Part shown: positions 1 to 64,000 of the stretch, piece after piece
Position numbering within the stretch: the stretch's first letter is position 1
How the letters are laid out: every line of letters starts with the position of its first letter
DNA from: Candidatus Bathyarchaeota archaeon
GTDB taxonomy: Archaea; Thermoproteota; Bathyarchaeia; Bathyarchaeales; Bathycorpusculaceae
Length of the DNA stretch: 64,000 nt
Assembly (NCBI GenBank): GCA_963717465.1
Contig: OY970340.1
Span: 1,056,001 to 1,120,000 of the forward strand
Reading direction: 5' to 3'
Program-made: the position numbers and the translations under genes
Notes under the pieces: model-generated
What the model was told of the DNA's origin: nothing
What the model saw: only the letters and a program-made list of their open reading frames with translations
The model's database searches: none

Positions 1-917
1 GAAGGAGTCGGTTTCACTGCGACTCTTACAATTAATGGCATACCACTTGATAATCCACCCAATATGCCACCTGCATTATTAGTTAGAGTTGTTACCTTCC
101 CGTTCTTTACAGTGTAGGCGTCATTGTTTTCTGAACCCTTCAACTCAGCAGCTTTAAACCCAACTCCGAACTCCACACCTTTAACGCTTGGAATGGTGAA
201 CAATATTTTAGCGATATCCGCATCTAAAGAATCAAACAAGGGGTCACCGACACCAACTGGAACATTCAGAGCGATGCATTCGATTGTTCCACCAACGCTA
301 TCGCCATCCTTCTTAGCTGCAACGATTGCTTCTTCCATTTTCTTTGCAAGCTTCAAATCTGGACAGCGAACCGCTGAAGAAAAAGTGCTGTCGCGAATTT
401 CCTCAACACTCAGTGACTTGTCCATTTTCACTGTGCCAATCGATTTTGTATAAGCGTAGACTTCAACGTTGACTTTGCCAAGAAGCTTCTTAGCGATGAC
501 ACCAGCCAAGACCAGTGCAACTGTTACTCTTCCGGAAAACCTTCCGCCACCACGATAATCATTAAAACCACCATACTTTAAGCGGGCAGGATAATCCGAG
601 TGACTTGGCCTTGGCAAATCCTTAATCTCCTCATAAGCGCTCGAATCAACATCCTTATTCTGCACTGTCACACATATTGGAGCGCCCGTTGTGAATCCAT
701 TAAAGACTCCTGAAAGTATTTTTGCGGTATCCTTTTCAGTTCTTCCTGAAACGATTTTCTGCTCTTTGGGAACCCGCCTATCAAGCTCAATTTGAAAATC
801 AGTTTCAGAAAGTGAAAGCCCAGCTGGGCAGCCATCTACCACAATGCCGACAGTTTTGCCGTGGCTTTCCCCAAAAGTGGTTACAGTAAATTCTTTACCT
901 ATCGAATTTCCCGCCAA
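1..917 (-). CDS. aroC: Chorismate synthase (3' end runs off window)
   Basis: Manual translation from TTG at 917: MAGNSIGKEFTVTTFGESHGKTVG; contains PRPSHSDY and RGGGRFSGR motifs; absent from ORF track because truncated. Confidence 0.95.
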   Translation of the reverse strand, partial: MAGNSIGKEFTVTTFGESHGKTVGIVVDGCPAGLSLSETDFQIELDRRVPKEQKIVSGRTEKDTAKILSGVFNGFTTGAPICVTVQNKDVDSSAYEEIKDLPRPSHSDYPARLKYGGFNDYRGGGRFSGRVTVALVLAGVIAKKLLGKVNVEVYAYTKSIGTVKMDKSLSVEEIRDSTFSSAVRCPDLKLAKKMEEAIVAAKKDGDSVGGTIECIALNVPVGVGDPLFDSLDADIAKILFTIPSVKGVEFGVGFKAAELKGSENNDAYTVKNGKVTTLTNNAGGILGGLSSGMPLIVRVAVKPTP

Positions 918-2199
918 CAACCTCAGCTCCTATACTGCTTAAATCAGTAAAGAATTGCGGATAAGATTTTCTAACGCATTCAGCATCCTGAATCTTGGTT
1001 TCTCCATTTGCGCGCAAAGCTGCAACTGCACAAGCCATCGCGATACGGTGATCATTATGCGGATCAATGATTGCACCATGCAAGTTGCATGAACCTTTAA
1101 CCGTTAGGCTGCTTTCAATAACATCTATTTGCGCTCCCATCTTTTCTAACTCAACACAAATGGAAGACAACCTATCAGACTCCTTAAACCTAAGTCTATG
1201 AGCACCATATATTTTAGAAGTACCATTAGCAAAACATGCAAGCGCCGTTAAAACCGGCACGAGATCAGGAATATTCTTTGCATCCAAATTCAACGGCATG
1301 AGCGGATTGGTAGACCCTTCAACCCTAACTTTGCCCTTACTCATTTTTTCCTTTACACCCATTTGTTTCAAAATGTCCAAAATAACTTTATCGCCTTGAA
1401 GAGTCTGATAATCAAGATTGTTAACCTGCACCTCTGAATCTGTTATTGCAGCAGCGGCTAAAAGAAAAGCAGCTGACGAAAAATCGCCAGGCACCTTGCA
1501 GTCAGATTGCTTGTAAATTTGGCGTGAAGGTATACTAATGCTTCTAAAATTATCTTGGAAATCAACCTTCACCTGATGCATTGCCAGAACCTCTCGTGTC
1601 ATCTTAACGTAATCTTCAGACTCCAATGGCGATGTAAGCGTTACTTTAGTTGGTTTTTTTGCCATCGGGCATGCAAACATTAGGCCTGAAACGAACTGGG
1701 AACTCACATCTCCAGGCATAGACGTTTCTCCTCCATTGATTCCGCCACCGCTAACGATCAGCGCGGTTTTATCGGAGATTCTTTCTTGAGTAACTTGTAC
1801 TCTTAAATCATTGAGGCTTTTCAGTAAGGGTTCAATGGGTCTTTTCTCTAAGCCTTGTCCAAGAATAAACGTTGAAGCACCCGATGCTAATGCTGCAATG
1901 GGTATCATGAATCGCAAGGTGGCTCCAGATTCACCACAGTCAATCGGTTCCTTTGCCGCAGTAAGCGAATTAGTGCCTTCAACAATCCAGGCATTTTTTG
2001 CAATCTTTACTTTCGCGCCTAAAGCGGTAACAGCGCGTAGAGTGGCTGAAGTGTCCTCAGACAAGAGTGGATTCATCACTTTTCCAGGGCCATTTGATAG
2101 AGAAGCGGCTATGAGCATTCTTTGAGTGTAAGCTTTCGAGGAGGGCGCATTGACGGAACCATTTAGTTTCAAGGTTTTCTTTACAATCACGTTAGTCAT
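895..2199 (-). CDS. aroA: EPSP synthase (3-phosphoshikimate 1-carboxyvinyltransferase)
   Basis: PSSKA, DCGESGATLRF, SSQF, PGDFSSA, KESDR, DHRIAM, KSYP motifs. Confidence 0.97.
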   Translation of the reverse strand: MTNVIVKKTLKLNGSVNAPSSKAYTQRMLIAASLSNGPGKVMNPLLSEDTSATLRAVTALGAKVKIAKNAWIVEGTNSLTAAKEPIDCGESGATLRFMIPIAALASGASTFILGQGLEKRPIEPLLKSLNDLRVQVTQERISDKTALIVSGGGINGGETSMPGDVSSQFVSGLMFACPMAKKPTKVTLTSPLESEDYVKMTREVLAMHQVKVDFQDNFRSISIPSRQIYKQSDCKVPGDFSSAAFLLAAAAITDSEVQVNNLDYQTLQGDKVILDILKQMGVKEKMSKGKVRVEGSTNPLMPLNLDAKNIPDLVPVLTALACFANGTSKIYGAHRLRFKESDRLSSICVELEKMGAQIDVIESSLTVKGSCNLHGAIIDPHNDHRIAMACAVAALRANGETKIQDAECVRKSYPQFFTDLSSIGAEVVGGKFDR

Positions 2200-2202
2200 G
2201 AG

Positions 2203-3072
2203 CTAGAGCACCGTTGCTTTTGAATTGTTCAAATTCGCTTGCAGAATTTCGCCCTCATAACTTTTCATCGCCGCAATTACAGGTTTGACTTTATTCTTAG
2301 GTGCAAGTGCTGTTATCGCTGGTCCTTTGCCGCATAGTCCTGCTGCAACGGCTCCTGCCGCTAAAGCATCCAATGCTATGGTAGTGTCGTATCCTAAGGC
2401 TGAAGAATAAATCAAACCGTTAAGCGTTAACGCTTCTAGGAAGTTGCCTTTTAAGGCTTCGTTGTAGGCGATTTCAACAAGTGGCTTAACAGTTTGCAGT
2501 CCAGCAAAATTGGATTGTGCAGTGTAAGATTTTTTGGGTGGAACATGAAACAGCACAGTTAAATCGCTCGGCAACGGGAACTGCTTAACTATTTCTCGTT
2601 TCGAGTTATCAGTAACTAATGCTCCGCCAAAAAATGAAGCGCATGCATCATCAAAAGCTCCTGTAACCGTGACATTGGCATCAAAGGCCGCTTCAACACC
2701 TAACTTTACAACTTCTAAATCATCCAGGCTCTTGCCTAAAGCGCCAAGGGTTGCGAGGGCAACGGCGTTTGCGGCGGCACTGCTACTTTTTAGTCCTCTA
2801 GCAATGGGAATGTTTGAGTAAGTTTTCACTTTGGCACCATACTTATTTTCTAACCCGAATCGTTGCAGTATTCTCAGCACAGTTTTTTTGGTTAGAAGAG
2901 TGTTTTCTTTTGGATCTGAAGTGATTGTTGCTTCCACATTTTTTGGGTCATCGGTTAATTCTAATTCAGCTTTAGTCCATAAGTCAACTCCAAACGCGGC
3001 ACCCTTTCCTAAGGCAATTGCGTTAACTATCGTTGCTGCACCGTAAGATATTGCAACTGCTTTTCCCGCCAT
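2203..3072 (-). CDS. aroK: Archaeal GHMP-type shikimate kinase
   Basis: ATIVNAIALGKGAAFG N-terminus, PIARGLKSSSA GHMP motif, VTGAFDD; operon context. Confidence 0.93.
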   Translation of the reverse strand: MAGKAVAISYGAATIVNAIALGKGAAFGVDLWTKAELELTDDPKNVEATITSDPKENTLLTKKTVLRILQRFGLENKYGAKVKTYSNIPIARGLKSSSAAANAVALATLGALGKSLDDLEVVKLGVEAAFDANVTVTGAFDDACASFFGGALVTDNSKREIVKQFPLPSDLTVLFHVPPKKSYTAQSNFAGLQTVKPLVEIAYNEALKGNFLEALTLNGLIYSSALGYDTTIALDALAAGAVAAGLCGKGPAITALAPKNKVKPVIAAMKSYEGEILQANLNNSKATVL

Positions 3073-3075
3073 TTT

Positions 3076-3930
3076 TTACACCTTTAAATGTTCTAATGCT
3101 GCTTGTCTCATAACTTCGATTGGTGCTGGCTGAGACGTCCAGATTGTGAAGGATGCTGCACCTTGGTAGATTAGCATTTCAACGCCGTTTACAACTTTGG
3201 CCTTTGCCTTTTTCGCGTCCCTTATCAGTTTTGTTTCAACAGGATTATACACAATATCCATCACTACTAAGTCAGGTTTTAGCCATTCAGCCGCAACTAA
3301 ACTTTGGTCAACGTTTGGTTTCATTCCCACTGAAGTAGCATTAACAAGAATATCCGACTCCTTAAGGCTCTCATGCACATTACTTGAGGTAAGCGCTTTG
3401 GAAACAATTTTCTTATTCACATTTCGCCTTAAAACTGCCGCTAAATTTTCTGCCTGTTTACCAGTCCGATTTAAAATTATCAGTTCACCAACTTTTTGAG
3501 CCAAACTGTACGCAATGGCTCTTGCAGCCCCACCTGCTCCAAGCAAAAGCAACTTTTTCCCTTTTAGATTCACATCGTTTTTTTCCAAAGCCCTTAATGC
3601 GCCAACTCCGTCCGTGTTAAAACCGCAAAGCCTACCATCCTTGTTTAGAATCGTGTTAACGGCATTTAGTGATTTGGAAGTTTGATCAATTTCATCTAAA
3701 TAATTAATTACTGTACTTTTATGAGGCATTGTAACGTTTAACCCGTGAATGTCTAATGCACGCATGCCTTTCAACGCGTTTTCCACGTTTTCCTTTTTTA
3801 CTCTAAAGGCTAAAAAAACATAATCCATTTTTAAATGGTCAAATGCTGCATTATGCAAGATGGGGCTTAAACTGTGCTCTATCGGGTCACCAATAACTCC
3901 GAACAAGCGTGTTTTTCCCGTTATACCCAT
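3076..3930 (-). CDS. aroE: Shikimate dehydrogenase
   Basis: GDPIEHSLSP, NVTMPHK, NTDG, GAGGAARA, NATSVGM, DIVYNP. Confidence 0.97.
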   Translation of the reverse strand: MGITGKTRLFGVIGDPIEHSLSPILHNAAFDHLKMDYVFLAFRVKKENVENALKGMRALDIHGLNVTMPHKSTVINYLDEIDQTSKSLNAVNTILNKDGRLCGFNTDGVGALRALEKNDVNLKGKKLLLLGAGGAARAIAYSLAQKVGELIILNRTGKQAENLAAVLRRNVNKKIVSKALTSSNVHESLKESDILVNATSVGMKPNVDQSLVAAEWLKPDLVVMDIVYNPVETKLIRDAKKAKAKVVNGVEMLIYQGAASFTIWTSQPAPIEVMRQAALEHLKV

Positions 3931-4615
3931 TCATTTTAACCCCAAAAGGTCGATTGCATCTTTCATTTCTTGAATAGTCATTTGTCCTGGTGCAGTATGT
4001 TTGTCTTTTTCGATTGAGGCAAACGTGAAGAATGCGCCGAAAGTTGGGGAGAGAAGTCTTGAAACTTTGCCCTGTTCCCCCATGCAGAAACAAACAAGTT
4101 TTGTCTTGCTTGAGTTTGCGGAAATAAAATTTAGGGATTCCAAATTGTCTTGGCTTTTTCTTGCAGTCGTTACAATTTTGCAGATACTTGCTCCGCTGAG
4201 CGATTTCTTTTTCAAGAATTCCGTTCATTTCTTCAATGCTTAGTGGTCCATCATAATTATGGTGAGAAACAATCGATTCAGCGCCTAACGCTTTCATTTC
4301 TTTAACTAGTTCCTTAAGCTTTGAACTCTGCAGGTTCAAATCGACGTAGTTAAAACCTGCTTTTGCCGCTTGGATTAACGTTTGGTTTCGTTGCGTTTCA
4401 GAACCTGAGAAATAGCCTTTTTCGCTTAACATTTTGTTTGTGGCGATTAAGGGAATTTTGGTGCTTGCTGGGAGGTCTGATAGTTTTCGCGAGTTTTCCA
4501 GTTTGTCCATTCTTACTTCGATGAAGTCTGCGTGTGCTTTTTCTGCCTTCTCGATTAGATTCTGTGCTTCAGATATGTCTTTGGGAAGAATTGACACGCA
4601 GATTCTGGTTGTCAC
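3931..4615 (-). CDS. aroD: Type I 3-dehydroquinate dehydratase, split by one frameshift near 4195
   Basis: ADFIEVRMD and SHH in the first ORF; CKIV...MGEQGKVSRL...APGQ in the second. Confidence 0.9.
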
Positions 4616-5653
4616 TTTTCAATCACCATTTCTTCAGGGACGGATACGCCGAAGTGTCTTCCTCCTTTCGCGGCTAAATGCACTAAGACTTCATCGTTTG
4701 GTTTTAATTCTGTTACAGGTTTTGAACCGCTGGGAGTTACTACACAAATGGTTTCTGCGTTTTGAAGTATGGTTTTGATTTTCGTGTTGTTTACTTTGGC
4801 TTCAACTAATATTAAGGGTCGGAATTCAATTTTTGACCTTCCAACGTTCGTAATTCTAACTTTTCCTTCTCTGTTCACAACTAAGACTTCATCGCCAGCT
4901 TTCAATTCAGAGAGGTAACGAGTATTCTGAAGCGACGTAAGAGTATACTGCGATGCTGGTCCCGCGTTAACACGGAACGGTCTTGATGCAACGTAAGGGT
5001 TTTCGTTCACTTCCGCTTCAACTAAAAAGAAGCCTGCTGATTGGCATCCGACAAGCATTCCTTCGCCTGAAGACATTAAGTCGCAGGTGTCAACGCAAAC
5101 TCTTGCTCCGGAACTAATCGGTTTGATTGCTAAGACTTTGGCGGCTACTAAGATAACTTGCGGATTTATGGTTTTGACAATATTAATAGTCTTTGAGAGC
5201 TCGTCTGGAATCTTGGTTTCCAGTAAAACGCCGTCTGTTCCAAGTTCCAGCGCTTCAAGAACAAGTTTTGCGTCCTGCGCTGTCGTGACATGAGCGATTA
5301 GTTTGCTTTTTCCTCGTTTTTTAGCGATCAGGTTTTCTAATGGAATTACTCGCCAATCAAGACAGTTTATGATTATGTAATCAACTTGAAGTTGGGCTGC
5401 TTTTGCTGCTTTGTTTTCGTCTTCTTTTCCTTTAATGACTTATTTGAATGGCGGTTTTTTTGCCTTCGTTTTTTAATTGTGCAATGTTTTTTTCGTTTAG
5501 GTCAGCAAGAAAAGCTATTTCCTCTTTGCCATTTCGGCTTATTGCTTGCCCGTTTTCAAGGATTACATCTGCGTTTTCATTGGCAAGGCTAAGTAATGCT
5601 TCTTTATCCTTTTGTGAATCAACCTGTGTTATTTCAAACCAGAGTTCCTTCAA
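4612..5653 (-). CDS. aroB': 3-dehydroquinate synthase II (archaeal type), frameshifted in the 5' half
   Basis: MKELW start; WRVIPLENL, LELGTDGVL and ARVCVDTCD read manually; RPFRVNAG, YLSELKAGD, KIEFRPL, GRHFG at C-terminus. Confidence 0.9.
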
Positions 5654-6442
5654 TTGCTTTCACCAAGCAATTTAAGCGCTTGATCAACAGAGACTCCATC
5701 ATGAACTATGCTTTTAAGTGCCTTAGCTATTAAAGCAGGGTTTTCATACTGGAAAATGTTTCGTCCAATGGTGAGTCCTGCTCCTCCAGCTTTTATCAGA
5801 GTCATGGGCTGTTTGAAGAATTTCTTTGGGCGTTTTGCATTTTGGTCCTCCTGAAATAACTACTGGTACCGGACAGCTTTCAACCACTGCCTTGAAGGTT
5901 TCTATGCTGCCTGTGTAGTTTGCTTTTATTATGTCTGCGCCTAGTTCTGCTCCTATTCTCGCTGCGTGTGCAACAAGGTCTGGTGCATGTTCATTTTGTA
6001 TTTTTGGTCCTCTTGGGTACATCATTGCAAGTAATGGAATTCCGTATGCTTCGCATTCTTCGGCTACTTTGCCGAGGTTTTCAAGCATTTTTTCTTCATC
6101 TTGTGCGCCCACGTTTACGTGTACTGATACTGCGTCTGCGCCGATTCTGATGGCTTCTTGAACTGTGCATACTTGGGCTTTGCTGTTTACGTTTGGGGCT
6201 TAAGTTGGACAGACCTGATAGCATTACGATTAATCCTGCGTTTTTTGTGTCAACTATTTTTGCTATGCCTTTGTGGACAAGTACTGCGTCAACTTGTCCT
6301 TCTACGAGTTGGTTAATTATTTGCTGCATGTTGCCTATTCCTTGAACTGGGCCGATTGTTACACCGTGATCCATCGGAACGATTATGTTCGGTTGTCTTG
6401 CTGCATGATTCTTTTTAATCTGCGAGTTTTTCCTGAGTTCAT
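5650..6442 (-). CDS. aroA': 2-amino-3,7-dideoxy-D-threo-hept-6-ulosonate synthase (DhnA-type aldolase), about three frameshifts
   Basis: ATG 6442 [38 protein letters not shown]; ends [10 protein letters not shown] at 5650 overlapping the aroB' start. Confidence 0.88.
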
Positions 6443-6457
6443 TTTTTTTTCAACCTT

Positions 6458-7712
6458 TTATTTTTGTTTTCTTAATGAGTTTTTGATTAACTTGAGTGCT
6501 TCTTCCTTTTCATTCCAGTCTACAAAGAGTAGAATGCTTGATGTAATTGTTAATATTCCTGATATGTTTATGCCGTTTAATCTAAGGTCTTCGCTGATTT
6601 TTCCAATTATGCCATGTGTTTCTTCAAGCCCAACACCGCTTGTTTTAATGAAAACAAGGTCTTTTTTGACTGCCATCGCTATAGTTTCAGAGTGGCTTAT
6701 TGTTATCTTGTGGATATCGTTGAAGAGAGCGCTTAGATTTTTTTCTTTTTCCTGTGAAACATAGAGTATGGCGGAGTTTGTATTCATTGACATGCCTAAA
6801 AGTTGCGTGTGCTGTTTGACTTTTTCCGCCATTTCCTGTATGATTTGCGGGTTTGCGGATAATCCGTTTCCAACCACGGTTATTTCAGCAACTGGTGAAT
6901 CATGTGCGATTTCAGCGTCAAGTTCGGTGGCTAACCCACCTGTTATTATGCGTTCCTTCTTGCGTGAGGTTGCCCTGAGAATTACTGATCACTCGAACGT
7001 TGATGTTTTTAGGTTTGTACTTTAAGGCTTTGGTATGGATGAATTTCGCTCCTGAGTCTGCTAAGCCAACTAATGTGCTAACGTCGATTTCACTTAGTTT
7101 TTGTGGGGTTTTTACAATTTTTGGATCAGAGGACATTATGCCATCTGCATCAGTTACTAAAACTATTTCGTTTGCGTCCAATGCTTCGGCGATTATGAAT
7201 GCAGTTGTGTCGCTTCCCCCTCTTCCGAGAGTGGTGATTTTACCGTCTTTGGTTTTCCCTAAAAAACCTGCAATTACAGGTATAATGTTCTTTTCAATTA
7301 TCGGCTGGATTGCTTGGTTAATATTTTTTTTGCATTCTGTGAGGATTGGATTTGCGTTTTGGAATGTTGAGTCAGTTATTATTGGCCATTTGTCATCAAT
7401 TGGGTCGAAGTAACAGGCGTTTACACCGTTAGTCTTAAGCGCTGCAGCAAATATCCGCACACTGGTTCGCTCACCCATCGAGAGTATATCATCTAAATCA
7501 TGTTTTTCGAGTTTACCATTTGAAGTGTTTTTTGCTGTGGTCATGAGTATGTCGGTTGTCTTGCCCATTGCTGAAACTACAACGGCTATCTGTGTGCCTT
7601 TTTTTGCCTCATTCACTACGGCAACTGCAGCCTTGAGTAATTTTTCATGGTCAGCAAGGCTTGAACCGCCAAATTTAACCACAATTTTTTTGTTAGAATT
7701 ATTTTTTTCCAT
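6458..7712 (-). CDS. lysC: Aspartate kinase with C-terminal ACT domains, one frameshift near 6950
   Basis: VVKFGGSS, VVVSAMGKTTD, TLGRGGSD; ACT-like second ORF 6458-6877. Confidence 0.9.
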
Positions 7713-7730
7713 AAGTTACACCCATGCTTT

Positions 7731-7764
7731 GCCCAGAACTTTTCTTAAAACTTAAGTTCTGAGC
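7731..7764 (-). promoter_or_regulatory. 11-bp RNA hairpin between leader peptide stop and lysC ribosome-binding site
   Basis: Minus strand GCUCAGAACUU-N12-AAGUUCUGGGC, 10 Watson-Crick pairs + 1 G-U. Confidence 0.6.
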
Positions 7765-7827
7765 TTAAGGAAAATAATAATAAAAGCAGTATTCGAAGCT
7801 AAAGATATGATCTGAATTCGCTATCAT
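7765..7827 (-). CDS. Putative Phe/Tyr-rich leader peptide MIANSDHIFSFEYCFYYYFP (20 aa)
   Basis: ATG ATA GCG AAT TCA GAT CAT ATC TTT AGC TTC GAA TAC TGC TTT TAT TAT TAT TTT CCT TAA; directly upstream of the aromatic biosynthesis operon. Confidence 0.65.
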   Translation of the reverse strand: MIANSDHIFSFEYCFYYYFP

Positions 7828-7880
7828 TTCTTGAGTTAATAGACATTGCTTCGAACCTGCAAAAAAGACATAGCCTTCAA

Positions 7881-7896
7881 AATATAAGCGTTTCGG
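7881..7896 (-). promoter_or_regulatory. Candidate BRE-TATA promoter of the lysC-aro operon
   Basis: Minus strand CCGAAA-CG-CTTATATT; predicts a start near 7860. Confidence 0.5.
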
Positions 7897-8098
7897 AGTT
7901 TGACTGCTATTTAGCCATTTCCTCTACACAAATTCAACCACTTGTGCAATTTTTAAAGAAAAAAGTTGTACAAGAAAAGATACAACTGATGACCTTTTTT
8001 CTTCCTTCACACTTGAGTTGCTAAGGAAGGACTGCTATTTGAGCTATCTAGTTTGCTTAAGACTGTTACTCCTTCAACGGGAGTCTTCCTTCAAAAAG

Positions 8099-9187
8099 CT
8101 ATTTTTTCCCCAGCTTTGTCGGCAAGTATTCGTCAACGATGTACGTCAACCCGTAGCGGCTGAAAGCCTCTTGTTCTGCCTTGCGCTTGATTTTAAGGAA
8201 TAGTTTGATTTCTCGTTGCCAGAGTGGATCATCCTGGTATCTTGGGTCTTTCTGCAACTCGTAAAGTCTTTTGATGTCTACTTCGTCAAGTGGGTCCGTG
8301 GGTAGCTTGTATTCAATTATGTCTGAAGCCCAAACTCCACTCCAAACCGCATCAGGAGTGTTCAATTCTCGCAAGTGTGCCGCATTTGCTGAACCTGAAA
8401 TAATAACTTGGGCAATATGCATTCCCCATGGGTCTCCATCGGTTAAAATGTAAACTGGCAAGTTTAGTTCATCGTGAAGTCTGCGTATAAAGCTGCGGGT
8501 TTGTCTTGGTGCTTGACCACCACAGGAAATTAGCATGGCCTTGTGCTTGTTATGAACGTTTTCTTCAATAAACCGTGTGAACAATGCACCTTTCTCAATT
8601 GCGATTACTTTGTCAGCTTTTGTATTGATGAATTCGGCGGAGGTTAAAGCTGGGCCGATGAGAACGCCGTCTGGGTGACTTGTCAAGTTTAAGGTCCTTC
8701 CTTCGTAGCCTGGGACTGTGTAGCTGATTGTTAAATCTCCAAAAATTGCAGAGCGCTCTTCAGGAAAAATGTGAAAGTCTTCACGAGCAAACCCTGTTAG
8801 CGTTTCTAGATCAGTTATGATGTTGTTTGATTCCTGTTGGTCAGTGAACGTCATCTCGTATGCTTGAGCTGAATAATAGACATCTCTTAAAGTCGAAGTC
8901 TTGCGTTGCGAAGTCAACTCGTTACTGAACATTGCAGCCCACGCCAACTGTGTAAAAGGCTTAATATGTCGAATGTTCCGTGCGCTTCGGCTGACATTCT
9001 TTTCTCCTAAAACATACTGGCGCAATACAGGATCAAAATTAATGTTCTCTGTCGAACGGCTTGGCATATTAATAGTCGGAAAGACTCCTTGGTCAAGCTG
9101 ATTATAAATTTCCGTGCCAAACTTCTTTAGGCCTCCAATGACCTCATTTTTTCTCTCTACAATTTTAGCTTTCTTCGTCTGCGCCAT
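8099..9187 (-). CDS. top6A: DNA topoisomerase VI subunit A
   Basis: TLRDVYY catalytic Tyr region, IEK and DGDPWG TOPRIM motifs, EQEA. Confidence 0.96.
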   Translation of the reverse strand: MAQTKKAKIVERKNEVIGGLKKFGTEIYNQLDQGVFPTINMPSRSTENINFDPVLRQYVLGEKNVSRSARNIRHIKPFTQLAWAAMFSNELTSQRKTSTLRDVYYSAQAYEMTFTDQQESNNIITDLETLTGFAREDFHIFPEERSAIFGDLTISYTVPGYEGRTLNLTSHPDGVLIGPALTSAEFINTKADKVIAIEKGALFTRFIEENVHNKHKAMLISCGGQAPRQTRSFIRRLHDELNLPVYILTDGDPWGMHIAQVIISGSANAAHLRELNTPDAVWSGVWASDIIEYKLPTDPLDEVDIKRLYELQKDPRYQDDPLWQREIKLFLKIKRKAEQEAFSRYGLTYIVDEYLPTKLGKK

Positions 9188-10712
9188 ACTTTTGCACACT
9201 CTTCAATAACTTTTCAATATCAGGGATTTTCTTTTTCCCAGCTAACATGGATGAAAACTGGGCAATTCTAGGCAAATACTTGCTGAAAATTCCAAGTCGC
9301 TTCTTCTCCATGTGCACATGTTCCTGTTTTGACAGGAAATGCTGTAGTTGACGAGCAACTTCACGCAGTGCATTTGCCTCTTCTCTTCGAACTTCAGGTC
9401 TGTCAGCAATGAATTCTTTCCCAACTGTTTTGTACGGAACTTTTGTGCTGCAAATATGAATGACAATGGCAATCGGCATGTCGGGAGTCACCTTGTAGCG
9501 GCGCCAATTTATAGCAGAAATAACCTTGAAGGAAACGTCACTGGCTTCATCATACAAAAGGGGAATCTTGTTGGCAAATCGGTAAATCATAAAATTTCCT
9601 TGTTTAGGCACATCTCCGCCATAAGCAACTGCCATTTCAATTATGAATGGATGACCCGCATAAGTTGACGGTTTACGTTGATGAACCACGAGGTACTCAG
9701 GTTTTAATTCCTTTATCACACCTGCCTTTAACAATTCTTCACCCAATGGTGACAAGCAACTTGCATCAGGCGGCAAAAAATCTTTGAATTTTTTAAGATT
9801 TTGCATCAAGCGCACTATTTCTTCATGCGTCAATTTTTTAGGATTCTTGCTCGGAGGCAGGGCGCTGAACTCTAGAAATTTTTGGGCTGTAATTTCACCT
9901 ACTCGGTGAAAATGTCCCTTCAAAAATTCCAGCATGTTACTGTAAGGAGTAATCTGGATTAGCCGTTGAAGCAACTCTACGTCAACACCGTACGGATGTG
10001 GAAGAGTTTCCTTAGGCGGCTCAGGCATGTCAGTTGTTGCCCGAGTGAACTTGTACAACCTGCCTTTTGGATCAACAAATGTTAGGTTCGCATACGGGTT
10101 AACCATGGCTGTTTGCTTAAAATACTCCAGAATCTTAGGCATAGCCCGAAGGTAATCGCCTTCTATCGTAAATTCAACTATTGTTCCCCGCCAATTGTCC
10201 TTGTTAATCAAGACTTTTCTATCCAAGATTATTGGGCGGTTGCGTTGAATGTCAATCATCAACTTGAAACTGTAAATTTTCGCTTGCCCCGTGCTGGATG
10301 TAACTGTCACGGGTTGATGGGTAGTGATTTGACCGTACAAAACAGCCATTTTGCCACCTAAGCCGAATGTACCCCTCATCTGCTTAAGCTTGTATTTGGA
10401 GCCGTAGAGGACTTGTCCAAAAGCTGAAGGAATAAAACGTGGCTGAATACCTGAACCATTATCTTGAACACGTAGCTTGTAAATTTGGGTTTCCTTTGTT
10501 GCTTCACTCTCAAAAGATAAACGAACATAAATGTCAGGCGGAATTTTCTGGCTTTCTGCAGCGTCCAGAGAGTTTTCAACAATTTCTCTAATTGCTACGA
10601 ATATTGCACGTGAAGGATTTGTTAAGCCAGCGATGTCTCGATTTCGATAGAAAAAGTCAGACGCACTTATTTCTTCAAATGTTGTTGCTTGAGCCACTTC
10701 TAGCCTACACAC
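9165..10712 (-). CDS. top6B: DNA topoisomerase VI subunit B (start probably GTG near 10697)
   Basis: EIVENSLDA, DNGSG, RGTFGLG GHKL motifs; RFANKIPL; KVPYKTVGKE. Confidence 0.96.
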   Translation of the reverse strand: MCRLEVAQATTFEEISASDFFYRNRDIAGLTNPSRAIFVAIREIVENSLDAAESQKIPPDIYVRLSFESEATKETQIYKLRVQDNGSGIQPRFIPSAFGQVLYGSKYKLKQMRGTFGLGGKMAVLYGQITTHQPVTVTSSTGQAKIYSFKLMIDIQRNRPIILDRKVLINKDNWRGTIVEFTIEGDYLRAMPKILEYFKQTAMVNPYANLTFVDPKGRLYKFTRATTDMPEPPKETLPHPYGVDVELLQRLIQITPYSNMLEFLKGHFHRVGEITAQKFLEFSALPPSKNPKKLTHEEIVRLMQNLKKFKDFLPPDASCLSPLGEELLKAGVIKELKPEYLVVHQRKPSTYAGHPFIIEMAVAYGGDVPKQGNFMIYRFANKIPLLYDEASDVSFKVISAINWRRYKVTPDMPIAIVIHICSTKVPYKTVGKEFIADRPEVRREEANALREVARQLQHFLSKQEHVHMEKKRLGIFSKYLPRIAQFSSMLAGKKKIPDIEKLLKSVQKYGADEES

Positions 10713-10825
10713 TTTCTCCTTTTTCTTCGCGAGTTGCTAAGTATATTTATGCTTGTTCTTTAAGTTAACTGAACAGCAAACAGTAAACGCTTGGTTATAT
10801 ATTTCGCTGCTTACTTGTTGAATGG

Positions 10826-12613
10826 TTATTTTTGCTTTAAACGTGTATAATAATACTCGCCGATCTGCTTTTGGAAAACATCCAATCGGCTGCCTTCCTT
10901 GTTAACTCTTGGACGCCTAGTCACTGAATCCCTGCGGAAAGAAATATCCATCGTCTTCAAGAAAGTGTTCATACCCTTCCGCAAACTTGTAGGCGGATTA
11001 GCAAAGCCTGAAACTCCAGGTTCTCCGTTGAAAACCATTAGTCGATCAGCAATAAAGTCCTGCGTCACCACGTCGTGTTCAACCACGAAGGCTGGAATGC
11101 CATGCGCTTCAACAATTCGCCGCAAAGTCTTCGCCATGTTTAATCTTTCATCAACATCAAGATACGCGCTAGGCTCATCAAGCAAGAAAAGATCTGCCTT
11201 CCTACTTAGACAAGCGGCAATTGCAACTTTTTGCAATTCTCCACCGCTCAATTCCATGACGTTACGATCCATAAGCGGCTGAAGCTTCAACGGCTCCGCA
11301 ATCTCAGTTTTATACCAGCTGGAAGTAAAGTTTTCCTTAGCAACTCCCATCAGCAACTCCAGCACGGTTCCTTCGTATTCAGGAGCAATGTACTGGGGCT
11401 TGTAACTTACAGTTAGCTCGCCTAATTTTTGTTTATCATCAGTTTCTTCAAGTCCAGCTAAAATTTTTACGAAAGTTGTTTTTCCAATGCCGTTTGGGCC
11501 AAGTATTCCGATTATTTCTCCGCTCTTTATTTCGCCTGGTTCAACGGTCAGTTTGAATTCTTTAAATGTTTTTTCAAGTTTGTTCCATTTAAACGATGGT
11601 TCGCCGATGCTGGCGCCTGCTGTTGGTGGTTTCTCATGGAAAACTATGGGTTCTTTGCGGAACATGATGTTCTCGTCTGGGATGTAACCTTGCAGGTAAA
11701 TGTTAATGCCTGTTCGCACGCCATGTACGTGTGAAACTACTCCGTAAACGCCTGCTTCCCCATAGAAAAGGCAGATTTGGTCTGACAAGTAATCGATTAT
11801 GGCTAAGTCATGTTCAGCTACGATTATAGTTTTTTGTTGTTCCTTTAAGCTTCTTATGGCTTTGGCAACCTGCAATCTTTGCTTTACATCTAAGTAACTA
11901 GACGGCTCATCGAAAAGGTAAACGTCAGCTTCACGACTTAACGCTGCTGTGACTGCTACTCGTTGAAGTTCTCCTCCGCTTAAAACTTCTAGTGGTCTAT
12001 CCCATACTTTGCGGAGCTCAAGGTCCTCAGCAATTTTGTCTAATTTCTTTCTTTCATCAACTTTTTCCAGTAGGTCGCCTACTTTTCCTGAAACTGCTTT
12101 AGGAATCTTGTCTACGTACTGCGGCTTGCTGCTTACCTTGAGTTTTTTCTCGCTCATCTTGGAGAAGTAGTCTTGAAGTGATGATCCTCGATAGTACTGT
12201 ATGATTTCGTTCCATTCTGGAGGTTTATCGAATTTTCCAAGGTTTGGTTTGATTTCTCCTGAAAAAACTTTTAGGGTCGTGGTCTTGCCAATTCCATTTT
12301 GTCCAAGCAAGCCTAAGACTGTGCCCGGTGAAGGCATTGGTAACCTGAAGAGTTTAAACGTGTTGGGTCCAAAACGGTGACTGCAATCTTTCTCCAGTTC
12401 ATCTGGGAGATTGACGATGCTGATTGCTTTGAAGGGGCATTTTTTAACGCATATTCCACATCCAGTGCATAGTTTTTCGGAGATGACTGCTTTGTTTCCT
12501 TCGATTCTTATGGCTTCTATGCGGCTTCGTACCATGGGGCAGTAGTTAACGCAGAGGTGTTCACATTTTTTTACTTTGCATTTGTCGATGTTAAGTACAG
12601 CAATTCGAGTCAT
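10826..12613 (-). CDS. rli: Ribosome recycling ATPase ABCE1/RLI
   Basis: N-terminal Fe-S cysteines (C..KC...C...CP; CTGCGICVKKCP), two ABC domains, RPRVNK hinge, GEYYY end. Confidence 0.97.
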   Translation of the reverse strand: MTRIAVLNIDKCKVKKCEHLCVNYCPMVRSRIEAIRIEGNKAVISEKLCTGCGICVKKCPFKAISIVNLPDELEKDCSHRFGPNTFKLFRLPMPSPGTVLGLLGQNGIGKTTTLKVFSGEIKPNLGKFDKPPEWNEIIQYYRGSSLQDYFSKMSEKKLKVSSKPQYVDKIPKAVSGKVGDLLEKVDERKKLDKIAEDLELRKVWDRPLEVLSGGELQRVAVTAALSREADVYLFDEPSSYLDVKQRLQVAKAIRSLKEQQKTIIVAEHDLAIIDYLSDQICLFYGEAGVYGVVSHVHGVRTGINIYLQGYIPDENIMFRKEPIVFHEKPPTAGASIGEPSFKWNKLEKTFKEFKLTVEPGEIKSGEIIGILGPNGIGKTTFVKILAGLEETDDKQKLGELTVSYKPQYIAPEYEGTVLELLMGVAKENFTSSWYKTEIAEPLKLQPLMDRNVMELSGGELQKVAIAACLSRKADLFLLDEPSAYLDVDERLNMAKTLRRIVEAHGIPAFVVEHDVVTQDFIADRLMVFNGEPGVSGFANPPTSLRKGMNTFLKTMDISFRRDSVTRRPRVNKEGSRLDVFQKQIGEYYYTRLKQK

Positions 12614-12721
12614 GAAACGTCAAAGATGAAATTGACTTGTTAGTTATAAACTTGGAGTTTAAAAGTAGCTGTGGGCTTGAAGAATCGCTTCAAAGAAAAA
12701 TAATAAGGTTAGCCTAGCAAT

Positions 12722-12790
12722 TTACCATTCTTCTTCTTCCCATTCTTCATCTTCGCCTTCTTCCCATTCTTCGTCTTCTTCAAATATCAT
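12722..12790 (-). CDS. Acidic Trp-repeat microprotein MIFEEDEEWEEGEDEEWEEEEW (22 aa)
   Basis: Perfect SD GGAGGTGA at 12801-12808, 10 nt before ATG; TTTAAA box at 12846-12851; clean reading frame. Confidence 0.7.
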   Translation of the reverse strand: MIFEEDEEWEEGEDEEWEEEEW

Positions 12791-13025
12791 CTTGGATTTT
12801 TCACCTCCACAAATACGGCAAATACTTTAGCATTGCTTGCTTTAGTTTAAACATTTGCATTCGTCAAATGTCGTTAATCTAAATTTAAACTCTGGGGAAA
12901 GATGGTTTTGTTCGCATGATTCTTCTATATAAATAACAGATGGCCAAATTAGATTCAGGTAAAATTTAGGCACACCATGTTGTTATTTATCAAAATGAAT
13001 AAATCTGCGTTACTTAGTTATTTTT

Positions 13026-13087
13026 GGGATGATGTGAGGCGACGGCTTCGAGCAATCGCTGTGAGAGCACGTCAAAAATCACTGACC
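13026..13087 (+). ncRNA. Candidate C/D box guide sRNA
   Basis: GG-ATGATGT (C-like) ... TCGA (D'-like) ... GTGAGA (C'-like) ... CTGA-CC (D), about 62 nt, GC-richer than flanks, intergenic. Confidence 0.4.
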
Positions 13088-13225
13088 TAACAAGAATTCT
13101 CCCCTAACATAACCTGAGCGGATATGCCAATTTGATTACGAACAATAGTTTAGTTAACTTGAACATAAAATTCTTAGGTAAAGCAGAAATAACTTTGAGT
13201 CATTTTATTTTTTTGGAGAAAAAGT

Positions 13226-13759
13226 ATGCTTAAGGATTTCAATTTGTTAGCTTCGACTTCAAGGGGAAACGAGCGGCCAATGTGCAACGAACTGCATTAC
13301 TTGCTCAAAGAAATGCTGGGTGATGCCGAAGCTGTGGTAAGCAAAACTGGCGTCCGAGGATTAGTTGCCGCCAAAACAACATTGGATCCAATTCAAGTGA
13401 TAGAAAAATTTCGCCAGTTGCTAAAAGAGCGCCCCTATGAGTTTCGTTTTGCATTACGCATTATTCCTGTTCAACAAGTTTTGCCAACAGACTTAGAAGA
13501 AATTAAGCGCGCAGCAAACGAGCTCGCTAAAAAAATTGGCGAAACAGAATCTTTTAGAGTTACAGTTGAAAAACGGTTCACTTCGCTGCACTCGCAAGAC
13601 CTTATTGCAGCTGTTGCATCAGACATCAAGCAGAAAGTCGATCTGAAAAATCCTGATTGGGTACTGCTAATCGAGGTTCTTGGCGGGTTTACTGGTTTAT
13701 CACTTTTAAGACCGAATGAAATCTTAGCGGTCGTTAAAGAAAAAATGATGCCTGATTAG
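13226..13759 (+). CDS. THUMP domain RNA-binding protein
   Basis: SFRVTVEKR and KVDLKNPDWVLLIEVLG THUMP signature. Confidence 0.88.
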   Translation: MLKDFNLLASTSRGNERPMCNELHYLLKEMLGDAEAVVSKTGVRGLVAAKTTLDPIQVIEKFRQLLKERPYEFRFALRIIPVQQVLPTDLEEIKRAANELAKKIGETESFRVTVEKRFTSLHSQDLIAAVASDIKQKVDLKNPDWVLLIEVLGGFTGLSLLRPNEILAVVKEKMMPD

Positions 13760-14320
13760 AGCTGAGTTGCCAATAAAGCAACTTGCTCAATGACAAGATT
13801 AACTATTGCCTGCTGCTTGTCATGAGTTGACAAAGTTTCAAGTTGGGCATTCGTAATTTTGAAGGCATCTTGGATTTTGCTTATTTTTTCTTCTGACAAA
13901 TCAAGGACTGTTTCGTCAGGTTCCTTGCGGAATTGATGTGAAATCTCTTTGGTTACTTCTTGAACTGACGCTGGAATTTTCACCAATTATCACCGCTGCC
14001 AGATTCTTCATGTCTTGTTTTATGCCTAAAAGGTGGATGGCTTTCTTAATTTGTCTTTGTGATGAAGCATAAAGTATGGTTTCCATTGCAAGGTTTTTTG
14101 AAAGGTTTGTTTGATTTTTGAATGCTGCCATCGCGTTAAGTACAGCGAAGTACAAGTGTTCATGGGTAGCGATTAGCTGAGCGTTGAAGAACTGGATCAT
14201 GATATCTTGATGAGGTTCAATTCTGCTTAATTTTAAGAAATTTTCAGCTTCATTAAATTTTATGCTTCGGTAGCCTGTAATTTCTACGTATTTTTCATAT
14301 TCTTTAATATATTGAAGCAT
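13756..14320 (-). CDS. cgi121: KEOPS complex subunit Cgi121, frameshift near 13975
   Basis: ETILYASSQRQIKKAIHLLGI motif; C-terminal IEQVALL in second frame. Confidence 0.85.
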
Positions 14321-14633
14321 GTTTCGTCTTCCTTGGATGTTTCTAAGGCGATTTTCCTCGATAGATTACGATGCGGTCCCGTGACCTATGCTTGAGTTGG
14401 AATTTTGCGGTTATTCTTTTCACTTTAAGTTATTCATAAAAACCTTATAAAAGCGTGCATGCTCTTTTGGTTTGTTTTTTGAGTTGGTTCTCTTACATTT
14501 ATAAGGAAGTTGTGTTATATTTTTGAGTTTGAAGAGTCGCGTCTTCAGAATGTTTCGCGAATCGTAATATAATTTAAAAAGCACCGAGTAATGTAAAGAA
14601 GATAAAGTAACAGGTGGAGGGTGTAAGGTTCAA

Positions 14634-14975
14634 ATGAAGAAAAATGGAGAAGAGGAGAAGGTCACAAACATTCTTACAGACCCAAATCTCTCAGCAATCA
14701 AGGCAATGCTTGAAAAAGACCATTCAATCGATTGCCTTTTAATGCTTTATATTGATAAAGGAAAATGGAAGGATGCAAAAGATTTCATGCATAAGAACAA
14801 GCTTACGTTAAGCGACGGCACTTTCAGGGCTAGGATGATTGAGATTGAACAGTTAGGTTTAGCTAAGAGTGAACGTATTGATCCATTAAAGAAGTATTAT
14901 TTGAAGACTGAGCTTGGCGAGAAAGTTGCGAAGCTCCTTTTGGGATTCTTTGATGAATTAATTGCTAAGGAATAA
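14634..14975 (+). CDS. Winged-helix-like DNA-binding protein
   Basis: SDGTFRARMIEIEQLGL...YYLKTELGEKV wHTH pattern; SD GGAGG upstream. Confidence 0.6.
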   Translation: MKKNGEEEKVTNILTDPNLSAIKAMLEKDHSIDCLLMLYIDKGKWKDAKDFMHKNKLTLSDGTFRARMIEIEQLGLAKSERIDPLKKYYLKTELGEKVAKLLLGFFDELIAKE

Positions 14976-15171
14976 CTGTTCTTTTTTTTCTGTATATTCT
15001 TCAGTATTTTATTTTTTGTGTTTAACTATTTTTGTTCCTTTTGATTTTTTTGTGGGTTTTGTGTATTTTTGTTGAACAAGTATGTAGTATTGTATCTTAT
15101 GTCATAATATTTAAATGTCTCTTTCCAACATCTGATTACGTTGAACCCAAAAGGAGGGTTAAAAAAGAGAA

Positions 15172-15601
15172 ATGTATACATTTAGAAAATTTAGAACGAA
15201 TGCAAAAGCACTAAGCCCCGTCAGTCGCAACAATCATACTAATCGCTGTCACAGTCGCAGTCAGCATTGCAGTAGCCGCATGGATGGGCGGACTAACCAC
15301 CAGTTTCATGGGAACAGAACAATTATCACTAGGAACGCCAACTTTCGCAACAGGAACAACAAATGGAACAATCACGATTGTTGTTAAGAATACAGGAACA
15401 ACCGCAGTGACGCTATCATCTGTCTCCGTGAATAATGTGGATGAATCAATTAATGCTGCTGGACTTACTACAATAGGTGCCAACGCGAATTCAACTGTTA
15501 CAATCAGCGGTTTGAGCATTGTTGCTGGAAACAACTACGCAATTAAATTCGTCACAGCCAAGAACAACCCATTCACAACGAGTGCCATAGCTCCGCAATA
15601 A
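15172..15601 (+). CDS. Archaeal type IV pilin/archaellin-like protein, one extra base near 15222
   Basis: Removing one base gives class III signal peptide KA/LSPVVATIILIAVTVAVSIAVAAWMG followed by a beta-rich domain with VKNTG. Confidence 0.85.
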
Positions 15602-15702
15602 ATTTCCCTCATTATTGACGTTAAGAAATTCGTGGGGGTAGGGTGATAAAAACACCTTCAGTTTCCCTTTCTCTTGTTTCCTCTTAGAGGTGCAAAAAAA
15701 CG

Positions 15703-16128
15703 ATGGTAGTAGAAATAAAAGAATACAAGTCAGCGGAAGAAATAGCAGAAACTCTGGACAAAGAAATAGCAACGACTAAAAGCACGTTGGGCGAATACCT
15801 GCGGCGACTCGATGAAATTAGGGCGTTAGCAGAAAAGTCAAAGAAAATTCGAGAAGTTGTCCTAAAACTCGCGGGTAAAAAAGTGGCAAGTGAAAGCTTG
15901 GGAGAAATATCAATTGGAACACTAAACGTGATCTTGGATGCTAACCCTTTTCATGAATTAACCGCAATAGAAGCCGTTGTCCGCAGCCATCAAGAACGCC
16001 TATTAGTTCTGCAAAAAGCGCGAGAAGCACTAAAATGGCTTGATCAATTAGGCGATAGTGAAGGTCTCAAGTACTTAGTCGTTGAAACCGAAGGAATTCC
16101 TGAACGCATACTGTTTAAGATGAGCTAA
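15703..16128 (+). CDS. Hypothetical helical/coiled-coil protein
   Basis: 141-aa ORF, SD-like GAGGTG upstream, amphipathic helices. Confidence 0.7.
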   Translation: MVVEIKEYKSAEEIAETLDKEIATTKSTLGEYLRRLDEIRALAEKSKKIREVVLKLAGKKVASESLGEISIGTLNVILDANPFHELTAIEAVVRSHQERLLVLQKAREALKWLDQLGDSEGLKYLVVETEGIPERILFKMS

Positions 16129-16137
16129 ACACGCTCA

Positions 16138-17002
16138 GTGCAACATGGAAATGCAGGAGCAAAGAAAAGTCAAATGTCCCAAATCTATTCAACAGCATTT
16201 AAAAGCACAATTGACGAAATCAAAAAAGTTGTTCCTCAAGTATCAAACACGTTCATTTTTGAAAAGAACTTGGATACCGTCATTAAAGATGATGAAACAA
16301 GTGAAGAATCTATCAAAAATTTAGTTGAATCTTTTAATGTTATTGCTGAAAAAGCTGACTGTTTGGATGAGTTAGAATCATTTACTATTCAAGGAACAAA
16401 TGGTCAGGTAAACATCTCCTGTACAAACAATTTCTATTTTGCGTCAGTATCTTCATATGAAGCTGACGAAAAGACACTTAAAACATTAACATCTGTTTTA
16501 GTTCCAACCGTAATAAGACTTGTCGACCAAATAACCGAAAACTCCATTCTGAAAGATGATACCGAACAAGATGATACCGAACAATTTTCAAACGACACTG
16601 GGGCTAGCGGCACAGTTTTCGAAGATAAAGATGAATCGACTCAGCAATTGCAACAGTCAATGGCACAGCCTATTACGGACACATTAACCTCTGAACCGTT
16701 GCTTCCTAAGCCGCCTGTAAATCAGTTCATGGTTGAAAAAATCAGCGGTTTAATGGTGAGCTCAGATACAGTTCGAATCGACAAGGAAACAATAAGCGGA
16801 TGGAGCAATATCTGCAACGATAAACATATTCCCGTAGTAATTATAGAAGCATTGAATGGGAAAAAGGCTAAGTGCAAATTCAAACCGATTAAAGATTCAA
16901 AATATTTCGGAAAAGGCGTTATTCAAATCCCAGCAAAAATCATGGACATCCTCGAACTTAGTCAAGGGCGAATTAATCATGGTTAAGCCAGTATTAGAAT
17001 AA
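16138..17002 (+). CDS. Hypothetical protein: roadblock/LC7-like N-terminus, acidic linker, beta-barrel-like C-terminus; frameshift near 16966
   Basis: Correcting the frameshift gives ...LELSQGELIMVKPVLE*; fold assignment by pattern only. Confidence 0.55.
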
Positions 17003-17015
17003 TGGAGGAATCAGA

Positions 17016-17431
17016 TTGGTTAAGAAAAAACGAAGCATACCTGGTTCCCCGACGGCGATGTACTTTGAAGATGACGCCATTGTAACATCAACAGATGACG
17101 AAGTTAAAACATACGCAAGTTTGGTTGAGAGTTCTAAAAGAAATAAGTAACATCGAAGGGCGTCACAGGGTATATTCTGCGAAATCAAACTAACGCGAAC
17201 ATAGCCCTGCAAGAAACTGAAAAAGTAACTCAATATGCCTTGTTAACACTAAAAATATTTGACTCCAACCAAACGATTGCTCAAATATTCGATGTAGGCG
17301 ATGTCGAGAGTACAATTATTGAGGGAAAAAACATCAAAGCACTTTGTATAACTATCGGCGAAAACAAAATCAGTGTATTTATGAGAAAAACTGTTGATCA
17401 TGACCAAATAGCAGATAGAATTTTGCATTAA
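17016..17431 (+). CDS. Roadblock/LC7-like protein, frameshifted
   Basis: SD GGAGG + TTG 17016; IEGVTGYILRN ... GDVESTIIEGKNIKALCITIGENKISVFM read across frames. Confidence 0.5.
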
Positions 17432-17669
17432 ACCGTTTTTACACAAAACATTAGTTGGCTACAAAATATCGGAAATAGCTCATATATCATGCTTTTTGTT
17501 CACCGAAATCAGCTGCACAAAAGCGTTCAGTAAAACTTTAATTAGATCTTTCATGCATTCAAACTAATTTTCTTCGTTACTTTTATCTTCAGAATTGTAC
17601 ATAAATCAAACATTCAAGATAAAGCCTTATATTTTAAATCGAGCCTTCCTTGCTGAGAAGGAATTCAAA

Positions 17670-18743
17670 TTGCACAAGAAACTATTAATTCCTGGACCAA
17701 CCGAAGTCAGCAAAGAAATGCTCAATGAGCAAACTCACTATTTAATCGGTCATAGAGAAAAAGAATTCTCCGATTTATACGGAGGAATAACTGAAAAACT
17801 TGCCCGATTTTTCGAGTTGCCAGCTAATATTAAGCCAACGGTAACTACTTCATCGGGAACACTCTGGTTTGACATAGTTGGAAGAAGCATAGTAAAAGAA
17901 AAAGCATTAGCCTGCGTTAACGGCGCTTTTTCTAAGCGATGCGCTGAAACCCTGAGCGCCTGCGGCAAAAAAACGGATGTCCTCGAAGTTGAATGGGGCA
18001 AAGCAATCAAACCAGAAATGATAGCTGAGAAACTCGATTCTGGAGAGTATGATACATTAACCGTTTGCCATAATGAATCTTCAACTGGCGTCAGAAACCC
18101 AATTCAAGAAATCGGGAAACTCGTTCGCAAAAAGTACCCAAACGTAATCTACGCCATCGATGCAGTTTCCTCTATGGCGGGCGACCGAACACTGCCCACG
18201 GAAATTGGCTGTGACATCATTTTTGCTTCTACACAGAAATGTTTCGCGTTGCCTCCAGGTTTGGCTGTTGCACTTGTTAATGATAAGGCTATTGAAAGAG
18301 CCAATCAAGTACCTAACCGTGGCACCTACACTGACCTGGTTGAAATCTTTGAGTTTGAAAAGAAACATCAAACGCCTTTCACGCCCTGTATTCCGCTGCT
18401 TTACGCTTTGAATAAACGCATGGATCTTTTACTCGAGGAAACATATGAAAAAATTTACAATCGTCATTTAGAAATGGCGCAGTACACGCAGAAGTGGGCA
18501 AACAATCACTTCAAAATGTTCTCTGAAAAAGGCTACGAGTCGTTAACAGTTAGCTGCATCGAAAACACTCAAGGAAAAAACATCAAAGAGCTAAAACAAA
18601 AATTATCCGAAAAAGGCTTCCTAATCTCTGCTGGCTACGGCAAATTAGCTGATAAAACCTTCCGCATTGGGCATATGGGCGAATGGAACCTAACAGGCAT
18701 AAAAGAAGTCATATCCTTAATAGACGAAGTCTGGAGTTTGTGA
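17670..18743 (+). CDS. Class V PLP aminotransferase (serine-pyruvate/phosphoserine aminotransferase-like)
   Basis: LIPGPTEV, HNESSTG, DAVSS, STQKCFALPPGL, FRIGHMG; likely TTG start at 17670. Confidence 0.9.
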   Translation: MHKKLLIPGPTEVSKEMLNEQTHYLIGHREKEFSDLYGGITEKLARFFELPANIKPTVTTSSGTLWFDIVGRSIVKEKALACVNGAFSKRCAETLSACGKKTDVLEVEWGKAIKPEMIAEKLDSGEYDTLTVCHNESSTGVRNPIQEIGKLVRKKYPNVIYAIDAVSSMAGDRTLPTEIGCDIIFASTQKCFALPPGLAVALVNDKAIERANQVPNRGTYTDLVEIFEFEKKHQTPFTPCIPLLYALNKRMDLLLEETYEKIYNRHLEMAQYTQKWANNHFKMFSEKGYESLTVSCIENTQGKNIKELKQKLSEKGFLISAGYGKLADKTFRIGHMGEWNLTGIKEVISLIDEVWSL

Positions 18744-18755
18744 GCTGAAATACGA

Positions 18756-20030
18756 TTGGTTGATATCCGACCCTTCAAAGCCATAAGGTACACCAAGAAA
18801 GCCGGCGACCCAGCAAATTTGATTACTCAACCTTACGATAAAATCGATGCTGGCATGCAAAAAAAGTACTATGAAAAATCTCCATACAATTATTGTAGGC
18901 TAATTTTGCCCTTAGAAGAAAACAAGTACGACATAGCCCAACAACGCATTCAACAATGGCTAAAGGAAGGCATACTGGCAAAAGAATCTCAACCAACAAT
19001 TTTCATTTCACGCCAAGAATTTACTTTAAATGGAAAGAATTTCAGTCGCACAGGCTTGATTGCTGCCATGCGTTTGCATCCCTATAATGAGAACATAGTT
19101 TTTCCTCACGAAATCACTTACAAGGCACCGAAAGCTGATAGACTTAACATGATGCGTACGGTTCAGAAAGATTTAGAGCCCGTTTTCCTGATTTATTCTG
19201 ATCCCGAAAACAAAACTGTAAATTTTTTTGTGGAAGTTGCCAAAACAGAACCTATTGTTCAAGTGACTGATTCATTGCAGGTGAAGCATACCGTTTGGAA
19301 GGTAACTAAGCCACAAAAAATAAGCCAACTACAGAGTTATCTTAGTGATAAGGCCATGGTTATTACTGATGGTCACCACCGATATGAAAGTGCCCTTGCT
19401 TACAGAGACGAAATGCGCCAAAAAAGCCAATGGACAGAAGATTCAGCGTTTAACTTTCACATGTGCTACCTAGTTCCGATTCAGGAAAAAGGCCTTTGCG
19501 TTTTACCCACCCACCGGCTTTTAACAGAATTTAAGTTAACAAATGAAATTCTAAAAAGCTTAACGCAATTCTTTGATGTTTCAGAATTAAATCCAACTAT
19601 GAACGCTGTACAAACTTTCTTAGATAACAATATTAAAAATCATGCGTTCTGCGTTTATGATGGTTCAAAAGCCTATGGCTTACTGCTTAAAGATGAGAAA
19701 GCCATCTCCCATCTGCTTGATGCCGACTGCCAAGAAGCATCATTTTTAGACGTGGTCATTTTAAGGGACGTTATTTTTAAAAATGTGCTTAAGCTTGGCG
19801 AGCTAAAACTTGACGAAAACATAATTTATGCTGGGTCTACGAGTGATGCATTTGAAAAAATTGCCAGTGGTGAGGCAAAACTGGCGTTTATTGTTAATCC
19901 GATCACTCCATCAATGGTTTGGAAGATAGCGCAAAAGCACTGTCGCCTACCTGAAAAGTCAACTAATTTTTATCCTAAATTAGTCTCCGGTTTAATAATG
20001 ATGGATATTCCACCAAACGAAAGATTATAG
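18756..20030 (+). CDS. DUF1015 family protein
   Basis: IRPFKAIRY, PYD, PHE.T, DGHHRYE, LPTHR, LPEKSTNFYPKLVSGL. Confidence 0.9.
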   Translation: MVDIRPFKAIRYTKKAGDPANLITQPYDKIDAGMQKKYYEKSPYNYCRLILPLEENKYDIAQQRIQQWLKEGILAKESQPTIFISRQEFTLNGKNFSRTGLIAAMRLHPYNENIVFPHEITYKAPKADRLNMMRTVQKDLEPVFLIYSDPENKTVNFFVEVAKTEPIVQVTDSLQVKHTVWKVTKPQKISQLQSYLSDKAMVITDGHHRYESALAYRDEMRQKSQWTEDSAFNFHMCYLVPIQEKGLCVLPTHRLLTEFKLTNEILKSLTQFFDVSELNPTMNAVQTFLDNNIKNHAFCVYDGSKAYGLLLKDEKAISHLLDADCQEASFLDVVILRDVIFKNVLKLGELKLDENIIYAGSTSDAFEKIASGEAKLAFIVNPITPSMVWKIAQKHCRLPEKSTNFYPKLVSGLIMMDIPPNERL

Positions 20031-20140
20031 GTTTCAAAACTTTTTCTTCGTTCCCATACGTTACTTCCAGTTTCAGGTTATGCACTTGCCCAAAATATGA
20101 TACACAATAGAAAAAGGGGAAAAATGAGATTTTCCGCAGT

Positions 20141-20560
20141 CTATGATATGTTTGCCGAGTACACTTTAGGGTTTACTTTGAAGTGCCATGCGCCAAGTTC
20201 TGTGCTCAGCTGATCAGGACTGTCTGGGATTGTTTGGTTGATGTTCCAGTCTAGCCATCCGTACAGACTTGGCTCTTCACCTGGCAGTTCTGGACGCCAC
20301 CAGCTATGCTCAGGATCAATTACCTTTGGGTTATGGCCAAAATCGTATCGTACTGTCTGTCTGCATTTGCCCGCCGGCGTCTCAATCCAAACCCATTCGC
20401 CATCTCCAATGCCCATGTTACGCGCTGTCAAAGGATGCATCTTCACACGCGGAACAGGAAGCAAATGCCGCATCAAACTGATGCGTCGCAGTTCTACATG
20501 GTGTGCTTCTTGGAATCTAGCGCCACTAGTCATGATTAAGGGGGTATTCCTTGGCTACGT
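20141..20560 (-). pseudogene. Orphan C-terminal fragment of a molybdopterin oxidoreductase (dinucleotide-binding domain)
   Basis: EYP.LIMTSGAR...MHPLTARNMGIGDGEWVWIETPAG...HSWWRPE; no N-terminal domains upstream. Confidence 0.75.
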
Positions 20561-20909
20561 CAGGCGCGCTTTATTGTTTTTTTTTTTTGAATATTATTTA
20601 AAAATATCAATTAGCGCGGTTTTTTGCTATTTTTGTTTCATTGCCCACTTGAGAACTATGAAAGATTTTAAGGAATCAGGAACAGATCTAAGCATTTTTG
20701 TGATGCTTGGTTTTATTGATGATCTTGGAGGAATTGAGCTTTGTTCCTAAGTATTTCTTGAAAAAGTAATAGCCAAGCGTCATAGAGATAGACCAGAAGT
20801 GGCAGGTAGAGAGTGATTTGAATCCGGGATTTCAAATAGAGTTATTATTCGTAAAACCTTCTTTTTTCTTGAATAAAATTCAAATAGCAGGCGGGAAAAG
20901 AAGAATTAA

Positions 20910-23512
20910 ATGAGCTTTAACAATTTTACTTTTAAGTCTCAAGAAGCAATTCAGAAAGCCTTGGAAATAGCTTCTTCAAAGCAAAATCAGGCGATTGAAC
21001 CTGTCCACTTACTAAAGGCAATGTTGATTGTTGATGAAAATGCGATTCCTTACCTGCTAAAGAAACTTGGAGTGAATATTGAAGTTCTTTCCAGCTCACT
21101 CGATAGGCTAATTGATTCATTACCTGCAGTCAGCGGTGGAAACCAATATTTATCTGCTAACTCAAACAAAGCCTTCAAAAAGCTCAGGAGTTAGCTTCCG
21201 AAAGCCAAGACAAATTTGTCTCTATTGAACAGTTGCTTTTAGCAATCTTATCCTTGAACGATCCAGCTTCCCGGTTACTTCAAAGTAATGGAGTTGTCAG
21301 AAAAGGGACTTAAAGAAGCAATAAAGCAATTAAGAAAGGGATCAACTGTGAATGACCAAACTACAGATGAAACCTATAACGCCCTAAACAGATTTGCAAC
21401 AAATCTTAATAACTTGGCAAGAACAGGAAAACTTGATCCAGTCATCGGCCGAGACGAAGAAATCCGCCGAGTCTTACAAATCCTTTCCAGAAGAACAAAG
21501 AACAATCCCATTCTCATCGGTGAACCAGGCGTTGGTAAAACTGCAATCGCAGAAGGGCTTGCTCACCGAATAGTGAATGGTGATGTTCCTGAAAATCTCA
21601 AGTCAAAACAGATTTATTCACTGGATATGGGTGCCTTGATTGCTGGGTGCAAAATTTAAGGGAGAATTCGAGGAGCGCCTAAAAAGCGTCGTAAAAGAAG
21701 TCGTGTCCTCAGAAGGGGAAATAGTGCTTTTTATCGATGAGATTCATACGCTTGTTGGCGCTGGTGCTAGCGAAGGAGCCATGGATGCAGCCAACATCCT
21801 CAAACCAGCCTTGGCCAGAGGAGAGTTGCGTGCAATCGGCGCCACTACGCTTAAAGAATATCAAAAATACTTTGAAAAAGACAAAGCATTGGAAAGACGC
21901 TTCCAACCCGTCATGGTTAATGAACCAGATACATTAGATGCAATCTCTATCCTGCGAGGCTTAAAGGAACGCTATGAAGTATTTCATCATGTTAGAATCA
22001 AGGATGAAGCAATAATTGCTGCTGTTGAACTATCGCAAAGATACATTACTGATCGGTTTCTTCCCAGACAAAGCAATCGACCTAATCGATGAAGCAGCAT
22101 CAAAACTAAGATTGGAAATCAACTCAGAGCCTGAGGAACTGGAAGCCATAGAACGAAAGATACGGCAACTGGAAATTGAACGTGAAGCCATAAAACGAGA
22201 AAAAGATGAAACGAAAATAAAATCCTTGAATCAGGAAATCGCAAATCTCAGCGAAGAAAGAAACAAGTTAAAAGCAAAATGGCAAGCAGAAAAAGATATC
22301 GTTGACCAAATCCAAAATAAAAAGAATGAAATCGAACAGTTAAAGTTTGAAGATGAAGAGGCAAACCGCAAGGGAGATCTTGGGAAAATTGCTGAAATAA
22401 GATATGGCAAAATCCCAGAAGCCACAAAAGCCATTGAAAACCTAAAACAGAAACTCTCTGAATTGCAAAAAGGCTCTCCCCTAATCAACGAAGAAGTTGA
22501 TGCTGAAGAGATCGCTGAAGTAGTTTCCCATTGGACAGGTATACCTGTTAGTCGAATGCTGCAAAGTGAGAAAGAAAAACTTGCTAAACATTGAGACAGA
22601 GCTTCATATGCGAGTTGTCGGGCAGGATGAAGCAGTCCAAGCGGTCTCCGATGCGATTACGGCGAAGCCGTGCAGGTTTGCAGGATCCAAAGCGACCTAT
22701 TGGGTCCTTTATCTTTTTAGGCACTACAGGTGTTGGAAAAACGGAACTGGCAAAAGCACTCGCTGAATTTCTGTTCAATAATGAAAACAACATGATTAGA
22801 ATTGACATGTCGGAATATCAGGAGAGGCATACTGTATCAAGACTGGTAGGTGCGCCTCCTGGATACGTTGGCTATGAGGAAAGCGGGCAACTGACAGAGG
22901 CTGTAAGAAGAAAACCTTATTCTGTCGTTCTTCTTGATGAAATTGAAAAAGCGCATCCTGATGTTTTCAATATACTGCTTCAAGTCTTAGATGACGGTAG
23001 ACTGACAGACAATAAAGGCCGAACAGTGGATTTCAAGAACACAATTATAATCATGACCTCGAACATCGGCTCACATATCATCCAAGAAAACTTGGAAAAA
23101 ATAAACGCAAACAACAGAGAAGAAATCTGGAACCAGACAAAAGAAGCAAGTCTTCAACTTGCTAAAGAAAACCATTAAGCCTGAATTCCTCAACCGAATT
23201 GACGAAATAATCATGTTCCAATCCCTAACCGAAGAAGCAAGTTAGGAAAATAGTGGAAAATCAACTCAAAAACGTCCAGAAGATGCTTGAAAAAAACAGC
23301 AGCATTAAAATAAACTTCACAAAAAAAGCCATAGATTACATTGCCAAGTTAGGCTTTGACCCCCAATTCGGGGCAAGACCAATAAAACGAGTAATTCAAA
23401 AAAATGTTCTCAACGAACTATCAAAAATACTCTGCAAGAAAAAGTTGACAAAAACTTAGTAATAATAGTCGACGAAAAGAATGGCGAATTCGTATTCAAA
23501 AATAAACAATAA
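20910..23512 (+). CDS. clpB: Bacterial-type ClpB disaggregase, broken by about eight or more small frameshifts
   Basis: [26 protein letters not shown]-domain coiled coil, [32 protein letters not shown]. Confidence 0.93.
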
Positions 23513-23710
23513 GCCTCTTTTACTTCACTCTTGAAGGCTTCCAAATAATTAAATTTCTTTTGACTTTCAGTTTCTAATCTTGTACGAAACCCTCGAATGT
23601 GACAGCTTTTTTAGGTTCGTTGTTTCTTTACGAAAGGCTTTCTGCGTAGGCTTAATATTCAAGTTTATTATCGCTTAAGGTTTGAAAAAGGGTCAGAACA
23701 ATTAGTCCCT

Positions 23711-24730
23711 GTGGAACAGAAATTGTTAACGATAACGAAACTTAGTAAGAATGTCGAGGGAAGATGGCAATCGGAGACTTTGGAGTCTTTCCCAAAGTTA
23801 GTTGGTGAAGATTCTGTGTTATGGGTTGATGTTATTGACCCGACTGGAACTGATATCTATAGGCTAATAAAGAGTTTTGATTTAGGTGCTTTAGATTTTA
23901 GTGATATAATTGATGACGAAGCGGAATCAGAGATCGAGGAATACGAGAGATTTTTAATTTGTAAAATTATTTTGCCTAAGCGAGAAAGTTTCATTTCCGA
24001 AGGTGAATTGGAAAGGCTTTCGATTCTAATGGGGAAAAAATGGATTATCACAATTCATAATGAAGCTTCAAGTATTGTGAATGCAGTTTACAAAAAAATT
24101 AAAACACATGGGTATTTTTCTTTATCTTTGACTCCATCTTCCGATATTCTCCTATATATTTTCTTAGATTTGGCTGTAAATGAATTCTTTTTGACTTCCG
24201 ATTTAGAGCATCAAGAATTGCAGAACTTAACTATGAAAGCAGGTGCTCTTTTCAGGGAGAGGCCCAGAGGACAGCAGACGAGTTTCAGGTTCGAAATTGC
24301 TAAATCCAGAAATCAAGTGCTTGGTATGAGCCAAGGCATTTATCCTTTGCGCGAAATAGTTGGAAAAATAACGAGAGGCGAATTCGCTTTAATCTCAAGG
24401 ACTACAATTTCCCGTTTTGAGGATCTGCATGATAGGATAATCTCTTTGCATGAAGTGCTAGATACGCATCGTGAAGAAATTAGTGATATTGGAAATATAT
24501 TGGTGAACGTTCAAACTTACAATACCAACAATGTGATCAGAGTTCTAACGATTGTATCCGTTGTTTTTCTTCCTTTAGCGCTCATAGCCGAAATTTATGG
24601 AACAAACTTTAGCCAAGGCTTTTTTATGCCGGGCAGTGATAGCATTTTAGGCTTCTATTTTATGATTATTGCGATGACTTGCATAGCTGTCGCGTTAGTA
24701 TTGATTTTTAAGAAAAGGGGCTGGCTTTAA
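23711..24730 (+). CDS. corA: CorA family divalent cation transporter
   Basis: Soluble N-domain plus two C-terminal TMs, NNVIRVLTIVS...IYGTNF...MP, KKRGWL end. Confidence 0.88.
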   Translation: MEQKLLTITKLSKNVEGRWQSETLESFPKLVGEDSVLWVDVIDPTGTDIYRLIKSFDLGALDFSDIIDDEAESEIEEYERFLICKIILPKRESFISEGELERLSILMGKKWIITIHNEASSIVNAVYKKIKTHGYFSLSLTPSSDILLYIFLDLAVNEFFLTSDLEHQELQNLTMKAGALFRERPRGQQTSFRFEIAKSRNQVLGMSQGIYPLREIVGKITRGEFALISRTTISRFEDLHDRIISLHEVLDTHREEISDIGNILVNVQTYNTNNVIRVLTIVSVVFLPLALIAEIYGTNFSQGFFMPGSDSILGFYFMIIAMTCIAVALVLIFKKRGWL

Positions 24731-24853
24731 AAACTACGGCAGTAGGAAAGGATTAGTAATAAAACTTTGAGTGGGCTTAAAGGTGGAGAAATGCAGAGAA
24801 ACTGGAAAAAAGTTATGAAATAGGCTCTTAGTAATAATGGTTTTAGAGGTTGA

Positions 24854-25414
24854 TTATTCTTTTTTTAATTTTTTAGTCCAAGCGACTAGTTCCTCAAGTA
24901 ATTCTTTTATGAATTCTCTCGATGTTTCATCTTTCAATTGTCCATTTTCATCGATTTTTTCAAAGGCTGAAGGCACTATTACTTCTGGTCTATTGATAGG
25001 ATGCATATTTAGGAAAACGAATGTTTGCCGCAGTTGATATTGCGCTCTGGCACCGCCTAGCATTCCTATAGATGCGCTCATCACTGCAACAGGCTTGTCT
25101 TCAAAAGCGTTATCTCCATAAGGTCTTGAAGCCCAATCAATAGCATTCTTTAGAACACCAGGTATAGAATAATTATACTCCGGAGTAGCAATTAAAATCG
25201 CGTCTGCAGCCTTAATCTTTGACTTAAATTCCTTTACTTTTTCTGGTGGTGTTGACTCTTGATCCTGATTAAATGGAGGAATGCCTTCAAGATCAAAAAT
25301 TTCAAGTTTAGCATCTGCTGGCAGCAATTCCTTAGCTGCACGAAGCAATGCCTTGTTGTAAGATTCCTTCCTTAAACTACCAGCAAAACCAAGAATAGTA
25401 ACAAGTTTGTCCAT
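24854..25414 (-). CDS. NAD(P)H-dependent FMN reductase (ChrR/SsuE family)
   Basis: GSLRKESYN, ATPEYNYSIPGVLKNAIDW, GGARAQ. Confidence 0.93.
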   Translation of the reverse strand: MDKLVTILGFAGSLRKESYNKALLRAAKELLPADAKLEIFDLEGIPPFNQDQESTPPEKVKEFKSKIKAADAILIATPEYNYSIPGVLKNAIDWASRPYGDNAFEDKPVAVMSASIGMLGGARAQYQLRQTFVFLNMHPINRPEVIVPSAFEKIDENGQLKDETSREFIKELLEELVAWTKKLKKE

Positions 25415-25575
25415 AATTAACAAATCACCTTAATAAAATTAATACCGTATTATTTTAAAAAATTTTCCGTTGAAGTCTATAGGATTACATAAAGAAATAA
25501 GCAGCAGAGTTAATCTTCAGCAATCTCAGAGTTAAAAATTTGTGATTTATAACGTACTGTACCAAGAAAACGTGT

Positions 25576-26035
25576 TTACTTTCCTGCAATTTCTTTTGTC
25601 AGAGCTTTAGCAAGGAGTTTCCAAGCCTCTGAATCTGCTTTGCGCAATCTAGTAGAAAGAGTCTTTGCGCCCTCTTTGCTGTCGTACTCCAAATGAAGTG
25701 CAGTGAAATCTAGAAATGAACCGCCTTTTTCGTCAGGTGAAATCTTGTAGAGAAACTGAGAGTACTTGTTCGAGCCAGTCAGATGAGTGGCAACCCATGA
25801 GAATTGATCAGGATAGAGTTGCACTAGCTTTCTGCTTTTCAACAATACCAGTAGCCGTGTGAAAGGTGTCTTTAAGTATTATGGAGCCATCAGCAACTCT
25901 AGTTACAGTTCTTTCAGAGTTGCTGTAGCCCTTCAGTATCTGATCTTCTGGAGTGAAGTCAATACACCAATCGAATGCTGCTTTGGCAGACACTGGAAAA
26001 TGTTGACGGAAATGATATCTAACAGTGGTCGGCAT
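25576..26035 (-). CDS. Hypothetical START/SRPBCC-like protein, one frameshift near 25835
   Basis: Two overlapping ORFs that join into one; fold guess only. Confidence 0.55.
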
Positions 26036-26229
26036 TAACCGTCACAGTTTAGCATGTATGAGAAACGGTTATAATATTTTGTGTTAAGGTAAAAGAGTCA
26101 GTTCAAAGCGTTGAATTTAAACCCACAACAAAATGAAAATTTCACTCAAAATCTTCTTTCGGATCAATTGGAGTGAGCTTTTGCTGAGCTAACAGATTTT
26201 AGGCGAAATCAAAATATAAAATTGCTCTA

Positions 26230-26544
26230 TTAATTTTTTTTAGTTTTTTCTGTTTCTTTGTTGCTGAAAATTTCCAGGAAGCCTTTCATTTTCCAGTAGG
26301 TGTCAAGGAATTCTAAGCCGCGTGGAGTGGCAAAGTAAAGGTTTTGCTCGTCTGTCGTTAGTTTTCTTGTTAGGCCATAGTTGCAGAGTGCTTCTAAGAT
26401 GGTTCTTAATCGGTCAACTGGCACGCCTACACCGTAAGAGATGCGTGTGATTTTGCCTCCTTCGGGATAACGAATGAGCACTTCTAGAACTTGGGCGTAC
26501 AGATCTGTTTTTGAGCGCTTGGTCTCCCGTCTGTTCATAGACAT
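26230..26544 (-). CDS. Winged helix-turn-helix regulator
   Basis: KITRISYGVG...LEALCNYGL...YFATPRGLEFL. Confidence 0.8.
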   Translation of the reverse strand: MSMNRRETKRSKTDLYAQVLEVLIRYPEGGKITRISYGVGVPVDRLRTILEALCNYGLTRKLTTDEQNLYFATPRGLEFLDTYWKMKGFLEIFSNKETEKTKKN

Positions 26545-26558
26545 GCGTCTCCAGCATT

Positions 26559-27866
26559 CTAAAATGGTGGTTTAGGAAGGTTGTCGACTTTTCTGGGTGG
26601 TTCGTCGATCTTTGCGTCAGGATCCACTTTTAGTTCTTGGGTGTAAGTGACTTGTCTTACAAATGAGCATTGTTCCAATTTTATTATATCCGCGAAAATG
26701 CTTCTCGCTCTGCTCATTTGTCCAATCACGACTTGAATTGCATAAATGTCATCAACTTTAGCCATTCCACCTGCGACGGCCCAAGCGGCTCCCCATCTAG
26801 GTCCAAAGCCGCCGTAGCTTAAATCCACGCTTTTTCCAACTTCCACAAGTTCGCCGATTAAAATTCCATCGCATCGACCGCCGCTTCGCACTGTTACCTG
26901 TTTAGCTTTTAGCCCCTGTATGGTTTCTAGTTTGCCGCTGATATCCGCCTCTTGTTTGACTGTTACTTTGTTTGCTACTAGTTTGCCCACGGTATGAAGT
27001 TGTATGCTTTCAATGTCGCCGTTTACTTCTGTTAGTCCGTAGCTTTCTAGCTTGCCTGATACTGTCAGCGACTTATTCACCTGCAATTTTCCTCCTACTT
27101 CAACTTTTTCTGCATGACAGTTGCCCATAATCTCGATGAAGCCGCTAGCTTCTATGTAATCACAAGTTAGGTCCCCATCAAATTCAAGCTTGCCAAAAGT
27201 TGAGACTTTATGTCCCTTACAGCCTGCAGGCAGTGAACCTTTGCCGTAGACTAACAGTTCGTTGAATTCCAGCAGTGATTTGCTGCTAAATTTTCCGCCA
27301 ACTCGAATGTTGCCTGTTATAGACCCACCGCCGACTTCAACTTCGCCGCCTACACGCAGATCGCCGAGTTTTACCATGCCAAGCGAAATTACTTTGCCAC
27401 CTACATCAACGCTTGCCGCCTCAAACTCGTCTCGAACATCTGCACGGCCACCGACCCGCATTCTATTGCATTTGATGGCGTTCGCCTGTATTCTTCCACC
27501 TACATCGATATCTCCGGCGCTGATTGAACCATTCACCTGCACAATGTGGCTAACGCTGAGTTGTTGATGAACCATCAAGTTGCCGTTTACTTCAAGACGG
27601 CCCACGTGTCTGGCTGTCAATTCAAGTCTTGCCCGATTAGAACGGTAACGCGTCTCCTTTGTCTTGGAAAACAATATTCCAGATTCCAAGGATTCGCATT
27701 CTAAGTCGCAGTTTACGTATGCTTTGCCTTCAAGATAGACTCCTTTAGTTACTACGACGTTTTTACCATTACTAGCTTCGATTCTTGCGTTGTGTCCTAG
27801 TTTGAGTTCGCCATCTACAATGTCAAGTTTGACTGTTTGTCCCCGTGGAACACGTAAATCTGTCAT
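26559..27866 (-). CDS. Bactofilin-like / polymer-forming beta-helix repeat protein
   Basis: Recurrent about 17-residue units such as DIDVGGRIQ, SVDVGGKVI, KVEVGGKLQV. Confidence 0.7.
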   Translation of the reverse strand: MTDLRVPRGQTVKLDIVDGELKLGHNARIEASNGKNVVVTKGVYLEGKAYVNCDLECESLESGILFSKTKETRYRSNRARLELTARHVGRLEVNGNLMVHQQLSVSHIVQVNGSISAGDIDVGGRIQANAIKCNRMRVGGRADVRDEFEAASVDVGGKVISLGMVKLGDLRVGGEVEVGGGSITGNIRVGGKFSSKSLLEFNELLVYGKGSLPAGCKGHKVSTFGKLEFDGDLTCDYIEASGFIEIMGNCHAEKVEVGGKLQVNKSLTVSGKLESYGLTEVNGDIESIQLHTVGKLVANKVTVKQEADISGKLETIQGLKAKQVTVRSGGRCDGILIGELVEVGKSVDLSYGGFGPRWGAAWAVAGGMAKVDDIYAIQVVIGQMSRARSIFADIIKLEQCSFVRQVTYTQELKVDPDAKIDEPPRKVDNLPKPPF

Positions 27867-27931
27867 GTTTTTAGTACACCCCCTTAGCTTTTAAGGATGA
27901 TTCATTTTGTAACATTTTACAGTATCTCTTT

Positions 27932-28792
27932 TTATTCAGCTTTCAAGGCTCTCCGTGCAATCAAGTAACCAATAGTCGCAAGAATCACGGTGAATATAAC
28001 CAGATAAAGCATGTTTCCTGCCAATGTGAACAGTTGTGCTGATGAAAGGGTGCCGTTTACTATGAGTAATCTAGCAGTATCGACAGCTATCGTTATTGGG
28101 TTAACTTTTGCTATGCCGCTGAGCCATGATGGGAATATTGCAAGGGGGAACATGGAACTGCTAACGAATACCAGTGGGAATGCAAGGAAGTTAATAATTG
28201 CCACGAGCGAATCAACTTGTCTCACTGAGAAAGCGACTGCCGTGAAGATGCAACTGAACGCGAATGCCACGAGCCCTAAGCTCGCGAATGTTCCAAGCAA
28301 GTTTAGGATGCTAAAACCTGCTCCTACTTGCAAGCCGTTTGGAAGCAATACAGCTACGATGAATGTTAGGACAGCTATGAACATCGCCTTAACAAAGTTC
28401 TGTAAGACGCCTGAGAAGAATATTGAAGCTCTCGAAATTGGTGCGCTTAGTAACGAGTTTAGATAGCCTATCTGTCTATCAAGGATTATATCGATGCCGC
28501 CGTAACCCATGTTAACGATAACGATCAACGCGATTATGCCTGGCGTAAGAAATGTTATGTAGTTTGCTGCGCCACCAAAGACTGAAGTCATCGCAGTTTT
28601 AATTTGATCCACTAAGGCAGGTGGCAAAGTGGTGCCTGCAACTTGTGTGGGTACAAAGTTGACCGGGTTAAATGAGCTGCCGAAAAGAGCAAGCCAGAAG
28701 ATTGCCATGAATAAGCCTGGCATTACAGCGGCTGGATTACGAATCCATTTTTTGAGTGAACGTGCTGTTAATGTTAATGTGTCGCTGAACAT
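27932..28792 (-). CDS. ABC-2 type exporter permease
   Basis: Six TM segments, YITFLTPG, LLSAPISR, NPIT. Confidence 0.9.
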   Translation of the reverse strand: MFSDTLTLTARSLKKWIRNPAAVMPGLFMAIFWLALFGSSFNPVNFVPTQVAGTTLPPALVDQIKTAMTSVFGGAANYITFLTPGIIALIVIVNMGYGGIDIILDRQIGYLNSLLSAPISRASIFFSGVLQNFVKAMFIAVLTFIVAVLLPNGLQVGAGFSILNLLGTFASLGLVAFAFSCIFTAVAFSVRQVDSLVAIINFLAFPLVFVSSSMFPLAIFPSWLSGIAKVNPITIAVDTARLLIVNGTLSSAQLFTLAGNMLYLVIFTVILATIGYLIARRALKAE

Positions 28793-28793
28793 T

Positions 28794-29789
28794 TTACTTC
28801 AACCTCTCAATTAATACTCGCTGACCATACGAGTCGCCGTTTGTAGATTCATCTCGCATACTGTTGCCTGTGATTTGCAGGAAAATTTGATCTAAAGTCG
28901 GTTTAGCTAAGGTTATGTCGGAGATTTTGAGTCCTTTCTTGGTTACTGTTTCAACTATTGCTGGTATGGCATTGTCTGTTTTTTGGAGTTTGATTTTGTA
29001 AATGTTGTTTTCCTTTGTCACTTCCGTTACATCTTGTATGCCTTGGAGAGTGCTTGAAATGTCAGCGCCATTAGTGAGTTGTATTTTCAGCACTGTTCCG
29101 CTGAGTTTACTTTTTAGCTCTAAAGGGGAACCCGACGCCTTGATTACTCCATTATCGATGATGGCGATTCTATCACAAAGTGAGTCTGCTTCTTCCAAAT
29201 AGTGAGTGGTCATAAACACTGTTATGCCGTCGTCATGATTTAGTTGTCGAATGTAAGACCACATATTCTGCCTCGTCTGAACATCTAGCCCCAAACTCGG
29301 TTCATCTAAAAAGAGGATTTTGGGATCATGAATTAGTCCTATAGCGAACTGAAGTCTTCTTCGCATGCCGCCTGAATAAGTTTTAACTTGTCTTTGAGCG
29401 GAGCCTTCAAGTTCCAAGAGTTCAAGTAAATCATGCGCTTTCCTCTTTGCTGTATCACTTGGGACATGATGGAGCTTGGCTGATAACAACAGATTTTCTA
29501 TGCCTTTAAGCTCGTCATCTGCTGTGAGTTCCTGAGGGACAATTCCCACGATTTTACGGATTGTTGACGGGTCTTTTTCTACGTTGTATCCCGCTATAGT
29601 TACTTTCCCAGATGTTATATTTGCCAGAGTTGTTAGCATTTTGATTGTTGTTGTTTTTCCAGCGCCGTTTGGTCCAAGAAAACCGAACAGTTCTCCCTCT
29701 TCAACTGTGAAGGAAATGTCGTCAACAGCTTTAACTGATTTCTTGTAGATTTTTGTGAGGTTTTCAGCCTCAATTATCTTGTTTTTCAT
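28794..29789 (-). CDS. ABC exporter ATP-binding protein (DrrA-like)
   Basis: GPNGAGKTT, YSGGMRRR, LDEP, TTHYLEEAD. Confidence 0.93.
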   Translation of the reverse strand: MKNKIIEAENLTKIYKKSVKAVDDISFTVEEGELFGFLGPNGAGKTTTIKMLTTLANITSGKVTIAGYNVEKDPSTIRKIVGIVPQELTADDELKGIENLLLSAKLHHVPSDTAKRKAHDLLELLELEGSAQRQVKTYSGGMRRRLQFAIGLIHDPKILFLDEPSLGLDVQTRQNMWSYIRQLNHDDGITVFMTTHYLEEADSLCDRIAIIDNGVIKASGSPLELKSKLSGTVLKIQLTNGADISSTLQGIQDVTEVTKENNIYKIKLQKTDNAIPAIVETVTKKGLKISDITLAKPTLDQIFLQITGNSMRDESTNGDSYGQRVLIERLK

Positions 29790-29993
29790 ATACTTCACTT
29801 GATTTTGAAAGTCGCTGAATTTCAATAAATAGTCAGTTCACGAGTTGTAATCACAAAAAGTACTCACAATAAGTGAAGTTTACAATAATCAATCCTCTCG
29901 GCTTCAACTAAAATGAGGTTTCACCAACAATAGTCCCAAACAGGATTACGGATACATAACATATTTATGAAAAATCAAATTATCGAAAGAATA

Positions 29994-30400
29994 GTGATAT
30001 CTCTTACTATTTAACTGGAGCGATAAATTCTCCGTTGGCGTTAAAGAAATAGACGCCAACACAAACAACTCATGTTATTTCAACGACTTAGCCAGCGCGT
30101 TGAGCAAAGGAGAAGCCAAAGCGTATCTTAAACCGCTTCTGGCAAAAACTTGTTGAGTATACTCAAGTACACTTTGCTACTGAGGAGAAATACATGAAAA
30201 AATGGAATTATCCTGGCTACGTCTATCACAAGGGTGAACACACACAATTTGTTAGCAAAGTAGCTGCGTTCCAGGCTGACTGCGAAGCAGGCAAAGTTGC
30301 CATGTCCGTCGAAGTTCTTTCTTTTCTTAAAGATTGGGTAAGCAATCATATTCAGATAACGGACAAAAAATACGGCCATTCTTTAATGACCATGGGTTAG
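29994..30400 (+). pseudogene. Bacteriohemerythrin with several indels in the 5' half (pseudogene or sequencing error)
   Basis: FNWSDKFSVGVKEID..HKQL, HFATEEKYM, HKGEH, WVSNHIQITDKKY read across frames. Confidence 0.85.
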
Positions 30401-30672
30401 ATTAATTTCCTTGCTCCTGAAGTTGGGGATGGACGGCGAATTCCCAAAACATTGGGATACTTATCGAATTAAACCTATTTTTCGTTTTTCTTGTCAGAAA
30501 TGGATCAATCTAAAGGGTAAATTCAATATTTGATTAGTGGTCATAGGATTTTGCTATTCATATTTGAAGTTCATAGTTCTTATTAGCCAATTCAAGAAAT
30601 TTCTTTAGACTACAACTTAGGCGCATTTAGACCATGGACGTTTGCAATGATGAAAAGCAGAGGGCGTTCTAA

Positions 30673-32844
30673 ATGAATTTATTCACATTGCTTTTATTAG
30701 CTGCAAGCATGGTTGGCCTTTGTTTAGGCTTGATAGTTTTTTCATTTAATAGAAAATCCACCTTAAACAGGCTGTTCTTGATAACTGTAGCTATAGGCTT
30801 TTTCTATTCATTTACAACAGTTATGATGTGGCAATCAACAAGCTTCGATAATGCATATTTCTGGAATAAAATGGGTTCAGTGTGGCCTTTTTTTGTTGCT
30901 TCCGTTGCTAGTTTTGCAATTTATTACACTGGTAGCAAAGGTTACAAAAACAAATTGACTTATTTATCTGTATATTTACCAGCACTTTTTTTTGCGCTTA
31001 TTGGAATATTCACTGACTGGATAAATTCGGCTCCAGTGCTAACGTATTGGGGATATAACGATATACCAGCAAACACCCTTCTAAGTGGTATTAGCACTTT
31101 TTGGTCTGCGCTTTTATCTATTTTAGCAGGCATTCTATGTTTTGCTTATTATCGAAAAGTAAAGGATGATTATCAAAAAGGGCAAGCTAAACTGGTGACC
31201 ATCGGCTTTTCAATATCTATAGTAACTTTCATTGTCACAGACATGGTTATTCGTCAATTTAATTTTGAAATTCCGAATTTAAGCATAATATCCATCATCT
31301 TTTTCGCTATTTTTGTGGGTTACACAATTTTTAGGTATGACCTGTTCGTTTTGGATACTGCCCTTGCTTCAGAAAATATTGTTACAACTATTCCTGACTC
31401 ACTAATACTAACTGACATGAATGGAAAAATGCTTAAAGTAAATCAACGCCTGCTACAGTTTTCAGGTTACACCGAAAAAGAACTGATTGGCAAGCCAATT
31501 ACCATTCTATTTTCCGACACCCAGTTTTTTACAATAAAAGAGGAGCTATTAAAAAATAGGGCAATTAGTAGCGAAGAGATTAAAGTTAGAACAAAGAATG
31601 GAACCCAAAAAACAGTGCTCTTCTCTGGCTCAATTGTTAAAAGCATTACAAAGAAAGACATAGGATTTACAGTTGTTATCCACGACATAACAGATCTTAA
31701 AAAAGTTCAAGATGAAATCGAAAACAACAAAAAGTACCTTGAATCTCTGCTTGACTCAATGCTTACAGGAGTCATTGTAATCGATGCTGATACACACACG
31801 ATAATCAACGCGAACAACACTGCCTTGAAGATGATAGGCTTGACAGCTGAAGAAGTAATAGGAAAGGTTTGCCACAAATTCGTTTGTCAAGCAGAAAAAG
31901 GCAAGTGTCCAGTTACAGATTTGGGCTCGGTAGTGGATAGCCGAGAAGTTTCGCTGCTTGACGCGCAAGGAAGGGCCATTGATATTCTTAAAAGTGTTTC
32001 AAAAGTTGTTTTTAAGGACAAATGCTTGCTGGTTGAAAACTTCATGGATATTTCTGAACGTAGGAAAATGGAGCAGAGGCTTGTTAAAGCAGAAAGGTTG
32101 GTGTCCATTGGAGAATTAGCGAGACAGATTGGTCACGATCTTAGAAATCCATTGACTGGAATCAAATCTGGAGTCTACTTAATAAGAAAGAAATGGGATG
32201 GCATGACCGAACTTGAAAAGGAGCGTATTCTACTTAGAATAGACAATGCTATAGATGACTCAAATAGAATAATCAATGGGCTCGTAGATTATTCGAGTGA
32301 TTTACATTTACAAATTAATTCTTGCACTCCCAAGTCACTTCTAACGAAAACTTTTGGCAAAATGCACGTGCCTGATCGAATCAAAATAATAGATCACACT
32401 TTAGATGAACCTCAACTTATTGTAGATTCTGAAAAAATTCAGAGGGCATTTGTAAACATCATCAGTAATTCTATTGAAGCTATTCCAACCACTGGAACTA
32501 TAGAGGTCAAAAGTAGCACTCAAGAACCAAATGTCCTAATTCAATTTCATGATTCAGGCATAGGCATACCTAGAAGAGTTTTGGAAAGAATGTTTTCTCC
32601 TCTAAACACTACTAAAGCTAAAGGGATGGGTCTTAGTTTAGCCATATGTAAACGAATCGTAGAAGCTCACAATGGAAAGATAACAATAGATAGCGTCGAG
32701 GGTAAGGGCACTACAGTCTCACTGTTATTACCCATAAAAGGCAAGCCAGCAGAAAATGATGGCGATGATACAATGTTCGTAAACATAAAGAATGATAAAT
32801 TAGTAGTAAATAAGCCTGCATCAAAGGAAAAGAATGATTCATAG
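30673..32844 (+). CDS. Histidine kinase with 7TM N-terminal sensor and two PAS domains
   Basis: Seven hydrophobic segments, PAS repeats, GHDLRNPL H-box, KGMGLSL G2 box. Confidence 0.92.
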   Translation: MNLFTLLLLAASMVGLCLGLIVFSFNRKSTLNRLFLITVAIGFFYSFTTVMMWQSTSFDNAYFWNKMGSVWPFFVASVASFAIYYTGSKGYKNKLTYLSVYLPALFFALIGIFTDWINSAPVLTYWGYNDIPANTLLSGISTFWSALLSILAGILCFAYYRKVKDDYQKGQAKLVTIGFSISIVTFIVTDMVIRQFNFEIPNLSIISIIFFAIFVGYTIFRYDLFVLDTALASENIVTTIPDSLILTDMNGKMLKVNQRLLQFSGYTEKELIGKPITILFSDTQFFTIKEELLKNRAISSEEIKVRTKNGTQKTVLFSGSIVKSITKKDIGFTVVIHDITDLKKVQDEIENNKKYLESLLDSMLTGVIVIDADTHTIINANNTALKMIGLTAEEVIGKVCHKFVCQAEKGKCPVTDLGSVVDSREVSLLDAQGRAIDILKSVSKVVFKDKCLLVENFMDISERRKMEQRLVKAERLVSIGELARQIGHDLRNPLTGIKSGVYLIRKKWDGMTELEKERILLRIDNAIDDSNRIINGLVDYSSDLHLQINSCTPKSLLTKTFGKMHVPDRIKIIDHTLDEPQLIVDSEKIQRAFVNIISNSIEAIPTTGTIEVKSSTQEPNVLIQFHDSGIGIPRRVLERMFSPLNTTKAKGMGLSLAICKRIVEAHNGKITIDSVEGKGTTVSLLLPIKGKPAENDGDDTMFVNIKNDKLVVNKPASKEKNDS

Positions 32845-32931
32845 GGTAATTTTGATTTTGAACTTGTGCATTGCTGCTAAAAAATAATGTTGTTTGAATA
32901 AAAATAAACGATTGCATTTCCTGTCAGACGA

Positions 32932-33105
32932 TTATACATGGACTACAAAATCCATGCATCCAAGCGGTTCAATTGTCAGTATTCCCTGTTTATTTACCAC
33001 AGTTTTGAAGCTGCCCTTGCAAGAGGGACAAATTACTATTTCATTTTCAGTTTCCGCGTCTGATAGAAACCAAACTAAGCACGATTTACAAATGTATTTT
33101 TTCAT
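32932..33105 (-). CDS. Small zinc-ribbon protein (57 aa), LysW-like spacing
   Basis: Manual translation MKKYICKSCLVWFLSDAETENEIVICPSCKGSFKTVVNKQGILTIEPLGCMDFVVHV; CxxC...CPxC. Confidence 0.6.
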   Translation of the reverse strand: MKKYICKSCLVWFLSDAETENEIVICPSCKGSFKTVVNKQGILTIEPLGCMDFVVHV

Positions 33106-33383
33106 CTTTATCCCTATACATCAAAAAAAGGCCTTCCAGGGATATAGAAATTCTCACAATAATCTATAAAGAAGTAATTATCTATATATTTCAGTCGCGC
33201 TCCAGAATTTTGAACCTTAGTATTAATCTTTTATGTTAAAAGGACCGGTTGTCAGCTTGCTTCACCTTTGTAAAGCAAAGCTGTGTTACCATATTAGCTG
33301 ATCCTTGAGTAGTCCATGAATTCAAAAGGTTTTATTAGAGAAAGTTTATTATATAATTCATAAATGCCCAGAAAGTTTTCAAT

Positions 33384-34523
33384 ATGGAAGACTTGGAAAT
33401 ATTTGACGTTGCGATAGTAGGTGGCGGACCAGCAGGCGCATATTGTGCCTATCACTTAGCGAAAAACGGGATTAACTCAGTTATTTTTGATCCTTCTCAT
33501 CCGCGAGAAAAACCTTGTGGAGGCGGTTTGTCACCTGAAGTGTTGGATAGATACCCATTTATTCGCAATTTATCTTCAAAGCGATCTTCTGCAAGGTTAA
33601 CGATGATAGCGCCTTCAGGTGAAGAAGCAATTGTAGAAGGCAAAAGGGCATGTTCTTATGTTTCAAGATTAGAACTAGATAAACATATTTTGGATATGTC
33701 AGTTGATGCGGGTTCGATGTTATTTGCGGAAAGAGTAACTCAATTGGCAAAAGAGAAATTATGGGTTCTGTCTACAGCTAAGAGGAAAATAAAATCAAGA
33801 ATCGTCATTGGTGCAGATGGTGTCCACAGTCTTGTACGTAAGAAAATTTTGGGTCCTATACCTAAAGAGAATTTGGCAATAGCGATTGGATATATTGCAA
33901 AAGGCAAAGAAGTTGAAAGCGTGGTTATGAAGTATCTCAAGGATTTCTTTGGTTACATTTGGATATTTCCTAGAAAAGACCATTCCTCAATAGGTCTAGG
34001 CAGCCAACTAGAATATTCTAAATACCTTAAAAGAACACTTGATCAATTCATCAACTCATACTGTCCCCATATCAAAAAATTATCACCTTATGCCGCGGTT
34101 CTTCCATCCATAAAGAACCCAAACTTCTACAGTCTTCCTTGCTCAGGAGAAGACTGGATTCTAACCGGAGATGCAGCAGGACATGTTGATCCAGTCACTG
34201 GAGAAGGCATTCAATATGCTATGAAAGACGGCGAGTTCGCATCTAGGGCAGTAATGAGCAGTGACTTGAAATCATTCGATAAATTGTGGTGGAGAGAATA
34301 CGGATACGACTTCAAAGAGGGCTGCAAACTGAGAAAAATATTTTATAACCCTTTCATAAAGGAGCTATTAATTAAGCAAGCATCAAAAAGTCGAACTTCT
34401 TCTCGCCTTTTATACAACATCGCATCAAGTGAACAAGATTATACAACTTATTTGTCTAAAAATGCAGTTAACTTACCAGGAATCATACTAGAAAGCATTC
34501 TCGGTTTTAAGGTGAAGCCATAA
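33384..34523 (+). CDS. Geranylgeranyl reductase family FAD oxidoreductase
   Basis: GGGPAG, REKPCGGG, GADG, YIWIFP, GDAAGHVDPVTGEGI. Confidence 0.9.
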   Translation: MEDLEIFDVAIVGGGPAGAYCAYHLAKNGINSVIFDPSHPREKPCGGGLSPEVLDRYPFIRNLSSKRSSARLTMIAPSGEEAIVEGKRACSYVSRLELDKHILDMSVDAGSMLFAERVTQLAKEKLWVLSTAKRKIKSRIVIGADGVHSLVRKKILGPIPKENLAIAIGYIAKGKEVESVVMKYLKDFFGYIWIFPRKDHSSIGLGSQLEYSKYLKRTLDQFINSYCPHIKKLSPYAAVLPSIKNPNFYSLPCSGEDWILTGDAAGHVDPVTGEGIQYAMKDGEFASRAVMSSDLKSFDKLWWREYGYDFKEGCKLRKIFYNPFIKELLIKQASKSRTSSRLLYNIASSEQDYTTYLSKNAVNLPGIILESILGFKVKP

Positions 34524-34594
34524 GACTCCCAGCAAACCTTTTAGCAAGCCTTTTATTGAGACGTACTGAAGTAGTAGCCAGCGAGGACTTTTTG

Positions 34595-35230
34595 GTGGAA
34601 AGCATCGACCTTGTTGCTGCGTTAGCAGATTTGAAAGAGCAAGATGCGCTAAAGATTGTTGATGAAAGACTGAATAGCGGTGGAGATCCTTTCAAAATCT
34701 TGGAAGATATCCATAGTGCCATGGAAATCGTTGGCAAACGCTTTGCAAGCAATGAATACTTCATAGCCGACCTGCTATACGCTGCTGAAATATTGGGAGT
34801 TGTCACTGAGAAGGTAAAGCCTAAGCTGGCGAAAACAAAGGAAGCTAAGCCTTTAGGAAAGGTCATAATCGGCAGCGTGGCTGGAGACATCCATGATATC
34901 GGTAAAAACATCGTAGTCTTTATGCTTGAGGCTAATGGCTTCGAAGTCTACGACTTAGGCGTAGATGTTTCACCAGAGAAATTTGTAAATAAGATTTTGG
35001 AGACGGGGTCCCATATCGTAGGTTTAAGCGGATTTCTAACCTTGGTCTTTGAATCGATGAAAAACACTGTGGAAGCAATAGAAAAAGCTGGCTTAAGGGA
35101 GAAGGTTAAAATTATGATAGGCGGAGGCCCAATAAATGAAGAGGTAAGAAGGCATACAGGTGCCGATGCCTACGGCAACGATGCTGTAGCCGCTGTGGCG
35201 CTTTCTAAAAAATGGGTTGCAGCTACATAA
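34595..35230 (+). CDS. Corrinoid (cobalamin-binding) methyl-carrier protein, MtaC/MttC-like
   Basis: Cap domain plus GDIHDIGKNIV (DxHxxG), DLGVDV, MIGGG. Confidence 0.93.
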   Translation: MESIDLVAALADLKEQDALKIVDERLNSGGDPFKILEDIHSAMEIVGKRFASNEYFIADLLYAAEILGVVTEKVKPKLAKTKEAKPLGKVIIGSVAGDIHDIGKNIVVFMLEANGFEVYDLGVDVSPEKFVNKILETGSHIVGLSGFLTLVFESMKNTVEAIEKAGLREKVKIMIGGGPINEEVRRHTGADAYGNDAVAAVALSKKWVAAT

Positions 35231-35244
35231 GGAGGAAATGGCAT

Positions 35245-36561
35245 ATGGAAGAAAAGCAAGAAGAATTATTCAATCGTTGGCTTTCACCGCAAGTCGAATT
35301 TGTAGATGAAAGAGCCGAGATGGCTTATAAAGCAAGAGTAGCCAGATTAAAAGACGCTATTCAGCAAAAGAAGACGCCTGATAGGGTGCCTGTTTTTGCA
35401 ATTTTAGGGTTTTTTCCAGCCTACTATGCTGGGCTAACGCCGTATGATTTAATGTATGATTATAGCAAACTCGAAATGGCATACGGAAAATATGTTTCGA
35501 ACTTTGAACCTGACGCGCATACTGGCACCATCGCAGCAGGTCCTGGTAAATTCTTTGAAATTCTCGACTACAAACTTTATGCCTGGCCTGGTCATGGCGT
35601 GGCAACTCAACATTCTTACCAGTGTCTCGAAAAAGAATACATGAAAGCCGACGAATATGACGCCCTAATTCGGGACCCAACTTACTTCTTCTTGTCTACT
35701 TACTTTCCACGAATATTCGCCACCTTAGAACCACTCAAGGATCTATCACCATTCACTAACGTACTTGAAATGTACGGAGGATTCACACCTGCCAGTTTCG
35801 TACCATTCGGCAAAACAGGCATCCAAACTGCTCTCAAATCATTGATTGAGGCTGGAAACGAATCTCTAAAGTGGATTCAATACGTAGCGGCAGCAGACAG
35901 GAAAATTGCTGCTGATGGATTCCCAGACATCTTTGGTGGAGGAACTAAGGCGCCTTTTGACACGATAGGAGATACCCTTCGGGGAACTAAGGGCATAATG
36001 CTGGACATGTATAGGCAACGTTACAAGCTTCTCCAAGCTATGGAGACCTTTACTCCCCTGATGATTAAAATGGGAGCATCTAAGGCAAAGGCAAACGGGA
36101 ACCCGATAGTATTCATGCCGCTGCATAAAGGCGCTGACGGTTTTATGTCAGGCAAACAATTCGAAGAATTTTATTGGCCCACTCTTAAGAAAGTTATTTT
36201 GGGTTTAATCAACGAAGGATGTGTACCATTTCTATACGCCGAAGGAAGCTACAATTCACGTCTAGAACTGATAAAAAATGATCTGCCAAAAGGCAAAACG
36301 CTATGGGGCTTTGACCAAACAGATATGGCTAAAGCAAAGGAAATTATCGGCGATTCTGCATGCATCTGCGGCAATATTCCAACGTCACTCCTCACTATGG
36401 GAACTCCGCAGGACGTAAAAGATTACGCAAAAAAACTCATCGAGACATGTAGCGGAGGGGGCGGCTTCATACTGATGAATGGAGCAGTCCTCGACGAAGC
36501 GAAACCTGAAAATGTCAAGGCGATGATTGAGGCTACAAAAGAATTAGGCGCATACAAATAA
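35245..36561 (+). CDS. Uroporphyrinogen decarboxylase-family protein (probable corrinoid-dependent methyltransferase)
   Basis: PDRVPV, APFD, FMPLH, FEEFYWP, ICGNIP; adjacent to corrinoid protein; SD AGGAGG. Confidence 0.85.
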   Translation: MEEKQEELFNRWLSPQVEFVDERAEMAYKARVARLKDAIQQKKTPDRVPVFAILGFFPAYYAGLTPYDLMYDYSKLEMAYGKYVSNFEPDAHTGTIAAGPGKFFEILDYKLYAWPGHGVATQHSYQCLEKEYMKADEYDALIRDPTYFFLSTYFPRIFATLEPLKDLSPFTNVLEMYGGFTPASFVPFGKTGIQTALKSLIEAGNESLKWIQYVAAADRKIAADGFPDIFGGGTKAPFDTIGDTLRGTKGIMLDMYRQRYKLLQAMETFTPLMIKMGASKAKANGNPIVFMPLHKGADGFMSGKQFEEFYWPTLKKVILGLINEGCVPFLYAEGSYNSRLELIKNDLPKGKTLWGFDQTDMAKAKEIIGDSACICGNIPTSLLTMGTPQDVKDYAKKLIETCSGGGGFILMNGAVLDEAKPENVKAMIEATKELGAYK

Positions 36562-36795
36562 CAGCCCCTAACCCAGGCATTCGCTTATTCATCTATCGCT
36601 TCTTCAATTTTAAATCGATGGCGAAGTGGACTGTGAAGATTCGAACCCCCTCTTTCAAGGATATTTAATCAATAACATTTCTTTCTCTTCTCAGGCTCAT
36701 TTTGCCTCTTTCTGAAATCTGATTATGAATTCTGAATAAACAAAGCTTAACTCTCTTCTGCGCAGAAGCTAACTCGGAAAAAAGGCGAGCTTTAC

Positions 36796-37602
36796 ATGCA
36801 GAAAGAGTCTATTTTCGATTCTAAGCCGCTAATTGAGACGCATGAACTTACAAAGAATTTTGGATCTGTTCAGGCTTTGGTCGATTTGAATTTGCGTATT
36901 ATGCCTGGAGAAATTTACGGGTTGCTTGGTCCGAATGGCGCTGGTAAAACCACGACTATTAAGACCGTCTTGGGTTTGCTGGAGCCCACGTCAGGATGGA
37001 TAAAGGTTGCTGGATATGACCCAATTAAGGATTCTTTGGAGGCTAAGTCGAAAATCGGTTATGTATCCGAGAATCCGATAGTTTACGATTCGCTTTCTCC
37101 CCGAGATTTCTTGCAGTTTGTCACGTCAATCAGGAAGCTTGATCAACGAGATACGAATGAGATGATTACTTATTTGGCTAATGCTTTTGGTATGTCGCAG
37201 TATTTTGATTCGCCCATAGCAACGTTATCGTTGGGGATGAAGCAAAAGGTTGCTTTGATAGCTTCACTTATTCATCGTCCAAGCGTTTTGCTGCTCGATG
37301 AACCGCTTAATTGCCTTGACGCAAAAAGCAGTCGCATCGTCAAGGATTTGGTTTCATTTCATGCTCAAAAAAATGGTGCTGTGCTGTTCTCCACGCACGT
37401 TTTGGAGGTTGCCGAGAAAATCTGCACGAGAATCGGTATAATAGATCAAGGCAAAGTTATAGCTGAGGGAACGCTGGATGAGCTGAAAAGTATGACTGGA
37501 GGGGTTGCTAAGACGCTTGAAGAGGTCTTTCTAAAGTTGACTCATGAAGACTTTGAAATCGCTGACACCAAGCGGATGCTGACGGAGGCATTCTTCAAGT
37601 AA
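36796..37602 (+). CDS. ABC transporter ATP-binding protein
   Basis: GPNGAGKTT, LSLGMKQK, LDEP, STH. Confidence 0.92.
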   Translation: MQKESIFDSKPLIETHELTKNFGSVQALVDLNLRIMPGEIYGLLGPNGAGKTTTIKTVLGLLEPTSGWIKVAGYDPIKDSLEAKSKIGYVSENPIVYDSLSPRDFLQFVTSIRKLDQRDTNEMITYLANAFGMSQYFDSPIATLSLGMKQKVALIASLIHRPSVLLLDEPLNCLDAKSSRIVKDLVSFHAQKNGAVLFSTHVLEVAEKICTRIGIIDQGKVIAEGTLDELKSMTGGVAKTLEEVFLKLTHEDFEIADTKRMLTEAFFK

Positions 37603-39224
37603 TGAAGTTGGCTGAAGCTTGGCGATTGAGCCAGTTGCCTTACCGGGAAGAGGTCTATCAGTCTTTGGCTGAAGAGAAAGGGCGAATGTGGTGGGGCGCT
37701 TTCGGTCGGCATCAATCAGGCATGGAAAACCAAAACGACTTTGAATTAGCCACCAGAGTTCTTAGAATCGCAAAATTTGACAAAATCCTAGTTTCAGTTT
37801 TTAACGTGATGGTTGCAGCTTTGCCTTTTGTGATGTTACTGTTTGGGACACAAGTTTTCGGTTTAGCTGATTCGGTCGCGTTGAGTTTGGCAGTTACCTT
37901 GGGCTTCACTGCCCTGTATGCAATCCAAACTCTTTCATCGTTTGTAAGCGCTGACTCTTCAGTTTTATTGTTAATTTTACCCTTAGCGCGCAATGATTTT
38001 TCTCTGATATCGATTTTCTCTTTCATCCGATCGGTTGATTATATGGTCGTAGGCTCAGTGGCTAGTCAAGTTGTACTAGTTGCCCTCGTGACTCATTCTC
38101 CTCTTGCAGCCTTAATTATGCTTGTGACTGCAGTGATGAATCAAGTGTTTGCAGTTACGATTGCACTTTGGTTTTCAACAGTTTTCCAAAGAAACCTGAT
38201 GCGTGGCAGGAGATCAAAGGTTGATACATTTTTGCGTTTAATTTTCATTTTAATGTGGGGTTTATTGCTTGTTGGTGTAGGCTTCATGTTTGTCGTACCC
38301 TTGTATACTATGCCAGGTCAAGGCAGTCTACTGTTAGGGTTTGGCAATGTTTCAAGCGTGCTATTTGCTCTTTTGTATCCTTTCTCTACTGGCAATCTTA
38401 TAGCAGGGATAACTTTTTCCAATGTTGCAACCTTAACTATGTTAGTGTCATCCTTAACCTTGACAGGATATGCAGTGCTGACACTTGTTGCGGGAAAATG
38501 GACATTTGAAACTGTTAAACGAATATCTTTAGGCGCTGGGAAAAAAAATATCCGAGTGGCTGCAAAAGATTTTTCAGTTAAAATCCACAGCCCACTGTTT
38601 GGCTACGTCCTTAAGGACTTAAAAGTTGCCTCCAAAAATCCAGCAACCGCCTTATTCTTCGCCCTTCCGGCTTTGGAAACAGTTATGACTATTCTGCTTG
38701 TTTCGAATCTATCTACACTAAGAACTGTGTTTCTGCTTGACGCCACATTAATGGGTGCAATCTTTGCCTTACTCATACCCCTTGCATTACTAACTGCAGA
38801 AGGAAGGGGCTTTGAATATTCAAAGACCTTGCCAATCAGTTCCCGAAGAATAGTTGTCTCCAAAACTCTTGTGTCCACTGCAACGTACATTCTTGTGCCG
38901 ATAGCTTTGATCGGTTTATCCATCGTCAAACCTTTAACTTCGCCTTCCATCATTCTCATTCCATTGCTAACCACATTATCAGTTGCATCTGCAAGCATTT
39001 TTGAAATTATACTCTTCTTAAGATCGGCTGCAAAAAACAAAATCAACGCAATTGTAAACGACTTGGAAAAACTAATTGTCGGAGGTCTCGTCATACTTTT
39101 CCCGTTGGTGATGTATTCAATTGTTTTTCTTCTATCCTTCAACCATATCTTATCTATCTTAGTTATGGGACTTGTTGCCCTTTCTGAATTGACAGGGGCT
39201 ATGTATTTGCTCAGGCGCTCTTGA
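37602..39224 (+). CDS. ABC transporter permease (multi-pass membrane protein)
   Basis: More than 10 hydrophobic segments; overlapping stop/start with the ATPase gene. Confidence 0.8.
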   Translation: MKLAEAWRLSQLPYREEVYQSLAEEKGRMWWGAFGRHQSGMENQNDFELATRVLRIAKFDKILVSVFNVMVAALPFVMLLFGTQVFGLADSVALSLAVTLGFTALYAIQTLSSFVSADSSVLLLILPLARNDFSLISIFSFIRSVDYMVVGSVASQVVLVALVTHSPLAALIMLVTAVMNQVFAVTIALWFSTVFQRNLMRGRRSKVDTFLRLIFILMWGLLLVGVGFMFVVPLYTMPGQGSLLLGFGNVSSVLFALLYPFSTGNLIAGITFSNVATLTMLVSSLTLTGYAVLTLVAGKWTFETVKRISLGAGKKNIRVAAKDFSVKIHSPLFGYVLKDLKVASKNPATALFFALPALETVMTILLVSNLSTLRTVFLLDATLMGAIFALLIPLALLTAEGRGFEYSKTLPISSRRIVVSKTLVSTATYILVPIALIGLSIVKPLTSPSIILIPLLTTLSVASASIFEIILFLRSAAKNKINAIVNDLEKLIVGGLVILFPLVMYSIVFLLSFNHILSILVMGLVALSELTGAMYLLRRS

Positions 39225-39391
39225 AATCGAATTCCGTAAATGATAATTAACACTATGCAGCCTGCTTTTTTTTGAGCGATTTAAAATCTGTATTCTGTTT
39301 TCACATTTTATATATTCAAATTTAAAAAATATTGGGCGTAGATGTTCAAATCTTTAAGCTTGTGGAGTTTAGCTAAGACCTAAATTACTGG

Positions 39392-41164
39392 ATGGAGGAA
39401 AAACGTTTACTTAGTATCTTTGGCATCCTTGGCTTCTCTGCCAGCGTCATATGTGTCTGCTTAGGCGCAATTGTTTTTTTCCTTAATCGGAAGTCTTCTC
39501 TGAACTTTCTTTTTGCTTTAGCAGCTCTTTTTGCTTCTTATTGGACGTTTACTGAAGCGATGACGGTACAAGCAAGCAATGCTGCGAATGCTGTTTGGTG
39601 GGATAAGGCAAATTGTTTGTGGCCGTTTTTTATCGTCCTTGCAGTTCATTTTTTAATGGTTTTTACTAATACCAAGTTGGCTAAGCCTAAATTATTTTAT
39701 TCAGCTCTTTACTTGCCTGCGATATGTATTTCCTTAATCGGTTTAATAATTGATCCAATTTATTCAGTTGCCGTTGAAACGTATTGGGGATACATTGTTA
39801 CTTACACTGACACATGGTCTACTGTCTTATGTACAGTTTGGGCGACAGGGTTGGCTCTTTTTGGAATTTTTTTGATTATAAAATATTATCTTAAGGTGGC
39901 AGATGAAACAAAAAAGTTACAGGCTAAATACGTTACAGTAGGGTTCTGTGTGCCTGCCTTTACCTACATGATAACAAATATATTTTTTCCAGCATTTGGA
40001 ATAGCGACTCCAGATTTGGTTGGTATTTCCACCGGTATTTTGGGTTGCTTGGTTGCCTACGCAATTTGGAAATACGAGTTATTCAACTTGAACCCAGTTT
40101 TAGTCGCGGAAAATATTATTTCTACCATGCCTGATTCCTTAATTCTTGCTGATTCTCAGAATCGAATTCTTAGAGTAAACAAAGCAATCTTTAATTCTTT
40201 AGGCTATGCCGAATCAGAGCTTGTCGGTAAATCAGTCTCTGACTTGTTTTTAGACAAAAAGCAAGGCTCGCAGGTCATAGAGCAATTGTTCAGCAAACGT
40301 GAAATTAACAGTTTAGAAACAAAAATTAAAACCAAATCCGGTGAAGAAAAAACAGTTTTATTTTCAGGATCTGTGGTCAAGAATAAGAGAGGTCAAGACA
40401 TTGGAATAACCTGCATTATTCATGACATAACTGATCGTAAATTGATGGAAGAAAAACTTGTCAAAGCGGAGCGGTTTGCCTCTATCGGCGAGTTGGCAGG
40501 CATGATTGGACATGATTTGCGCAACCCGTTAACAAGTATCCGTGCCGCAACTTATTACTTAAAGAACAAGTATCCTACCAAGATGACTGATACTGAAAAA
40601 GAAATGTTTCGCGCACTTGAGAGTGCCATTGCGTATTCGGATAAAATTATTGTTGATTTATTGGATTACTCAAGAAATATAGTACTGGAATTAAAACTTG
40701 TTAATCTGGAAATGTTGATATCAAATGTGTTTAAAAACATTCAGACACCGCAGAACATAGAGGTCAAGAATTTAATTGAAAAGACTCTGGAAGTAAATGT
40801 TGATGTAGTTAAAATGAATCGCGTTTTTGAAAATATTATTAAGAATGCTTTTGACGCTATGCCAAAAGGTGGGACCCTGACAATTTCAAGCCAAATAATC
40901 GACGAAAATTTGAGCTTGCAATTCAGTGATTCAGGTGAAGGCATGTCGGAGGATACTTTACATAAGATATGGGTTCCACTGTTTACTACCAAAGCTAAGG
41001 GGATAGGGTTTGGTTTATCCATTTGCAAGCGTATTGTTGAGGCTCATGGAGGTAGAATCTTTGCTGAAAGTACAATTGGGAAAGGAACAACAATCACAGT
41101 TGCGCTTCCCTCAAGTGCTCAACCATTCACAGAGAAAGAAAAACTTATGTTGACTGAATCTTAA
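39392..41164 (+). CDS. Histidine kinase with 7TM sensor and one PAS domain (paralog of 30673-32844)
   Basis: GHDLRNPL, NAFDAM, KGIGFGL; shared ENI.ST.PDSLIL and KTVLFSGS segments. Confidence 0.92.
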   Translation: MEEKRLLSIFGILGFSASVICVCLGAIVFFLNRKSSLNFLFALAALFASYWTFTEAMTVQASNAANAVWWDKANCLWPFFIVLAVHFLMVFTNTKLAKPKLFYSALYLPAICISLIGLIIDPIYSVAVETYWGYIVTYTDTWSTVLCTVWATGLALFGIFLIIKYYLKVADETKKLQAKYVTVGFCVPAFTYMITNIFFPAFGIATPDLVGISTGILGCLVAYAIWKYELFNLNPVLVAENIISTMPDSLILADSQNRILRVNKAIFNSLGYAESELVGKSVSDLFLDKKQGSQVIEQLFSKREINSLETKIKTKSGEEKTVLFSGSVVKNKRGQDIGITCIIHDITDRKLMEEKLVKAERFASIGELAGMIGHDLRNPLTSIRAATYYLKNKYPTKMTDTEKEMFRALESAIAYSDKIIVDLLDYSRNIVLELKLVNLEMLISNVFKNIQTPQNIEVKNLIEKTLEVNVDVVKMNRVFENIIKNAFDAMPKGGTLTISSQIIDENLSLQFSDSGEGMSEDTLHKIWVPLFTTKAKGIGFGLSICKRIVEAHGGRIFAESTIGKGTTITVALPSSAQPFTEKEKLMLTES

Positions 41165-41466
41165 TCATTTTTGCTTTGAAAAAAAGCAGTGATGATCTAT
41201 TCGGTTCAAAGGGCTCCAAAGAATAGCAGGGTCTTAGCGGCATCTTCTAATATTTGATGCCAAAAACATTATGCTTCATTATGCAACTTTACGGCTTAAT
41301 TATTTTCGCTTTTTAGTCGCTTCCATTGGGAAAAGGTTAAATTTTTGATTTATGATTGTGCACAACCGAAGTTAAATAGAAACAGGCTATTTCAATGTCT
41401 AAGTTAAAAAGAGAAAATCATAGTTCTCAAACATATCAATTCAAGAATAATTATACATTAACAAAC

Positions 41467-42204
41467 ATGCTTTCCAAGATCAGATTCATTTCAGTAATGC
41501 TTGTTTCTGCAATTATTTTTTCTTGCGTCAGTATTCCTTTTGTTTTTGCTGACACGTCTACTCCTGATTACGCGTTTAATGGTGCAAATTTGACGTATCA
41601 GATTTCTGGGACATACGTATTTTCATACATTGGCAATGTTTCCTATGTAGTTAGCAATGTGAACTCGACTGCACAAACATTTCTCGTCACAGTCAACTAC
41701 GGGGGCAACTTATCCGAAGTTTACAGTTCAGGTAGCAGTGTCGTTACATTTCAAGACCCTTCTCCCCTGCCTGCAGTCCCCCCGTCAGTTCTTCAAGAGT
41801 TACTTACAGGTCAAGGCAGTGGACCGTACGCTTATTACACGATAACTACTGGGGTTATAGTATCCGTACCTGCTGGTACATTCACTGCAGTTGAGTTGCA
41901 ATATGGCGACACTAGCATGTGGGTTGATCAGAATACTGGTATAATTCTAAAATATACTGGGTCATCTAGTAGTCTCTCGTCCGTAGATGAGGAGCTGCAA
42001 AGCACAAATATTGCAGGGGCCTCAGCTTTTCCAACAGTCTTGGTTGCAGTAATTATTGCAGTGGTAGTTGTCGCATGTGTAATTATTTTTTTGCTTTTTA
42101 GAAGAAGATCAAGACAGAAGCTAATTGACAGCAATCTAAATCAATCAACCAACCAATGTGCCATCTCCTCCGCCACTGCCTTAAACTACAAGCGTAATGC
42201 GTAA
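41467..42204 (+). CDS. Secreted, C-terminally anchored surface protein, tandem paralog 1
   Basis: Signal peptide, VSVPAGTFTAVEL and WVDQNTGIILK motifs, TM + RRRSR. Confidence 0.8.
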   Translation: MLSKIRFISVMLVSAIIFSCVSIPFVFADTSTPDYAFNGANLTYQISGTYVFSYIGNVSYVVSNVNSTAQTFLVTVNYGGNLSEVYSSGSSVVTFQDPSPLPAVPPSVLQELLTGQGSGPYAYYTITTGVIVSVPAGTFTAVELQYGDTSMWVDQNTGIILKYTGSSSSLSSVDEELQSTNIAGASAFPTVLVAVIIAVVVVACVIIFLLFRRRSRQKLIDSNLNQSTNQCAISSATALNYKRNA

Positions 42205-42477
42205 TGATATTGTGTGTACTGGACTTAGCAAAATTGATGTTGAAGTTGACCAAAGGGATTTGAACCCTTGCTAAATGCAACTATGCCGTTTTGTCATAGT
42301 CCTGTTCCCCAAAAGCTTCCTTTTTGAGAAAGGTTAAATTATGCTTGCTTGTTTTATCATTTTCCGCAGCCGAGTTAAATAAGGAATAGGTGAAAGGCTA
42401 TTTCAGTGTTTAATCTAAAAGAAATAGGCTTAAGTTTAGACAGAGATTGCTTCGAACATAATTATAAATTAACAAGT

Positions 42478-43209
42478 ATGTTTTCGAAAACTATATTCTT
42501 TTCAGTTATGCTTGTTTCTGCAATTATTTTTTCTTGTGTCAGTATTCCTTCTGTTTTTGCTGACACGTCTACTCCTGCTTACGCATTTAATGGTGCAAAT
42601 GTAACATATCAGATTTCTGAAACAACTGGTGGCTCAACGTATAGCGGCACTATTTCTTATACGGTTAGCAATGTTGACACGACAGCGCAGACTTTTACTG
42701 TAACTACAAGTTATACTGGAAATTTGGCAACACTTGAGGGTTCAGGAGGCAGTGTTTCTACTTCATTTGATAGCTCTGGATTTGCAGTATCCCCGTCTGA
42801 CCTTCAAGAGTTAAATAAAGGTCAAGCCACTGCTACATATGCTGATTATACTGTAACCGATGGAGTTTCAGTGACAGTACCCGCCGGCACATTTACCGCA
42901 GTAGAATTACAATCTAGCGATACTAGCATTTGGTTTGATCAGAACACGGGTATACTGCTAAAAATAACTGGTTCATACGGAGATCTTTCTTCAGCAAATG
43001 CACAACTTCAAAGCACAAATGTTCCAGGAACCTCAGCTTTTCCAACACTCTTAGTAGTAGTAATTATTGTTGCTGTCGCAGTTGTGTGCATAATCATTTT
43101 CCTAATGTTTAGAAGAAGAAAATCAAGACAAAAGCTGATAGATAGTAATTCAAATCAATCAACCAACCTTCCTCCTCCTCCGCCTCCTCCACCACCACCG
43201 CCGCCTTAA
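42478..43209 (+). CDS. Secreted, C-terminally anchored surface protein, tandem paralog 2 with poly-proline tail
   Basis: Same architecture as paralog 1; ends NLPPPPPPPPPPPP. Confidence 0.82.
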   Translation: MFSKTIFFSVMLVSAIIFSCVSIPSVFADTSTPAYAFNGANVTYQISETTGGSTYSGTISYTVSNVDTTAQTFTVTTSYTGNLATLEGSGGSVSTSFDSSGFAVSPSDLQELNKGQATATYADYTVTDGVSVTVPAGTFTAVELQSSDTSIWFDQNTGILLKITGSYGDLSSANAQLQSTNVPGTSAFPTLLVVVIIVAVAVVCIIIFLMFRRRKSRQKLIDSNSNQSTNLPPPPPPPPPPPP

Positions 43210-43525
43210 CCAATAAGCACAATGTGTAATGATATCGAATGTACATTGGGAATTAGCAAAATGATGTTGAAGTTGACCGGCGAGGTAGCCCAAAGAAGAT
43301 TTCATGCTAAAACCACTTTTTGCCATCGAATAATTGCTTGAGTCGTTGAGACTGCGCCTGTCCAGCAGAAATCATCAGTGCATTTTGCGTAAGGGGTCAC
43401 TCGCCAATTAACCTCAATTATATCTGAAACCCCGTTCTTAACCTCGTTGTTATCAACTTGAAGAGTTGTTTAATCTAGCAAGCAAACGTTAGCTGATCGT
43501 TGAAAAATTTGTGGAATGGAATGCC

Positions 43526-44290
43526 TTAATATGCACTCCAGCCTTTATCGACTGAAAGAATTACACCGGTTATGAACGAAGAATCATCGCTTGCTAAGAA
43601 TAATGCAGCCTTTGCAATTTCCTCGGGCTGGCCCATTTCAGTCATCGCTGCTCCATAATTGACATCGTCTTTAGCCATGCCCGCTTTACTAATATCTATT
43701 TCGAAGTTCATAGTTGTTTGAAAAGCACCAGGAGCTATTCCATTGCATCGTATACCTAAATTACGGTATAAGAATCCTGTATTTTTTGTTAACCCAACTA
43801 GAGCCCACTTACTTGAGGTATATGCAGCTCCAGCTTCACCTCCACCTAAGCCTCCTCTTGAACAAATGTTAACAATAACGCCAGCTCCCTTTGGCAGGAA
43901 CACATTTTTGATAGCGTACCGCATTGACCTAAATGGGCCCTCAAAATTAACCCCCATTACTTTTTTCCACAGTCCATCATCAACTTCATGCACCAGACCG
44001 AAATTATCCATAACGCCAGCATTATTTACCAAAATATCCAATGTTCCATACGTGTTAACTGCTACGTTAATCATGTTTTGTACATCTTCTTCTTTTGTAA
44101 CATTTGAAAGAAGAGTTGTTACTTGTCCACCCATCTGCTCAATTTCAGATTTAGTTTCATCAAGCCTAGTCTGAATGATATCAGTAGCTATAACTTTGCT
44201 ACCTTCTGCAACAAACAATTTTGCAATTTCTTTTCCCATTCCAGAGCCTGCGCCAGTTACGATGGTTACTTTATTCTCCAATTTTTTCAT
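43526..44290 (-). CDS. Short-chain dehydrogenase/reductase
   Basis: TGAGSGMG, NNAG, YTSSK; SD GGAGGTGA. Confidence 0.93.
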   Translation of the reverse strand: MKKLENKVTIVTGAGSGMGKEIAKLFVAEGSKVIATDIIQTRLDETKSEIEQMGGQVTTLLSNVTKEEDVQNMINVAVNTYGTLDILVNNAGVMDNFGLVHEVDDGLWKKVMGVNFEGPFRSMRYAIKNVFLPKGAGVIVNICSRGGLGGGEAGAAYTSSKWALVGLTKNTGFLYRNLGIRCNGIAPGAFQTTMNFEIDISKAGMAKDDVNYGAAMTEMGQPEEIAKAALFLASDDSSFITGVILSVDKGWSAY

Positions 44291-44351
44291 TGTACTCTTC
44301 ACCTCCTGCAAACGTGCCTATAACTAGATGTTTTAAAGGGAAAATTGTACA

Positions 44352-44849
44352 TTATTCGAGGCCCATCATACTTTCTAACTCGTTCCGACGTTCTTTAAAA
44401 CGCCATTTACCATCTTCGCACTTGACAAATTTGTCAAAGTACCGGCCGAAGCACAGAACGAAAGGTCCACTCTCTCCACCATTGTCGAGTCGCACAAAAT
44501 ATGTTACTGCCGATGCCTTGTCGTTGCCCTCCAACTTGATTACTGGCTCAATGATGAGATGTTTATGATAAGCCTCGGGAGCATGGTCATGCATGTGGAT
44601 ATAATCACTCAAGTCTTTTCCGCTGTATCCATCTTCGGGTTGTGGTATGCCGAAAAGTTCAGGCATTTTAACTCCACGGATACCTGACCAGTAATGTGCA
44701 TCCTTAGTAAAGAGATCAAGCCATTCTTCGGCCAAGCCATAGTCGATTGCATGGGCATACGCGTTCATTGTTTGCTGTATGTCTCGTTCCGCCTCTAATG
44801 CTTCTAAACGTTGCTCCAAAGCTTTTACACGCTTTTCCATTTCACTCAT
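44352..44849 (-). CDS. SnoaL/NTF2-like protein (BaiE/LinA dehydratase-like)
   Basis: YAHAID...LFTKDA...HKH...GRYFDKFVKCEDGKWRFKER. Confidence 0.82.
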   Translation of the reverse strand: MSEMEKRVKALEQRLEALEAERDIQQTMNAYAHAIDYGLAEEWLDLFTKDAHYWSGIRGVKMPELFGIPQPEDGYSGKDLSDYIHMHDHAPEAYHKHLIIEPVIKLEGNDKASAVTYFVRLDNGGESGPFVLCFGRYFDKFVKCEDGKWRFKERRNELESMMGLE

Positions 44850-44881
44850 AACTATTTCCTTCTAAATTTCCCATTCATTTT

Positions 44882-45664
44882 CTATCCGAAAATATTATCG
44901 TCATGCATGATGTATTGTCCTGTTCGGTCATCAATTTTTCCCGCTGCCATGAATAGAATCCGTTTGATAATTGCCTCAGGGCTTTGTGCATCCGCGTTAT
45001 ACACATCTTTGAACCAAGGCATCCATTTTTCATTTTTCTCCGTTAAGCAGTTATCATTTAAAGTTGTATTCTTCACAACTCCAGGTTCGGTGGCAAAGAC
45101 GCTTATTCCGTGCTCTTGTAACTCAACAGCGAGGGTCTCAGTAAGTTTTGTAAGTGCAATCTTGCTAACCATGTAAGCGGACAAGTAAGGTAATGTCACA
45201 GAATATGCTCCACTGGTAATGTTAACAATACGTCCACGTCCACGCTTAATCATTCCAGGCAAAACAGCTCGGATAAGAAGAACTGGTCCCCGCAAATTGA
45301 TGTTTTGGCATTGCCACCAGTCATCAGGGTCCACTTCCCAAAGAGGCCCAACTGGATCATTGGTTGCAGCACTGTTTACCAACAAATCAACGGGACCTAA
45401 TTCCTTTTCAATCTGTTTTATCGCGCGCTCGACCGCAGGGCGATCAGTAACGTTCAGCGGTAAAGCGTATCCACGTCCTCCTTTTGCCTTAATAAGATCA
45501 ACTGTTTTAGCTAAATGCTCAGCTGAACGGGAGATAACTGCTACAGTTGCTCCTGCCTCAGCGAGGGCTATAGCTAATGCCTGTCCTATTCCGGTTCCTC
45601 CGCCGGTAACAATCGCTACTTGATTTTTAAGATTTATAGATTCTTTTTGATCATTTTTACTCAT
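44882..45664 (-). CDS. Short-chain dehydrogenase/reductase
   Basis: TGGGTGIG, LVNSA, YMVSK. Confidence 0.92.
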   Translation of the reverse strand: MSKNDQKESINLKNQVAIVTGGGTGIGQALAIALAEAGATVAVISRSAEHLAKTVDLIKAKGGRGYALPLNVTDRPAVERAIKQIEKELGPVDLLVNSAATNDPVGPLWEVDPDDWWQCQNINLRGPVLLIRAVLPGMIKRGRGRIVNITSGAYSVTLPYLSAYMVSKIALTKLTETLAVELQEHGISVFATEPGVVKNTTLNDNCLTEKNEKWMPWFKDVYNADAQSPEAIIKRILFMAAGKIDDRTGQYIMHDDNIFG

Positions 45665-45694
45665 AATTTTTTTCTCCACTTGTTTTTTCAACTA

Positions 45695-47425
45695 TTATTC
45701 TTTAACGATTTCTTTTCCCGCTATGTAAGCCATGGTGAGTGCGGGTCCTATTGTAGATCCACCGCCAGGATAACCCCAGCCTAAAACGCATCCCGAGTTG
45801 TTTCCGGCTGCATATAGGCCTGGTATTGGTTTGTCATTCCAGTCGAGTGCTTGGCCATATTTGTTTATCGCTATGCCTCCTGCGGTGCCAAGAGCTCCGG
45901 GGAGAACTTGGATTGCGTAGTACGGTGGCTTCTCAATGGTTCCTAGGGTTGAATTCTTGTAGATTCCTCGTTTTTCGCCTATTTTGTCTCCGTAGAACCA
46001 GTCATAGTAGCTTTCGCCTCGATGGAATTCTGGGTCTTTGCCTTCTTTTGCATATTTGTTAAAGTTCTTCACTGTTTCCTCTAAGCCAGCGGGATCCATG
46101 CCGCATTTCTCAGCCAGTTCTTTTAGAGTATTTCCTTTTTTAACTGGTGGGTCTGGTAGGTCTTGGTCCATTGGAATCTGAGCGATTAAATGGGTTTTGT
46201 GGCAAAACTCGTCAAAAATCATCCAGGAGGGATGATTTGTCCATTCATGTTTTATTGCATCGTATTGTTGTAATGTTCTCATTACGCTTCTGTAGTTTTG
46301 GCCTTCGTCTGTGAATCGTTTTCCGTATTTGTTGACCCATATTGTTCCTGGGGCAACTTTATCGTACATGATGGTTCTGTAAGATGGTTGGCCTTCGTAT
46401 GTATCTCCGGGGAAGTAGCATGTTGGGAAATACCATGCGTCTTGCATCTGTGACAGTTGTGCTCCAGCTTCCATTCCTATGCGTTGTCCATCGCCAGTGT
46501 TGTGTGGTCCGGGCATTGGTCCAATTAGTGGTCCTCTTGTAAAGGCTTTGATGAATTTTGGGTTCCATTCAAATCCGCCAGCGCACATGATTACTCCTTT
46601 TTTAGCGTGGATTGCTATTTCTTTGCCGTCTTTTTCTGCGATTAAGCCGACAACTTGGCCATTTTCTGTGACTAAGTGTTTAGCAGGTGTTTTAGTCATG
46701 ATGTCGATTTTATTATCGTAGCATGTCCATGCGAGTAGTGCTATTAAAGAAAGTCCCATGGAAATAATGTTGTTATTTCCTCTTTCAAGTACGATTCCAA
46801 AGTCCCATGCGCCTTCAGTTCCAATCGTGTTGAGTCCGCCCCACTTGTCGTTTTCATCAATCACTACTGGAAAGCCCTGTGGCATAATGCGAAGTTTCTC
46901 AACTAGTTCAGGCGGCATTGTTTTGGTGTCAAAGGCTATTGGTTCTATGGTTCTGCCTGCTTTAACTGCGCCGTCCCAGTCTGGATAATATTCAGGCATT
47001 AGTCTACAATGTGTCCATTTTACATGTGTGTGGTCTTCAAGATAGTCAGCCATCTTCCATGCATTATCTATGTATGTTTCTATGAGTTCATCGGTTGAAT
47101 ATCCAAGTGAGCATCTTTTTGCATACCTTTTGGCCATCTGTTGGCCTTCTTCGTTATCGATCCGCTTCCAATTCCAAACTTTCTTTATTGGATCCCAGAC
47201 TTCGACTTTGTAGCCCATTCTGAGGAATTTATTGTTAGGTACCCAAGCGCCGCCTCCAGAATAAGTTGTTGCTCCACCGATCATTTCGGTCTTCTCCAGC
47301 ACAACAACTTTCTTTGCGCCTTCAAGAGATGCAACGTTAGCTGCGCATAAACCAGAAGCCCCAGAACCTACGACAACAACGTCGGTTTCAATATCCCATT
47401 TTCCAGAATCATTTTTAAGTTCCAT
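45695..47425 (-). CDS. FAD-dependent oxidoreductase, 3-ketosteroid-delta1-dehydrogenase (KstD)-like
   Basis: GSGASG, GGATTYSGG, PEYYP, GGFEWN, RFTDEGQNY, LGTAGG, GYPGGGSTIG. Confidence 0.85.
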   Translation of the reverse strand: MELKNDSGKWDIETDVVVVGSGASGLCAANVASLEGAKKVVVLEKTEMIGGATTYSGGGAWVPNNKFLRMGYKVEVWDPIKKVWNWKRIDNEEGQQMAKRYAKRCSLGYSTDELIETYIDNAWKMADYLEDHTHVKWTHCRLMPEYYPDWDGAVKAGRTIEPIAFDTKTMPPELVEKLRIMPQGFPVVIDENDKWGGLNTIGTEGAWDFGIVLERGNNNIISMGLSLIALLAWTCYDNKIDIMTKTPAKHLVTENGQVVGLIAEKDGKEIAIHAKKGVIMCAGGFEWNPKFIKAFTRGPLIGPMPGPHNTGDGQRIGMEAGAQLSQMQDAWYFPTCYFPGDTYEGQPSYRTIMYDKVAPGTIWVNKYGKRFTDEGQNYRSVMRTLQQYDAIKHEWTNHPSWMIFDEFCHKTHLIAQIPMDQDLPDPPVKKGNTLKELAEKCGMDPAGLEETVKNFNKYAKEGKDPEFHRGESYYDWFYGDKIGEKRGIYKNSTLGTIEKPPYYAIQVLPGALGTAGGIAINKYGQALDWNDKPIPGLYAAGNNSGCVLGWGYPGGGSTIGPALTMAYIAGKEIVKE

Positions 47426-47753
47426 ATCCTATCACGATAATTTGAATTGTGTTGATAAATATTTAAAAAGAATCATAGGCAACTGTCAGTTTTCTGCCAC
47501 AAAATTAGCCTACATATTTAAATTTCTTACTTGCTTGTTTCCATTGTTGCATCAAAACAATAATCTTTGATACAATGGCAATCACCAATAGACGGAAAAT
47601 TCAACTTTTATTCTAAACTGTATTTTTAGCGAGCCTTCGAAGGAAAAAAACAGCAAGTAGGCTAATATGCATATGTTAATCTCTTCAGTGCATGCCAATT
47701 TATGTGTTATTGGGTAATTTGTGTTGAATGCTTCAATTGTTAACGGGCTATTG

Positions 47754-48386
47754 TTATTCTGTAGGTTCGAAGAATTTTCCAAAATTTCGCAGTGAAAACG
47801 GTTTTGGAAACTCTCTTCCAGTGCGAAACACGAAGGAGTTTACTTTTACGTTTTGAAGTATATTCTTCATCAATATTGCGTCTTTCTGTAATTTCTTAAA
47901 TAACTCAACATATTCTTCATAATTTCTGTGCATTGATACAATAACAAAATTTGTTGCGCCTAAGCCTTCATCCTGTAGAAAACATAATATTGCAGGATAT
48001 TTTTCCGCCCATACATGAAATTCACCAGGGGCTGGTGTAACCGCATCAGCACTTGAAACAAATGTAAACACGAGGATATCGATTCCTAATTTGTGCAAGT
48101 TCGGTATTGCGGTGTATTCTTGTATGTAGCCTTCTTGCTCCAGCTTTCTTATTCTTCTTGACAATGTTGTGTGAGTTATTCCTAAATCTTTAGAGATAGC
48201 TCTTTCGCTTTTATTACCTTGCGCCATTAGAGTAAACAAGACTTTGAGGATTTCCTGTTTCTCCTGTGTTTTCCTATCCACCATTTTCTTTTTCACAACT
48301 TTATCCATAGCATCAAAATATTCGCTACAAGTTTTAAATTTTTGTTTTTTATCGAATATTAATGTCAGTAAATGCGATTTAGACAT
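47754..48386 (-). CDS. Lrp/AsnC-type transcriptional regulator
   Basis: SERAISKDLGITHTTLSRRIRKLEQEGYIQEYTAIPN. Confidence 0.85.
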   Translation of the reverse strand: MSKSHLLTLIFDKKQKFKTCSEYFDAMDKVVKKKMVDRKTQEKQEILKVLFTLMAQGNKSERAISKDLGITHTTLSRRIRKLEQEGYIQEYTAIPNLHKLGIDILVFTFVSSADAVTPAPGEFHVWAEKYPAILCFLQDEGLGATNFVIVSMHRNYEEYVELFKKLQKDAILMKNILQNVKVNSFVFRTGREFPKPFSLRNFGKFFEPTE

Positions 48387-48561
48387 TTTTGGATTAATTG
48401 TCTCTCATTGGGTGGTCGGTAACTTTTAGGTTCATTTTCGCGCTCTGTTGTTAGAAGACACTATAGAGCATCAGCTATTAATGCTGGAAAATTGTGGTTG
48501 TCTTGCAAATTGTAATTTGAATCGAGCATTTCAACTTTGAATATTGCAACGAGTTAAAGGG

Positions 48562-49872
48562 TTAAGTTTTCTCCTCAGCAGGATTTACTAAGAGAAACAT
48601 GTTTTCCATGCCCACAACGATGACTGCTTCGCCCTTCTTTATCGATCTGCCTTTGGTGATGGCGCGCCAGAATTCGCCTTCTACTCGAACTTCTCCTTTA
48701 GGAATTAAGTCCGCAGTAGCGATGCCTTTCTTGCCTACCATGGTTTCCAAACCTGTGAGTTTTAAGCGTCGTCTTAGTGGCTTGATTATCCATCTGATGT
48801 ATAAGCCAATGATAACTCCAAAAATCACAAGTGCCACAAGCTCAATATCTGTTATCGCCGTTATCGGTGAAGGTGAATACTGCACGCCGTACGAAAGGAA
48901 GTAGATTCCGATCGCACCAAGGATTACTCCAGCCATAAGCGCAAACCCGTGCCCCAGTTTAAGCTCCAAAATAATTAGTGCAGCCGCTGCTACGAGTATA
49001 ACTATGCCCAGCCATGAGGCGCCAATTATCTCTGTTCCTACTAAGCCGGCAACTATTGCGATGACGCCTAAAATGGTTAGCCAAATGGTTGGGTGAAAAA
49101 AGTCTATCACAATTGCGACAATGCCTAATAGAATTAGGATGCCATCCAAAGTGGAATCGCTTAAGACGCTGAGCGTTTGCTCGTAGAAGCTTTCACTAAG
49201 CGTCACTTGGGGGTTTGCAGATAAACCCAGCTGATTCAGCGCGTCAGACAGCGAGTCTGCTGTCCCATCAGCAACATGGTTTGCCACTGCATCCTGCGCT
49301 GAAAATGCTTCGTCAGATTGAACCATATAATAAACTGCAGTTGTGTTGCGTCCCCAGTTCGATGCAAGGCTTGTCAAGTAATTCAGCATTGCCGCCTGCG
49401 TATGATTCTGTTCAAGGTCTGTTCCACCGACAACGATGGGTGTGCTGGGCCCAATTTCTGACCCTGGAGCCATAAGAATCTTGTTTGTTGCCATGGCTAT
49501 GTAGCTGCCTGCAGAAGCGCCCAAGCCGTTAGGCACTATGAAAGTGTATGTTGGGATGCCTGATTGGTTAGCCGTTGTAATAGATGATACGATGGACATC
49601 ATGTCACTCAAGGTTCCCCCAGGCGTATTCATCTCAATAACAATCGCAGATGCATTATCACTCTGAGCTGTCGTAACGACTCGGGCCATAAAAGCAGACG
49701 AACCTGGATCTACAGGAACATCAAAGTCCGCTATGATAACAGTGTTTCCCGACCCTGATGCAACTGGCTGCACTGACTCAGCAGCGGAAGAAGCCACAAA
49801 AACGCTTAACACAAACAGAAGCAATACTAAACCTAACAAGCCTACTATCAAAGAAGCACGAAAACGCTTCAC
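48562..49872 (-). CDS. nfeD: NfeD-family membrane-bound protease (ClpP-class domain + TM domain + OB fold)
   Basis: MNTPGG, GASAGSYI, MAPGS, GRN; C-terminal GEVRVEGEFWRA; probable GTG start at 49872. Confidence 0.85.
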   Translation of the reverse strand: MKRFRASLIVGLLGLVLLLFVLSVFVASSAAESVQPVASGSGNTVIIADFDVPVDPGSSAFMARVVTTAQSDNASAIVIEMNTPGGTLSDMMSIVSSITTANQSGIPTYTFIVPNGLGASAGSYIAMATNKILMAPGSEIGPSTPIVVGGTDLEQNHTQAAMLNYLTSLASNWGRNTTAVYYMVQSDEAFSAQDAVANHVADGTADSLSDALNQLGLSANPQVTLSESFYEQTLSVLSDSTLDGILILLGIVAIVIDFFHPTIWLTILGVIAIVAGLVGTEIIGASWLGIVILVAAAALIILELKLGHGFALMAGVILGAIGIYFLSYGVQYSPSPITAITDIELVALVIFGVIIGLYIRWIIKPLRRRLKLTGLETMVGKKGIATADLIPKGEVRVEGEFWRAITKGRSIKKGEAVIVVGMENMFLLVNPAEEKT

Positions 49873-50132
49873 TTTTAATTTACCCAATTTTCTTCTATTC
49901 TCGGCTACTAGCAAGTTACCTATAAGCTTTGGCATGCCACCTTGCCAAGTCTCTTCCAAACAAACTCGCATCAACACACTAGGAAAAAGTTTGCGGTTTA
50001 CATAAAACAATTATGGCAGTCACAGTATAGTTCAGGTATTGTTCGGAATAGCCACGCTTCACCAAAGAGAAAGTGTAGGTACGTCCACTTTTTCCTTTTT
50101 TATACTGAGACACATAGGGGCGCCAATGTCAC

Positions 50133-50399
50133 TTATTTGTGGAGTCTTTGTTTAATCGAGCTCCAGTATCGTGACAATAGCTGCTTTCCAACTAAGAACA
50201 CGCCGAGATAGAATGTTCCTTCCATCAGGGCGAAAAAAACTGTGCCCAATGTTGCCTTCAGAGCAAGAGATATTCCCATGAAAGGCACGACAAAAATGCA
50301 GGCAAACCAAACTCCTGCAAGGAACACTAATGTAAGTCCGATCCATTTTTTCCACGGGTTTACGGGTTTTGCAGTGTGTTCTTGATTTTGTGTGGTCAA
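50133..50399 (-). CDS. Small two-TM membrane protein
   Basis: Two hydrophobic helices, EGTFYLGVFLVGK; last gene of the radical SAM-arsM unit. Confidence 0.65.
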   Translation of the reverse strand: MTTQNQEHTAKPVNPWKKWIGLTLVFLAGVWFACIFVVPFMGISLALKATLGTVFFALMEGTFYLGVFLVGKQLLSRYWSSIKQRLHK

Positions 50400-50437
50400 T
50401 TGTTTTTACCTATTCTGAAGTTATTTTGCTTCTTTTC

Positions 50438-51829
50438 TTACTTGATTGCTTTGAGTTTTAGGCTTTCAAGGGGGATACCGTTGTATTGGGTTTTGCTTAT
50501 TTCTTTATCTTCTGAGAGAATTTTAAAGTGGAACCCTGCAGATTCAATTTTATCAATATAATCCTGTTTTAACAATGCGCCTGCAACACAACCGCAAAGG
50601 AGTTTTTCATCTTTCTTTTGCTCCGAAGATAGTTCTTTTAGCAAGACTATGTCTGAAATGTACATTTTGCCGCCTTTTTTTAGAACACGATAGGCTTCTT
50701 TGAAAACTTTGGATTTGTTCGGGGCCAGATTAATCACGCAGTTGCTTATAATTACATCAACTGAATCGTCTTCAACCGGTAAGGCTTCAATATCACCAAG
50801 CCTGAAACCTACGTTGGTGTCATATCCATATTTTTCCGCAAGAGCTTTGGCCTTTTCAATCATTTCCTCTGTCATATCGACACCGATAACTTTGCCTGTT
50901 TTGCCCACTTTTTTTACTGCCAAGAAACTGTCAAAGCCTGCCCCACTACCTAAATCCAGAACGGTGTCGCCTTCTTTTATTTCTGCGAGAGCCGTCGGGT
51001 TACCACAGCCTAATCCCAAGTTAGCTTCTGGAACCGCATTCATTTCCTCATCAGAGTAACCGATGCTTTTAGATAGTTTTCTTGCGCCTTCAGGATCAAT
51101 TCCTCCGCAACCACAAGAACAACAAGAATTGTCACCACTAGCAATCTTGGAATAAGCATCATGAACAATTTGCTTAACTTCATTTTGGTCAGCAGACGCT
51201 GAAGTTTTACGCTTATCTTGAGTTTTAGATTTTTTCTTGGTATGCATCCACGGGCACTCCTCCTTTTGAACGCAGTTTATGCATGCAATTCTCTTAGATA
51301 CTTCAGGAGCCACTATATAGGAGTTTATTGCAAACACTACTATTAAGACTAAGACTGAATAATTAAAGTTGAACAAAAAAGAAATTACCCCTACAATAAC
51401 TGGAATTGCATATATTGGAATAATCACTGGCATATTCTTTTTGAATTCTTTAGCAAAAAGTTGAATGTCCTTCTGTTTTTTAAAATATGCTGAAATTTGA
51501 CCATGCCCACTGGGACATGTAATTCCAAAATTGGCACAATACGGACAAACAAATGAAGCCATCCAAAATACACCAATGATTCCGTAAGCAATGTATGCTG
51601 CTGCAGAGAGCCAAGCAATCTGAGAAAAATTAAATATGAACAGAAAAATGAATGCACCAAGTAAAATCATTATTATGTATGGCAGATTTTCAAGAAATAT
51701 CGTAGAAAGCTTGGGTGCCTCTTTTGGCCTAATGATGACGTTACTTTTTACATCTTCCTGCAATCGGGTGACATTTGACATGGAAAAGTTTGCTTTCTTC
51801 TCTTCTGCATTTAGAGCCATGTTACTCAC
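50438..51829 (-). CDS. arsM: Arsenite methyltransferase fused to an N-terminal Cys-rich 4-TM domain
   Basis: [41 protein letters not shown]-domain with CPYC, CPSG, CINC, CPW. Confidence 0.85.
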
Positions 51830-51858
51830 TAATTCTTAATTCTCAATTGTTGTCGCAA

Positions 51859-53121
51859 TTAAGTTCGATTTATCTGTGCAGCAGGCTTTTTGCGATTTTC
51901 ATTAATTATATCTGTTCTATGAATCCAACTGTCTCTGCACATGCAAACGTTAAAGCCATAACCTGCAGGCGGTTCAACTCCGTATTTCACGTAAATTTCA
52001 GCCAGCTTTTCTTTTGCCTTGCGGTAGTAATCTAAGTCAGGGGCTTTCATTTTGCCCATTACAGGTCTCCCAAAAGGTATCCATACTGATGCTATAGGCG
52101 CGATACCTTGGGAAGCAAAGTATTCAGCGCCTTTTAGAAAGCTCTCTAACGGTTCAAGGCCTGCAATGAGAACACTGCAAGCCTTGCTATGACCATACTC
52201 CTTTGCAATGTATTTAAGACAATCAAGATGACGTTGCCTTCCAGTGAACTTTGATTTTCCTGGCGTAATAGCTTTTGCTAATTCTTCATTCCAGACTTCA
52301 AGACTGCATATTACCCTATCTGCTCCAGCATCAAATACTTGATCAACTTCTTTTGGATCATTAGGCGGCGTTGTGTATACGAGAACTTCGCCCTGAATAT
52401 TTTTTAGCCCAGCAATTGAATCAATCTCATCAAGAAGATTCTTGATGATTTTACATTCTGCTTGAGTGTTAAACGTTGAGCCTCCAGTTAATTGAACATG
52501 TTTTGCTACTTTTTCCTTGTTTACTGCGTAATCAGTGATTTCAGCAACATCCTTAACGGTGGGAATCTGAGGTGTTGGCTTTTTTTTCCGAGCCAGTTCT
52601 TGAGTTACTCCACCTGAATAACAGAATTGGCAGGCATAACCCGCTTTAGCATATTCACATGGCCATAAACATTGAAATGATAGAACATCAAAACCTTGCA
52701 ATACGGCATTGCCAATGTAAGGCAGTCCACTTGAGGTTTTTTGTTCATAGAAATAAGATTTTGGGGGAAAATCAACCGATGTTACTTTCTCCCCATCAAA
52801 TAGCAGGGCAGGTTCACCTGTATCGGATAAGTCTAGTTTGAAAGGAGTGTTCATCTGAGACATGTATTTGAGTTGTTTCATGTTCGACCAAGAGATTGCC
52901 GATTTTACATAATTCATATGAAACGCTATATCTGTTAATTGAACGATTGTCTTGTCTGGCAGAATGATGCAGTTGCAAGTTAGAGGATTAGGATTTATTC
53001 GGCATTTTTCTCTGAATTTTTTATAAACTTTACTGTTAACTTTAACGCCTCTTGAAACAATTAAGGCTTTTAAATCTATTGAATCCAGCTCTTCTCCGTT
53101 TAACTTATATTTGCTAAACAT
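51859..53121 (-). CDS. Radical SAM protein with non-canonical cysteine spacing
   Basis: CLWPCEYAKAGYACQFC cluster motif, LTGG, SLEVW...TPGK, C-terminal CMC. Confidence 0.85.
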   Translation of the reverse strand: MFSKYKLNGEELDSIDLKALIVSRGVKVNSKVYKKFREKCRINPNPLTCNCIILPDKTIVQLTDIAFHMNYVKSAISWSNMKQLKYMSQMNTPFKLDLSDTGEPALLFDGEKVTSVDFPPKSYFYEQKTSSGLPYIGNAVLQGFDVLSFQCLWPCEYAKAGYACQFCYSGGVTQELARKKKPTPQIPTVKDVAEITDYAVNKEKVAKHVQLTGGSTFNTQAECKIIKNLLDEIDSIAGLKNIQGEVLVYTTPPNDPKEVDQVFDAGADRVICSLEVWNEELAKAITPGKSKFTGRQRHLDCLKYIAKEYGHSKACSVLIAGLEPLESFLKGAEYFASQGIAPIASVWIPFGRPVMGKMKAPDLDYYRKAKEKLAEIYVKYGVEPPAGYGFNVCMCRDSWIHRTDIINENRKKPAAQINRT

Positions 53122-53197
53122 GTTAACGCTTCCCGCAAACAGGTATGTGTTTATGCAGCACTTGATTTTTTTAAACCTAATGTTTCTTTACAGATTA

Positions 53198-53233
53198 TTT
53201 ATTAAACAATATTTATCTCTTTTGTTTAATAAA
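53198..53233. promoter_or_regulatory. Perfect 12-bp inverted repeat, candidate operator
   Basis: TTTATTAAACAA-N12-TTGTTTAATAAA upstream of the radical SAM gene. Confidence 0.45.
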
Positions 53234-53711
53234 ATCACACCATATTATTGTGCGCGTGTTCAAATGAAATACTTGATTGTTTTCTAAAATAAGCGTAATT
53301 GTAATCTACCCAGTTCGTATATTATATAAACAAAAAATTTATTAGTTATTTAGTAATTAAACTACAGCTTGCCTAAAACACATACAGTGGCTGGTGCGCT
53401 TATCTAACGGCGCAAGCGAGCTGTTAAGGCAAGCGTTCCAGTCACAACTCCATCAACATGCCAATACTTGATGGCACCAGGAAAATTAGAAAGAAACGTT
53501 TCGCATAAGATAACTAATTTTTTAAACATTTTTGGGCCAATCCCAACAAATTTCAATACTTCTACAGAGACCGCGAGCATTCGAACCCATAAGCAAGTGG
53601 AGACTTCACTCGCAATTTCCATTTCTTTGTAAAATATTTTTTTCTTATTCTCGTTGTTTCGGATTAATGTTTAATGGTGTTCTAAAAAAAGTGCGTAAAA
53701 TGATGGCTATC

Positions 53712-56432
53712 TTAAGTTGTACGGTTTTTTATGCGTTCGAGTCTTGACTTTTTAGCAGCAGTTTTGTGGAAAATAGCTATGACTGCCGTTGAGCAAGCGC
53801 TGACTAGAATCCATTGGGCTATGTTGAAATTGAGTTGTGGCAACGCAAAACTGTTGGTTGGGTCGACTTGGGTATAGCTTGCGTAGATTCTTGTTCCGTT
53901 TTGCCAGCCATTGTCCAATTCGACATCGTAATACATGGTTCCATTATAGAAGTTGCTTGCCGCCGTCGAGCCATAGTAGGCATTGTGTATGTCAAATGTT
54001 TCATATATACTCCAGGTTTGGCCGTTATCGATGCTCATCCAGATTCCAGCCACCCAAGTTGTTGGGTTTTCTCCGCCTACGAAGCTTACGTAGATGTAGC
54101 CGTTGAGGCTGTTGGTTCTTATCCAGTAGCCGTACGCCTGGTCTCCTGTATCAAAGACTAAATCGAAGTTGATGTCATCAGTGGTTCGGTAAATTTGCCC
54201 ATCATCTAAGTCAGTAGCGAAAATCCGCGCCAACGGAATAAGCGTACCGTTCGAGGCGTATGTATCTATGCAGTCGATTGCAATCATCTGTGGTGAAGTT
54301 AAGATTTGTGTCCAAGTTTTACCGTCATCTGTTGAGCGGATTACATATGCTGTCCAGCTAGGTGAAACCCTGACGTCGCCCACGGACGCGTAGATATAGT
54401 TGTCCGCTTTATCGACCGCTATATCATGGATATGTCTAGCGCCGGAATCATAGTAGACAATGGTCCAATTGGCTCCGCCATCTGTGCTTTCGCATACACT
54501 TGCATTAGCCGTGGAGAGTCCTGTTGTATAGATGCCTGCAAACAGGTTTCCGTATGTATCTTCAGCCATAGGCCAAATAGTGCAATTTGGTAGCAGCTGC
54601 AAAACTTTTGTCCAGGTTTGTCCGCCGTCTGTGCTTCGCCATAACCCCAATTCATCGGCTGCTGCATTTGTATCCGGCGAGGTGAAGACGTAGTTTTTAC
54701 TGTTAACGTAGACGCTCGATATTGTTGGGTTTGTTCCGTTGAAAGTTAAAAGCGGCTGCCATGTGACCCCTTGATCAAGGCTTTTGTAGAGAGTCTGGTT
54801 AACGCCTGCATACACTGTTCCGTTGCCATCTATCCAGCTTGCCTGTATAGGCATTGTGACATTTGCTTCCATGCACACTGGCGTCGGCGTTGACGACGGA
54901 GATGTTCCCGTTCCAATATATGATTGGGAAACCGCAACATCATCAAAGTAGACGTTTAATGAGTTGCTGCCTTTTTCATCATCTACGCCTAATGAGAAGT
55001 ACCGAACCGAACTTCCGAGGCCAGTGTTAGATAATCCTGTTTCTGCCAGCAACTGTGCACCGTTAACATAGAGGTCGGTTACTCCTGAGCCGCTTCCAAT
55101 AATCAGCTCGAATTCCACGCAGTACCAAGCGCCGACTATGATTGAGCCGACTGTGGCAGATTGCCACCCGTTATTGTAGTAGTTAACTCTCCACTGGACT
55201 GTGCCATTTTCATTTATGATATCAACTCTGGTTCCGACCGCATTAGGAAGCCAACCATCAGTTGAGAATCCAAAGATTTCAAGAGTGCTTCCAACTGCTG
55301 GCTTAGCAGTTAACTCTATGAAAACTCGGGCATCTAAACTTGAATAGCTGCTGCCTAAATTCTTGGATTCGCACGCGCCACTTTCACCGGCTGGGTCAGC
55401 TACTGCAACTTTCATAGCGTAGGTTCCATCGTATGCGACGCCTTTTTGCACTGACTCTATAACGCCTGACCCTACAGAGTTCGCAGTTGTCCATGCATTG
55501 AAGCTTCCACTCTCAAAGCCATCACTGAACAGATAAGTCGGCGTTGGAGTAGGGGTCGGTGTGGGAGAGGCTGTTGGTGTAGGCGTGGCTGTTGGAGTTG
55601 GCGTCGCCGTGGGAGTCGATGTTGGGGTTGCTGTTGGAGTCGGACTTGTGGTCGGCGAAGGGGATGGAGACGGTTCAGGTCCAATGTATGTGCTGGATAT
55701 GGATATGTCGTCAAAGTACTTGTTTAAGGTGTTGCTGCCAAGTTCGTCATCAACGCCCAAAGAGAAGTACCTAACAGTTGAGCCGGAGCCAGTGTTGCTA
55801 AGTCCTGTCTCGCTTGCAATTTCCGAGCCGTTAACATAGAGGTCGGTTTCTCCTGAACCACTGCCGATAATTAACTTTGCCTCTACGGAATACCAGACGC
55901 CTGGGGTAATTGACCCAGCGTATGCACTTTTCCAGCTGCTGTTGTAATAGTTCAGTCGCCACTGAACTGTACCATTAATGTTTACGATGTCGACTCGTGT
56001 TCCAACAGCGTTGGGTAACCAGCCGTCGCTTGAAAATCCGAAAATTTCTAGCACGCTACCCACTGCTGGAGAAGCGCTTAACTGCACATAAACTCTGGCG
56101 TCGATTGTACTGTAAGTGGTGCCTAAGTCTTTGTATTGGCATGCGCCATTCTCTCCGGCGCCGTCAGAAACAGTTGTCTTCATAGCGTAGGTTCCATCAA
56201 AAGTAGTTGTCGTTTGTACGCTTGATGTGACGCCAGATCCTGTTCCTCTGGATCCTGTCCATGCGCTAAAGTTTCCGCTTTCAAAGCCGTCACTGAAGAT
56301 AATGGAGGATTGAGCGTTAACGTAGTTTTGTGATATGAAAACAAGCAAAACGGACGAAACAAGAATGGTAATTATTACCGTTACTAAAAGTTCTGCCTTT
56401 TTGAGTTTCGATAAAAATGGTCTCCTCAGCAA
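53712..56432 (-). CDS. Large surface protein: two tandem LamG/ConA-like domains, Pro-Thr linker, BNR/Asp-box beta-propeller, C-terminal TM
   Basis: Duplicated FSDGFESG...WLPNAVGTRVDI domain; repeated S.D.G.TW Asp-boxes; signal peptide. Confidence 0.85.
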   Translation of the reverse strand: MLRRPFLSKLKKAELLVTVIITILVSSVLLVFISQNYVNAQSSIIFSDGFESGNFSAWTGSRGTGSGVTSSVQTTTTFDGTYAMKTTVSDGAGENGACQYKDLGTTYSTIDARVYVQLSASPAVGSVLEIFGFSSDGWLPNAVGTRVDIVNINGTVQWRLNYYNSSWKSAYAGSITPGVWYSVEAKLIIGSGSGETDLYVNGSEIASETGLSNTGSGSTVRYFSLGVDDELGSNTLNKYFDDISISSTYIGPEPSPSPSPTTSPTPTATPTSTPTATPTPTATPTPTASPTPTPTPTPTYLFSDGFESGSFNAWTTANSVGSGVIESVQKGVAYDGTYAMKVAVADPAGESGACESKNLGSSYSSLDARVFIELTAKPAVGSTLEIFGFSTDGWLPNAVGTRVDIINENGTVQWRVNYYNNGWQSATVGSIIVGAWYCVEFELIIGSGSGVTDLYVNGAQLLAETGLSNTGLGSSVRYFSLGVDDEKGSNSLNVYFDDVAVSQSYIGTGTSPSSTPTPVCMEANVTMPIQASWIDGNGTVYAGVNQTLYKSLDQGVTWQPLLTFNGTNPTISSVYVNSKNYVFTSPDTNAAADELGLWRSTDGGQTWTKVLQLLPNCTIWPMAEDTYGNLFAGIYTTGLSTANASVCESTDGGANWTIVYYDSGARHIHDIAVDKADNYIYASVGDVRVSPSWTAYVIRSTDDGKTWTQILTSPQMIAIDCIDTYASNGTLIPLARIFATDLDDGQIYRTTDDINFDLVFDTGDQAYGYWIRTNSLNGYIYVSFVGGENPTTWVAGIWMSIDNGQTWSIYETFDIHNAYYGSTAASNFYNGTMYYDVELDNGWQNGTRIYASYTQVDPTNSFALPQLNFNIAQWILVSACSTAVIAIFHKTAAKKSRLERIKNRTT
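55540..55680 (-). repeat. Pro/Thr/Ser low-complexity linker coding repeat
   Basis: Encodes PEPSPSPSPTTSPTPTATPT...PTPTPTPT. Confidence 0.85.
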
Positions 56433-56725
56433 ATAGATTACCTTTAAAAAAAGAGAATCTCTGTCTAGAAGTGAACTGTTTGTTCTTTATAGGTCTTATG
56501 GCTAATTTCTCAACGAAAAAAGAGCTTGATTAATTTAATGCGTAAATGCTGCTAATTTTTGCTTTGCGAGTTTAATGTCAACTATCTAGAATTTTGCTCG
56601 ACTTGTTGCCCGCTGTTAAATCTCTTAGTGTAAGTGAATAGTACGCACGGGTTATGATTGTAATAGTCTATGCCTAATCACATATTTTCATAAGTTTGGA
56701 AATTAAAGCCTCAAAAGGTAAGCTA

Positions 56726-57106
56726 ATGGATGAAGAAGAAATAGATGCTGGAAGAATTCTGCGTTCTGTTCCTTATGAAGTGGGTTTTCACTTTACAGAG
56801 AATGGCGTTTATTCTGGAGTTACCGCAGTTAGCTTGTCAGATTTTTCAATGAAGTTAAGGGTTGTTCCTCTCAGTTCAATTCTGTTTCATTATGCGCGAA
56901 GTGATTTTCAAAATTGGGTTTCCAGTACGCTTGGAGATGAAGAATTAGCTAATCGATTGTCATCGATTAAATCAGGGCTTTCGGGCAAAAGTTTGAAAAT
57001 GAACATTATAAAGATTGTAAGAAATCGCTTGAATGAACTTGAAGTTCTAAAAACTCAAAAATATCTTAAATACATGGCACACGTGCACGCAAGAGAAACA
57101 AAATAA
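56726..57106 (+). CDS. DUF5752-like protein
   Basis: GFHF...AVSLSDF...SILFHYARSDFQNWV..TLGDEELA pattern. Confidence 0.7.
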   Translation: MDEEEIDAGRILRSVPYEVGFHFTENGVYSGVTAVSLSDFSMKLRVVPLSSILFHYARSDFQNWVSSTLGDEELANRLSSIKSGLSGKSLKMNIIKIVRNRLNELEVLKTQKYLKYMAHVHARETK

Positions 57107-57144
57107 AAAGGAATAGCTAGTTAAAGACTTATGCTGGTATTTCT

Positions 57145-57639
57145 TCAAGTTTGAGGTTTAATCGGATAAATTTCTAGAGTCTTAGTGTAGTCGGCAACTT
57201 CAATTTCTAAGCTTTCCCTTTTTTCTAACCATTTAGCATTTTTTTGATGCGTTTTGGATTCTGATGTTTTAATGAGTGAAATTGCGTCAAGAAGTAACTT
57301 GTCCAATTTAATTATGTTATGTAAGAAGTCCATATCACGTTGAAGGTAGCCTTTTTTTTGTGCGTCTAAAAAACTCTTCAATAATTCTCCAAAAAACCTC
57401 AATCGATGTTCAGAAGTTGCTTTTTCTATACTGCATAGATCGTCGGCTCTTCTGATTAACTCGTACAGTTCGCGAAAATCCATGTCTTCTGATGTTTCAT
57501 TTTTTTCTTCACTTTTTAGAGTTTCTCTAATACTGATGTTGGCTTTTAGTTTGGCTTCTTTAATTTTTGCTCGACGATATCGCATGTAGTTACGTTGATA
57601 TTTTGTTTTATCGAATTTTGTTTTATCTGTAGACTCCAC
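57145..57639 (-). CDS. Hypothetical helical protein with basic N-terminal YQRNYMRYRR segment
   Basis: 164-aa ORF with SD AGGAGGTG. Confidence 0.65.
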   Translation of the reverse strand: MESTDKTKFDKTKYQRNYMRYRRAKIKEAKLKANISIRETLKSEEKNETSEDMDFRELYELIRRADDLCSIEKATSEHRLRFFGELLKSFLDAQKKGYLQRDMDFLHNIIKLDKLLLDAISLIKTSESKTHQKNAKWLEKRESLEIEVADYTKTLEIYPIKPQT

Positions 57640-57821
57640 TTGTCTAACAACACCTCCTAGTTAGATAGATTAATAATCTAGTCAAATAAAAACTTATCCA
57701 AAATTATTGACGGCTAAAAGGATTTGAACCTAACATTTGAAATTTCGTTCGCAACAAGTTTTTAAGAAAATAAAAATGGCAACAGGGGCAAAGATGCCGG
57801 CAATCCGCGAAATCTGTTGAA

Positions 57822-57875
57822 GTGGGTCCGTGCGGATTTGAACCACCACCAAGTGGATATTTCAATACAAATTCC
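57822..57875 (+). repeat. Best-preserved copy of a dispersed tRNA-T-arm-like hairpin repeat
   Basis: GTGGGTCCGTGCGGATTTGAACC...AAGTGGATATTTCA...CAAATTCC; related copies at about 20800, 26113, 36626, 42245, 43272, 53567, 57707, 59815. Confidence 0.7.
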
Positions 57876-58034
57876 ATATCTACATTTTTTCAAAAGCAAA
57901 TATTGATTCTTTGAAGTTACATAACCCGCACGCTGTAGCTCACATGCAGAGGTCAACTTGTGGTTGTGCTGTCCTTCCAGCATTGCTTTTTATGCCCCGA
58001 TTCCTTTCTTGTAAAATGATACTGAGGATTTCTT

Positions 58035-58463
58035 ATGAGCAAATCGACGCCCACTACACAGGAAAAGAAGCCTCTAGGCACCATAATAGCTGCTGTGGTC
58101 TTGGCTGTTGTTTCGATTTGGTGGCTCGCGCTTGGATTTTTGTATTTCTTCGGCTCATGGTATTGGCTGTTCTATGCAGGTATTCCTTTTGTCTGGGTTT
58201 GGGGAATACTTTACGGTTTCATGGGATTTATTGGTCTAATTATAGCCGGAGGACTTTATACCGGAGTTCGACAAGCTTGGACTATAACATTAATTATAGC
58301 AATATTAGACATTCTATTTAGCATACCAGCGCTATTCAACGGCTATGGAATAACCGGTGCAGTATTGTCTGCAGTGGTTATTATCGTTCTATTGATTCCA
58401 GGTACGAGGGCATACTATAAACGCGAAACCCCTCCAGCAAATGCTTCTAATCCAAAGAACTAA
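58035..58463 (+). CDS. Small four-TM membrane protein
   Basis: Four hydrophobic segments, KKPLG N-terminus, PGTRAYY end. Confidence 0.75.
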   Translation: MSKSTPTTQEKKPLGTIIAAVVLAVVSIWWLALGFLYFFGSWYWLFYAGIPFVWVWGILYGFMGFIGLIIAGGLYTGVRQAWTITLIIAILDILFSIPALFNGYGITGAVLSAVVIIVLLIPGTRAYYKRETPPANASNPKN

Positions 58464-58585
58464 GTAAGAGCATCTGCGTTTGATAACAATGTAATTTCTT
58501 GCAAGGATAAGCTATTGTATTTTCTAAGAAACTACGCTAAGCAGATTGGGCATGTACTGTTAATTTTTTCTTCAGAATTGCAAGG

Positions 58586-59680
58586 TTAGCCTCCATAGTC
58601 CCACCCATAGTAGCCATCCCCGCTTGGATTTTTGTTTTCGGAAGCTGAAGCTGTTTTGCCGGTGTGGCATGTGCCAACAATAGGTATTTTTGTTCCGCAC
58701 TTAGGGCAAGTGTATTTCGAAGTCAAGTTGTAAGTGACAGCGTACTGAAAAGTGTAAAAGTTCGAGGTACTTCTTTTAATTAGCTGTTCGCCGCATTCTG
58801 GGCAATTCGTGTTTTTTTCATAGTCGCTGTACACATATTTAAGCCCTAAATTTCTAAGACGATTGGATAGTTCCATTACGTGACCGCTTTCTACAGGCTT
58901 ATTGTCAATCAAACATCCATACATAAAGGATAGTAAATGTAAAGGTGTTTCTGGACCTAAATTATCCAGTACCCATTTGCCAAGTTTAATTTGCTCCTGA
59001 TCTGAATCGCCGTGTTCAAGCATAACTATATTTGATATTTCAACGTGAACTTTTTTTTCTTTAAACAATTTTGCGCATTCAAATATGGGCTGTACATTAT
59101 GTACGTCGCATATTTCCTTGTAAAATTTGCTATTTCCTGAACCCTTGAAATCTATTGTTACCGCATCGATGTATGGCGCAATCATTTCTACAGCTTCAGG
59201 AGTCATGTATCCGTTAGTGATTAATACTGTGTTCAAATTAGACTTTTTAGCTAGCTTGGCAGTGTCGTATGCATATTCAAAAAAGATTGTTGGTTCATTA
59301 AAAGTGAAACTTACTCCTTGGCAGCCGGTTTTTATGGCCGCTTCTACAATTTCTGATGGCCAAACCTTTGCCACAGGTTTGAACTCTTTTTCACTGCTTA
59401 ATTCGAAGTTTATGCAGAATTTGCATCTGAAATTGCAGCTTGTTGTGCCAAACGAATATGTTGCAGAACCAGGATTAAAATGAAACTGCAACTTTTTTTC
59501 TATATCATCAATATAGCGTATACTTAGTGCGCCATAAATATCCGTTAGTAAATTGCCTTCAAAATTTCTTCGTACGTTGCAAAATCCAACTTTGCCTTCA
59601 GGAATAACACATCGTCTAGCGCAAAGATCACACCGCACGCCTGAAGAAACTGGTGTATACAACTTCGCTAGCATTGACAT
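58586..59680 (-). CDS. amrS: AmmeMemoRadiSam-system-like radical SAM enzyme
   Basis: CDLCARRC...GFCNVR, CNFRCKFC, FTFNEPTIFFEY, C-terminal CPEC...CPKC. Confidence 0.85.
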   Translation of the reverse strand: MSMLAKLYTPVSSGVRCDLCARRCVIPEGKVGFCNVRRNFEGNLLTDIYGALSIRYIDDIEKKLQFHFNPGSATYSFGTTSCNFRCKFCINFELSSEKEFKPVAKVWPSEIVEAAIKTGCQGVSFTFNEPTIFFEYAYDTAKLAKKSNLNTVLITNGYMTPEAVEMIAPYIDAVTIDFKGSGNSKFYKEICDVHNVQPIFECAKLFKEKKVHVEISNIVMLEHGDSDQEQIKLGKWVLDNLGPETPLHLLSFMYGCLIDNKPVESGHVMELSNRLRNLGLKYVYSDYEKNTNCPECGEQLIKRSTSNFYTFQYAVTYNLTSKYTCPKCGTKIPIVGTCHTGKTASASENKNPSGDGYYGWDYGG

Positions 59681-60163
59681 AATTCATTGTCAACTCAGAA
59701 TATCAATCTAGAAACGTACTATAAATCTATTAGTCTGAAATATAAATTACTTTCAAGAAACGAAAAAAGCACTTGTCCACTAGTATCGGTTTTCAGCAAA
59801 ATCCGATGTCGTAAGAACCGGTAGGGATTTGAACCGCATGAATGTGGAGATTTCACCCGCAAATTCCTCGTCTTTTTTCTTAGGTTCGGTTTGGTAACGA
59901 AACAACGGAAATTTTAAGGGATAAGCTTTGAAAAGTTTACCATCGGTCGACTAACTTAAATAGTGACCTGAGAGGAGAGAAAATGAAGAAAAAGAAAAGC
60001 GTTACCGAAAAACCAAGCATATACATAAGTTGATTTTTTCCGCAACCTTTTTTCCGCAACCTTAATACATTAAAAAATAACCAAATACTAGAGCAATCAA
60101 ATGCTAAGTTATGCCAAATTACGTCAATGCTTGAATTGATAGAAGGCATAGAAGGAAGGCAAC

Positions 60164-60739
60164 TTGAAAAAAGAAATTATTCATAATCAAACTGCTGAAC
60201 GAAAAACTTTGGAGGAAAGCGTCAAGCCAAAGAAATCAAAGTCAGCGCCTATCCTAGATGATGTTGACAGGCACATTCTGCAGATAATTCAGGATGATTT
60301 TCCCCTTGTTCAAAAACCGTGGCAGGAGATAAGTTCCAGACTTAGCATCAGTGAAAGCGAAGTAATGGCTAGGTTGCGGCGACTCAGCGAAGAAGGTGTA
60401 ATTCGTAAAATAGGTCCAATCATCGAGAACTCAAAGATCGGCTTAAACGCTTCCACCTTAGTCGCGGTAAAAGTTCAGAAAGATCGAGTTGACCAAGTTT
60501 CCTGCATCATTAACCAGTTTGATAATGTTTCTCATAATTACGAGCGGGAAGATGAGTACAATGTTTGGTTCACTCTTGTTGCTTCAAGCAAAAGCAGATT
60601 GACTGAAATTCTGGATGAGATTAAGAGGAAAACTGGCGTTGAAGAACAGGATATGCTTAGTCTTCCGACTGTTCGGCGCTTCAAAATAAACGTGTGTTTT
60701 CAACTGACTGAACAAACTTCAGGTGAAAAGAATGGATGA
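60164..60739 (+). CDS. ahbA: Siroheme decarboxylase subunit A (Lrp-like)
   Basis: IQDDFPL..KPW, IRKIGP, STLVA, VSHNYER, YNVWFTL. Confidence 0.88.
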   Translation: MKKEIIHNQTAERKTLEESVKPKKSKSAPILDDVDRHILQIIQDDFPLVQKPWQEISSRLSISESEVMARLRRLSEEGVIRKIGPIIENSKIGLNASTLVAVKVQKDRVDQVSCIINQFDNVSHNYEREDEYNVWFTLVASSKSRLTEILDEIKRKTGVEEQDMLSLPTVRRFKINVCFQLTEQTSGEKNG

Positions 60740-61208
60740 AGTTGACCGAAACCTCCTTTCTGCATTAAAGAAAGGGATTCCTTTAACAGTTGAACCCTTC
60801 AACGAAGTCGCTAAGCAGTTGGGAATTAGTCCTCAAGAAGTTGTCTCCAGACTAATTGCATTTCAGAAGGATGGCGTAATTAGAAGGTTTGGCGCATTCG
60901 TGAAACCTAACAGCGTGGGTTTTCCAGCAAATGCTCTTGTAGCTTGGAAAGTACCTCAAGAAAGCATTTGTAAAGTCGGAAGTTATCTGTCAAAACTCAG
61001 GGAAGTCTCACATTGTTACGAGCGAGAAGTAGTCGCTGGGAAATGGAAATATAACCTCTACTTAGTGATTCATGCGAAAAATCGTGAGGATATTCAGCGG
61101 CTGGCCAAAGATATTTCAATGGAGCTGGCAATCAACGAGTATAAAATACTCTACAGCATAAGGAACCTAAGAGAAACAGTTCCTGTTTCATCAACACCGA
61201 AACTTTGA
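60732..61208 (+). CDS. ahbB: Siroheme decarboxylase subunit B
   Basis: IPLTVEPF, IRRFGA, ANALVAW, VSHCYER, WKYNLYLVIH. Confidence 0.88.
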   Translation: MDEVDRNLLSALKKGIPLTVEPFNEVAKQLGISPQEVVSRLIAFQKDGVIRRFGAFVKPNSVGFPANALVAWKVPQESICKVGSYLSKLREVSHCYEREVVAGKWKYNLYLVIHAKNREDIQRLAKDISMELAINEYKILYSIRNLRETVPVSSTPKL

Positions 61209-61247
61209 AAAGCTAACTGAATATGGAGACGTAGAAGGTAACTTGCT

Positions 61248-62396
61248 TTGATTAACATTTCTAAGCTTTGGTCAGGAACCCCTGGTTCAATGGATCACTT
61301 ACGATACGGCAACAAAACTCATCAAAAACCTGTGGTTGTTTGGAATGCCACCCAGAGATGCAACCTTAACTGCGTCCACTGCTATTCAGAGTCCAAGAAC
61401 AGAATTTACCCGAGCGAATTAACGACCGAGGAAGCGCAGGCTTTTGTAAAGGATTTGGCCGAGTTCGGGGTAAGTGTCCTGCTGTTTTCTGGCGGTGAAC
61501 CCTTGCTTCGACATGACATCTTTGAAGTGGCGAGTTTAGCTTCTGATATGGGCATCAAGACAGTTTTGTCCACGAACGGCACCCTCATCACAGAAAACAA
61601 GGCGAAGATGCTTAAGAAGAAGGGTTTTTCGTACGTCGGCGTCAGTTTAGACGGCGTAGGCGAAACAAACAATAAGTTTAGAGGCAAAGAAAAAGCCTTC
61701 GAGCTGGCAGTTGAGGGAATAAGAAACTGTCTTAAGGCAGATGTTAAGCCAGGGTTGCGTTTTACGATTACAGCCTACAATTATAAGGATGTACCAGAAA
61801 TCTTCAATTTTGTCGAAGCTGAACATGTTCCGAGGGTCTGCTTCTATCATCTGGCTTACGTTGGACGCGGGACAAACATTGCCTGCAGTGATCTGACGCA
61901 TGCCCAGTCAAGAGCGTTTATGGATTACCTCTTAGAAAAAACTGAAGCCTTATACAAGAAGGGTTTAAACACTGAAATACTGACGGTGGATAACCATGCC
62001 GACGCAGCGTACTTGTACCTCAAGCTGAAGGAAAAAGATCCACAAAAAGCGGAGGAAACATTGAAACTTCTAAAGATTAATGGCGGCAACAGTTCAGGCT
62101 CGGGAATTGCGTGCGTTGATTCCACGGGTCTTGTGCATGCTGACCAATTTTGGAGACATTATTCAGTTGGCAACATCCGTACAAGGAAATTCAGTGAAAT
62201 CTGGAATGATAACTCAGAGCCCCTTCTCCATGCTTTACGAAACAGAAAAGCATACTTGACTGGAAAATGTGTAGCATGCCGATTCCTCGGTATATGCAAC
62301 GGTAACTTGAGGGTAAGAGCGGAAGCAGTTTACCGTGACATGTGGGCACCTGACCCAGCTTGCTATTTGACAAAAGCAGAAGTAAAAATGGATTGA
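61248..62396 (+). CDS. ahbC: Fe-coproporphyrin synthase (radical SAM/SPASM)
   Basis: PVVVWN.TQRCNLNCVHCY, VDNHAD, GGNSSG, ADQFW, CNGNLRVRA, DPACY. Confidence 0.92.
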   Translation: MINISKLWSGTPGSMDHLRYGNKTHQKPVVVWNATQRCNLNCVHCYSESKNRIYPSELTTEEAQAFVKDLAEFGVSVLLFSGGEPLLRHDIFEVASLASDMGIKTVLSTNGTLITENKAKMLKKKGFSYVGVSLDGVGETNNKFRGKEKAFELAVEGIRNCLKADVKPGLRFTITAYNYKDVPEIFNFVEAEHVPRVCFYHLAYVGRGTNIACSDLTHAQSRAFMDYLLEKTEALYKKGLNTEILTVDNHADAAYLYLKLKEKDPQKAEETLKLLKINGGNSSGSGIACVDSTGLVHADQFWRHYSVGNIRTRKFSEIWNDNSEPLLHALRNRKAYLTGKCVACRFLGICNGNLRVRAEAVYRDMWAPDPACYLTKAEVKMD

Positions 62397-62406
62397 AGGC
62401 AATGAT

Positions 62407-63483
62407 ATGAACGCAACAGAGCCGCATTCTGTTAAAAGGCAGGAGTTGGCGCCTAGAGTTTTAGCTTGGGAATCAACACGTGCCTGCAACTTTGCCTGTG
62501 TCCATTGCCGAGCCAAAGCCCAAAGGAAAGCTAACCCAAAGCAGCTTACCACTCAAGAAACATTAGACATGATTGATCAAATTGCCGCGTTCTGCAAACC
62601 CGTTTTTATCATAAGCGGTGGCGACCCTTTCCTTAGAGCAGACATATTCCAAGTTGCCTCGCATGCATGTAGCCAAGGCTTTCGGGTGGTTATGTCTCCA
62701 AGTGGCAGTAATATTACCTCAAAAACTTTCCAAGAAATGAAGAATGCAGGGGTGAAAATGATTTCCCTGAGCCTAGACGGGTCTACTTCAAAAATTCATG
62801 ACAATTTTAGGCAAGTTCCAGGTGCATTCAACATGGCACTGGAGAACATGGCGTTGGCGCGTGAAAGCAACTTTCCGTTCCGCGTGAACACAACCGTCAC
62901 CCAGCATAATCTCGGCGACCTTTCAAACATTCTTAAGCTGGCGACAGAAATAGGTGCCATAGAATGGGATGTCTTCATGCTGGTTCCAACGGGACGCGGA
63001 AAAGTCCAGATGGAAATAACGCCTCAACAGTACGAAGAAACCCTCCAATTCATCTACACAGCCAGCCTCAACGCGCCGATTCCCATCAAAATGACCTGCG
63101 CTCCCCACTACACGCGAGTTACCGCAGAACACCGAAAAAAAGCGAGTCAAAATGCTGATAATAGTAGACCTCAAACGGGTGGCAGAGGATGCATGGCGGG
63201 CAATGGGTTCTGCTTCATTTCCCACATTGGAGAAGTCTTCGGATGCGGTTTCCTTCCAGTCGCAGCGGGCAACATTAGGCAACAGAGCTTTAGGCAAATC
63301 TATCAGCAGTCGCCACTGTTTATTGAACTCCGTAATCATCAATTGTTAAAGGGCAAATGTGGAACCTGCGAGTACAAAGTGATGTGCGGAGGATGTAGAG
63401 CCAGAGCCTTGTCTATCAACAAAAATATTCAAGGAGAAGAACCATACTGCGTCTACGAACCTAAAAGATTGGGTATCGTTTAA
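62407..63483 (+). CDS. ahbD: AdoMet-dependent heme synthase (radical SAM/SPASM)
   Basis: WESTRACNFACVHCRA, LVPTGRG, TCAPHY, GCMAG, CGGCRARA, EEPYC. Confidence 0.92.
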   Translation: MNATEPHSVKRQELAPRVLAWESTRACNFACVHCRAKAQRKANPKQLTTQETLDMIDQIAAFCKPVFIISGGDPFLRADIFQVASHACSQGFRVVMSPSGSNITSKTFQEMKNAGVKMISLSLDGSTSKIHDNFRQVPGAFNMALENMALARESNFPFRVNTTVTQHNLGDLSNILKLATEIGAIEWDVFMLVPTGRGKVQMEITPQQYEETLQFIYTASLNAPIPIKMTCAPHYTRVTAEHRKKASQNADNSRPQTGGRGCMAGNGFCFISHIGEVFGCGFLPVAAGNIRQQSFRQIYQQSPLFIELRNHQLLKGKCGTCEYKVMCGGCRARALSINKNIQGEEPYCVYEPKRLGIV

Positions 63484-63621
63484 AGTTGCATTTTGAAAAA
63501 TCGATTTCCCTGTTTGCTTCAGCCAATGTTGCTAAGGCTGATAGTGCCTTTTCAAACTGTTTCTCAAGCATAATTTTAGCTTAGCTTCTATTCAATTTTA
63601 GTTTGATTTTTGAATTGAGTT

Positions 63622-64000
63622 CTAAATGGTTTCTAAAGCTTTTTGCTTCGCATCATCAAACTTGCCCTTCTTGAGCAGCTCCTTGACAGTCGAGTCCTCG
63701 ATTATCCTGTTAAGGATTGCTTTTCTGGTTTTTTGGTCGGCAACCGTTTGCTTGAGTTCTTTACGCAGCTGTTCCTGCAATTCTATCTGCAGCAAATCCT
63801 CAGGCGTGATCATTTTCTCCACTCTCTTTCTCAGAATGCTAGCCATAGCTGGGCTTTTTCCACTGGTTGAAACAGCTATTTTAACGTCTCCGACCTTTGC
63901 AACAGCTGGAAGAACAATATCACTTATAGAGGGGTTGTCTGGCGAGTAGACAAGGCATCCCTCAGACTTGGCTGACTCGAAAAGTTGAGCATTAAACTCA
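63622..64000 (-). CDS. sirC: Precorrin-2 dehydrogenase / siroheme synthase N-terminal type (5' end outside window)
   Basis: Manual translation ...DNPSISDIVLPAVAKVGDVKIAVSTSGKSPAMASILRKRVE. Confidence 0.88.
   Translation of the reverse strand, partial: EFNAQLFESAKSEGCLVYSPDNPSISDIVLPAVAKVGDVKIAVSTSGKSPAMASILRKRVEKMITPEDLLQIELQEQLRKELKQTVADQKTRKAILNRIIEDSTVKELLKKGKFDDAKQKALETI

Follow-up and report, generated by a model that had tools for sequence, protein, structure and literature searches.

A conserved Phe/Tyr-rich leader ORF as a candidate ribosome-based sensor upstream of the aromatic amino acid operon of Bathyarchaeia

We analyzed a stretch of 64 000 nucleotides (hereafter, the window) from a Candidatus Bathyarchaeota archaeon (GenBank assembly GCA_963717465.1, contig OY970340.1, positions 1 056 001 to 1 120 000). 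An operon making aromatic precursors, as proposed in the initial annotation, was borne out on its reverse strand (–), on which all features of the operon described below lie. It begins with the aspartate kinase gene lysC (6458..7712, with a frame break near 6950 in the assembly) and continues with aroA' (ADH synthase; 5659..6440, in three pieces), aroB' (3-dehydroquinate synthase II; 4612..5700, with an approximate 5' end and the N-terminus in a different frame), aroD (3931..4615, in two frames), the shikimate dehydrogenase gene aroE (3076..3930), an archaeal shikimate kinase gene (2203..3072), aroA (EPSP synthase; 895..2199) and aroC (chorismate synthase; 1..920). Past the window edge it extends to an aminotransferase and prephenate dehydrogenase (tyrA; G000 C1:1055563-1053567); these and aroC were named by likeness to the operon of a relative. 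The order in relatives is lysC-(asd)-aro-tyrA. A putative promoter box (7882..7896) consists of a BRE-like element (7896-7890) and a TATA-like element (7889-7882), and the same box is found in relatives. A Shine-Dalgarno (SD)-like site at 7719..7724 presumably serves lysC.

Several neighboring features were also observed. A pheA-like ORF, named from its translation, lies nearby on the opposite strand. The gene for topoisomerase VI subunit A and that for an apparent B subunit are located directly upstream (8099-10712, –) and end 200 nt before the promoter box. Farther away, a short and very acidic ORF (12722-12790, –; MIFEEDEEWEEGEDEEWEEEEW) precedes by 108 nt an ABC-ATPase gene of RLI/ABCE1 appearance, and is possibly the tail of a disrupted gene.

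Between the promoter box and the lysC initiation codon (ATG 7712), we confirmed the 20-codon ORF reported earlier at 7827-7765 (–), MIANSDHIFSFEYCFYYYFP, which carries four Phe and four Tyr codons among its last 12 codons. Its proposed start at 7827 did not hold, because relatives conserve an ATG at 7846 instead, 43 nt 3' of the TATA box of the window. The 20-codon ORF (7765..7827, –) is the C-terminal part of a leader ORF, opened by a non-conserved ATG; by comparison with relatives, the leader ORF itself runs from the conserved ATG 7846 to the stop codon at 7767-7765 (7765..7846, –) and is one base out of frame in the assembly. Its block of Phe and Tyr (F/Y) codons, the candidate sensor, spans 7771..7803 (–). 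In the window, the frame from ATG 7846 stops after 15 codons, one base off the frame of the F/Y block. This offset occurs in the window alone among 89 distinct orthologous loci. Contigs of four DNA runs were consulted for this indel alone, and two contigs of runs X3 and X4, from related organisms (depth ~3, <90% identical), have one base fewer at 7823. In addition, when compared with the proteins of a relative, lysC, aroA', aroD and tyrA each occupy more than one frame here, and the first 84 residues are absent from the aroB' match. Taken together, these observations make an assembly insertion likely; the 7827 start most likely arose from a one-base error of the assembly (an extra base near 7823), with a true strain change as another possible source of the extra base. 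Frequent single-base frame breaks were observed between 4000 and 7700 (in lysC, aroA', aroB' and aroD, and also in ilv/leu just outside), and such breaks in housekeeping genes are typical of an unpolished long-read assembly.

When the 39 bases of the last 13 codons were shuffled, eight or more F/Y codons were reached with P ~0.001. A scan of the genome for short ORFs rich in one residue was noisy (511 rows), and the window ORF tied the top F/Y count among the matches listed.

We then compared the locus with its relatives, of which the closest named ones are Bathyarchaeia records, including Ca. Bathycorpusculum species. A first set of 110 loci comprised 92 distinct loci, and 89 orthologous loci were retained after three paralogues were set aside. 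Starts were chosen without regard to frame (in L025-L027, as the first ATG at least 40 nt past the TATA box). The ATG that opens the frame in relatives lies a few bases past a conserved motif and 42-49 nt 3' of the TATA box, and it was in frame with the F/Y block at 88 of the 89 orthologous loci, the exception being the window, although these loci are kin and such counts overstate their independence. Leader lengths were 24-29 codons, and in the 85 loci scored the ATG was separated from the block by 42, 45 or 48 nt and by no other distance. The N-terminal two thirds of the leader vary freely in sequence while keeping the frame and avoiding stops: in this variable part, there was no stop among 1251 codons, compared with 27 and 54 per 1166 codons in the other two frames. 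Conversely, F and Y accounted for 62% of the last 13 codons but for 15% and 12% in the other frames. The block used both synonymous codons of each residue (TTT 185, TTC 133, TAT 249, TAC 137) and persisted in G+C-richer genomes. Conservation had been named beforehand as the decisive test, and the frame, the aromatic block with its synonyms and the spacing were all kept class-wide.

A second set supplied 84 more distinct loci, 67 of which had at least five F/Y codons among the last 13; the remaining 17 comprised one truncated locus, six aspartate kinases (48-51% identity, no aroA' nearby) and 10 loci bearing the cassettes described below. Among 156 leader loci in all, aroA' was within reach in 114 and not in 41, and one locus was cut short. 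The next gene in the 41 was asd in 38 (36 by motif and two by eye) and aroB' in three, and two operons without aroA' in reach, when read out, were both aromatic operons. From a class draw of 301 genomes, 97 of which had the matching lysC type, 40 were taken for family spread, partly overlapping the earlier loci; they comprised 26 leader loci, 10 cassette loci, and one locus each that was borderline (four F/Y), truncated, ambiguous or neither. The leader was missing before aspartate kinases in other gene contexts (3/3 and 6/6), and no leader preceded two Hadarchaeota aspartate kinases located in a dap context.

Folding of 47 leaders with RNAalifold revealed two helices, A and B. Helix A pairs bases before the leader ATG with the Ser-Phe-Asp/Glu codons; by folding comparison, its 5' arm in the window (7848..7854, –) adjoins the ribosome-binding region of the leader, and its 3' arm (7793..7799, –) covers Ser-Phe-Glu codons. 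Hairpin B (7731..7764, –) begins immediately 3' of the stop codon, with a U-run in its loop and a U-rich 3' arm. For both helices, 97.9% of cells paired and 9 of 17 pairs were invariant, with two-sided changes at three pairs, all in B; the seven pairs of helix A had 99% of cells paired and no two-sided change. The near-invariant core sequence of the hairpin may point to another partner or a protein. The window RNA folds in the same way as those of its relatives (z –2.8). Directly after the stop, a hairpin of unrelated sequence reached z ≤ –2 in 63/67 more distant loci and in 22/26 leaders of the class-wide sample. The Bathyarchaeum-type group yielded no helix A, for which z ≤ –2 was obtained in 46/151 loci overall. 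By eye, the bases before the leader ATG in the Bathyarchaeum-type leaders (L213-L258) show complementarity to the 5' arm of B, a possible alternative structure in these leaders.

With modeled ribosome footprints, the 9 nt past the stop were 0.91 paired when the ribosome was at least four codons upstream and 0.08 paired when it was one codon before the stop, a loss that is partly built into the ribosome mask. We found no conserved alternative partner for hairpin B among the folded leaders; B itself varied with the modeled ribosome position. Paired U was concentrated on the 3' arm (724, versus 175 on the 5' arm), which was the richer arm in 144/151 loci. A U-run of at least four was present in 116/151 spacers, but such runs barely stand out because A-runs of at least four were nearly as common (99/151). 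The distance from the leader stop to lysC is 41-74 nt, and hairpin B fills this spacer to 6-8 nt before the SD site of lysC; in the genus of the window, an A/G-rich spacer follows the hairpin. No terminator hairpin with a U-tail was found by a bacterial promoter/terminator scan, whose range does not extend to the promoter type of the window, and no Rfam cis-regulatory family (T-box, leaders) matched near its gathering score, two chance matches lying far below it.

Cognate codons were also found before other biosynthetic operons. Upstream of trpE (G000 C1:1260351-1260332 (–) in the source genome; L040, L151-L175, L316-L335), a six-codon start ending in NTT-TGG is conserved, and trpE lay in the +1 frame of this start at 23 of the 24 loci with a covered N-terminus (5/29 were uncovered). 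In 14 of 23 loci, the trpE frame contained no ATG, GTG or TTG within the first 130 nt, and at one locus without the Trp codon trpE was fused in frame. Across the class, the pattern occurred in 18/20 loci, all +1, and translation apparently enters trpE through a +1 shift of frame at the NTT-TGG (Trp) pair. Upstream of hisG (G000 C1:1029767-1029951 (+); L179-L208), an NTT-CAY module was present in 28/30 loci and a second, +1-frame module in 27, and the final frame was open, stopping between –10 and +11 of the hisG start, in all 27 loci scored. Upstream of ilvB (G000 C1:1044685-1044828 (+); L039, L121-L149), Leu/Ile and Val modules were present in 29/30 loci, with slippery pairs that differ from the NTT type; the +1 frame stopped between –5 and +10 of the start in 28 loci and at +20 in one. 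The shifted frames of his and ilv thus end on the gene start; the stop of the window-type leader is 41-74 nt short of lysC. Upstream of dapA, argG, the thr cluster, ilvD, leuC, lysW and three PF00682 synthases of the source genome, inspection by eye yielded no obvious cognate leader. In L151-L175, palindromic TGTAC...GTAC boxes were observed ~90 nt before trpE, just 5' of the trp promoter; because they recall the TRP box bound by TrpY, a protein may also control the trp operon.

The same arrangement occurs on the aromatic operon itself. At the 10 leaderless lysC loci of the second set (aroA' next in four, asd next in six), three five-codon modules follow one another, with Phe, Tyr and Trp as their respective last codons, and each is preceded by an SD-like motif. 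The +1 frame runs on into lysC without interruption at 10/10 of these loci and likewise at 10 loci of families f26 and f35. In these two families, Phe, Tyr (and Trp) five-codon cassettes replace the F/Y leader (L301-L311 except L305, L347-L350, L352, L358-L360, L373 and L375). In other words, the same aromatic operon is preceded by cognate codons in two architectures. From these reading frames, we infer frameshifting at the trp, his, ilv and aro cassettes.

The conserved leader, the hairpin, the cassettes on the same operon and the similar cassettes carrying their own amino acid at trp, his and ilv make cognate ribosome sensing likely. We consider it very probable, as judged from comparative sequence evidence, that the leader acts in cis as a translated sensor of Phe and Tyr (charged tRNA-Phe and tRNA-Tyr) for the aromatic operon. 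The initial annotation had suggested a Phe/Tyr-sensing attenuator: the conserved frame and cognate codons support a sensing leader, whereas an attenuator in the bacterial sense was not supported. Because neither a U-tailed terminator hairpin nor a consistent SD switch was found, the output step is put forward below in conditional terms.

The enterobacterial leaders pheL (of pheA), trpL and hisL are leader-peptide transcription attenuators. The present leader resembles them in its short ORF rich in codons for the product, in the RNA helices that overlap and follow this ORF and in the biosynthetic operon downstream. Unlike them, it belongs to an archaeal host with a TATA/BRE promoter and lacks an intrinsic terminator hairpin with a U-tail; we found no alternative of the 2:3 versus 3:4 kind, and the single post-stop hairpin would be the ON state. 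We did not file it in the pheL/trpL/hisL family because the terminator feature fails. In the prfB +1 programmed frameshift, an SD-like motif precedes the slippery codon. The cassettes of trp, his and ilv, like those of aro in two other families, share this SD-like motif and combine a slippery codon with a slow codon in the A site, but the slow position is taken by a sense codon for the product of the pathway; the leader of the window has no SD-like motif and, in at least one family, is not of the prfB type.

The papers cited by identifier here and below were available in part, and statements drawn from them refer to that part. RF2 autoregulation is named in PMC5009743; the archaeal cases of frameshifting given there concern viruses and magnesium chelatase, frameshifting at pheL is described as incidental, and no mention of trpE was found in the available text. 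Mycobacterial polycysteine sORF attenuators (the 'ribulon') are leaderless and free a sequestered ribosome-binding site (10.1101/834739). They are similar in that stalling at cognate codons governs a downstream operon without an intrinsic terminator and several operons share this logic, and, as far as they are described there, differ in the release of the ribosome-binding site, which our folding test did not reproduce. TrpY and Tar/TK0271 control archaeal aro/trp genes in response to amino-acid supply (PMC6737238), as is predicted for the leader; unlike the leader, these are DNA-binding proteins that act at initiation, and the part of the paper available describes no leader ORF. FttA/aCPSF1 termination shares the U-rich nascent RNA signal and a proposed link to uncoupled transcripts, and no amino-acid-regulated use of a leader was found in the available text (PMC11616081). 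Ribo-seq papers, in the parts available, mention archaeal uORFs in general terms and no amino-acid sensor (PMC11456600, PMC10117724, PMC7261190). Our literature search, with most subscription papers and supplements outside its scope, found no archaeal amino-acid leader attenuator and no trpE/hisG frameshifting.

We propose the following output. If Phe or Tyr were short, a ribosome would stall in the F/Y block at least four codons before the stop; hairpin B would then fold and mask a U-rich FttA/aCPSF1 termination site, and the operon would be ON. If both were plentiful, a ribosome at the stop would occupy the 5' arm of the hairpin, leaving the loop U-run and the U-rich 3' arm single-stranded behind RNA polymerase; FttA/aCPSF1 would cut this exposed RNA, and the transcript would end at about the lysC start (OFF). 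In the family of the window, helix A would slow re-loading of the leader. The source genome contains a match above the cut-off to arCOG00543/TIGR03675, which we take to be FttA/aCPSF1. An FttA terminator is described as RNA from –1 to –36 with a preferred U at –23 and U-rich positions from –30 to –36 (PMC11616081, in the part available). The ~35 nt from the loop U-run to the lysC ATG fit this spacing loosely, and these U positions would place cleavage in the 3' arm as the polymerase arrives at the start of lysC. In archaea, polarity can probably be ascribed to FttA, and coupling weakens past 30-40 nt (PMC12548453, likewise in part). On the other hand, FttA might be kept off by the very ribosome that sits at the stop, which counts against this output; steric exclusion of FttA by the ribosome is a hypothesis in the available text of PMC11616081. 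That U-runs scarcely exceed A-runs is a further point against it. Gating of FttA/aCPSF1 termination by a stall-plus-hairpin leader is consequently a tentative reading, which we hold at slightly less than even confidence.

Other readings share the leader but differ in its output. Melting of hairpin B could free its 3' arm to cover the ribosome-binding site of lysC, with polarity following, as in the mycobacterial poly-Cys leaders. The hairpin does reach to 6-8 nt from the SD site, and L026, L027 and L211 have a pyrimidine tract able to pair with that site; however, in equilibrium folding, SD access showed no net change under ribosome masks (mean change 0.01; a rise at 38 and a fall at 32 of 151 loci), and in the genus of the window both the 3' arm and the SD site are G-rich. 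We regard this translational output as unlikely. A somewhat weaker candidate is a hungry-codon frameshift, in which a ribosome would slip at TTT-TAY, miss the stop, run through hairpin B and end at the lysC start, where re-initiation would occur. The TTT-TAY pair is present in 85/88 leaders but in only 3/10 leaders of other types. In 100/109 loci of the hairpin type of the window, a shifted frame stays open almost as far as lysC, and the +1 and +2 frames are open in 58/89 and 67/89 loci, compared with 32 and 25.5 predicted from shuffled spacers; yet beyond position stop +12 the shifted frames are open even where a ribosome cannot reach, so this openness is in part a by-product. On the same operon, sister families carry +1 cassettes, and the his and ilv leaders of the source genome appear to be coupled in this way, but the internal SD-like motif of the cassettes occurs in 0/151 leaders. 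Furthermore, either frame is open in just 7/32 Bathyarchaeum-type loci (neither in 25/32), the +1 frame ends 7 nt past the leader stop in 23/32 of them, and both shifted frames are closed in the window. Of two related schemes, a double +1 shift, first at Tyr and then at Phe, that would bring ribosomes to lysC fits the genus of the window but fails in the Bathyarchaeum-type group and in the window itself, and we retain it only within this minority reading; read-through or fusion in one fixed frame is ruled out by the stop-to-lysC distance, which modulo 3 is 0, 1 and 2 in 47, 10 and 31 loci, respectively.

Arrest by the nascent peptide is known from TnaC. Here, a peptide of the form S-F-x-Y...F-P-stop would halt the ribosome at the stop at high free Phe/Tyr, with hairpin B open (OFF). 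The length (~23-29 codons) and a motif resembling S-F-[DEG]-Y are conserved, and Pro is the last residue in 50/151 leaders; the last residue is another one in 101/151, the order of F and Y differs between families, and many cognate codons are a trait of sensors of tRNA charging, which leaves this arrest improbable. Slightly more remote is a small trans-acting peptide, or an RNA motif alone with an incidental frame. Base-for-base conservation of both helices would suit such an RNA, but the freely changing N-terminal two thirds keep the frame and avoid stops, and the codons match the products of the operon; moreover, two families swap the leader for cognate-codon cassettes, the leader is missing before aspartate kinases elsewhere, and no Rfam match came near threshold. 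Finally, U-rich DNA encodes F and Y, and the ORF as first drawn had a non-conserved start, as expected of a chance ORF; this explanation is refuted by the class-wide conservation of the frame and the F/Y block, and its probability is negligible.

Amino-acid-sensing leader peptides are textbook bacterial devices. To our knowledge, Archaea end transcripts by U-tracts and FttA and not by terminator hairpins, and hence an archaeal attenuator must have a different output. The 170-base element bears on the control of FttA termination by ribosome position and on coupling as a means of regulation in Archaea. Archaeal aromatic-operon controls found in print are DNA-binding proteins (PMC6737238, in the part available), and the leader would be ribosome-based. 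The replacement of the leader by a frameshift cassette in two families suggests that sensing has been under selection more than once. It is possible, and we hold this somewhat less firmly than the FttA-gated output alone, that Bathyarchaeia possess a ribosome-based regulon for amino acids in which one operon is served by two interchangeable modules that dispense with bacterial terminators: a stall leader gating FttA and a 15-base hungry-codon +1 frameshift cassette, fused or coupled to the first gene, whose sensing codon is swapped for each pathway (Trp, His, Leu/Ile/Val, Phe/Tyr/Trp). If true, this would mean attenuation via a CPSF73-type nuclease, together with programmed frameshifting as a general amino-acid sensor.
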